The position numbers were made by a program, and so were the translations under genes. Below the pieces are notes generated by a model. That model saw only the letters and a program-made list of their open reading frames with translations. It was not told where the DNA came from and made no database searches. From Macrostomum lignano (taxonomy: Eukaryota), in NCBI GenBank assembly GCA_002269645.1, contig NIVC01000029.1:496001-560000 (forward strand): a stretch of DNA of 64,000 bases, in the 5' to 3' direction. Positions 1 through 64,000 of the stretch are shown here, piece after piece; the stretch's first letter is position 1, and every line of letters starts with the position of its first letter.

Positions 1-619
1 GTAGTTTGCTGGCTAGCTAGTTTTTACAGTAGCCTGTCTTTCTCTGTCCACCCCTAGCACTATTAAAACGGTTTTTTAATTAATATACCCCTACTTAAAA
101 TGAATATTTGTTTAATATTTGTTAACTAATACTAATTTACAATCTGACCTGTAAAAGACTAATAAGTAACCTAGTTAAGATTTTCCATTCTATGGTATTA
201 GATTCTTTGCATGCTACTCCATAAGTAGTAGTTTTTGTATAGGGCGTTCATAATTTATTTCGATTCTCATATATTCAGAGACATTTGATATCTCCAATTG
301 AATAAATATCAATTGACTTGCGTATGCATGCAGATGATTATTCAAATATTTTACAAAATATACAAATGTAATCTGATTAAAAAATTTGTATTATATAAAA
401 CAATTGATAAGTTTATACTCGTATGTGCAGTACGGAATACTTTGATTTTTGAAAAATGCTCTTGGTTTCTTTGAATCTCAGTTCGCTTAGTTATTTAGTA
501 AAAAAAGTCGTCAATATATCGATAAAAAAAATTTTTTACGCTTACCTACTTGAAGTAGCAAAAAAAGAATTTTACAATCGGAATTAGCTTTTTCCCCAAA
601 AATATTTAAATAATTTCAG

Positions 620-2787
620 TCGCAAAAAATCATATTAAAAGCGGCAGCTGCCGCAGGCAGTTTATTATCAGCCGGTTTCGTTGGCTACTCAATCGGCAAA
701 GACGGTAATAAATCTGAATTTCGAGCAGGCGCTGTAGCCAATGCTTCAACTAGTTCGTCACAGAACGCCTTGTTGCCAATGCCAACAACTCAGTTGCCTA
801 GCAACCCCAATAGTCGAGCCCAACAGATTCTGCGTTTCGGCTCGCCAACCACCGATTCTAATGTGAAACTATTCGACGATTATGTGCTGGCTTACGACAG
901 GAGACTTCGAATACCTGCGTGGGTTGTTGAACGACTCGATAATCAGAGCCGACCGAATCCGGCCTCAACCAGTTCGGTTGTGGACCGAGCCGGATTCGAG
1001 TTCTATGAGGATCTGGCCCAGCATCCGTATTTTCGGGCCAGCAACTCCGACTATGCCGGAAGCGGCTACGACCGAGGGCACATGGCGGCTGCTGGCAACC
1101 ACAAGAGCAGCAGTGCGGCATGTCTGCAGACTTTCATTCTCAGCAATATCTGTCCCCAGGTGAGAGATGTCATCATCAAACTCGTCATTACATTATACAA
1201 AACTTTTCGGAATTGGCTTGAAAAAAAATACAAACTGAAAAGTGTCACATAAAATCACATTTAGAATCGCCGTTCTTTAAAATTGGTTCTAAATCTTCTT
1301 TTAAAAGACGCCTTTAAATCCCCTTGGTAATCGCTTCTAAATTTCCTTAAGAATCGCCCCAATATGCATCAAAATTGCCTCTAAATCTCCTTGATAATCG
1401 CCTCTAAATCCCCTTGATAAGGGCCCTTAAATCCCCTTGATAAGGGCCCCTAAATCCCCTTGATAAGGGCCCCTAAATCCCCTTGATAAGGGCCCCTAAA
1501 TCCCCTTGATAAGGGCCCCTAAATCCCCTTGATAAGGGCCCCTAAATCCCCTTGATAAGGGCCCTTAAATCCCCTTGATAAGGAGCCCCTAAATCCCCTT
1601 GATAAGGGCCCCTAAATCCCCTTGATAATCGCCTCAAAATCCCCTTGATAAGGGCCCTTAAATCCCCTTGATAAGGAGCCCCTAAATCCCCTTGATAAGG
1701 GCCCCTAAATCCCCTTGATAAGGGCCCCTAAATCCCCTTGATAATCGCCTCTAAATCCCCTTGATAATCGCCTCTAAATCCCCTTGATAAGGGCATCTAA
1801 ATCCCCTTGATAAGGGCCCCTAAATCCCCTTGATAAGGGCCCCTAAATCCCCTTGATAAGGGCCCCTAAATCCCCTTGATAAGGGCCCCTAAATCCCCTT
1901 GATAAGGGCCCCTAAATCCCCTTGATAAGGGCCCCTAAATCCCCTTGATAAGGGCCCCTAAATCCCCTTGATAAGGGCCCCTAAATCCCCTTGATAAGGG
2001 CCCCTAAATCCCCTTGATAAGGGCCCCTAAATCCCCTTGATAAGGGCCCTTAAATCCCCTTGATAAGGAGCCCCTAAATCCCCTTGATAAGGGCCCCTAA
2101 ATCCCCTTGATAAGGGCCCTTAAATCCCCTTGATAAGGAGCCCCTAAATCCCCTTGATAAGGAGCCCCTAAATCCCCTTGATAATCGCCTCTAAATCCCC
2201 TTGATAATCGCCTCTAAATCCCCTTGATAAGGGCCCCTAAATCCCCTTGATAAGGGCCCCTAAATCCCCTTGATAAGGGCCCCTAAATCCCCTTGATAAG
2301 GGCCCCTAAATCCCCTCAAAAATCGTTTCTAAATCAACCTTGAAAATCATCTCTAAATCTCCTTTGAAAATCGCCCCTAAAATGGCAGGTAGGCAACGGC
2401 TTCAACCGGCACCTGTGGAACAGTCTCGAACGCTACATACGCAGTCTAACCAAGCACTACTCTGCAGTATATGTGTGCACCGGCCCCCTATTCCTGCCTA
2501 TTCAACACTCCGGTTCTAAACGAAAATTTGTTCAATACGAAGTTCTTGGCAGCAATTCTGTTGCTGTGCCAACTCACTTCTTCAAAGTGGTGCTGCTTGA
2601 GACACCTGCCCAGCAGTTCGAGCTGCTCTGCTATCTGGTGCCGAACATGGCTCATCCGGTGAACCCGGAGCCCAGTCTCGACCTGTTTCTCGTGCCGCTT
2701 GACGCCATTGAACGGGCGGCCGGTTTTCTTATATTCGATCAGGTTCAGAAAAGTCGAATTGTTCGAGTTAATAAGCAACCGGTTTGA
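620..2787 (+). CDS. ENDOG: Endonuclease G (mitochondrial non-specific nuclease); exons 620..1159 and 2389..2787; initiator codon not found in the window
   Basis: Contains YDRGHMAAAGNHK (DRGH active-site motif) and AWVVERL. The spliced junction reads NICPQ|VGNGFNRHLWNSLE, followed by VYVCTGPLFLP and VAVPTHFFKV. Donor CAG|GTGAGA at 1159/1160, acceptor GGCAG|GTA at 2388/2389, phase 0. The frame is open back to acceptor TTTCAG| at 619. Confidence 0.95.
1385..2330. repeat. ~23-bp minisatellite (AAGGGCCCCTAAATCCCCTTGAT)n filling the ENDOG intron
   Basis: About 40 tandem units, read directly. Confidence 0.95.
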
Positions 2788-2949
2788 TGGTGTTTGTTAG
2801 TCCGGTCTGAGCTTGTTTGTTAATTCTTAGTAAAAATATATGCTTTCAATTATAGCTCGCAGCTCTTAGTTTCAATTTTACATACTTTGTGTATCTGTAG
2901 TCCGCTGCACAGACAAAATGGAATCTTGTCTTTTGTTTAAGTACTTTTT

Positions 2950-3700
2950 CGTTGCTGGGCCAGCCTCTCAGATCCTCAGCTGCTGGGCCAGCCTCTCAGA
3001 TCCTCAGTTGCTGGGCCAGCCTCTCAGATCCTCAGTTGCTGGACCAGCCTCTCAGATCCTCAGTTGCTGGGCCAGCCTCTCAGATCCTCAGTTGCTGGGC
3101 CAGCCTCTCAGATCCTCAGTTGCTGGGCCAGCCTCTCAGATCCTCAGTTGCTGGGCCAGCCTCTCAGATCCTCAGTTGCTGGGCCAGCCTCTCAGATCCT
3201 CAGTTGCTGGGCCAGCCTCTCAGATCCTCAGTTGCTGGGCCAGCCTCTCAGATCCTCAGTTGCTGGGCCAGCCTCTCAGATCCTCAGTTGCTGGACCAGC
3301 CTCTCAGATCCTCAGTTGCTGGACCAGCCTCTCAGATCCTCAGTTGCTGGGCCAGCCTTTCAGATCCTCAGTTGCTGGGCCAGCCTCTCAGATCCTCAGT
3401 TGCTGGGCCAGCCTCTCAGATCCTCAGTTGCTGGGCTAGCCTCTCAGATCCTCAGTTGCTGGGCCAGGCTCCCAGAGTGTCAGTTGCTGGGCCAGCCTCC
3501 CAGAGTGTCAGTTGCTGGGCCAGCCTCCCAGAGTGTCAGTTTCTGGGCCAGCCTCCCAGAGTGTCAGTTTCTGGGCCAGCCTCCCAGAGTGTCAGTTTCT
3601 GGGCCAGCCTCCCAGATCCTCAGTTGCTGGGCCAGCCTCCCAGAGTGTCAGTTTCTGGGCCAGCCTCCCAGATCCTCAGTTGCTGGACCATCTCCGCGCT
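2950..3700 (+). repeat. 28-bp minisatellite (GTTGCTGGGCCAGCCTCTCAGATCCTCA)n
   Basis: Tandem units read directly; the same family occurs at 32380-33235 and 35740-36125 in the opposite orientation. Confidence 0.95.
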
Positions 3701-4371
3701 CTCAGATCCTCATTCCAGCCTTTTCCAATACAATCTGCGGCAGTAATAAAGTTAAAAACTTTAATCTTTGACTCGGCTTGTATTACGTCAAACGCAGAAA
3801 AACATTTCAGGTGGAAAAGCAAGTGAAGCCGCAATTTTTCTCTAGCAAAAACTTTTTAATTACCGACTGCCCAGGCAAGCTGACAGCTGAAATCTTGAAG
3901 GAAGATTATTATAATTTTTCCGAGGACAAAGAAGCCCTTTAAAGCTGCTGTTTATTAAAAAAAATTCTTTTCGCTTTCGAAGCCTATGACGTGTTTGTTA
4001 ACCTGAAGAATTTGTTGCTACGAGTAGACCAGAGGAGTTAAAGTCCGCGGAAAGATTAGCTAGGGATTCTTTTTAGTTACAAAATCGCGACACACGAAAG
4101 GTATGCAATTGAGCACCGCTAATCCTGGTCTAATCCATTCAGATTAAGCTTTTGCTGGGTTTATAATCCATTTTGTCTGTGTAGATTAATTCCTACTTAA
4201 AAGGATAAGCCCTTGTGTAATGCGCAGTTCCGTGAAACACTGCATGCAGCAGTCTAGCCACAGTTGTCAATCAGCCTGATCAATCCTGTTGCCTAGTAAT
4301 TTTCGGTGTCCTTAAAGTGGGCCAACAAAAATCATAAATCTCTATTTTCTCTTAAAATCTGCACACAAACC

Positions 4372-4622
4372 CCCCATACAGCACCCATAGACACACACAG
4401 CACCCATAGACACACACAGCACCCATAGACATACACAGCACCCATAGACATACACAGCACCCATAGACATACTCGGAACCCATAGACATACACAGCACCC
4501 ATAGACGTACACAGCACCCATAGACATACTCGGAACACATAGACATCCATAGCACCCATAGACACACAGAACCCATAGACACACACAGAACCCATAGACA
4601 CACACAGAACCCATAGACACAC
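4372..4622. repeat. ~19-bp minisatellite (CAGCACCCATAGACACACA)n
   Basis: Tandem units read directly. Confidence 0.9.
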
Positions 4623-4904
4623 GCAGCGTAGTAGTATGAAAATGGTACAGTATGGCGCACGTCGCTGATTGGCTGGCTAATGGGTGCTGGCCCATGGGTG
4701 TCTATGGGTGCTGGGCTGGCCAATCAGCGAGGGGGAGCCAATCAGCGATGAGGCCCCGGGGGCGGGGCAGGCTGAGGGAGGTGGCAGGCCCAGAGGTGGG
4801 GTCCGGCAGGCCCAGGGATGGGGTCCAGCAAGCCTAGGGGTGGGGTCGAGCAGCCAAGGGTAGGGTCGAGCAGGCCAGATGAGGGGTCGGGCAGTTAAGT
4901 AAGC

Positions 4905-5500
4905 CATAGCCACATCCATAGCCACAGCCACAGCCATAGCCACAGTCATAGCCACAGCCATTGCCACAGAAAGCCATAGCCACAGTCATAGCCACAGCCA
5001 CAGCCATAGCCACAGCCATTGCCACAGCCATTGCCACAGCCACAGCCATTGCCACAGCCATTGCCACAGCCATTGCCACAGCCATTGCCACAGCCACAGC
5101 CATAGCCACAGTCATAGCCACAGCCATTGCCACAGAAAGCCATAGCCACAGTCATAGCCACAGCCACAGCCATAGCCACAGCCATTGCCACAGCCATTGC
5201 CATAGCCACAGCCATTGCCACAGCCATTGCCACAGCCACAGCCATTGCCACAGAAAGCCATAGCCACAGCCATAGCCACAGCAACAGCCATAGCCACAGC
5301 CACAGCCATTGCCACAGAAAGCCATAGCCACAGCCACAGTCACAGCCATAGCCACAGCCATTGCCACAGTCACAGCCATAGCCACAGCCATAGCCACAGC
5401 CACAGCCATTGCCACAGCCATTGCCACAGCCATAGCCACAGCCATTGCCACAGAAAGCCATAGCCACAGCCACAGCCATAGCCACAGCCACAGCCATAGC
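4905..5500. repeat. Hexamer-based repeat (GCCACA/GCCATA/GCCATT)n with internal higher-order duplication
   Basis: Read directly; it generates the spurious ATAIA/SHSH ORFs. Confidence 0.9.
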
Positions 5501-5949
5501 GAATATTAACGAATTTGATCTCAATTCGATAGCCACAGCCATCTCTCAATTCGAAAGAGGTGAAGTGATGAGGAAATCAGTCGATTTTCTTCATTTTGTT
5601 TCATCATAAATCATTTCGTCAATTGATTACAGTCTGCACAAGCAGATGTAGGCAAATTGATTTAACCTAAATTCCATATCGCATCTCTCACGGGATTCTG
5701 ATTGAGGATTCAACCGAACGAAGGATTCCAGAAGTGCTTCGAGTGACCATGCAGCTGTAGCAGCTATGCGTGCATGGACACTTTTCCTGCACCGTACTTG
5801 ACTGCTTTGGAAATATTGCTCTGTCAATATTATATGTATGTGCATAGTTACTGGGATCTGGTACATTGCACTGCATGCGGCTGATACCAATGTCTACAGC
5901 TCACTGTCTGTAGATGTCTTCTGATCCAGTCTGAAAACCATCTAAAGAT

Positions 5950-6665
5950 TCAATCTAGTAGACATCTATAGATTCAATCTACTAAACACTCAGATTCATG
6001 CTGCTGAATGTCTATAGATTCTATCAGTCCTTTATAGTGGGCATCTATAGATTCTATCATTTCTTTATAGTAGGCATCTATAGATTCTATCATTCCTCTA
6101 TAGTAGGCATCTATAGATTCTATCATTTCTTTATAGTAGGCATCTATAGATTCTATCATTCCTTTATAGTAGGCATCTATAGATTCTATCATTCCTCTAT
6201 AGTAGGCATCTATAGATTCTATCATTTCTTTATAGTAGGCATCTATAGATTCTATCATTCCTTTATAGTAGGCATCTATAGATTCTATCATTCCTTTATA
6301 GTAGGCATCTATAGATTCTATCATTTCTTTATAGTAGGCATCTATAGATTCTATCATTCCTTTATAGTAGGCATCTATAGATTCTATCATTCCTTTATAG
6401 TAGGCATCTGTAGATTCAAGCTACTAAACACCTATAGATTTAAGCTGCTCAATGTCTATAGATTCCATCAATCTTTTATAGCAGGCATCTGTAGATTCAA
6501 GCTACTAGACATCTAAAGATTCAATCTACTAAACACCTATAGATTTAAGCTGCTCAATGTCTATAAATTCTATCATTCTTTTATAAAAGGCATCTAAAGA
6601 TTTAATCTACTAGACACCTATAGATTTAAGCTGCTCAATGTCTAGGCATCTATAGATTCAATCTA
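5950..6665. repeat. 33-bp minisatellite (GTAGGCATCTATAGATTCTATCATTCCTTTATA)n
   Basis: Period of 33 measured between 6071 and 6104. Confidence 0.9.
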
Positions 6666-6958
6666 CTAGTAACTCCTATATTGTTTTACAGGAAAAACGC
6701 ATTGGCACTACTTGTAGTGCGCATATGAATACACAATTTTATCGGCTGCAGACCACCGGCTCACTGCTCTGTGCATGGTTGGTCACAGCCCAACGCAGCC
6801 AATCGGAAACTTTAGCAGCCAAGACCCCCCCCCCCCAACAAAAGACCCAAAGTATTCCCAAAACCCTGCACAAAAACCTGTCTGCAAACTCTACAAAGCA
6901 ACAGACTTCAGCAGTTTATCTGAATTCGAATAGAGAAAAGAAACAAAGAAGACTAATT

Positions 6959-14705
<7,747 letters not shown>

Positions 14706-15076
14706 CTTAGTAGTATCTGTCCCCGACAGACTGTGTGTGGCAGGCCATTTTCCCGAGTAGTTAATTACCAGCAAATAAAGATGAACCGTGTACCCTAATA
14801 TTTTATTTGTAATATACTTGCAATTGTTGTATTTTTGCTTTGATATCAATATAGCTGGCGCACTTATTGCTGCTATAATAGTTTTGCAACATATACATAA
14901 AAGTTTTGCTGTGGCATATTTCTGCTTTTATGGCTTGTTGACTGCAGTATAAACCACAGAATATTCTGTGGTATAAACGAAGGTTTGCTGCACAAGTCTT
15001 TTGCCTAGCTAATTAAGTTTTATAATTCCGTTTGGGGTCTGTTAACTAGAGCATGGTCAATCAGTCGGTGATCATA

Positions 15077-15800
15077 TACTCGGTTGGGGAGAAACTTCCC
15101 GCGGTTTCTAGAACTTTCTGTCTAAGAACTTTCTGGAACATTCCAGAGCCCGGCTGTGTGGGTATATATTGAGGGTGGGTGTGTGTGATTCTAACATGCT
15201 ATTTAAACCAAAGAGATTACTCACTAGTCACCAGCATTATGGATCTCTCTCGGGCCTATACTCGTGGTCTCCTGCTCTACGACTTCAAATCTGGACTGTC
15301 AGCCGCAGAATCCAGCCACCGCATCAACGCTGCATTTGGTGCGGGTACCGTGTCTGAACGCACCGCCCAGGACTGGTTTGCGCGGTTTCGCCAGGGAAAT
15401 TTTAACCTCGAAGATTTGCCCCGGTCAGGTCGTCCCTCCGAGGTTGATGACGACCGGCTGCGCACACCAGCGCAGGGCAGAGGTGGCCACTTCTCTCCTC
15501 TCCTACAACTGGCTGAAGTCCATCGTTACGGGCGATGAAAAGTGGTGCCTGTACGTCAACATCAAACGTTGACGATTATGGGTTGATGTTGACGCGACGC
15601 CTGAGCTGCAGCCAAAGGCCGGACTCCATCCACGCAAGGTCATGCTGTGCGTGTGGTGGGACTGCAAGGGCGTCATCTACTACGAACTGCTGCCACCCAA
15701 CACATCGATTACGGCCGATTTATACTGCCAACAGCTGGACCGATTGGCCGCCGCCATCGCACAGAAGCGTCCGAACCATGGCCTGGTACGATTCATACGA
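15077..15800 (+). mobile_element. Degenerate mariner (Tc1/mariner) element: probable 5' TIR plus an internally deleted, 3'-truncated transposase
   Basis: ATG at 15239 gives MDLSRAYTRGLLLYDFKSG...SERTAQDWFARFRQGNFNLEDLPRSGRP (N-terminal HTH), then IVTGDEKW (first D of the DDD triad) and HPRKVMLCVWWD. TA followed by TACTCGGTTGGGGAGAAACTTCCCGCGGTTT resembles mariner TIRs. There is a frameshift/deletion and an in-frame stop. Confidence 0.9.
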
Positions 15801-15834
15801 CTCACTAGTTGGTCATACTGATGACTGTTGGTCA

Positions 15835-16525
15835 TCCTACTAGATGGTCATTACTGACCATCTAGTCATGATAATCCAGTTCCCTCTGTGATAATCTAGT
15901 TCACTCTATCACCATCTAGTTCACTCTGTGACCATCTAGTTAAGTCTTTGATCATCTAGTTCACTCTGTGACCATCTAGTCAAGTCTGTGATCATCTAGT
16001 TCACTCTGTGACCATCTAGTTCACTATGTGACCATCTAGTTAAGTCTGTGATCATCTAGTTCACTCTGTGACCATCTAGTTAAGTCTTTGATCATCTAGT
16101 TCACTCTGTGATCATCTAGTTCACTCTGTGACCATCTAGTTCACTATGTGACCATCTAGTTAAGTCTGTGATCATCTAGTTTACTCTGTGACCATCTAGT
16201 TCACTCTGTGACCATCTAGTTAAGTCTTTGATCATCTAGTTCACTCTGTGATCATCTAGTTCACTCTGTGACCATCCAGTTCACTCTGTGATCATCTAGT
16301 TCACTCTGTGACCATCCAGTTCACTCTGTGACCATCCAGTTCGCTCTGTGACCATCTAGTTCCCTCTATGATCATCTAGTTCCCTCTATGACCATCTATA
16401 GTTGACTCTGTGATCATTTACTTCACTCTATGACCATCTAGTTCACTCTGTGATAATCTAGTCCACTCTATGACCATCTAGTTCACTCTGTGGTCATCCA
16501 GTTCTCTTTATGATTATCTAGTTCA
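15835..16525. repeat. 20-bp minisatellite (CATCTAGTTCACTCTGTGAC)n
   Basis: Read directly. Confidence 0.93.
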
Positions 16526-17031
16526 CTGGATCGTCCCTTAGCTTTGTAATTTTATAGATTTGTTTTGTTATAGTCAGGATACCATAGTTACCCTACGCTA
16601 CCATATTTTGCGTCAAAGAACAGCTCAGTGCATGGATCAAGTTCCCAATGATCGGTGAAAATATGCTTGCAACTCGCATCATAGCATCATCATATTTGGT
16701 TCACTTCAGTTCGACCGAACCTGGAACTCAAGCAGCTCGTATTGAATAAGCAAAAGCGGAGGAACAGAAGAGGGCGATGACGCACAACTGTCAATCATAA
16801 ATATCTTTCTCGCTGGCTCAATTTAGCAAATCAATACCTCCGTTCGTTGCTCGAAACCGGTCTGAAAGTTGAGCTCGAAATTGAGCGACTGGGATTTCTG
16901 ACTCGCAGAAATTGCGATTTCTACAGAATTTCGTATTCAAGTCTACTCTGTAATGACAGCTCGAATACGTTAGACAGGAAAGTGTTAGACAGTACATGTA
17001 CGCTCGTACTAGGAAGTTGTTAGACTCATAA

Positions 17032-17105
17032 GATGGTGTTGCAGCCTAACGGTCAGAGCGTCGGACGCCCGAATGAAAGGTCGGGGTTCGATTCCCGATC
17101 CCATT
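17032..17105 (+). mobile_element. tRNA-like sequence (tRNA-derived SINE head or tRNA pseudogene)
   Basis: A-box-like CAGCCTAACGGTCAGAGC, B-box GGTTCGATTCC within a TCGGG/CCCGA stem, and ATGG...CCAT terminal pairing. No canonical anticodon arm. Confidence 0.55.
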
Positions 17106-17129
17106 CGAAACAATGTGTCCTTAAGCTAA

Positions 17130-18120
17130 AAGTGTTAGGAAGGTGTTGGACAGTATTAGGAAGGTGTTAGACAGTATTAAAAAAGTGTTAGACAGTATTA
17201 GGAAGGTGTTAGACAGTATTTGGAAGGTGTTAGACAGTATTAGAAAGGTGTTAGACAGTATTAGGAAAGTGTTAGACAGTATTAGGAAAGTGTTGGACAG
17301 TATTAGGAATGTGTTAGACAGTGTTAGGAAGGCGTTATACAGTATTAGAAAAGTGTTAGACAGTTTAGTCTGTTTAGGAAGGTGTTAGACAGTATTTGGA
17401 AGGTGTAAGACAGTATTAGGAAGGTGTTAGACAGTATTAGGAAGTGTTAGACAGTATTAGGAAAGTGTTAGACAGTATAAGGAAAGTGTTAGACAGTATT
17501 AGGAAAGTGTTAGACAGTATTAGGAAGTGTTAGACAGTATTAGGAAAGTGTTAGATTGTATTAGGAAAGTGTTAGACAGTATTAGGAAAGTGTTAGACAG
17601 TATTAGGAAAGTGTTAGTATTAGGAAATTGTTAGACAGTATTAGGAAAGTGTTAGACAGTATAAGGAAAGTGTTAGACAGTATTAGGAAATTGTTAGACA
17701 GTATTAGGAAAGTGTTAGACAGTATTAGGAAATTGTTAGACAGTATTAGGAAAGTGTTAGACAGTATTAGGAAAGTATTAGTATTAGGAAAGTGTTAGAC
17801 AGTATTAGGAAGTGTTAGACGTATTAGGAAAGTGTTAGACAGTATTAGGAAAGTGTTAGACTGTATTAGAAAAGTGTTAGACAGTATTAGGAAAGTGTTA
17901 GACAGTATAAGGAAAGTGTTAGACAGTATAAGGAAAGTGTTAGACAGTATTAGGAAAGTGTTAGACAGTATTAGGAAGTGTTAGACAGTATTAGGAAGTG
18001 TTAGACAGTATTAGGAAATTGTTAGACAGTATTAGGAAAGTGTTAGACAGTATTAGGAAAGTGTTAGACAGTATTAGGAAGTGTTAGACAGTATTAGGAA
18101 GGCGTTAGACATTATTAGAA
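17130..18120. repeat. 21-bp minisatellite (GTGTTAGACAGTATTAGGAAA)n
   Basis: Read directly. Confidence 0.95.
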
Positions 18121-18569
18121 GAGTTTTAGTCAGCACACGAAGGTAAGAAAAATGTATTCATTAGATCCAAGGGACTGCAACAGCACTTTTCCATAAATAT
18201 GATACATAGAAAATTAAAGTGGCACTCTGGCGTACGTGAGTGAAATTACTTTTATTTCGGATTTGGGCTGTATAATTTATATTGGATTGCAAGACAAATA
18301 AATACGATCGATCGCGTCTAATCCATTAACGCATTCAGATTATCAACCTCATATTGCTACAGTTGCGGTACGTTTACGACTTCTGCAAGAAAGATTTGCT
18401 GGTTGCCTCTGTTCTTGTCTATAGTCCGAGTGTGACCATTATCACACTTATGATTCGTAAGCACTCATTTGCGCGTGTCGGCGGTGCCAGCTGTCGGCCT
18501 CAAAATGTATACAGCTCTATTCTGTACAACTCCTGACTGTCTTCTGGGCTGGACTGGGTTGTTCTTCGT

Positions 18570-19575
18570 CTCCCCTCTCATTTCCTCTCCCCTCTCTACT
18601 CTCTACTCTTCCCCTCTCCCCCTCTCTCCTCTCTACTCTTTCCTCTCCCCCTCTCTTCTCTCCTTTCCCCTCTACTCTCCCACTGTCTCCTCTCTACTTT
18701 TCCCCTCTCCTTTCCCCTCTACTCTCCCCCTCTCTCCTCTCTACTCTCCTTTCCCCTCTACTCTACCCCTCTACTCTTCCCCTCTCTTCTCTCCTCTCCC
18801 CCTCTCTCTCCTCATCTCTCCCTTTTCCCCTCTCTCAAGTCTCCTCTCTTGATCTCTGTCCTCCATTCTCCTCCCTTGTCTCCTTTTTTCTAATTCATTT
18901 CACTTCTTCTATCTATTCATGCCCTCCTTTCTCGCTACTCTCCTCTATTCTATTTTTCTCATCATCCCCTCTCGCCCGCTCTCATCTCTCTAACGGCATG
19001 CAGCAGTGCGCAGCGAGAATTCGCAGTCAGTCATAAAAGTTACAGCCGCAGCAGAAACAGCTGGTTCCAGTTTTGGACTTCTTTTTGTGATTTTTTCCTT
19101 CTGTGGCCGGCTTTTTCCTGCCGTAGAGGCAATAGAGAAAAAAATAGAAATCCAACCCGGTCCATATTTCTGTCGCTTTCATTAATTTTGTCTTTTTTCT
19201 TCAATCGGCACATTTGGATACGAGAATCGCTGGGCTGTTTCTGTGACGCGTTTTACGAGTAGTTTGCGCTGAGAGCGAACGGCCTAAGATTTCCAAAAGA
19301 ATGTCCATGGCATAGCAACTGTGCCAGACACCTGCACTTGCTGAATACTGGCGTACTCGTATAAGCAGAGGTGGACCGTAAAAATGTACGAGTATTATAG
19401 AATCCCAGTGATTATTCAACACTGAGTTTAGGGGGAGAGGAAGAGAAGAGTGGAGAGTGGGGGGAGAAGAGGGAGAGATAGGAGAAGGGAGAAAAGTGGG
19501 GGGGGAGAAGGGAGCAGGGTAGTGAGAGGGAGAGGGGAGAGGAGATAAGGGAAGAAGTCATGAGGCAAGAGAGAA
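18570..19575. repeat. CT-rich tract (18570-18990) and GA-rich tract (19430-19575) flanking ~440 bp of unique DNA
   Basis: Low-complexity tracts of opposite purine bias, read directly. Confidence 0.8.
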
Positions 19576-20094
19576 AGATAGATACCTGTGGAATGTGTGA
19601 GCATTGCTAACACAAAAGTCTCTATAGTAGTCGTAGTGGACCATATCGTAGGTTTGGTAGTTTTCAAATATTTAGGTTTTGAACGCAGTTCGTCCCCTTG
19701 CCATCCGTCTATCTTGGTTTAGGTAGCAATATAGCTCGTATTTGTGTATAACTATTGCCAATCCTCTTTGCTTACTTGGCAGGCAAAGTTCAAGTGGTTG
19801 CACGAAATGCCTTTCCATCCTTTCATTGGCACCGATTTGTCAATGCCGATCTGGCGCGGTGGACACTGGCTGCCTGCGCTGGTCATTTATCAGTGCCGCT
19901 GTAGCAAAAGTGCTTTTTTTGAAAAATTGAAACAAACAATAGTTCCCTGTCTAACCGAAGTTGAAGGTAAAAACTCGAACACGATACATTCGCGTTGTCC
20001 GATTATTGATGCGTTTCCAGGAAACACACATTACTGGCATGATGGCACAGTATGTCATCGTAGCTATGGATTTATCCCTTTAACAGAGGACCCA

Positions 20095-20271
20095 ACTAAC
20101 TAAGTAACTAACTGACTAACTAAATGACTAACTAACTAACTAGCCAACTAACTAACTAACTAAATGACTAACTAACTGACTAACTAGCTAACAAACAAAC
20201 AAACAAGCTCACTAACTAACTAACTAACTAGCTAACTAGCTAACTATCTAACTCACTCACTCACACACTAT

Positions 20272-20348
<77 letters not shown>

Positions 20349-20349
20349 C

Positions 20350-20388
<39 letters not shown>

Positions 20389-20389
20389 C

Positions 20390-20424
<35 letters not shown>

Positions 20425-20425
20425 G
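20095..20425. repeat. (CTAA)n microsatellite
   Basis: Read directly. Confidence 0.95.
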
Positions 20426-20769
20426 CACAGATGATGGTGAGGAAAGGACATCCAGGGAACGGAAAGAGAGCTGTTAACAGAAGAGGAAATTAGATCGAAG
20501 AAAGATGGTAGTGTGAATTTCGAAGCGAGCAAGTCAACTGAGAAATAATAATTTAATCGTATCTCCGGAAATAAGATTCCCTTCGAGAAAATTTGCAAGG
20601 GTCACTATTCAAGGCCGTATGTAATTATCAATCCAAGTTGATGCAGGCTCCTTCTAGGAAAGCAAAACAAAAAGCTCCCAATCATTTGCATCTCGGTGAT
20701 TACCAACTCTGTTTGACTGTGAATCCACTCTGCCTGTGAACTAAACTGCCAATTCTGTCTGTGAATCGA

Positions 20770-23700
20770 TCGACACTGTGAATCAATCTAAACTATTAAT
20801 CAATCTACACTGTGAATCAATCTAGACTGTGATTCAATCGAGGCTGTGAATCAATCAGATTCAATCTACACTGTGAATCAATCTAAACTGTGATTCAATC
20901 TAGACTGTGAATCAATCTACACTGTGAATCAATCTACACTCTTAATCAATCTAAACTGTGAATCAATCTAGACTGTGAATCAATCTATACTGTGAATAAA
21001 TCTAAACTGTGAATCAATCTAGACTGTGAATCAATCTAAACTGTGAATCAATCTCGAGACTGTGAATCAATCTAGACTATGAATCAATCTACACTGTGAA
21101 TCAATCTAAACTATGAATCAATCTACACTGTGAATCAATCTACACTATGAATCAATCTACACTGTGAATCAATCTACACTGTGAATCAATCTAAACTATG
21201 AATCAATCTAGACTGTGAATCAATCTAGACTGTGAATCAATCTACACTGTGAATCAATCTAGACTGTGAATCAATCTAGACTGTGAGTCAATCTACACTG
21301 TGAATCAATCTAGACTGTGAATCAATCTACACAGTGAATCAATCTCGAGACTGTGAATCAATCTACACTGCGAATCAATCTAGACTGTGAATCAATCTAC
21401 ACTGTGAATCAATCTAGACTGTGAATCAATCTAGACTGTGAATCAATCTACACAGTGAATCAATCTACACTGCGAATCAATCTACACAGTGAATCAATCT
21501 CGAGACTGTGAATCAATCTAGACTGTGAATCAATCTACACAGTGAATCAATCCCGAGACTGTGAATCAATCTACACTGTGAATCAATCTGTAGACACTGT
21601 GAATCAATCTACACTGTGAATCAATCTAGACTGTGAATCAATCTAAGCTGTGAATCAATCTATACAGTGAATCAATCTCGAGACTGTGAATCAATCTAGA
21701 CTGTGAATCAATCTCGAGACTGTGAATCAATCTACACCGTGAATCAATCTAGACTGTGAATCAATCTACACAGTGAATCAATCTCGAGACTGTGAATCAA
21801 TCTACACTGCGAATCAATCTAGACTGTGAATCAATCTAGACTGTGAATCAATCTACACTGTGAATCAATCTAGACAGTGAATCAATCTAGACTGAATCAA
21901 TCTAAACTGTGAATCAATCTAAACTGTGAATCAATCTAAACTGTGAATCAATCTAGACTGTGAATCAACCTAAACTGTGAATCAATCTACACTGTGAATC
22001 AATCTACACTGTGAATCAATCTAGACTGTGAATCAATCTAGACTGTGAATCGATCTACACTGTGAATCAATCTCGAGACTGTGAATCAATCTACACTGCG
22101 AATCAATCTACACTGTGAATCAATCTACACTGTGAATCAATCTAGACTGTGAATCAATCTAGACTGTGAATCAATCTACACTGCGAATCAATCTAGACAG
22201 TGAATCAATCTACACAGTGAATCAAATCTAGACAGTGAATCAATCTTGATTGTGAATCAATCTACACAGTGAATCAATCTACACTGCGAATCAATCTACA
22301 CAGTGAATCAATCTCGAGACTGTGAATCAATCTAGACTGTGAATCAATCCACACAGTGAATCAATCCCGAGACTGTGAATCAATCTACACTGTGAATCAA
22401 TCTACACTGTGAATCAATCTGTAGACACTGTGAATCAATCTACACTGTGAATCAATCTAGACTGTGAATCAATCTAAGCTGTGAATCAATCTATACAGTG
22501 AATCAATCTCGAGACTGTGAATCAATCTAGACTGTGAATCAATCTCGACTGTGAATCAATCTACACTGTGAATCAATCTAGACTGTGAATCGATCTACAC
22601 TGAGAATCAATCTAGACTGTGAATCAATCTACACCGTGAATCAATCTACACTGGGAATCAATCTACACTGGGAATCAATCTAGACCGTGAATCAATCTAG
22701 ACTGTGAATCAATCTCGAGACTGTGAATCAATCTAGACTATGAATCAATCTACACTGTGAATCAATCTAAACTATGAATCAATCTAGACTGTGAATCAAT
22801 CTAGACTGTGAATCAATCTACACTGTGAATCAATCTAGACAGTGAATCAATCTAGACTGAATCAATCTAAACTGTGAATCAATCTAAACTGTGAATCAAT
22901 CTAAACTGTGAATCAATCTAGACTGTGAATCAACCTAAACTGTGAATCAATCTACACTGTGAATCAATCTACACTGTGAATCAATCTAGACTGTGAATCA
23001 ATCTAGACTGTGAATCAATCTAGACTGTGAATTGATCTACACTGTGAATCAATCTCGAGACTGTGAATCAATCTACACTGCGAATCAATCTACACTGTGA
23101 ATCAATCTACACTGTGAATCAATCTACACTGTGAATCAATCTAGACTGTGAATCAATCTAGACTGTGAATCAATCTACACTGCGAATCAATCTAGACAGT
23201 GAATCAATCTACACAGTGAATCAAATCTAGACAGTGAATCAATCTTGATTGTGAATCAATCTACACAGTGAATCAATCTACACTGCGAATCAATCTACAC
23301 AGTGAATCAATCTCGAGACTGTGAATCAATCTAGACTGTGAATCAATCTACACAGTGAATCAATCCCGAGACTGTGAATCAATCTACACTGTGAATCAAT
23401 CTACACTGTGAATCAATCTACACTGTGAATCAATCTAAGCTGTGAATCAATCTATACAGTGAATCAATCTCGAGACTGTGAATCAATCTAGACTGTGAAT
23501 CAATCTCGACTGTGAATCAATCTACACTGTGAATCAATCTAGACTGTGAATCGATCTACACTGAGAATCAATCTAGACTGTGAATCAATCTACACCGTGA
23601 ATCAATCTACACTGGGAATCAATCTACACTGGGAATCAATCTAGACCGTGAATCAATCTAGACTGTGAATCAATCTCGAGACTGTGAATCAATCTAGACT

Positions 23701-26700
23701 ATGAATCAATCTACACTGTGAATCAATCTAAACTATGAATCAATCTAGACTGTGAATCAATCTAGACTGTGAATCAATCTACACTGTGAATCAATCTAGA
23801 CTGTGAATCAATCTAGACTGTGAGTCAATCTACACTGTGAATCAATCTAGACTGTGAATCAATCTACACAGTGAATCAATCTCGAGACTGTGAATCAATC
23901 TACACTGCGAATCAATCTAGACTGTGAATCAATCTACACTGTGAATCAATCTAGACTGTGAATCAATCTAGACTGTGAATCAATCTACACAGTGAATCAA
24001 TCTACACTGCGAATCAATCTACACAGTGAATCAATCTCGAGACTGTGAATCAATCTAGACTGTGAATCAATCTACACAGTGAATCAATCCCGAGACTGTG
24101 AATCAATCTACTCTGTGAATCAATCTACACTGGGAATCAATCTAGACCGTGAATCAATCTAGACTGTGAATCAATCTCGAGACTGTGAATCAATCTAGAC
24201 TATGAATCAATCTACACTGTGAATCAATCTAAACTATGAATCAATCTAGACTGTGAATCAATCTAGACTGTGAATCAATCTACACTGTGAATCAATCTAG
24301 ACAGTGAATCAATCTAGACTGAATCAATCTAAACTGTGAATCAATCTAAACTGTGAATCAATCTAAACTGTGAATCAATCTAGACTGTGAATCAACCTAA
24401 ACTGTGAATCAATCTACACTGTGAATCAATCTACACTGTGAATCAATCTAGACTGTGAATCAATCTAGACTGTGAATCAATCTAGACTGTGAATTGATCT
24501 ACACTGTGAATCAATCTCGAGACTGTGAATCAATCTACACTGCGAATCAATCTACACTGTGAATCAATCTACACTGTGAATCAATCTACACTGTGAATCA
24601 ATCTAGACTGTGAATCAATCTAGACTGTGAATCAATCTACACTGCGAATCAATCTAGACAGTGAATCAATCTACACAGTGAATCAAATCTAGACAGTGAA
24701 TCAATCTTGATTGTGAATCAATCTACACAGTGAATCAATCTACACTGCGAATCAATCTACACAGTGAATCAATCTCGAGACTGTGAATCAATCTAGACTG
24801 TGAATCAATCTACACAGTGAATCAATCCCGAGACTGTGAATCAATCTACACTGTGAATCAATCTACACTGTGAATCAATCTACACTGTGAATCAATCTAA
24901 GCTGTGAATCAATCTATACAGTGAATCAATCTCGAGACTGTGAATCAATCTAGACTGTGAATCAATCTCGACTGTGAATCAATCTACACTGTGAATCAAT
25001 CTAGACTGTGAATCGATCTACACTGAGAATCAATCTAGACTGTGAATCAATCTACACCGTGAATCAATCTACACTGGGAATCAATCTACACTGGGAATCA
25101 ATCTAGACCGTGAATCAATCTAGACTGTGAATCAATCTCGAGACTGTGAATCAATCTAGACTATGAATCAATCTACACTGTGAATCAATCTAAACTATGA
25201 ATCAATCTAGACTGTGAATCAATCTAGACTGTGAATCAATCTACACTGTGAATCAATCTAGACTGTGAATCAATCTAGACTGTGAGTCAATCTACACTGT
25301 GAATCAATCTAGACTGTGAATCAATCTACACAGTGAATCAATCTCGAGACTGTGAATCAATCTACACTGCGAATCAATCTAGACTGTGAATCAATCTACA
25401 CTGTGAATCAATCTAGACTGTGAATCAATCTAGACTGTGAATCAATCTACACAGTGAATCAATCTACACTGCGAATCAATCTACACAGTGAATCAATCTC
25501 GAGACTGTGAATCAATCTAGACTGTGAATCAATCTACACAGTGAATCAATCCCGAGACTGTGAATCAATCTACTCTGTGAATCAATCTACACTGTGAATC
25601 AATCTGTAGACACTGTGAATCAATCTACACTGTGAATCAATCTAGACTGTGAATCAATCTAAGCTGTGAATCAATCTATACAGTGAATCAATCTCGAGAC
25701 TGTGAATCAATCTAGACTGTGAATCAATCTCGAGACTGTGAATCAATCTACACTGTGAATCAATCTAGACTGTGAATCGATCTACACTGAGAATCAATCT
25801 AGACTGTGAATCAATCTACACCGTGAATCAATCTAGACTGTGAATCAATCTACACAGTGAATCAATCTCGAGACTGTGAATCAATCTACACTGCGAATCA
25901 ATCTTGACTGTGAATCAATTTAGACTGTGAATCAATCTACACTGTGAATCAATCTAGACAGTGAATCAATCTAGACTGAATCAATCTAAACTGTGAATCA
26001 ATCTAAACTGTGAATCAATCTAAACTATGAATCAATCTACACTGTGAATCAACCTAAACTGTGAATCAATCTACACTGTGAATCAATCTACACTGTGAAT
26101 CAATCTAGACTGTGAATCAATCTAGACTGTGAATCGATCTACACTGTGAATCAATCTCGAGACTGTGAATCAATCTACACTGCGAATCAATCTACACTGT
26201 GAATCAATCTAGACTGTGAATCAATCTAGACTGTGAATCAATCTACACTGCGAATCAATCTAGACAGTGAATCAATCTAGACAGTGAATCAAATCTAGAC
26301 AGTGAATCAATCTTGATTGTGAATCAATCTACACAGTGAATCAATCTACACAGTGAATCAATCTCGAGACTGTGAATCAATCTAGACTGTGAATCAATCT
26401 ACACAGTGAATCAATCCCGAGACTGTGAATCAATCTACACTGTGAATCAATCTACACTGTGAATCAATCTGTAGACACTGTGAATCAATCTACACTGTGA
26501 ATCAATCTAGACTGTGAATCAATCTAAGCTGTGAATCAATCTATACAGTGAATCAATCTCGAGACTGTGAATCAATCTAGACTGTGAATCAATCTCGACT
26601 GTGAATCAATCTAGACTGTGAATCGATCTACACTGAGAATCAATCTAGACTGTGAATCAATCTACACCGTGAATCAATCTACACTGGGAATCAATCTACA

Positions 26701-27080
26701 CTGGGAATCAATCTAGACCGTGAATCAATCTAGACTGTGAATCAATCTAGACTGTGAATCAATCTACACTGGGAATCAATCTACACTGTGAATCAATCTA
26801 GACTGTGAATCGATCTACACTGAGAATCAATCTAGACTGTGAATCAATCTACACCGTGAATCAATCTACACTGGGAATCAATCTACACTGGGAATCAATC
26901 TAGACCGTGAATCAATCTAGACTGTGAATCAATCTAGACTGTGAATCAATCTACACTGGGAATCAATCTACACTGGGAATCAATCTAGACTGTGAATCAA
27001 TCTACACTGTGAATCAATCTACACTGTGAATCAATCTACACTGTGAATCAATCTAGACTGTGAATCAATCTAGACCGTGA
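20770..27080. repeat. 6.3-kb satellite of 17-bp units (CTGTGAATCAATCTAGA/CA)n with higher-order duplications
   Basis: Read directly; rare variants recur at fixed spacings. Confidence 0.97.
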
Positions 27081-28332
27081 AGTGTGAATCAATCGCCAAG
27101 TCTGTTTGTAAAATCAGTCCCTAAGTCTTTCTTGACACAGATAATTAGCAAGCATGTTAGCTTACATGTAATTTAAGGTGAAAGCTAGAAAACTTCATAC
27201 AATAGGTTACTAATTAGCTAAACCTGAAGCTACGGTGCAATTATGATTAGCAGATAAAAGGGAGGCACAAAAGAATGCAAGTGCGTGATTAACCATCGCA
27301 TCGACTAATTAATGATGGCATAAGCGTAGGGCAAAAGCGAATGCTCCGGATTAACATAGTTTACTAGTACTTCACGTTACCTACGCAAATAATTTGATGA
27401 TTTTTTCTAGTCTTAGCGCATTAAGGTATTAATGCAGAAATACAGATAAATTAGTCGTGATCAGACACTCAAGGGGATTACTGAGACTGGCGGATTAAAG
27501 ATTGAGACAAAATCGTATGTAAGCATTAACTTGTGAGCTATGCTCAAATATTTAAAATTACATAGAAGATTAACCAGATAACACTTACTGGCACAATGTC
27601 AGTTCAAATAGAATAATTAATATATAGCATTTTTCATCTTGTTTAAGAATCGGAGAATTTAATTTAAGACACGCCAACAATACTCAACCCATAGATCTTA
27701 TATACATAAATGCTATAGTGTGGGAATCGGAACAATATTAAACCTATATCCTCAATCACGGGAGATAGAGGGGCCGGTGATGAAAAGATGCCTACAACTA
27801 ATTAAATTCGAACCGACTAGCAGTAAAACTCAGCTGACTGATACGGATGCCAACTTCTGAGGCCTTCACACAAAATAGAATTTTTAAAAGTCGAAGAAAG
27901 ACCGATAAGAAATGAAATTTATCCCTTCTAGACAGATATTACAGGTAAAAATAAATAAGGTTTCCATGAAGGGAAGCTTAGGGGAAACTGAGCCAGAAAC
28001 AGGAAAAAAAGAAAACCTCCTGGGGAATCCCAGTGGAATCTCGATGGTATCTAATGGGAATCCCGGTGGCATCTAAGGGGAATCCCTGTAGCTTCCAAGG
28101 GGAATCATGGTGGCATCTAAGGGAATCCCGGTGGCATCTACGAGTAAGGGGAATCCCGGCAGTTTCCAAGGGGAATCATGGTGGCATCTAAGGGGAATCC
28201 CGGTAGTTTCCAAGGGGAATCCCAGTGGCATCTAAGGGGAATCCCAGTAGTTTCCAAGGGGAATCCTAGTGGCATCTAAGGGGAATACCGGTAGTTTCCA
28301 AGGGGAATCCCGGTGGTATCTAAGGGGAATCC

Positions 28333-28517
28333 CGGGACCACAGCAGCTCAGCGGTAAGCGCATCCGATTTTCGCACCACGACCCCGGGTTTGATTCAGTG
28401 TGCGACCCGCATTCATTTGGGGCTTGTAAAAGAAAATTGGCCGGTAGGTAGTCGTGCGATTCGCACCCAGGAGCACCCACGTCACAGAAAGTGTACATAC
28501 CTGACTATTACAAAGTC
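28333..28517 (+). mobile_element. tRNA-derived SINE-like element; inverted partial copy at 29132..29324
   Basis: A-box-like CAGCTCAGCGGTAAGCG and B-box-like GGGTTTGATTC. The body matches the reverse complement of 29132-29255. Confidence 0.55.
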
Positions 28518-28651
28518 AGGGCCGCTGTACACCCTGTATGAGCGTAAGAGTGCGTAATTGCGCAAAGTTCAATTAATAGGAAATAATAGGAAAGCTCAAT
28601 TTTATTTCTGTAGGTCAAATAATCGCTGCATAGACGTCTTTTTTATCTGTA

Positions 28652-28788
28652 GAAGAAGCCACAGTTGCCTTTGATGAGGCAGTGTAGGGGTATCTGCTCC
28701 GGAGTGGCGCAGCTGCTTGGATGCTTGGTTTGAGAGTATAAGGCGCTGCATAGAAGCTGTTGGAGAGCACTATGAGAAGCTCTCAAAA
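28652..28788 (+). mobile_element. Mariner transposase C-terminal fragment
   Basis: With one stop and one frameshift it reads EEATVAFDEAV*G-SAPEWRSCLDAWFESIRRCIEAVGEHYEK, the typical mariner W..R...C....G.YFEK terminus. Confidence 0.7.
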
Positions 28789-30199
28789 TTTTATCTTCAC
28801 AGCTGCTTCTGCTCGAGGGTGGCTAAAAACTTCATTTGAAGGAGATTTCCAGTAATAATACCGCCAGAAATCCCGACCGAATCTAAGGGGAATCCGATTC
28901 GTATCTTAGGAAATCCCAGCCGTATCTAAGGGGAATGCCATTCGTATCTAAGGGGAATCCCATTCGTATCTTAGGAAATCCCAGCCGTATCTAAGGGGAA
29001 TGCCATTCGTATCTAAGGGGAATCCCATTCGTATCTTAGGAAATCCCAGCCGTATCTAAGGGGACTCCCGATCGTATCTAAGGGGAATCTCGATCGTATC
29101 TGAGGGAATCCCGGCCGTATCTAAAAGTCAAGACTTTGTAATAGTCAGGTATGTACACTCTCTGTGACGTGGGTGCTCCTGGGTGCGAATCGCACGACTA
29201 CCTACCGGCCAATATTCGTTTACAAGCCCCAAATGAATGCGGGTCGCACACTGAATCGCACTGAATTCCCCTTAGATACCTAAAATTCGTATGAGCTGCT
29301 GTGGTCCCGGGATTCCCCTTAGATTCCTAAAGTTCGTATTTTAGGAAATCCCAGCCGTATCTAAGGGAAATCCCGATTGCATCTAAGGGAATCTCGATCG
29401 TATCTAAGGGGAATCTCGATCGTATCTAAGGGGACTCTTGATCGTATCTGAGGGGATTCCAACCGTATCTAAGGGAAATCCCGGTCGTATCTGAGGCGAT
29501 TCCAGCCATATCTAAGGTGAATCCCGATCGTATCCGAGGGGAATTGCATGTCAGAATCATCATACTACGTAGTGGTACATATTAAAGGACTCGCGAATAT
29601 TTTTCACAATTCAAATTAGGATCTTTTTAGTTTTTTGATAAAATAAATAAGCAAAATAAGACAAGAGGATACAATTTTTACAAATTGTGCCAATAAAAAA
29701 GCTGCTCGATTCGCTAATCAAACTACTTGGGGAAACGCACACTGAAATATGGAATAATATTAATTTATTTGTAGGCAGTTATTATTCAATTGTTTTTAGA
29801 CAGCTTGCTCGTAACACGGAATATTGAAATGATAAATTTAACTTTAAGCAAAATAAGAAGTACGAGCTAATAAAAAGCCAAATATAACAAGCGTGTTTGC
29901 CCAAGTCAAAAAAGAAAACAAGGCAACGGGATAGCTGTGTAAAGGAATATTGGTAACTTTCATTCCACTTGATAATTACGCGTATTTGATTACAAGTAGG
30001 TTGTCACGGTTACACGGACATCTGTTCAATGAATATTTTTATTGGACTGAAAATTCAATACAATTTCCCAGTTTCCTTAATATCTAACCAAGGACAACTG
30101 AAGTCCTTGTATCTAACTTCTAAAACTTAGGTAACAAATTGTAGGCATAAAACCTTAATAGTACTTGTGCTTCTAACTAGCTAATAGAGCAAAAAGAGA

Positions 30200-30467
30200 T
30201 TATCTATCTATCTGTGTATCTATCTACCTATCTGTATATCTATCTATCTATCTGTGTATCTATCCATCTATCTATCTACCTATCTGTATATCTATCTATC
30301 TATCTGTGTATCTATCCATCTATCTATTTATCTATCTATCTGTATATCTATCTATCTATCTATCTACCTATCTATTTATCTATCTATCTATTTATCTATC
30401 TATCTGTCATCTATTAATCTATTTATATCTATTTATCTACTATCTATCAATCTGTATATCTATCTGC

Positions 30468-30559
<92 letters not shown>

Positions 30560-30633
30560 CTATCTATTTATCTATCTTTCATCTATCAATCTATTTATAT
30601 CTATTTATCTACTATCTATCTGTTAACAATCCT

Positions 30634-30667
<34 letters not shown>

Positions 30668-30690
30668 CTATCTATCTACCTACCTATCTA
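30200..30690. repeat. (TATC)n microsatellite
   Basis: Read directly. Confidence 0.95.
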
Positions 30691-30851
30691 TCTATCTATA
30701 ACCATAAAACAGTGTTCAATAAAAGACAGAAACAGACTTAAGAAAGACCCAAGAAGCTTTCTAATGAGTTTTAAACGGACTTTGCAAAAACGAAGAAAGC
30801 TTTTTTTAATAATTATATAGTTACTGACGAACACTTTGAAGCAAGCAAAGT

Positions 30852-31196
30852 CTAATTCATGGCGGCTTCCCCGACGCCGACCTGTTCCAGAGCTTCCTTG
30901 AGTACCTCAGCATCCTGATCCAGGTCCCCAGCAGCCCTGTACTCAGCCACCAGACTGCGCAACTCTTCCAACGCTTTCGACAGTCGATTGCGCGTATCCG
31001 GCACCATTTGACGCGACTCTTCTAAGCATTCTTTCTGCTTTTTAATAACGTACTCGTCAGCTTTGCTAGCCTCCATATCCTCAACTTTTTTAGCTAACTG
31101 GTCCGCTTCTTTCTCGTAGCTGGCTTTTTCTTTGGAAATTCGTCTCACTACGCCTGTTTGCACTTTTAGTTTCTTCACTCTGGGATCGGCGGACAT
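30852..31196 (-). CDS. TBCA: Tubulin-specific chaperone A (cofactor A), single coding exon, 114 aa
   Basis: MSADPRVKKLKVQTGVVRRISKEKASYEKE...YVIKKQKECLEESRQMVPD matches the TBCA family pattern; intact ATG to TAG. Confidence 0.95.
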   Translation of the reverse strand: MSADPRVKKLKVQTGVVRRISKEKASYEKEADQLAKKVEDMEASKADEYVIKKQKECLEESRQMVPDTRNRLSKALEELRSLVAEYRAAGDLDQDAEVLKEALEQVGVGEAAMN

Positions 31197-31379
31197 TCTT
31201 TAATTATTATATTTAATAATATTATTATGACTGATAAGACGATTAGCACTGCAAATTGTGAGATCATTGAGATTAAATAAACTTAATGCGTCTATCTATT
31301 TTACTTTTTATCCTTATTATTCTAATTCTAATCTAATTCTCAAACTTTCTACTTTTAACGTATTCATAACCAATGGGAA

Positions 31380-31855
31380 TCCCATTCATACCCGAGGGGA
31401 ATTCCAGCCGTATTTTTCAGGAATCTAAGATGAAGTTTATGGAAATTCCAGCTGTAGCTTACAGTACAGGAATTCTAGCCGTATCCAAGGGGAATCCAAT
31501 TCGTATCTAAGGGGAATTCCAGCTGTAGCTTACAGGAATTCTAGCCGTATCCAAGGGAATCCAATTCGTATCTATAAGGGGAATTCCAGCTGTAGCTTAC
31601 AGGAATTCTAGCCGTATCCAAGGAGAATCCAATTCGTATCTATAAGGGGAATTCCAGCTGTAGCTTACAGGAATTCTAGCCGTATCCAAGGGGAATCCAA
31701 TTCGTATCTAAGGGGAATTCCAGCTGTAGCTTACAGGAATTCTAGCCGTATCCAAGGAGAATCCAATTCGTATCTATAAGGGGAATTCCAGCTGTAGCTT
31801 ACAGGAATTCTAGCCGTATCCAAGGGGAATCCAATTCGTATCTAAGGGGAATCGT
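31380..31855. repeat. ~66-68-bp minisatellite built from three ~22-bp GGGAATTCC/GGGAATCC subunits
   Basis: Period read from GCTGTAGCTT recurrences at 31522, 31589, 31657 and 31723. Confidence 0.9.
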
Positions 31856-32297
31856 ACGATGTTATTCAAAACGTCAAATTAATTCACTTTACTTTTAGTA
31901 TTCATTCTTAATCAACATTTTATCTCTATTAATAACAGGCTATCTTTTCTACTCTCTAAAAAACAAATATTAAATCGAGATAGCAGACAGAAATTAAGAC
32001 AAAGAGCAGCAAAATTTAAATGATTAAATAAGTTCAGGAAACGCCGTTTATTTTTTACTTAGTTAGTGCAATCATATAAGCACATGCGGTAAATATCGCT
32101 AGCATGTAACAGGGTTAATTAAACAAGCTAACAAATGGCACACAGGATAAAAAAATCTTAAACTTGAACTCCAGTATTCATATGCTAATAACAACAACCT
32201 GATGCAAAGAATATCTATTATGTAAAGTTATCAGTCACCAAAAACAGCTAGACAAATTGACTTTAGCAGTTTTAATTTACCAACAATAGTACGCAAC

Positions 32298-35200
32298 TTA
32301 CTCACGACTGGGATTCAGAAGCAGGTTGATCTGAAGTTAAAAAAGCAGAAAATAAGAATTTTCGAAAGTAAATACTCTAGACTGGGAGGCTGGCCCAGCA
32401 ACCGAGGATCTGGAGGAGGCTGGCCCAGCAACTGACACTCTGGGAGGCTGGCCCAGCAACTGACACTCTGGGAGGCTGGCCCAGCAACTGGCACTCTGGG
32501 AGGCTGGCCCAGCAACTGGGGATCTGGGAGGCCGGCCCAACAACTGAGGATTTGGGGAAGGCTGGCCCAGCAACTGACACTCTGGGAGGCTGGCCCAGCA
32601 ACTGGGGATCTGGGAGGCTGGCCCAGCAACTGGGGATCTGGGAGGCTGGCCCCGCAACTGACACTCTGGGAGGCTGGCCCAGCAACTGAGGATCTGGGGG
32701 AGGCTGGCCCAGCAACTGGGGATCTGGGAGGCTGGCCCCGCAACTGACACTCTGAGAGGCTGGCCCAGCAACTGAGGATTTGGGGGAGGCTGGCCCAGCA
32801 ACTGAGGATCTGGGGGAGGCTGGCCCAGCAACGGACACTCTGGGAGGCTGGCCCAGCAACTGAGGATCTGGGGGAGGCTGGCCCAGCAACTGACACTCTG
32901 GGAGGCTGGCCCAGCAACTGGGGATCTGGGAGGCTGGCCCCGCAACTGACACTCTGGGAGGCTGGCCCAGCAACTGGGGATCTGGGAGGCTGGCCCCGCA
33001 ACTGACACTCTGGGAGGCTGGCCCAGCAACTGGGGATCTGGGAGGCTGGCCCCGCAACTGACACTCTGGGAGGCCGGCCCAGCAAATGACACTCTGAGAG
33101 GCTGGCCCAGCAACTGAGGATTTGGGGGAGGCTGGCCCAGCAACGGACACTCTGGGAGGCTGGCCCAGCAACTGACATTCTTGGTGGCTGGCCCAGCAAC
33201 TGAGGATCTGAGAGGCTGGCCCAGCAAGAGGATCTCAGATGAACTACATGTACACAAGCTGTAAACACCCTAGTTGGACATCTTATGAGGTGCTATTCAA
33301 CATAATCAGCCCAGCTTACCTGTTCAACCGTAGGACAAGCAATTATCTGCAGTTCCTCTTCCGTATAGTGCTTCTCTAGTATTGACTCGATGCTTTTGAA
33401 GCACTGCAGAGTGTTGGCCTGTCCATGGGAGATAAATGCAACCAGCTGGCTATTATTGGCAAGGTAATATGGCAAACAAACGATAGACAGAGAAATTCTA
33501 AGTGTGCTATCAGGTGCTCACCTCTCTTTTAATACATAAATATATTCTAACTAGCGCAATACTCAGAATAAATCCTCTGTTGAATAAATTACACTTCATA
33601 GAAACCTTGCACTAAAGAAGTCGATTAATAAATATTGGCTTTAAACTACGACGTATCATTAACATACATAAAGTTACATATTCAATATTCTCTAAGAACA
33701 ATGCCTTGGTAATTGAAAGACAAAAAGGACAGAAAAATGATTAATCAGCCTTGGATCAATTGGCAAAACAATCCTAAAATTGGATAAACCTATATTAAAA
33801 TGGGACAAACAAATTTGAAAATTGGACTAACCAATCTAAAAATTGGACAAACCAATCTTAAAATTGGACCAACCTATCCTAAAATTGGACAAACCAATCT
33901 TAAAATTTGACAAACAAATCTGAAAAAATGGGCAAACCAATCTGAAAATTTGACGAACCCATCCTAAAATTGGACAAACCAATCTTAAAATTGGACAAAC
34001 CAATCTTAAAATTGGTCAAACCAATCTTAAAATTGGTCAAACCAATCTTAAAATTGGTCAAACCAATCTTAAAATTGGTCAAACCAATCTTAAAATTGGT
34101 CAAACCAATCTTAAAATTGGTCAAACCAATCTTAAAATTGGTCAAACCAATCTTAAAATTGGTCAAACCAATCTTAAAATTGGTCAAACCAATCTTAAAA
34201 TTGGTCAAACCAATCTTAAAATTGGTCAAACCAATCTTAAAATTGGTCAAACCAATCTTAAAATTGGACAAACCAATCTTCTTAAAATTGGTCAAACCAA
34301 TCTAAAAATCGTACAAATCAGAGGAAGCCTATTTATAAGTGGATTGCTCACCTTAATCGGCCTGAACAGTATATGCTCAGTGTCCTGATTAGCCAGATAC
34401 AATCGCAGACTATTCAATAAGGCAGGCACCTGAGTCTTTAATCTTTTATAAGCCTCAGCCAATAAATCGTGCAATTTCTCCGGCGCAGACCAAGGCTGAT
34501 TGCGTAACAAAGCAACGTTTCCGGCGGACTGTTTGGCACTATTGGAGTTGAGCTCCTCCAAGTTGGAGTACATTTTACAGAACTCCGCAACGCCTTGCGT
34601 TAGGCGCTCGCTAGCAGAGGTGATGAATCTTTGACAGGTTGCTCGGAGCTGGGAGTCCACCTAGCGAGTAGATTGGGACTCACCTGAACTAGTATGCTGT
34701 CTTGTCACTGCGTTATTCAATTATTTTCCCGACTGTCACTCTACTGGAATTTTCACTCTCAGACCTATATAGTCACTCTCAGACCTATATAGTCAATCTC
34801 AGACCTATATAGTCACTCTCAGACCTATATAGTCACTCTCAGACCTATATAGTCAATCTCAGACCTATATAGTCAATCTCAGACCTATATAGTCAATCTC
34901 AGACCTATATAGTCAATCTCAGACCTATATAGTCAATCTCAGACCTATATAGTCAATCTCAGACCTATATAGTCAATCTCAGACCTATGTAAGACCTATA
35001 TCTTCAATTTCGGACCTATATAGTGACTCCCAGAAGTATATAGTGACTCCCAGACCTATATAGCTACTCTCAGATCTATATAATCACTAACAGACCCATA
35101 CAGTCGCTCCCAGACCTACATAGTCCCTCTCAAGACAGTCACTCGCAAAAGCCGCACAAAAGCATATTGCAAGCAACAAAATACAAACCTGCTGTCTGCA

Positions 35201-38200
35201 ATCCAGCGTATTCTCAACTACATCCGGGTGACTATCGAGCAGAAACTGCAGAAAAGCATTGTTCCGATTCAATGCCAACAATCTGCCCCTAGCAGAGAAC
35301 AGATTGACAGCCGCTGAACGCATCTTACTAAAGTCTAAACTGGCCTCTTTAATGATGCCGCCGGCGTCCAATTGAAACGGAGCAACTTGTTCGCGCAGAA
35401 TCAGTAGATGCTTCATCAAAAATAGGTCGCAATCTACAGAAGTTTTACGACCAGCGATTGACTTTGAAGCGGATAGCAGGGACTGGACGCAGAGGTCCAA
35501 CACTTCCTGGGCAAGGCCTTGAAATGTGCCTCTGTCTAGGCACCTGCTTAGCTTAGATAGCAGCGTCAGAGTGCGGCGCACTGTGGGATACCACATGCCG
35601 TGCAGGTCAGCTGGGGACAGCGGCATGTTGGTCGACACCGATGAAGGTGGGTGAGGAGCCGCCAGGCCAGCGTCCGCCAGGGCGCCTCCGGCTGACACCT
35701 GCGAGTGAGACGGAGTACCCACTTTTGTGACAGGCTGCTCAGTAACTGAGGATTTGGGAGGCTGGCTTAGCAACTGAGGATTTGGGAGGCTGGCCCAGCA
35801 ACTGACACTCTGGGAGGCTGGCCCAGCAACTGACACTCTGGAAGGCTGGCCCAGCAACTGACACTCTGGGAAGCTGGCCCAGCAACTGACACTCTGGGAA
35901 GCTGGCCCAGCAACTGAGGATTTGGGAGGCTGGCCCAGCAACTGACACTCTGGGAGGCTGGCCCAGCAACTGAGGATTTGGGAGGCTGGCCCAGCAACTG
36001 ACACTCTGGGAGGCTGGCTCAGCAACTGACACTCTGGGAGGCTGGCCCAGCAACTGAGGATTTGGGAGGCTGGCCCAGCAACTGACACTCTGGGAGGCTG
36101 GCCCAGCAACTAAGGATCTGGGAGGGCGGCAGCTGAGGCAAACGGAAGTATTCCAACAAAAAAACCTGCCCAAACGAGGAAATTCTATTCTTGCAGGAGT
36201 GTCCGAACACGAAGGAAAGCTGCTTGACGTCAAAGCCATATAATTATCAGCCAATTAGTCGAAAAATAACAATTTTTGGGAAAAGATGGGAGCCGGAAAA
36301 ACAGATGCTGCACAATTAAAAAACAAAGGGAGCTTAATATAATAGAAGAGGCGAGAAGGAACATCTAATTAGTGCCTATTAGTGTCTAATGAGAGTTTTT
36401 CTGCTGAAAATGTTTCTTAAAAGGACGCGCACTGCACACAATCATAGGATAGACATGGCTAATTACTTATTGTAAAATTATTGCAAGCAGTAGAGAGTAT
36501 TGTTTTAACAGTAACCCACAGATACTATATAGTATCTGTGCAGGAACCTCATAAAAATCAAAAGATCCACTTTAGAGTGAACTATTCAATCTCTATAAGT
36601 TCATAGAAAAGTACATTCAATCGGTTCAAAAGCTACACAAAAGTACATTCAATCGGTTCAAAAGCTACACAAAAGTACATTCAATCGGTTCAAAAGCTAC
36701 ACAAAAGTACATTCAATCGGTTCAAAAGCTACACAAAAGTACATTCAATCGGTTCAAAAGCTACACAAAAGTACATTCAATCGGTTCAAAAGCTACACAA
36801 AAGTACATTCAATCGGTTCAAAAGCTACACAAAAGTACATTCAATCGGTTCAAAAGCTACACAAAAGTACATTCAATCGGTTCAAAAGCTACACAAAAGT
36901 ACATTCAGTCAATCACAACCCTATGCAAAAGTGCATAGAATCTATTAAATTAATAACTTAAAAGTAGATGAACCCTATCATACTTGAAACCCATGCAAAA
37001 TTAATTGCAGACGGTCAGTATCTCACTCAAAAGTACGTAATCGATTAAACGTACTACAGACAGCTATCAACCCTCCCTAAGCAATCATAATATTTGTCAC
37101 AAACCTACTCTTAAAATACTACTTGAAGATCATTGGTACATAAAAGCTCACCACTCCAATCTTGTATCATCCCTAAAAAATACTCACCTGTCCAGTATTA
37201 AGACTATCAGCGATATTTCTCATCATCTCAAGCTTCTCCGGATAAGCCAAGTCCCCCGGAGCCGGCCGGAAGCCCAGAATCTCGGAATTAGCATAGACGT
37301 GAGTCCGATAGACCAGGCGCTCTTGAACGTCCGCTAAGATGGATCGACAGGCCCAGACAAAAGCAGCACCGGCCTCGGGTTCCGGCGCTGGCGGTATAGT
37401 GTCCGTAGCATCCAGTGAGGCGGTCGATTCTTGGTCTGAAAACAGTCCAAATTAATAATACAGATTAGTGAGATTGAATGCTGCCTATACAAGAATGCAG
37501 GAATTCCCTAGATGGGATTCTCCATAAGAACAGGGCACTAACAACCTTTAATTCCCACATAGAAACTCCAAATGGTTATGGATTTCCATGCTCAAATCCG
37601 CCATAAAAAAGGATTCACCATAGAATACCAAAAAATGGAGATATTCCAAAGAAACAGGATTCTCCATTGAAGCCGGTGTTTCAAATAGACACTGGCATCC
37701 CAAATAAAAACGGGGATTTTTCATAGACACTGGGCATCATTATAGAAACTGAGATTTCCCATAGAAACTAGGATTCCTCATAAAAAATGGGGATTCCCTA
37801 TAGACACTGGGATTCTTAATAGAAACTGGGATTTCCCATAGACACTGGGGTTTCCCATAAAAAGGGATCTCTCAAAGACTCCAGGATTCCAAATAGAAAA
37901 GGGATTTCCCAAAGACACACTAGGATTCTCTTTAGAAACGGGGATTCCCCATAGAAACAGGGATTCTCCATAGAAACAGTGATTCCCCATATAAACAGGG
38001 ATTCTCCATAGGAACAGAGATTCCCCATAGAAACAGGGATTCTCCATAAAAACAGGGATTCTCTATAGAAAAAGGGATTCCCCTTAGAAACAGGAATTCT
38101 CCATAGAAATAGGGATTCTCCATAGTAACAAGGATTCTCCATAGAAACAGGGATTCTCCATAGGAACAGGGATTTTCCATAGAGACTGGGATTCTCCATA

Positions 38201-41200
38201 GTAACAAGGATTCTCCATAGAAACAGGGATTCTCCATAGGAACAGGGATTTTCCATAGAGACTGGGATTCACCATAGAAACAGGGATTCTCCATAGGAAC
38301 AGGGATTCCCCAAAGAGACTGGGATTTCCCATAGAGACTGGGATTCACCATAGAAACAGGGATTCCGCATAGCATCAATCAGTTCGCAAAGCATAACGCA
38401 AGCTTCAATAACCTTGTCCGCCGTCCCGCTGCACTTGCTGCTGCTGTTGGGCGGCCAAGTCGATAGCCTCGCGCTGTAAAATATGGCACAATTCGCTCAA
38501 CGTCTCCAAATGCTGCAAATGCACAACCGTCGGTCGGAAAGCGTCATAAAATGTTGAGCAAAGCCGGCGAAGCATAGCAGTCAGCAGCGGATGCAGAGAG
38601 CGAAAGAATTGGCGAAACAGGCTCTCTTCGTCATCGCAAAGATGCAATAGAAACGAACAGCCAGTCCGAGCCAGGCTGCAATGATCTGTGGAACAGCGAG
38701 CGGTCATCTCGGTTACAGCGGCTTGTACACTCGGCCGGAGCAGGCGTTCCCGATGTTGCACGTAGGCGGCGGCGCATTCGTGCAAAGCGGATTGATAGTC
38801 CTGACTGCGAGACCGGCGGTCTTCTAATAGTTCCATTAGCGGTCGGACCTGTGATAAAAAATATGGCATTTAGAAATGTGCAATTTATGCTACTGAATAG
38901 TAAATTGTCAGTAGACTAGTAACGAATTTTCCTGTCCTTTCATATTTAAGGGTTATAATATATAGTGGAAGTAAATTAATTACTTTATGTAAATATTATA
39001 AAACGGAAATCGAGAAATTTGAGAGGATTAAAAATGGAATTAAATTCAATAAATTTATAGGAATTCGATGGGATTAGAAAATGGGATTAAATTCAATGGA
39101 TTTATAGGAATTCGAAGGGATTAGAAAATGGGATTAAATTCGATGGATTTATAGGAATTCGAAGGGATTAGAAAATGGGATTAAATTCGATGGATTTATA
39201 GGAACTTGAGCGGATTAGAAAATGGGATTAAATTCGATGGATTTAAAGGAACTTGAACGGATTAGAAAATGGGATTAAATTCGATGGATTTATAGGAATT
39301 GGAACGGATTAGAAAATGGGATTAAATTCGATGGATTTATAGGAACTTGAACGGATTAGAAAATGGGATTAAATTCAATGGATTTATAGGAATTTGAACG
39401 GATTACGGATTAGAAAATGGGATTAAATTCGATGGATTTATAGGAATTGGAACGGATTAGAAAATGGGATTAAATTCGATGGATTTATAGGAATTTGAGC
39501 GGATTTAAAATGGGATTAAATTCGATGGATTTATAGGAATTTGAGCGAATTAGAAAATGGGATTAAATTCAATGGATTGATAGGAATTTGAGCGAATTAG
39601 AAAATGGGATTAAATTCAATGGATTTATAGGAATTTGAGCGAATTAGAAAATGGGATTAAATTCAATGGATTTATAGGAATTTGAACGGATTAGGGATTA
39701 GAAAATGGGATTAAATTCAATGGATTTATAGGAATTTGAGCGAATTAGAAAATGGGATTAAATTCAATGGATTTATAGGAATTTGAACGGATTAGAAAAT
39801 GGGATTAAATTCAATGGATTTATAGGAATTTGAACGGATTAGAAAATGGGATTAAATTCAATGGATTTATAGGAATTTGAACGGATTAGAAAATGGGATT
39901 AAATTCAATGGATTTATAGGAATTTGAACGGATTAGGGATTAGAAAATGGGATTAAATTCGATGGATTTATAGGAATTTGAACGGATTTAAAATGGAATT
40001 TAATTCTATGGGATCTTGAGGAATTTGGGCAGATTAAAATCGGGATAGGTATGAACTATTATATGGACAAATATTCACCTTGGCACTGTGACTTCTAAAC
40101 CGTCCATAGAACAGAGTGAACGCATTCTCTGGCGAGAGTTGATCAATTTGCGACTCCAAGCTGAACACTGCATTTTCCAGTACTGAGAACACCGAATCGT
40201 GAATGAGAGTTAGGCATCGGGCCAACACCTGTTTAAACTTCACGTGATAAGCGTGGGCCTCTTTGAATTCTGGATGGCGATTGACGAATTCTAAGCAGTC
40301 ATCGATTTGGCTCAGCACGGGTTGTAGTGATTCGGCGGTAACTTGCAGATAAGGGGAGTTCAGTTTCTGCAAACAGTTATTGGGATAATGTATCTGGCAT
40401 CCGCAAGTAACTGTAAGTAAGTAACTAGCAAGCAAGTAATCTAGCAAGTAACTGAGGTTCACTGTTTCTAATAGTATATATAATAACTATTACAAGATTC
40501 AGGTCCCAATTATTACGAACTTGATCCCAAATATTGATAATCAGATCCCAAATACTAAGAACCAGACCGCAATTATTAATATTCAGATCCGAATTATAAA
40601 TATTGACCCCAATTATTAATATAGGGATTCCTAATTATTAATATTCAGATCCAAATTATTAATATTCAGATCTCAATTATTAGTAGTTAGTTTCCTAATT
40701 ATTAATGTTTAAATTCCCAATTATTAATATTCAGATCTCAATTATTTTATATATTTTAAATCTCAATATTTAGATTCCTCATTTTTAATATTCAGATCCA
40801 AATTATTAATATATTCAGATTGCCAATTATTAATATTCAGATTGCCAATTATTAATATTCAGATTGCCAATTATTAATATTCAGATTCCCAATTATTAAT
40901 ATTTAGATTCCCAATTATTAATATTCAGATCTCAATTATTTATATATTTTAGATCTCAATATTTAGATTCCCAATATTTAATATTCAGATTCCCAACTAA
41001 TAATATTTAGATCCAAATTATTAATATTCAGACCCCAATTATTAATATTCAGATCCCAATTATTAATATTCAGATCTCAATTATTAATATTTAGATTCCT
41101 AATTATTAATATTACAATTCCCAATTATTAATATTCAGATCCCAATTACTAAAAATCAAATCACAATTATTAACATTCAGGCCCAAATGATTAATATTCA

Positions 41201-44200
41201 GATCCCAATTACTAAGAAGCAAATCACAGTTATTAATATTCAGATCCCAATTACTAAGAATCAAATCACAATTACAAAAATTCAGATTAAAAAACTTCAA
41301 AGCTTCCGCATTAGCCGGCTAATAAATATTTAGTAAATAATACTATAGACTCACTGCAGAGATCCTGTCGTAATGATTGAAATAGTCCAGACAGGTGTCA
41401 ATCTGCTGTGCCCTTTGCAAAAGCCGATCCTGCTCAGCTAGCAGGTGCTCACAATCGTGATGCAAAGCATTAGTTTTTCCCGCCACTTCGCTGTACTGAG
41501 CTCGAAGTCTGTCCAAACTGTTCAAGGTGTCCGACACGCCTTGGAGAAGTTCCTGCCATTTTGAGCGCTCCTTTTGAAGGCCGGCTTGAACGCTCCTGCA
41601 GTGATTTAGGATTTAAGATTTTTTGTATCATAGCGTGCATTGACACATTAACTTTTATGCCATCCTAAAGTTGATGGAATACCTTTCATTATACAATTAT
41701 TTATATTTAAAAAAGAAATGAATGACAAAATTGAACCCATAATGAATGAATGATAAAATATATCCCTAATGTTTACAATAAATTACTTTGACATTTGACT
41801 TTTGGGGGAAAGTGCTGAGATGTCAAGACTAAGAGGTCAGAATCTACATGTAGTTTATTCCAAAAAATTTATTACATTCCTTGTTGCCTTCCCAACAGGG
41901 GATGCTGACTGCTAGAATTACCTTTACCTTACTTCATTGATTTAATTTTTATAGGAAAAGTAAGCCACAATCAATAAATAAATGAGCAAATTCATAAAAT
42001 TTAATGCATACCTAACCAGCATGTCACTTGGATCATCAGACTCATCCTCATACTCCTTATACCACTCGAGAAACTGAAATTGATTTGTTAAACCAATTAT
42101 TATGAGTTCAAGTTTGCTAATAATATAGTTTTGTTATTGTTGAATTTACTTACCTCAGTTATGTTTGTTAACTCTGTGATATTATTTGATACATTCTAAA
42201 ATGATAGATAAAAATCTTTATTTGTGTTTTATCATCATTGTTGATGTTAAATATGTTAAAAACAACAGAGTCCTAGGATGTTCACTTTATTGAAACCAGC
42301 AAAAAAACATTAGTAACATTATATAAAACTACATAGTATACTTAATAATACATATAACTTTAGCAGTTTAGCTTAATACTTAGTATAAACCTTTCATATA
42401 CTAAAAATGGTCTATTGGTAGGTAGGTATGTGGGTATGTGATTGTTTGCATCTATAATTTGATAGTCTACAACAGAGGTCAACAACCCTTTTCCACTTGA
42501 GGTTTTTAGTCCAAGACCATAGGCCATAGTGGGACACCCGGGTAGAAGGGGGGTAGGGGCAGTTGCCCTCCTCTTAGGTGAAGACCTGCAGAAAATCATA
42601 GGGGACCAAGCACATTTTACCTTAATACAGAGCCATCCCCCTTGGGGTCTTTACCCTCCAGAATCCACCCCTCTATAAATTTCTGGTTGTGCTAATGACA
42701 GGCCAGAATATTCAATACTGAAGAACCAGAATTAAAAAAACAAATTTATTACAATTTGATGCATTCTTACAAAGTCCAATTCCACTACACAGTCAGCCCT
42801 ATAAATGTACCTTTGTTATTGTACCCCTGTTGCTGTTGTTGGCCAGCTCCGCCACCCCACTTTCCTTTGCTGCCAGATTCCCCAATTTCTATTCTATTTG
42901 AAAAACTGATATGCTGTCTACCTAGACTTGTAAACAGCCACTGTTTACAATTGAGGAAAGGAATTCCCATTTTCAATGGATTAAAAATTTTGTTTAAATT
43001 AGCTAAAATTGTATCAAAATTTCTACAAAAATTGTATAACTTTGATTAACTAATACTACTCATTACTTTTTGCCTTTGACTTGAAATTTGACCAAAGGAA
43101 CAATAAAGATCTCTTCTATTGAATGAAATAATAAACCTAAAATGGAAAGTTCTAAATTTTAAGTTTAATTGTTGAAAAATGGGGATGGGAAAACAAATAT
43201 ATTATGACTAGGATAGTAGAAAAACAAAACAATAGTAATCCATAGATTTAAAAATGGTGATTTGCCATGACTTGATATACTTAAAAACAAAACAAAAAAA
43301 TTTTGGCTACCCAATGGGGGTGCTAATTGCTAGTACTTTTCTATAGTTACAAATGACCAAGAGCAAGATCATGATTAATAAGGCATATAGTTTTTCATAA
43401 AGCAATAAAAATGTCATTTTTAAACAGAAACTTTGCTTTGATAACTTTATTTTCTATGTTATTTTCTGGTTTAAGCTGTCTATCTTTAAATATCAGTAAT
43501 AGTTTTTAATTATGACTATCCTAAACTGAAACTACCCAAAGCATAATGAATAAAACTTTTTAATTGAAAACAAAATAGAGATAAAGGTAAAAGCTTATTA
43601 ATTATAAGTCAATATTAATGAATTTAATTATTTGTTAACATTTGTACCCATCTACTAGCATTAAACTATATTATTTTGGATTCAAACATAGATTCTATGA
43701 AATTTGTTACCTTATAAAATGATTTCTAAGTAAATATCAAGAATTTGATTAGACTTAGTACATTAGTTAATTGTTCAGTAAAGTTAAATAAAATAATATG
43801 TACTATATATACTACTGATAAATAAAATATTGAAATAAAAAAGAAACAAAGTAAATCTTAAAGCATATGATCTATATATAGAATACCAAAGGCTACAACC
43901 CTTTAGGGTCTAATCTCAAGAATACCTAGGACTAGAAAAGATATATATGCAATCTAAATATACTAAATTTATATACTAATAATAATATTGCTTAGGCTTA
44001 TAAATAATGGTACTAGTATAGAATAAGAATGCTACTAATAATGTTGATAAGAATTATAGAATTCTTATAAGAATAGTAAGAATGTTGCTAATAAGAAATA
44101 TATTTAAACAAACAACTGAGACCAATACTTAGACTTAATAATAACAAAAATAAATACTTAGATCTATTTTAAGACTTATGCTTAGATATTAAAGTTGTAG

Positions 44201-44797
44201 TCTGCTATAACTTTTATAGGGCCTAATAATGCAATTTGGACAAAAAGAGCCTTGCAAAAACTTCGATGGCATTAGTGAAATTAATAATATTCTAGTTATA
44301 ACTTGGTAATAGCAACTGAAAATATTGTCATATATCATATTAAAACTTTGCAAATGTCCTATGAAAAAAATTATCTATTAGGGGACTGACCATTTTTTAC
44401 AAAATTAATTTCAAAGCAAAACAAAAATTAATGATTGCTTACAAAGCAATTGAATTTTATAATATAAGCTTTATTGCTGCTAGCAATAAAGATTGAATAA
44501 AATATTAGGACTAAATTAAAATCCTTATACAATCCTAAAAATGAATCCTATTGAACCTCTACTTGATAATATAATTATAGAATTATCTGTTTTCTTTCGA
44601 TATATCATATATAATAAAATTAGTATTAAATTATCATCTGCCATAGCCCATACCTCTTGATCTTTTGCTTTTCTTTCACTTGATGAAGGTACAAAAACAT
44701 CTTTCTCTGAATCTTCAATGCTACTAGTAAGATAAAAAACTGAGTCTACAGCAGCATCAGACAACTCAATTGAATCCCAATCAAAGGAAGCCTGCAT
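32298..44797 (-). CDS. COG3: Conserved oligomeric Golgi complex subunit 3; 11 exons: 44797-44654, 42195-42154, 42073-42012, 41595-41355, 40366-40079, 38848-38413, 37435-37188, 35734-35189, 34660-34352, 33418-33320, 32330-32298 (2448 nt, 815 aa)
   Basis: Motifs KTNALHHDCEHLLAEQ, KLNSP, NAFTLFY, DVQERLVYRTH..GDLAYPEKL, DLHGMWYPTVRRTL, LFLMKHLLILREQ and LQIIACP. All junctions are GT-AG with compatible phases. Exons 1-2 are less certain because they are weakly conserved. Confidence 0.93.
32380..33235 (-). repeat. 28-bp GTTGCTGGGCCAGCC family minisatellite in COG3 intron 10
   Basis: Reverse complement of the 2950-3700 family. Confidence 0.95.
33770..34305. repeat. 21-bp minisatellite (AAAATTGGTCAAACCAATCTT)n in COG3 intron 9
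   Basis: Read directly. Confidence 0.95.
34755..35120. repeat. 20-bp minisatellite (AGACCTATATAGTCAATCTC)n in COG3 intron 8
   Basis: Read directly. Confidence 0.93.
35740..36125 (-). repeat. 28-bp GTTGCTGGGCCAGCC family minisatellite abutting the COG3 exon 8 acceptor
   Basis: Read directly. Confidence 0.93.
36608..36905. repeat. Perfect 32-bp tandem repeat (AAAAGTACATTCAATCGGTTCAAAAGCTACAC) x ~9
   Basis: Period of 32 (36611 to 36643); no spacers. Confidence 0.95.
37730..38370. repeat. 19-20-bp minisatellite (GGATTCTCCATAGAAACAG)n in COG3 intron 6
   Basis: Read directly. Confidence 0.9.
39060..39995. repeat. 47-bp minisatellite (GATTAGAAAATGGGATTAAATTCAATGGATTTATAGGAATTTGAACG)n in COG3 intron 5
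   Basis: Period of 47 (39121 to 39168). Confidence 0.93.
40500..41290. repeat. AT-rich 21-22-bp minisatellite (TTATTAATATTCAGATCCCAA)n in COG3 intron 4
   Basis: Read directly. Confidence 0.9.
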
Positions 44798-45944
44798 TTT
44801 GAATACCTAAAGCTGAAACTCTCTTTCGAAAATAACTACGAAGGCTCAACTTTAAATATCTATCTAGTAACAGTTAATACAATCTGGAAATATTTCCGAA
44901 AGGCGAAATCCTTAGTAAAGTAAAGACTATGCCTAACCAAAGCTAACAGAAACAATATTTAAAATTCATTTACGGTGTCTTGGGCTTTGCAATTCAATCC
45001 AAGTCAACTTTTTTTTCAATGGCTACTAGAAGAAAAAGGAAATAATTACAGTAAGGTCCACTGCCAACGTTGACGGCGTCTGGTTATTAAGAATGTGCTG
45101 AGTACTTACTTGCTTGCAATATGCGAATATTGCAGTGCGTTGTACGTGATTTAAAATTCATCGGTAATAATAATAGTTGTATATGCAAAGAATAACTCAT
45201 CTTAACCTGGAAATGCATTAGAAATCATTCGAAAAAAAACTTTTTAGTCCTATAATTATGTTTTTAGAAAATGCGTTCTATTCAAGTTTTAATACAAAAG
45301 TAATGTTATTTATTTAAACACAAAGGAATATTTTTCCGGCGTAAATTTAACATTTAATACACGTGCTAGTGGCATCGTCATCATGTCGAAATGTCGCTTC
45401 AGCCCATAAACCTGTTACTTTACTTATAAAAATATAGACGGTCCATCCTAGGATCATAAATAATTAATGAAAAGACTGTAATACCACATCTGCAGTACGT
45501 ACGTGCATAATTTCACGTAAAGCTAAAAAATATGCAATGTATGAATCTAAACAAATACATGTACATGTTAGTTCTATAATGTACGCTGAAACATGCCCAT
45601 CTAATGTAAATATAAACAAGAGTCATCTGCAGTTCTCATCAAAAGCGAAAGTTCTGCGCTTACTTCTCATATATGAGCTATTGGGCTAGCATGCATGCCA
45701 TTCAATCAGTACAGTGTGTATGTCGTAATTCTGTGTTTTTTCAGCAATATTCTGCGCCCCATTAAGAGACAACAGAAAAGGGCGCCAACCGAAAGACAAG
45801 AGGCCTGCAAGAAATCGAATTATATTTGGCGTGCCTTAAGGGGTTGCGTCCCCTCCGATTAAAACTCCGGACGCCCAGAGTCATGTGGAAACAGCTGTGA
45901 AAACAACTTTTTATATTATAATTAATCCCTGGAAAACAACCCCT

Positions 45945-48150
45945 GGAGTTGTAGGACAGGATCACCAGCGGCAGCTGCTCCTCCCAGCTAGACTCGGTCT
46001 CGACGAACAGCCTCAGCAGCTGCAGCAGCGACTTGTTACCCTTGTTAGGTCTGGTCACTCGATCCGGCATAAACTCACTGCGTCGCTCCGATCTGCAGCC
46101 CAGGCCAGTACGCTGTGTGCTTCAGCGTGTCGGCCATTTTCTCCGGTCCATCCGATGGCCATCCGCGATGCCCTCGTGAAAGTCGGTCAGGAACTGGCGC
46201 CGTAGCGACTCCGAACTCACGGGAACCTCCCTCGGTCGCGCAGCGTCGTTGAAGGCCCGGCAGAGAAGGCCGTCTTGAATTTGCAACTTCTGCCAGATGC
46301 GGCTGAGGTGTCGCAGTCTGCTGTCGGACCATCTTGGCGGAGTCGTGCTGTCGTTTTCCAGTGCATCGATGACCAGCTTGAGCTTCCGATCAGCCCGCTG
46401 CGCCTATCACATCTACCGTTGGACACCCGCGGCTCTGTTGCCGACGCTCCGAGAGTCTCGCCATGGCCCTCGTACATCCTCGACAAGCCGTCCGCCTCCG
46501 ACGCCTTTGTGTACTTGACGGTGAAGGTGAACTCATGCAAGCAGTAACCGCCAGCGCCCGAACCGACCGTGACTGTCGACTCGTTGGGAATTAGGAATTG
46601 AGCGGCCAGTGGTCGGTGAAGACCGTGAAGTGCTGACCGAGCAGGTAGTGGCGGTAGATCTTCAACGCGTGCAGGATCCTTCTCAACGGTTGAGTAACCC
46701 TTCTCCGGAGCCGTGAGCGCTCTGCTGCAGTACTCTATCACCTGGTCACCTTGCTTGAGCACGAATCCCGACTCCGGTGTTGCTGGCGTCCGTGTAGAAC
46801 TAGAACTCCCTGAAGAAATTTGGGTGGCCGATGATCGGCGGCTGCTGCAGGGCCTCTTTGAGCCGTCGAAATGTCGTGCTCCATTCGCAGGTCCACTCGA
46901 ACTTCTCCGTCTTGCTGGTCAGTCTGTGCAGCGGCCCCGGCGATGTCGGAGAAGTTGGACACGTACTTCCTGTACTGGTTGCAGAGGCCCAAGAACTGCC
47001 ACACCCATGTTAGGGGCTGCGGCTCCGGCCACTCCTGAATGGCGCGCACCTTCTCGGGACTGGCAGCCTTGGCCGAGAACACGGTGCCGAGGAACGTGAC
47101 CTCCGGCAGGCCCAGCTGGCACTTGCTGCCGCTGACTGTGAGCCCGGCGCCTCTACAACAACAACAAAATACGCTGTCAGGATGGCAAAAGTCAGCGTCA
47201 CAGGGCGCGCTTCATGGCTTGGGCGCGAACAAAGACCGCGCCACCGGCAGTGTCCGGGGCGCCGGCGTCAGCCAGCAGACAGTCGACGTAACCGCCGAGT
47301 TCGCGCTTGACCTCGCCGGTAGGGTGCCTGCAGCGTGAGCAGCAGCACCTCCTGCACCGGCTGTGGGCAGTACGACTCGGCGCGGATGAGATGGCCTGCG
47401 AGCCGATGTTGAAGGCGGCGCGCAGCAGGCCAGCGTGCGCCGCATCGACTTGCTGTTCGAGTGAGTCCGTCAGCGTCCAGGTCTCGGCGTTGTACAGCAG
47501 GACGGTCTCGATTACCGCCTGGAACAGCGCCGCCCTCTGGCGGTCCGGTAAGGCCTCGGACTGCAGGACTGCCCTCACAGAACGAAAGGCAGCTCAGGCA
47601 AGCCCGCGGCGGCGTCGCAGGTCCTCGCGAGCGTCTGGAACCAGACCGCAGAGGTAGACGAACTGCTGACATCGCGGGAGTTCGGTCGCCTGCCCGTCAG
47701 CGCCTCGGCAGAATATTGCAGCCTCGATGTCGTCCGGCACGCAGAGCACAACGGTCTTCTGCGTGTTGACCACCAGGCCGACGCTCGCCGCAACGGCAAC
47801 TAGCCTGTCCAGCTGCCGTTGGGCGCCCTCGACGGTCGAGGACAGCAGGGCGAGGTCGTCGGCGTAGCCAAGCACGCTGAGCCGCTTTTCCGGTTGACGT
47901 CGACCCACGCGTCGCCGCTGCAGAAAGCCGTCGTCGTCGGTAGGAAGAGCAGTCCGCAGCACCCAGTCAAGCACCAGGACGAACAGGAACGGCGCCAGCG
48001 TATCTCCCTGAAGCACTCCGGCGTCTCTGATCTTCTCAAACACTTCTCACAGGTGCTGGAAATGCTCGGCCTTCAACTTGGAGAAGCACAGCGTGTCGTC
48101 CATGTAGGTGAAGTTTTGCTCACCGTCTTTGAACACGCGGCTCATCAGGA
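45945..48150 (-). mobile_element. Degenerate Ty3/Gypsy LTR-retrotransposon pol remnant (RT-RNase H-integrase), interrupted by a LINE; no LTR identified
   Basis: RT: LMSRVF..YMDD..H..HL*EVFEKIRDAG/LTVSGSKCQLG.PEVTFLG. Linker: KVRAIQEWPEP..QFLGLCNQYRKYV. RNase H: VIEYCSRAL..EKGYSTVEK, EADGLSR. Integrase: YWPG, LLQLLR..WEEQLP.V.LSYN. Many frameshifts. Confidence 0.9.
47155..48017 (-). mobile_element. 5'-truncated non-LTR retrotransposon (RTE-like LINE), 863 bp, with (TTG)n tail and 11-bp TSD
   Basis: GVLQGDTLAPFLF, YADD, GL.VN..KT and LLYNAETWTL. One in-frame TGA and an internal deletion. Flanked by CCGGCGCCTCT (47144-47154) and CCGGCGTCTCT (48018-48028). The clade assignment is inference. Confidence 0.92.
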
Positions 48151-48580
48151 CATATGTGCCTTACAGAGTTGCAAAGGATTTTTTCCTTGAACAATTAAGT
48201 TAGTGCTGCTTATATTTTTAAGCATTGATAAAACAAACCTAGTCGTAGGAGTAAGTATGCATGTAATAAATCATGCTTTTGCATAAATGATCAACAGAAA
48301 GTTTTAAAAATATTAACGAATTGCAAAAAGAAGTGGCAACGAAAATTCATTTTTGTATAGTCAAACGTATGGCTTGATTTTTTATCTCTACTGAAAAAAA
48401 TAAAAAATTCGATTGATAGTTAGCAAAGCTATCAATTAATAGCGCTGATATCCTTCGATGCTTGGAAAGAAAAAAACTAATAATCACACGTTTGGCCGAA
48501 TGCATATTTCAGTTTTTGTTGCAGTTCCCTCATATGTACACTTTTGACCTCCTCTGTTATTCCATCAATAAGTTTCTTCG

Positions 48581-49090
48581 TCAATCATCTGAATAGTTAT
48601 TTGTTCCAGTTGATTCACGATGTCGATTTATCTGCAAGCGGCGCTCTTCCCACTGCAAACTCTGCCGATGCAACAGCTCTCCGAACTCGTGATCGCGCTC
48701 AGCTTTAGACAGAGCCCGAACCGGCACTAGCCACAGCGGATAGGCTACACCGCACAGTTCGCAATGTGCTTTCATGGATCGAAGGAGCCAGTTAGTTAAA
48801 CAGCCGACATGAATGCTGCCAACGCTGCCGCGACAATTGCACAGATTGTGTAGCAGGAGTCCGCGCGTAGAGCTTGACATGCAGATTCGGCAACACTGAT
48901 CGGATGAATTGGCGTTCGATGCTGCCGCGGAAGTGCCGGATATTATTGAGTTAGGCTGATCGTTACTACTAGCACCTACAGGACCTCTAGTGGCAGATCG
49001 ACTCCTGTCTCTGACGACACGTCTGCGACTGTTTTGGCGACTGTTTTCACTACTGTTGGTGCTGCTTGAACTGAAGCTTTGATGGGCCAT
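48581..49090 (-). CDS. RING-CH (RINGv, C4HC3) E3-ligase-like protein, MARCH-related, 169 aa, single exon, no TM helices
   Basis: CRIC...LCNCRGS...IHVGCLTNWL....HCELC matches the RINGv consensus; intact ATG to TGA. Confidence 0.8.
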   Translation of the reverse strand: MAHQSFSSSSTNSSENSRQNSRRRVVRDRSRSATRGPVGASSNDQPNSIISGTSAAASNANSSDQCCRICMSSSTRGLLLHNLCNCRGSVGSIHVGCLTNWLLRSMKAHCELCGVAYPLWLVPVRALSKAERDHEFGELLHRQSLQWEERRLQINRHRESTGTNNYSDD

Positions 49091-51279
49091 TGTTAATAAT
49101 ATATTTCATGCGTTTGCTTTCATCAGTTCAAAGTCTTTAATATCAGTTCAAGCTTGCTTGCAAATTATTGCTTAGGCTATGGAACTATAGCTAGGTACTA
49201 TTCAGTAAGGAACTGTCTATGGTAGTTAATCAAGTTCGTCAAGGTGTGCGGTATTGTAATTATACTTTTACCCAGACGCAATAAGGAAATATTTTGGCCA
49301 TTATTCCACAGTTTTGATGTGTACCATAGACATTTGGATTGAAAAAATCCATCGCTCAGTATTTTTGTTAGTAAATACAGAACAACAAGAAGTAAATGAA
49401 CAAAAAGGAAAAATCATTAAAACTAAAGTACCAACTACACGAAAGAGTTCATAATAAATGTCACAGCTAGTGCAGTTTATCAGTTTGTAGTCGAAATTTG
49501 ACTATGTAAAAATCAATTTGTTACCCAAAGTGAAACATGCAGTACTCAAAGCCGCAGTTTCCAAAGATGCTCGACACTTTAGCCTGATAATTTGGCACTG
49601 CAAAAGGAGTTGGTCTATGTTGAATGTTTTCTATGGAAGAAAAATACAGGTGCTCAAGTATAGTTCCCGAACTTACCATTTGAAAGATGCACGTCTTGGT
49701 TAAGTTGGCTTGCGACTCATGAGCTTCGTCTGATGAGCTTCTTTGGTACCGCAGTATCCAAGCTGGGATTCTATGGGACTGTCGGCTGCTCGACTGAATC
49801 GATTGGCCATTTGAGGCATCGCTTAAAGCCGTCGAGGCGTTGAAGACTGCATGGTCGCGTTTTCTTCCTAGGTAGCGCCGCACGGTTCGCTCAGTCGTCG
49901 ACAGGAAGATTTTTTTCAATTAATAAGCGCTGCTGTTTGACGAGAGATGCACCAGCCATTAGTTGTTTGACAAGATAAATAGCTTTTTCTCGCATTACTC
50001 GCTTTCCTGATTTCTTGCAAGACGCAAGCAAAATCAGCACTCATCAGTGTTGTCTATGGTCAAACTAAGCCACACAGCTCAGTCGTCTATGGGTAAAACA
50101 GCTCTTAAAACAGCTAATTGAAGCATGATAAAAAGTGTGGAATAATGACAGCGACAAAAGTGTGGAATAATGGCCGCAAAAGTGTGGAATAATGACTGAG
50201 CGCTGAGTGAAAGTATAAATACAATGCACTTGTATAGTATGCAACTTCGTTGAATAATGGCCATAGACACTCGTGCGCTACGCGCACTCGAGTTCTGGCC
50301 ATTATTCAACTCAGTTGCATACTATACAATCTACCATTAGCTATAGTTCGTAGTCAACTGATTTTTGGGAACAATTTTGCTCAAATGAATACCTCTTAAT
50401 ATCAAAAATATGAAGTAAAAAATTGAAATTGTGTTAACAATAGAACGCCCGCGCCAAGTTACAAGTCTAAATCGCTGCCGTGACAACGAAAAATGAATGA
50501 ATGAAGAAAAGCCAAGTGGTGTGGATTCATTTCCTTATGTACTGCAGTTAACCTTCGTCCCCAGCCCCCTCAGCAGCCCGAAGGTGCCAAGCCTTCGCCA
50601 TGGAGGCCGCAGCCTTCGAACACGCAGGAGTTCTGCTTGCTTTGCTCAGCTTCCATATTTCCATTCTTCACAACCTCTATATTTAAGTAAAGTTCAGTAC
50701 CAATCTTCGAATACACAGATTCACCACCAAAGCTTTAGAATTTTCGTTCTGTTCGTTTCTATCTGAGACAGTGACTATAGTCAAGGAAGAAAATGAATTT
50801 TAATCCACCAAAGATTAGGAGCTCGAGACAATATTTATTTATCTTAATATATATTATGAAGATAATATATTTATTTGGAAGAGGCATAAAACGACAAGCG
50901 CACAGACAAATGCTTGTGAATTGGTCTTCATTGCGGTCGCAAAATCTTCATTGCCCAAAATTTCTCCTCATGGCAATGACCCATGGCAATGGCCGGCCAT
51001 TGCCTAGAATTCCAATTTCAATGCAACCAATTAATTCAAGCCAGTTTTTATCCAGCATCTTGCAAAGCATATCTTGCATCAGTCAATTCAAAACGTTTAT
51101 TTTAAGATGTAAATAATTAAACTGGCACAGAAATTTTTGTTGGTGATGAACATCACACTGGTCGAGCAAAGTACTAAAAGTCATTAAATAAAAAATATTA
51201 AACTAGACTGTCGTTCTTATTCTTTCAGTAATTCTACGAGTACAATTTGCTGATTCCTGTAGAAGTAAAGATTGCATGC

Positions 51280-52250
51280 CTAATTAAAGGAACATCCGTG
51301 AAAGGTGCAATTGTTGAAGGCAAACTTCGTACCAACAGAATGGGCAGCTTCAGTGCTAACACTAGCCTCCGTCGATACTGCAGTCTCACCGACGATCTCA
51401 ACAGCATCAGCATTTTCGGGTGACCCAGCTTCTTGCTCTAGATCATGACGATTCAATGCCACCTGAACAGACTCACTCGTCTTTTGAAGCGACCGGTCGC
51501 GACGCTTGGCTAGGTACCTCCTAGTCGTTCGCTCGCTCAGCTGTCCAGTAATGCTCATTATATCGCTCATGCTGTGCCCTGCCGCCTCGAGATCGCATAT
51601 TCGCGTGACCCTGTTTTAGAGTGCAAATTTATATAGTTGGATTCATGAGTAATTGGTAACATAACATGTATCATAACATAATTAAAGTTACTATTATTAA
51701 TTTATCAGTCTTACCGAATGCAATGATTCGTGTAGGTCTTCGCAAGTCCCGCCTTCGTACTCAAGTTTCTCATGAAGCCACTCAGATAATTCTCTCCACG
51801 GTTCTGCTTCGAGGAGAAAACAGGGCCTCCATCGTTGCGGCTGGCCAAAGGATGAGGAAACAGATTGTTGTCCTTCGTTGTAACTGGAAGCAGCTTGAGG
51901 TATTTCTCCACCTTTTCCACGTCGTAAATTCTGGCCTGCTTGTTGTCGGGCTGCTTCTTGGCCTTCTCTGGATCTGCTGACTTATTTTTCGAGGGCAACG
52001 GAGGCAGACAGTAGTTACGGCTTTCCATCAGAGTCGACGTGCAATTGAAGTGAGCTTCTATCCTTCAAGAATTTGAGGTGCTCCTGGCCTCGCTCGCCAA
52101 AGCTGTATATGATGTAGAATAAGAATTTGTCCTGCTCAACTTCAGCTGTGGTGCCTTGGAAGTAGATCATCAGCTTCCTCATGCCCCCCTCCTCGATTGG
52201 CTCACTGCTGCGTCCTCCCACCACTCTGGTGAAAGTCTCGAACCTTCACA
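51280..52250 (-). mobile_element. Crypton-type tyrosine recombinase (DUF3504-like) gene, 5'-truncated, one frameshift, one 104-nt intron (51611-51714)
   Basis: EPIEEGGMRKLMIYF, FYIIYSFGERGQEHL (catalytic R), spliced YTNHCIR|VTRICDLEAAG (HxxR), IMSITGQLSERTTRRY (catalytic Y; H replaced by Q) and C-terminal FNNCTF. Donor CG|GTAAGA, acceptor AAACAG|G. Confidence 0.85.
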
Positions 52251-52256
52251 CGCAGC

Positions 52257-52448
52257 ATGCTATTTGCAGAAGAAAAGTCTTCTCTATTGATGATGTCAGC
52301 ACCAGATTTCGGCAGCACCGTGGAGATTGGAGTTGTCAGCCGCAATGCCAGTCACAACCGCGTGTTCCAGGGCTACATGAGATGCTTTGGCGTGTCTGAG
52401 AGAGCTCTGAGCGATGCCGAAGTCGAGTTTTTGTATGGACTGTGCTGA
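52257..52448 (+). other. Possible terminal exon of a LamG/pentraxin-like (concanavalin A fold) domain
   Basis: VEIG...FQGYMRCFGVSERALSDAEVEFLYGLC* resembles the F.G.M..F....RALS..EV..LY terminus; no upstream exons found. Confidence 0.4.
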
Positions 52449-52922
52449 GAGAACTAACAGGACTATTTTATAGGAATAAGAGCTACATTTAGATGTAGTT
52501 TTCATTGGTTTTTTCAGTTGCTACTCAAGACCTAAGTAGAAGGACGCGTCACTCGTGTTTCCTGGACATTTTTAAAGACCTGTTTGCAACAAAAATACAC
52601 AAGAGCGAGATAGACCATTCCGATTTGCTTGTTCTGGAAAGGCATTCCACGAGTTTATGATTGCTTATTCTTTTGGCTCTTCTTTGGTAACTTTACGGAT
52701 TCTCTTTGCTAAATAGTTTTGGAATGATTAGATGCTGATGTAAGTAGTATATGCTACGAAGTCTGCCCCTTTGACAGAAGTGAGGTTTAGGACAACAGAC
52801 ATGGGCACGGTGAAATGTCCAGAGGACAGAATTAGACGGCCTTTGGACCTGTCTATGGACCTGTCTATCCATTAGTTAGGTCGATAAAGAGCCCTGCCCT
52901 AGGCATGTGTTGACCAAAATGT

Positions 52923-53688
52923 TCACACTAGAGGCCACCTCGACCAGCAAATTGGACACGAAATCAGGCCTTGAATGGCGTGACTGCACCCACCGGAGCA
53001 GCCGACTCCGCCGAAGCAGCCGTCGCCAGCGCTGCCGTCGCCGCCTCGCTCGCCATCGTTGGAGCTCCATCTGGCGCTAACAGCTTCACCCCAGCCAGCC
53101 GGCGCCGTAGCCTTCGTGACTGCGTTGGAAGGTGTTCGGCTGGGATCGTTTAACCCTGGCTGTCCGTTGAAACAAGCAGACTTTGCACCAGCCGAACTGC
53201 TGCCGTTAGGCCCAGCCTGACCCGGCTGACCTGGAAATGTTTTCAAAGAAGTTCTGAAATGATTGCATAAAGATACCCACAGTAGAATCCCAGTCGCCAA
53301 TATCTGACTGACCCCTCCCACTGAGACTGGCTGTAACATAATGCGAGGCTCCACCACCGCCTCCAGCGGCCAGCAGCAGCGGGCCACTGTTCGTGATGTA
53401 CACGAAGCTGCCGCCGCCCCCACTGCCGCTGCATTTGCTACCGGAGCCGCTGCCACCCGACTGTCCCACAGCGACTGCAACAGCCGCGTGCCGCCCGTCA
53501 GGCTAAAGCTGCCAGCGATGGAGGCGCCCCTGCCGCCAGTCGTGTTCCTGAAGCCGTGTGCCTCTTCCCGCCGCTCCCGAGGCCTCCATTCGGTAGCAGC
53601 CGGTCGCAGGCACCTGCCGATGCTGGAGTCTGCAACGAGTCGGAGCTGCTTGTAGTCTGTGCTCAGCTGAGCTCGTCAAGCAACCAAC
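52923..53688 (-). pseudogene. Glycine-rich ALK/LTK-like domain gene, frameshifted; probable 46-nt intron 53231-53276
   Basis: Switching frames gives QVPATGCYRMEASGAAG / TGGRGASIAGSFSLTGGT / VAVGQSGG..GSGGGGSFV..PLLLAAGGGGG / GAGWLG / FGG..C, the ALK/LTK glycine-rich domain pattern. At least 3 frameshifts are needed. Confidence 0.65.
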
Positions 53689-53699
53689 CTTGAACTAAA

Positions 53700-53835
53700 G
53701 GACACGAGTGACATTTAGTTCAAGATCACTTGGGTCACGAGTGACATTTGGATCAAGATCACTTGGGTCACGAATGGTCATTGGGTCAATATGACTTGGG
53801 TCACGAGTAGTCATTGGGTCAAGGTCACTTGGGTA
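53700..53835. repeat. Short 33-bp tandem repeat (CACGAGTGACATTTAGTTCAAGATCACTTGGGT)
   Basis: Period of 33 (53703 to 53736), about 4 degenerate units. Confidence 0.8.
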
Positions 53836-54177
53836 ACATATGGAAAAATATGTGGGGTTTCATTAGCTCATGCCTGCAATCATTGAGTGTACTAGCCGTA
53901 CCTGAATTGAAAATCTGTATCTGTCTCCACATCGTGACGCACTGAAAGCTCTGTTGTATATTATAATAGCTGACAGGTAAAAGACTGAGACAGTCGCAGC
54001 CAATTATCGCTGCGGGACTAATTTACTTCTCATCCATTATTCTCATCTTCTATAGATATCAAACTCTACTTTGGGGGCTATTGAAGCTGCATTTCTCAGA
54101 GAGCATTAGTAGGTAACAGTGGGTATAAGGCTAGATAAATAAAGGCGGTTACATCTTTAATACTATTATTACTATAG

Positions 54178-54426
54178 CCAGTCTGAGCAGGGCAATGATG
54201 GATCTTGGCCTAGCCTCCGAGGCGGTTGGAGACCAAATTCTGCTTCACCGACAGGCCTTCTACAATTCTGGCTATTCCACCTGCTTCAAGTGCGGCAGCC
54301 AGGACCTGCAGGTGACAGCCAATGCGACCGGAATCTCTGCTGCTGGGCACGGCGAGGAGAGCGGCTTTGACGTCTTCACCTGCAATAACTGTCCTTGGGT
54401 GACCAGCTTCAGGTGGAGCAGCTCGT
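54178..54426 (+). CDS. Candidate internal exon encoding a zinc-ribbon-like CxxC-x30-CxxC peptide; gene unidentified
   Basis: Acceptor ACTATAG| at 54177, donor |GTGAGT at 54427, open frame containing CFKCGS...FTCNNCPW; GC-rich compared with its flanks. Confidence 0.45.
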
Positions 54427-54434
54427 GTGAGTCT

Positions 54435-54825
<391 letters not shown>

Positions 54826-56275
54826 TACTGTCTGTGTGTTTACGTGGACTTTTTGGAAGTTCAGTAGCCTCGTTAGCTGGACCACCCGGTGTAGGTAGAC
54901 CACTTAGGTGGACCACCAAATAATTTTGTCTCTGGTGGGGTTAAGACGTTGATGAGGATCTCAAATTAATGTCAGGCGGGTCAAGAAGGGCTCTAGCAAT
55001 TTTGGAATGTCTAGCATGGTTTTTTCCAAAGTTATTCGCATTTCAGTTTAGCTGGACCTCCAGCCTGGTCTACCTAAACCGAGCGAGTCTGGTCCACGTA
55101 AACCGAAAAATTTCAGAAAATGTTTCGAAAATCGTCTGTTTGTGTCTGTTTGTGTCTGTTTGTGTCTGTTTGTGTATAGCAGTTATTAAGCATAGATTCG
55201 ATGCAAAACTGAATTTTTTTACATATCATTACCTTACGAACAAATGGCTATGTTAACATCATATTATGACCGCCACTGGCCTTAAAACAATATGCGTTAA
55301 AATTCTTTGACATTCAAGTAGGTACGCAGGTTAATTTAAAATTCTGACAACCTCGTATGCGAAATGAATTTTATATAGTAAACTTTAAACTCCATTTAAT
55401 TAGCTCAGTTCCAGCAATTCCGGTATCGTACTCTGAGCAGAGACTCACAGAGTAAGACACCAATGTAAAGAAATCCAATTTACTAACCAGATCAAGCGAT
55501 AAAGACTCCGAGACAAGAAAGATATTTAAGTGAAGCTTAAACAATATTCTTCAATGACTTCTCAAGAACTCCCAGTGGTCCTTGATAGCCACACTGTGTA
55601 AATGAAAATTTCTGAGGCTCTACCATTACACAAGAAAAAATTAATAGCAACTTCATAAATTAAGTGCTTGCCAACTCTATCGCAAACACTATGGGATATC
55701 TTGAAGAAGAAGATCCTAAGCTGCAGCCTTTTAAGTGCAAAGTTGAAGATGCAATTTACCTAATTGAAAAGGGCCATTCATACATGTACATGCAAAATCA
55801 AGAGGACGCAATTAAGAAGGGCCTTTTAGCTAGAAATTGGGTCTCTGAATCTCTAGCAAAAGATCGACTTGATTGCGGTCCCAGTAAAACTAAGAACGCA
55901 TTAACAGTCGGCCTAACACTAACTGTCTGTTTGGTCCACGTAAACACATTTGCAGGAGTATAGGGTTGGAACAGACAGACAGACAGACCTCCCTTTCTAT
56001 AATTGGCTGGTTAACACTTAGGAGGATAGATCCACCCCAACGATGGGACCGACCTCAGCCAATAGGAAACCCGCAAGGGTTCTGAAGGTAAGACTGTAGA
56101 GAGAGGGATATATAATGTCTAAGCGGGTGGTCCCCGTAAACCATGGCGTAGTTAGACCACACACAGACAGTTTTATAAATTAGAACTGATTCTATTCACA
56201 CTTATTAGGTCTAACATTATTTTCCATACTCTAAGTTTCATCTATAGATAAATTTATTGTGCCAAGCAAGATATA

Positions 56276-56434
56276 ATGACCCGAAAAAAAAACAAAAAGG
56301 ACGCCAAGCCTAAGCCTAAGGTAAAACCTAAAAAAACTGCGACGCAAAAAGCCACTGCAAAATCGAAGAAGGCCGCATCGCCTGGTGAAAACCGACAGTC
56401 TGCTCGCAAAACCATCGACACCGAGTCCAGAAAA
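56276..56434 (+). CDS. Lys-rich start exon (53 aa, MTRKKNKKDAKPKPKVKPKK...AASPGENRQSARKTIDTESRK), putative exon 1 of the modular DBF4 gene
   Basis: ATG at 56276, open frame, phase-0 donor |GTGAGT; its 3' end is homologous to the repeated exons. Confidence 0.7.
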
Positions 56435-56837
56435 GTGAGTTTCGTTTGATGATCTCAAAATAGCTAATTGCAAGGCCTATCTAACCTACAGACACAACTG
56501 AAGCAGCTCTCTCAGTCTGTTTGGGGCTTTGGCTCACAGAGCTGTCTTGAAAGTTTAGTGCAGGAATGCTTACGTTTCTTGGAATGCAATCAGAACAGAT
56601 TCTTAGAAAGCGAGCTGGTCCACCATGAGATCAGAATGTCTGCACTGTGTAAATGAATGGTCTCTAGGCATTCCGACTCAGATTATCGCCTAGTAGTGCT
56701 GTAGAGAAGGTGGTCCACCTAACCTACAGACACAACTGAAGCAGCTCTCTCAGTCTGAGGGTCACACGGATACACTGCAGCGGTTTTGAATTTAAGCTTC
56801 CGACTTTGACTTGTCTTTTTATTCTCTAACTTCCTAG

Positions 56838-59800
56838 GAGCCTGAGGTCGAATTTCGTTCTCCTGAGCTCGACCAGTCTGACGCTTCGAAAAAGTTGAAA
56901 TCGCGCTCTACGTCTGCATCACGCCTTGATGAAGGCGCTCAGTCGCACAACGCTACCGCGGATGCAGGCGCTACTCCAGCCTCGAAGAAGGCCGCATCGC
57001 CAGGTGAAAATCGTCGGTCTACTGGCAAATCCGTCGACACCGAGTCCAGAAAAGTGAGTTTCGCTTGATGATCTCAAAGTAGCTAGCTGCAACTCAATTG
57101 CTGTAGAGAAGCTGGTCCACCTAACCTACAGACACAACTGAAGCAGCTCTCTCAGTCTGTTTGGGGCTTTGAATCTTGGAAGGTGGTCCACCTAACCTAC
57201 AGACACATCTGAAGCAGCTTTCTCAGTCTGTTTGGGGCTTTGACTCTTATAAGGTGGTCCACCTAACCTACAGACACAACTGAAGCAGCTTTCTCAGTCT
57301 GTTTGGGGCCTTGGCTCTCAGAGCTGTCTTGAAAGTTTAGTGCGGGAATGTTTCCGTTTCTTGGAATGCAATCAGAACAGATTCTTAGAAAGCGAGCTGG
57401 TCCACCATGAGATCAGAATGTCTGCACTGTGTAAATGAATGGTCTCTAGGCATTCCGACTCAGATTATCGCCTAGTAGTGCTGTAGAGAAGGTGGTCCAC
57501 CTAACCTACAAACACAACTGGAGCAGCTCTCTCAGTCTGTTTGAGGGTCACACGTAGGGATGTCGACCCCGGGGAGTGCTCCCCGGGGCCCCGGGGAGCT
57601 TGTCGGGGAATATTCCCCGGGGAATTGAACCGGGGACCCCGGGGAGAAAAATGCATTTTTAACCTAATTTTTGCCATTAAAATAAGAAAATAATTCACAG
57701 AGAGCTGATTGAAACTCTGTCTATGCTTTTCTTACCGCATAACTGCTTATCTCAATGTAAAATTTCAAACGCAACACACGTTTGAATGTTTTTTCACTAC
57801 GAGTCCTTCAATCAAGCAAATTTCACCTAAAAACCCGTCAGGAAAAAGAAGCTTTACTGACTACTGTGTTGGTCTGCGTTGACGGCTTGACGGAATTTGA
57901 CGCAGGCACAGCGCTGCGTCCTGCGGACGCATGGGGGTGTCATACAATAACAAAATGCTCCCTATTAGACAAGGACAATGTCTGCTAGAAATAAAAATTT
58001 TGATTATAAAAACAGTCTCATTCATTAATTATCCTCCCACGAGCGTAGCTGCTGAGCATGCATTTTCCGCCTCCACACCACAGTCTGGACTCCTTCTGAC
58101 AAAGGTGCACGCACGATTTGATGATGCCACGTTGTCAAATACAGTTTTAAATAAACACAAGCTCCCCGGGGTCGACATCCCTACTACAACCAAGGGATAT
58201 AGGCATTTCTTAGGAGCCATTTAAATTTTAAAGTGATCTTATGCGAATTTTAATGTTAAAAGCTTCATGCTGTAACTAACTAATTTAGTAGGATTGCATT
58301 GTAATCAGTTATTCATTAATTTTTCGCTATTTTTACAAACCATCCCACGTTGTCTTGACTCTTGATTTGCCATCTACTGTTATAACTGAGCCTGAAGACT
58401 TGTCTATACAGAGGACAGTGTTTTGAATCTCTGGCTAAACTGTCTCTCCTCTCTGCGCCTCTCCACTCGCGGGTACAGAGAAGGCTATTAAAAAGTTATT
58501 CCAAAACACTGTACATTCGCTATGTACATTAAGCCCAATCGCCTGACCCTTCGTCTGGGGGGTCTGGGCTGGTGGAATGAGTGAGCGGCACAAACAACAG
58601 AAAAAGCAGACAAACTTCACATGCTTACAGTTTCTGTCCTGATTGAGATACAGAGTTGAGACTTTACATTTAGATAGAGAATGAGTCAATAAAGAATTGC
58701 GTCAAATTTGAAGTCAATCGCTTCACGTGGAGCAAGCTTATGACAGCCGAAAGTTAGTCATTTTAAACCTATTTACACTCCTTTGCCCAGATCGGGAAAG
58801 AGAGGCAGGCGGGCGGAGGTTGGGGTGGTTGCCTCGCTGAAAAAACAGTTAATTTTAAAGTGCACAGCGCCTTTCAGGATTAACTTTGAGACTTGAAATT
58901 TTACACGGTTGAAAGGATCGGTAGAAGTGGAGCGGCGCTATGGAGGATTTAGTAAAAAATCGCGCATTTTGAGCAGTTTTTGCACTTTTAGGTAGGAAGA
59001 CTTGAGTTTAGGAAATTTTAAGGTAGCCTAAGACATTCTCCGTAGTAAATTTAGGGCGGGTGCAAAAGTTATCGTAATTTGGTTGAGCGGTTTGGGACTT
59101 GGGAGTCCATAGCAAAGTAATTTGTACACAGACACACACGCAGACAGAGTTTTCATTTTTATAGGTAGAGATTGTTTAGTTTTTACCCTTGCGCCTTGAA
59201 CATGTAGTCTAAAGCTAAAATCAAAGTTTAAAATGCCATTTAAGATCTAAGCCAAAGTTATTCGCCGTTTTTAACTTATTTTTAATTTTCCCCGGGGTCC
59301 CCGGGAATGACAGTAAATTCCCCGGGTCCCCGATAAGAATATTCCCCGGGGAATCGACATCCCTAGTCACACGGATACACGGCAGCGGTTTTGAATTTAA
59401 GCTTCCGACGTTGACTTGTCTTTTTATTCTCTAACATCCTAGGAGCCTGAGTTCGAATTTCATTCTCCTGAGCTCGACCAGTCTGACGCTTCGAAAAAGT
59501 CGAAATCGCGCTCTGCGTCTGCATCACGCCTTGATGAAGGCTCTCAGTTGCACAACGCTACCGCGGATGCAGGCGCTACTCCAGCCTCGAAGAAGGCCGC
59601 ATCGCCTGGTGAAAATCGTCGGTCTACTCGCAAATACGTCGACACCGAGTCCAGAAAAGTGAGTTTCGCTTGATGATCTCAAAGTAGCTAGCTGCAACTC
59701 AATTGCTGTAGAGAAGCTCTTAAAAGGTGGTCCACCTAACCTACAGACACAACTGAAGCAGCTCTCTCAGTCTGTTTGGGGCTTTGACTCTTATAAGGTG

Positions 59801-61524
59801 GTCCACCTAACCTACAGACACAACTGAAGCAGCTTTCTCAGTCTGTTTGGGGCTTTGACTCTTGGAAGGTGGTCCACCTAACCTACAGACACAACTGAAG
59901 CAGCTCTCTCAGTCTGTTTGGGGCTTTGACTTTTATAAGGTGGTCCACCTAACCTACAGACACAACTGATGCAGCTCTCTCAGTCTGTTTGGGGCCTTGG
60001 CTGTCAGAGCTGTCTTGAAAGTTTAGTGCGGGAATGTTTCCGTTTCTTGGAATGCAATCAGAACAGATTCTTAGAAAGCGAGCTGGTCCACCATGAGATC
60101 AGAATGTCTGCACTGTGTAAATGAATGGTCTCTAGGCATTCCGACTCAGATTATCGCCTAGTAGTGCTGTAGAGAAGGTGGTCCACCTAACCTACAGACA
60201 CAACTGAAGCAGCTCTCTCAGTCTGTTTGAGGGTCACACGGATACACTGCAGCGGTTTTGAATTTAAGCTTCCGACGTTGACTTGTCTTTTTATTCTCTA
60301 ACTTCCTAGGAGCCCGAGGTCGAATTTCGTTCTCCTGAGCTCGACCAGTCTGAGGCTTCGAAAAAGTTGAAATCGCGCTCTGCGTCTGCATCACGCCTTG
60401 ATGAAGGCGCTCAGTCGCACAACGCTACCGCGGATGCAGGCGCTACTCCAGCCTCGAAGAAGGCCGCATCGCCTGGTGAAAATCGTCGGTCTACTGGCAA
60501 ATCCGTCGACACCGAGTCCAGAAAAGTGAGTTTCGCTTGATGATCTCAAAGTAGCTAGCTGCAACTCAATTGCTGTAGAGAAGCTGGTCCACCTAACCTA
60601 CAGACACAACTGAAGCAGCTCTCTCAGTCTGTTTGGGGCTTTGAATCTTGGAAGGTGGTCCACCTAACCTACAGACACATCTGAAGCAGCTTTCTCAGTC
60701 TGTTTGGGGCTTTGACTCTTGGAAGGTGGTCCACCTAACCTACAGACACAACTGAAGCAGCTCTCTCAGTCTGTTTGGGGCTTTGACTTTTATAAGGTGG
60801 TCCACCTAACCTACAGACACAACTGAAGCAGCTCTCTCAGTCTGTTTGGGGCTTTGACTTTTATAAGGTGGTCCACCTAACCTACAGACACAACTGAAGC
60901 AGCTCTCTCAGTCTGTTTGGGGCTTTGACTCTTAAAAAGTGGTCCACCTAACCTACAGACACAACTGAAGCAGCTCTCTCAGTCTGTTTGGGGCCTTGGC
61001 TCTCAGAGCTGTCTTGAAAGTTTAGTGCGGGAATGTTTCCGTTTCTTGGAATGCAATCAGAACAGATTCTTAGAAAGCGAGCTGGTCCACCATGAGATCA
61101 GAATGTCTGCACTGTGTAAATGAATGGTCTCTAGGCATTCCGACTCAGATTATCGCCTAGTAGTGCTGTAGAGAAGGTGGTCCACCTAACCTACAGACAC
61201 AACTGAAGCAGCTCTCTCAGTCTGTTTGAGGGTCACACGGATACACTGCAGCGGTTTTGAATTTAAGCTTCCGACGTTGACTTGTCTTTTTATTCTCTAA
61301 CTTACTAGGAGCCCGAGGTCGAATTTCGTTCTCCTGAGCTCGACCAGTCTGAGGCTTCGAAAAAGTTGAAATCGCGCTCTGCGTCTGCATCACGCCTTGA
61401 TGAAGGCGCTCAGTCGCACAACGCTACCGCGGATGCAAGCGCTACTCCAGCCTCGAAGAAGGCCGCATCGCCTGGTGAAAATCGTCGGTCTACTGGCAAA
61501 TCCGTCGACACCGAGTCCAGAAAA
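56838..61524 (+). CDS. Four tandem 216-nt (72-aa) phase-0 exons: 56838-57053, 59443-59658, 60310-60525, 61309-61524
   Basis: Each has acceptor TTTTTATTCTCTAAC..CTAG|GAG and donor AGAAAA|GTGAGT, and is stop-free (EPEVEFRSPELDQSDASKK...KKAASPGENRRST.K.VDTESRK). Confidence 0.75.
57555..59365. mobile_element. Non-autonomous hAT transposon derivative, 1811 bp, TAGGGATGTCGA TIRs, 8-bp TSD GTCACACG
   Basis: TSD at 57547-57554 and 59366-59373; CCCCGGGG subterminal repeats; remnant PPTSVAAEHAFS of the hAT dimerisation domain; the empty site GAGGGTCACACGGATAC is present in the paralogous introns. Confidence 0.92.
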
Positions 61525-62034
61525 GTGAGTTTCGCTTGATGATCTCAAAGTAGCTAGCTGCAACTCAATTGCTGTAGAGAAGCTGGTCCACCTAACCTAC
61601 AGACACAACTGAAGCAGCTCTCTCAGTCTGTTTGGGGCTTTGAATCTTGGAAGGTGGTCCACCTAACCTACAGACACATCTGAAGCAGCTTTCTCAGTCT
61701 GTTTGGGGCTTTGACTCTTGGAAGGTGGTCCACCTAACCTACAGATACAACTGAAGCAGCTCTCTCAGTCTGTTTGGGGCTTTGACTTTTATAAGGTGGT
61801 CCACCTAACCTACAGACACAACTGAAGCAGCTCTCTCAGTCTGTTTGGGGCTTTGACTCTTATAAGGTGTCCACCTAACCTACAGACACAACTGAAGCAG
61901 CTCTCTCAGTCTGTTTGGGGCTTTGACTCTTAGAAGGTGGTCCACCTAACCTACAGTCAAAACTTATGTACTGTTTAGGCGTTTCCGTAATGGAGTAATA
62001 TGTGAGAAATTTTTTTTTATTTTAGTTTCTACAG

Positions 62035-63062
62035 GGCTGTTTGGTCGAGCAGTTTACATTGGATTCTCTTCGAGGGAAGCGAGTTTTTTTTCTGTACGGC
62101 GAAAGTCAAAAGCGACAAAAGAAGCTGGAATCTGCCGTCGTCTATTATGGCGGAAGCGTTGCTTCGTTTTTTTCAAATGAGGTGTGTAGTTTTTGCAATG
62201 CATTCGTTGTTTTTGTTTGTTGCTTGTTAATAGGGCAGATTAGAGACGTTGATAGATTTTTTGTAGCTATGGGCTCGTATTTTTTGCTTTTCCAGGTTGA
62301 TTTAATCATCGCTGACGATTCCGCTGTCTCCATTGAAGCTAAACAATCTTTTTCGGAGTTTTCTAGGGGTTTCACCATGCAGCAGAGAGCCGTTACGCAA
62401 ACTTCGAGTTCGCAATGCAGAATTGTCAAAACATTCGAAGATATTTTGACGAAAGCTCGCTTGCTGCAAATACCTGTCTACACTCCGGCAATATTTCGAG
62501 ATCGAATTCGCGATCAAGTTTCTCAACACGAGCTGTGCCAGAAAACTATTTCTTCAGGGAGGTTTGCCGAAGAAGATCGGAATTTGACCCCACCGGCCGT
62601 TGTTGTTACGGATGCCCAGCATTTGCTGAGACCAATCTTCAAAGATAACATTGATGTCGTCGACATTTTTGCAAACCCAAGGGCTAATAATAACGATGAA
62701 AAAAATCGTCAAAAGCCTGACGGCAAAGAAAAACGGAAAGGTCGGTGTGAAAACTGTCGCGAAGCCTACGACGACTTTAATCAGCACATAACATTAAGCC
62801 AAAAGCACCAAGATTTCGTTTCGAATAAAAAAATTTTACTGAAATCGACCAAATCATTTCAACTCTTCCGACGCTAGACAGCGCCCTAAATGAAGCGACT
62901 CAAAAGGCTACCGCTCCTATGACACATCATGACACGAAAAAACCGGATTCGAAAGCACTACCTAACATATTTCAGCAAAATGACGGTGATAGACGCCAAG
63001 CCGCATCGCTTGGCGAAAATCGTCAGTCTGCTCGCAAATACGTCGACACCGAGTCCAAAAAA
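62035..63062 (+). CDS. DBF4: DBF4/ASK (CDC7 kinase activator) core; exons 62035-62181 and 62296-63062; apparent 1-nt deletion in the A-run near 62827-62833
   Basis: Motif N (LRGKRVFFL..LESAVVYYGGSVASFFSNE|VDLII; ILTKARLLQIPV), motif M (LTPPAVVVTDAQHLLRPIFK) and motif C zinc finger (GRCENCREAYDDFNQHI..SQKH.DF). Confidence 0.88.
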
Positions 63063-63408
63063 GTGAGTTTCGTTTAATGATCTCAAAATAGCTAGCTGCA
63101 TGCAACTCAATTGCTGTAGAGAAGTTCTTAAAAGGTGGTCCACCTAAACTACAGACACAACTGAAGCAGCTCTCTCAGTCTGTTTGGGGCTTTGACTTTT
63201 ATAAGGTGGTCCACCTAACCTACAGAAACAACTGAAGCAGCTTTCTCAGTCTGTTTGGGGCTTTGACTCTTAAAAGGTGGTCCACCTAACCTACAGACAC
63301 AACTGAAGCAGCTCTCTCAGTCTGTTTGAGGGTCACACGGATACACGGCAGCGGTTTTGAATTTAAGCTTCCGACTTTGACTTGTCTTTTTATTCTCTAA
63401 TTTCCTAG

Positions 63409-63633
63409 GAGCCTGAGGTCGAATTTCGTTCCCGCCAAATCGAACGCACTGGTGCCTCAAAAAGAGGGCGGAAATCGCGAAGCCGTTCGCGCTCTGCATC
63501 ACGCCTTGATGAAGGCGCTCAGTCGCACAACGCTACCGCGGATGCAGGCGCTACTCCAGCCTCGAAGAAGGCCGCATCGCCTGGTGAAAATCGTCGGTCT
63601 ACTCGCAAATACGTCGACACCGAGTCCAGAAAA
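63409..63633 (+). CDS. Fifth module exon (225 nt, 75 aa, phase 0) downstream of the DBF4 core; the gene continues beyond the window
   Basis: Same acceptor and donor as the other modules; open frame EPEVEFRSRQIERTGASKRGRKSRSRSRSASRL...DTESRK. Confidence 0.7.
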
Positions 63634-64000
63634 GTGAGTTTCGCTTGATGATCTCAAAGTAGCTAGCTGCAACTCAATTGCTGTAGAGAAGCTGGTCCAC
63701 CTAACCTACAGAACAGACGCAACTGAAGCAGCTCTCTCAGTCTGTTTGGGGCTTTGACTCTTGGAAGGTGGTCCACCTAACCTACAGACACAACTGAAGC
63801 AGCTCTCTCAGTCTGTTTGGGGCTTTAACTCTTAAAAGGTGGTCAACCTAACCTACAGACACAACTGAAGCAGCTTTCTCAGTCTGTTTGGGGCTTTGAC
63901 TTTTATAAGGTGGTCCACCTAACCTACAGACACAACTGAAGCAGCTCTCTCAGTCTGTTTGGGGCTTTGACTCTTAAAAGGTGGTCCACCTAACCTACAG

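Follow-up and report, generated by a model that had tools for sequence, protein, structure and literature searches.

Does the DBF4-like gene of Macrostomum lignano that lies in an array of repeated exon-intron modules encode a protein carrying these modules, and where does this protein begin? The window analysed here is a 64-kb stretch of assembly Mlig_3_7 (NIVC01000029.1:496001-560000), which was built with Canu PacBio and Pilon; positions below are those of the window. An earlier note on this DNA had proposed a replication regulator with a tunable number of modules on both sides of a DBF4 core. The explanation which accounts best for the data, and to which we assign a joint probability of about 0.5, is a divergent, fast-evolving, lineage-specific DBF4 paralogue of M. 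lignano with satellite-driven duplication of exons, a start codon presumably supplied by the spliced leader (SL), and a putatively disordered C-terminal tail. A literature search retrieved no paper joining Macrostomum with DBF4, and DBF4 is unmentioned in the supplements of two M. lignano expression papers.

DBF4 identity of the core exons

By its predicted protein the gene is a member of the DBF4 family, as the earlier note had stated. A putative motif N, motif M and motif C follow one another in the canonical order and align with DBF4 homologues. The frame-corrected core (see below) matched the zf-DBF profile (Pfam PF07535) over positions 1-45 of 45 with 59.1 bits (cut-off 24.8) and an E-value of 4e-16. 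This motif C is a CCHH zinc finger in which C201, C204, H214 and H221 are invariant across the homologue alignment. In motif M, LTPPAVVVTDAQHLLRPIF matches the homologue pattern LKPPFIKVED.S..YRP, with P150, D156 and P163 invariant in the alignment. The alignment profile of the core matched the human DBF4 M-C construct 4F99_B (E 4.9e-26) as well as yeast Dbf4 7PT6. The putative motif N is BRCT-like: its homologue alignment spans GKRVFFL...GG.V..FFS..VD.II, its Pfam BRCT score of 20.1 bits lies just below the cut-off of 21.3, and profile matches to the Rad4 BRCT and yeast Dbf4 HBRCT (3OQ4) are weak (E 0.0014 and 0.0074). Identity of the core to the aligned homologues is 20-32%, and it is 32% to a second M. 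lignano paralogue. All invariant residues of the three motifs are retained, and binding and activation of CDC7, the role of the DBF4 family, are predicted for the core.

The core had been described as a single exon. It consists of two exons on the forward strand, separated by a 114-nt intron and adding up to 914 nt: exon A (62035..62181, 147 nt), which carries the putative motif N and begins with GGC instead of ATG, and exon B (62296..63062, 767 nt), which carries motifs M and C and ends in a module-type tail from about position 63000.

Module exons, satellite introns and an upstream ATG exon

Four near-identical 216-nt exons upstream of the core were recovered on the forward strand, in agreement with the earlier description: M1 (56838..57053), M2 (59443..59658), M3 (60310..60525) and M4 (61309..61524). 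Any two of them differ at between 1 and 9 of their 216 positions; all are flanked by AG and GTGAGT, are open in frame 0 and have phase 0 at both ends. M2 is the most divergent copy, with eight amino-acid changes relative to M1, eight relative to M3 and nine relative to M4. The further module exon that had been claimed downstream of the core was also found; this exon, D1 (63409..63633, forward strand), is an RS-rich variant of 225 nt, again of phase 0/0. GTGAGT donors and pyrimidine-tract AG acceptors in phase 0 are present at every junction, and the units, each an exon with its intron, are arranged head-to-tail. As every module exon is symmetric, with phase 0 and a length that is a multiple of three, exon skipping or a change in copy number would preserve the reading frame. 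Neither the module nor the satellite sequence occurs elsewhere in the 64-kb window, and no homologue of the modules was found outside the locus among 5.8 billion and 1.84 billion proteins.

The repeat peptide had been called basic. This is true of exon 1 (described below) and D1, both of which are strongly so (pI 11), while basicity is slight in the M-type peptide (pI 8.4). Each M-type module contains three S/T-P sites. The suggestion of tunable phospho- or DNA-binding modules is speculation at the level of motifs; selective constraint on the modules was not seen, and homologues beyond the locus were not found.

Each module intron contains a variable 71-bp satellite, as reported before, and one of them has in addition received a transposon. 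The number of satellite copies in successive introns is 2.9, 4.0, 6.0, 5.5, 2.9 and at least 4.3. The array of 5.5 copies (61578..61964) lies directly upstream of the core, and its sister arrays are located at 57107-57313, 59717-59999, 60579-61007, 63126-63328 and 63689-64000. The M4 intron is truncated: at 61964/61965 its satellite array gives way directly to the unique sequence before the core. The periods of 867 and 999 bp reported earlier for the modules were recovered. The period between M1 and M2 amounts to 2605 bp because a composite TIR element of 1811 bp (57555..59365) resides in the M1 intron; it is 786 bp once the element and its target-site duplication are removed. The TIR of the element is TAGGGATGTCGA, with a third copy at 58172-58183, and the 8-bp target-site duplication GTCACACG is found at 57547-57554 and 59366-59373. 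Assignment of the element to the hAT group was considered, given the 8-bp duplication and the TAG... TIR, but a Pfam search detected neither a transposase domain nor a remnant of one, and 'hAT-like' is an unconfirmed label. The conserved intron block gave no Rfam match indicative of an ncRNA, either at the gathering threshold or at E<=1, and its fold z-score was -0.02.

Further upstream on the forward strand lies a Lys-rich ATG exon of 53 codons (exon 1; 56276..56434, 159 nt), as the earlier note had described; it is preceded by an in-frame TAA 27 nt upstream and followed by a GTGAGT donor. Its open reading frame is in register with that of the module array, and the module tail recurs, in diverged form, in its last ~72 nt (from 56363). 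The ATG, the upstream in-frame stop and the array-frame ORF together are some evidence for exon 1 as a genuine first exon. That exon 1 arose by copying of the 3' end of core exon B, with truncation at its own 5' side, was rejected as unproven: around the ATG 15 of 17 positions agree and p was ~0.004 under one global scoring scheme, z was 0.9 under a semi-global scheme, and diagnostic sites in tail and intron resolve into a three-way star.

Divergence between the module copies is 0.5-4.2% in exons and 0.6-2.9% in the intron block. M1-M4 differ by 10 nonsynonymous and 2 synonymous changes (162 nonsynonymous and 54 synonymous sites), so that purifying selection on the module exons was not seen in this comparison, which has low power as the copies are young. 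By the order of its parts, the duplicated unit would comprise the 3' tail of a coding exon, the intron of this exon and the head of the next exon, and it would have been amplified in tandem through unequal recombination between introns carrying the 71-bp satellite. The exon which results is symmetric (phase 0, 216 or 225 nt), and therefore each copy keeps the frame. The arrays look like a near-neutral expansion in copy number rather than a tuned device.

Start of the protein

The core has no ATG of its own, as had been noted before; motif N precedes its first in-frame Met, residue 77, and a TAG in the same frame is located at 62023, 12 nt upstream of the core acceptor. Three UniProt models begin exactly at this acceptor (62035, GCLVEQ) without Met. 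The acceptor itself belongs to a unique pre-core sequence of 70 bp (61965..62034, forward strand) with a T-rich tract and the hexamer CTACAG at 62029-62034, a candidate SL trans-splice acceptor. The SL of M. lignano is CGGTCTCTTACTGCGAAGACTCAATTTATTGCATG, the 3' end of which is ATG, and its trans-acceptor motif is [T/C]TNCAG (PMC8629364; for the SL also PMC5173321). In flatworms the SL AUG is able to initiate translation (PMC12582326; for the 3'-terminal AUG as initiator, see Cheng et al. 2006 as cited there). CTACAG fits the motif, and exon A begins in phase 0, in frame with the SL AUG. The earlier note had named SL-AUG trans-splicing at 62035 as a scenario that would overturn its proposal; the sequence is compatible with it, and the predicted join is in frame. 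The second DBF4 paralogue likewise lacks a genomic ATG and stands in frame behind a TTGCAG acceptor. Short DBF4 homologues start one to five residues before the first BRCT strand, so that an N-terminal extension is not required. No SL RNA gene is present in the window. In M. lignano, 85% of neoblast-specific genes and ~70% of trans-spliced genes are reported to be conserved (PMC8629364).

Since the SL ends in AUG and CTACAG fits the motif in frame, an SL-supplied start appears a more likely source of the N-terminus than the upstream array. The SL AUG would then most likely be trans-spliced at 62035 and give a protein starting M-GCLVEQ..., and the ATG exon and the four upstream modules would lie outside the main protein. 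The gene models agree with this reading. The earlier claim of modules on the N-terminal side finds no counterpart in them: no UniProt or NCBI protein contains exon 1 or an M-type module, and the transcript-based NCBI annotation of the contig has no gene over the interval 49091-59090, which includes exon 1 and M1. The claimed continuity from the core to the downstream module is borne out, the ORF running into D1 in all three UniProt models, among them A0A1I8HXN8 and A0A1I8FWK5. Judged from these models alone, the protein would gain from the downstream array a C-terminal tail that is rich in Ser, Lys and Arg and probably disordered. Ab initio prediction may have contributed to the UniProt models, and their identical ends could represent contig breaks in repeats rather than transcript ends.

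The alternative to an SL-supplied start is a single long cis-spliced mRNA that runs from exon 1 through M1-M4 and the core to D1 and onward, placing phospho-acceptor modules in variable number on both sides of the core. A strong donor is located at 61525, 510 nt upstream of the core exon, and in-frame cis-splicing from it to the core acceptor could equally occur, as far as the sequence tells. Acceptors of flatworms are often common to cis- and trans-splicing (PMC12582326), and an upstream cis donor normally converts trans- to cis-splicing (Conrad et al., as cited in PMC8629364). On a transcript common to array and core, cis-splicing from the donor at 61525 should therefore be favoured. Between 61525 and 62034 neither AATAAA nor ATTAAA was found, on which ground a separate upstream gene ending ahead of the core was dismissed. 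The uniform phase and the strong splice sites of all junctions, the position of the exon 1 ATG behind an in-frame stop and the three S/T-P sites per M-type module also speak for the long mRNA. Against it stand the models, which include D1 in three cases but exon 1 and the M-type modules in none, and the dispensability of an N-terminal extension in DBF4 homologues. Moreover, M1-M4 owe their open frames to descent from a young duplication, so that these frames are not independent evidence; dN/dS is ~1 or higher, and the exons are conserved no better than the introns. We consider the long mRNA doubtful as the principal product. Alongside an SL-started main protein, the upstream modules could be joined in frame by cis-splicing in a minor or alternative isoform.

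Apparent frameshift in motif C and integrity of the locus

The core had been described as free of stops. As assembled, the entry frame reaches a TAG at 62875-62877, and phase 0 at 63062 is attained only if an A7T4 run (A-run at 62827-62833) is one base longer. The run comprises 11 nt in the window and 12 nt in two UniProt models, A0A1I8HXN8 and A0A1I8FWK5 (A8T4, A6T6). The frameshift falls inside motif C, ahead of the invariant Asp of NY.EID, and costs the motif its last 12 residues. Its most probable cause is an error at the homopolymer in the consensus of the PacBio assembly.

A genuine frameshift would make this locus a decaying copy, poorly transcribed or silent and bearing neutral arrays, with the DBF4 function carried by the paralogue Mlig017237. 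In favour of decay, the premature TAG disrupts motif C, and the third UniProt model, in which an invented 231-nt intron bypasses the stop, resembles a model built on a frameshifted copy. In the transcript-based annotation of NCBI the whole DBF4 locus is missing, from which it follows that its expression may be low; of the second M. lignano paralogue, several copies are annotated. The transposon insertion and the unconstrained modules fit decay as well. Yet the translation of the window shows 100% identity to a 380-aa UniProt protein, the single homopolymer base aside, the corrected frame stays open for ~140 codons past the zinc finger, and every invariant residue of motifs N, M and C is kept. 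Homopolymer indels, in addition, are the kind of error that PacBio consensus typically leaves behind where a region is duplicated. Decay of the locus is therefore regarded as improbable.

Mis-assembly of the arrays, by over-expansion or wrong joining of repeat-bearing long reads, is scarcely credible: the genome is redundant and polyploid, the reads are noisy, the ~1-kb repeats are 95-99% identical and accompanied by satellites, and the consensus probably contains one error or more, but the array is not a simple assembly duplication because its copies are distinct in point differences (12 variable exon sites, and the variant D1), in unequal satellite counts (four distinct copy numbers) and in the transposon that one of the units carries, with its perfect target-site duplication, and independent ML2-based models share the core-D1 junction.

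Significance and comparison with known systems

On the preferred reading of an SL-started DBF4 paralogue, the locus is probably a recent, near-neutral tandem exon duplication of modest biological significance; its mechanism is best read as ordinary and the gene as unusual. It is very unlikely that, in the stem or germ cells of flatworms, the locus modulates the stability of DDK, its localisation or its binding to chromatin. Should the modules prove to be translated, the gene would be the first DBF4 to have a copy-number-variable exon array as its regulatory tail. It would then show, in a stem-cell model amenable to transgenesis, how a satellite has driven the growth of a disordered region within an essential regulator of the cell cycle. 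The locus also offers a compact test case for the competition of cis- and trans-splicing at one acceptor. Finally, it reveals the M. lignano annotation as incomplete, with a DBF4 paralogue that lies outside the NCBI gene set, for which no start codon is annotated and in which one homopolymer is probably wrong.

With DBF4, Dfp1 and ASK, the regulatory subunits of CDC7 in DDK, the core has motifs M and C, preceded in canonical order by a putative motif N, in common. It differs from them in that it is very divergent and without a genomic start codon, and in its C-terminal tail of tandemly duplicated exons, which has no homologue elsewhere. To our knowledge, no DBF4 of such architecture has been described.

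Tandem arrays of symmetric exons and introns are known from LPA (kringle IV-2), NBPF (Olduvai), DMBT1 (SRCR) and CR1 (LHR), where homogenisation and unequal crossing-over are the presumed driver. These arrays likewise consist of head-to-tail exon and intron units of one phase, in which a change in copy number keeps the frame. Unlike in those genes, the product of the repeated exon is not a folded domain but an orphan peptide of low complexity, a 71-bp satellite underlies the introns, the arrays flank a conserved core on both sides, and inclusion in the mRNA is indicated for one copy only. With flatworm SL-AUG systems the locus shares a first conserved exon that lacks an ATG and follows [T/C]TNCAG in phase 0, and would be read AUG-GGC-UGU...; compared with pure-outron SL systems, the potential cis donors upstream of the core are atypical.

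Identity and exon structure of the DBF4 locus

In protein searches the conceptual product of the window was 100% identical to two M. lignano UniProt entries, A0A1I8HXN8 ('DBF4-type domain-containing protein', 380 aa) and A0A1I8JFC0 (302 aa); a third, A0A1I8FWK5, was retrieved by cluster look-up. All other relatives found in an exhaustive HMMER search were distant, the best non-self match being the second M. lignano DBF4 paralogue, BOX15_Mlig017237 (E 6e-14). In the corrected frame, i.e. with one base added to an A7T4 run of the core, the entire zf-DBF profile was covered with 59 bits, and BRCT scored slightly under threshold. Motifs N, M (LTPPAVVVTDAQHLLRPIF) and C are visible in the homologue alignment, whose profile matched yeast Dbf4 and, with E 5e-26, the human DBF4 chain 4F99_B from the CDC7-DBF4 crystal structure.

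As the earlier note had described, a Lys-rich ATG exon (exon 1; 56276-56434, 159 nt), four upstream module exons of 216 nt (M1, 56838-57053; M2, 59443-59658; M3, 60310-60525; M4, 61309-61524) and one downstream module exon (D1; 63409-63633, 225 nt) are present on the plus strand, all in phase 0/0 with GTGAGT donors and the modules with AG acceptors. The module periods of 867 and 999 bp were right, and a 71-bp satellite occupies every module intron (2.9 to 6.0 copies). Within the 64 kb neither module nor satellite sequence occurs again. The core, by contrast, had been taken for a single stop-free exon. It consists of exon A (62035-62181) and exon B (62296-63062, donor at 63062), and its entry frame runs into TAG at 62875-62877 in the assembled sequence. 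The 114-nt intron between them (62182-62295) is a multiple of three and in frame without a stop; its retention would add 38 residues and leave the ORF unbroken. The first intron of BOX15_Mlig017237 has the same position (FFSxx|V) and contains a short tandem repeat.

The module introns had been regarded as copies of one sequence with a variable satellite; the M1 intron in addition contains an 1811-bp insert (57555-59365). This composite TIR element is bounded by 12-bp outer TIRs TAGGGATGTCGA, has a third TIR copy, inverted, at 58172-58183, and is flanked by a perfect 8-bp target-site duplication GTCACACG. By the length of this duplication it is hAT-like; no transposase remnant was detected in it with Pfam.

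A frameshift in the core

Phase 0 at the 63062 donor requires the A7T4 run (A-run 62827-62833) to be one base longer. The A/T run has 12 nt in A0A1I8HXN8 (A8T4, NKKNFT) and A0A1I8FWK5 (A6T6, NKKFFT) versus 11 in the window. As the invariant Asp of NY.EID in motif C lies past the frameshift site in the alignment, the corrected frame is the biological one. The window corresponds to positions 496001-560000 of contig NIVC01000029.1 in assembly Mlig_3_7 (GCA_002269645.1), which was built from PacBio reads with Canu and polished with Pilon (PMC5730564). Since, this site aside, A0A1I8HXN8 and the window translation are 100% identical, the missing base is rather likely to be a homopolymer consensus error and not a true lesion. 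In A0A1I8JFC0 a 231-nt GT..AG 'intron' (62745-62975) deletes the zinc finger together with the premature TAG, and the tail and D1 are then read in the +1 frame, open both in D1 and in M2. Probably the model is an artefact of annotating a frameshifted copy; because its 'intron' so neatly excises the stop before the frame changes, it points to a share of ab initio prediction in the UniProt models. Their shared ends could be contig breaks in repeats.

Origin of the module array

A 3' tail of about 63-72 nt (...AASPGENRxSxxKxVDTESRK) is shared by exon 1, core exon B and all module exons, and the same donor-proximal intron sequence follows it each time; what is repeated is thus the unit [tail + intron + next exon head]. 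Such a form is as expected if duplication with breakpoints inside exons was followed by unequal crossing-over between satellite-bearing introns. Exon 1 and core exon B, the copies at the edges, diverge by about 8-13% from the internal ones, which are 0.5-4% apart; diverged edges around a similar interior are what homogenisation of an array usually leaves. The M4 intron stops within a satellite unit adjoining the unique 70 bp ahead of the core. Tandem repeats are abundant in the M. lignano genome (PMC5730564).

M1-M4 vary at 12 sites, ten of them nonsynonymous, out of 162 nonsynonymous and 54 synonymous sites in all. The exons (0.5-4.2%) have diverged no less than the non-satellite intron block (0.6-2.9%). 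On these counts there was no sign of purifying selection on M1-M4, a comparison of power limited by their young age, and their open frames are inherited, not independent coding evidence. D1 differs from the M-type in a local patch with a +9-nt in-frame change. Past the zinc finger the corrected frame has no stop for about 140 codons, an argument for genuine coding of the tail and D1.

The start of exon 1 (56273-56289; ATAATGACCCGAAAAAA) matches core exon B at 15/17 nt (62926-62942, about 60 nt 5' of the exon B tail). This hinted that exon 1 might be a truncated old copy of the core 3' end whose ATG arose by chance; over the whole comparison the homology was not significant, and the idea was discarded as unproven.

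The module peptides are hydrophilic and rich in Ser/Thr/Lys/Arg, with two to three S/T-P sites per module and one in exon 1. The repeat peptide had been called basic, which is true of exon 1 and D1 (pI 11), the M-type modules being near neutral (pI 8.4). The repeat unit gave no homologue, no Pfam domain, no Rfam family and no stable RNA fold. For the proposed 'tunable regulator', support stops at motif counting.

Translation start of the core

The first Met of the core is residue 77, beyond motif N, and an in-frame TAG lies 12 nt 5' of the core acceptor; the start must therefore be supplied from elsewhere. Exon 1 and M1-M4 could supply it if cis-spliced in frame to the core: a strong donor lies in cis 510 nt upstream, no poly(A) signal intervenes between array and core, and the ATG of exon 1 is preceded by an in-frame stop. 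More likely, however, the upstream array is bypassed, and the M. lignano spliced leader (SL), trans-spliced at 62035, would supply the AUG. This SL ends in ...TTGCATG (PMC8629364; PMC5173321), and the 3' AUG of flatworm SLs is a documented initiator according to Cheng et al. 2006, as cited in PMC12582326. CTACAG at 62029-62034 fits the reported trans-acceptor motif [T/C]TNCAG (PMC8629364). In this species conserved genes make up about 70% of the trans-spliced set, and trans-splicing affects 85% of the neoblast-specific genes (PMC8629364).

Trans-splicing is also favoured by the three UniProt models, all of which begin with GCLVEQ (62035), lack the Met and the upstream modules, and include D1. 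Neither exon 1 nor an M-type module was found in any protein of the 5.8-billion and 1.84-billion libraries, the NCBI transcript-based annotation has no gene over 49091-59090, and short DBF4 homologues start 1 to 5 residues ahead of the first BRCT strand. BOX15_Mlig017237, annotated as 5' partial without a start codon, was counted on the same side: its CDS begins 9 nt past a TTGCAG acceptor, in frame (NIVC01000723.1, 9986-10180). The N-terminal modules of the earlier note are thus doubtful, and its C-terminal part, D1 included, is supported by existing gene models. An SL-AUG start at 62035 with no modules after the core had been named there as a refuting outcome; acceptor motif and frame agree with the start, and the models include D1. 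Because about two thirds of SL acceptors in parasitic flatworms are also cis-spliced (PMC12582326), both products may coexist at the core acceptor.

Neighbourhood and comparison with known architectures

Further features are a single-exon rhodopsin-type GPCR ORF (6725-8527, plus strand), COG3 (about 35087-36109, minus strand) and a single-exon RINGv (MARCH-like) gene (48581-49090, minus strand) found verbatim in the NCBI annotation of NIVC01000029.1, whose sequence, taken from the reverse strand of the retrieved locus, also matches the exon 1 region. For 7 kb upstream of exon 1 the plus strand carries no gene, and DBF4 thus has no evident operon partner. A long (GTCT)n microsatellite (54431-54839; about 102 copies) precedes the locus by 1.4 kb, and a low-complexity block at about 12-14.5 kb (12000-14500) has strong G and A skew (GC skew 0.77).

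Judged from the sequence, the exon-array architecture is real and, compared with other DBF4 genes, unusual. It belongs to a class already known, the tandem duplication of symmetric exons, with the intronic satellite as the apparent driver in this gene.
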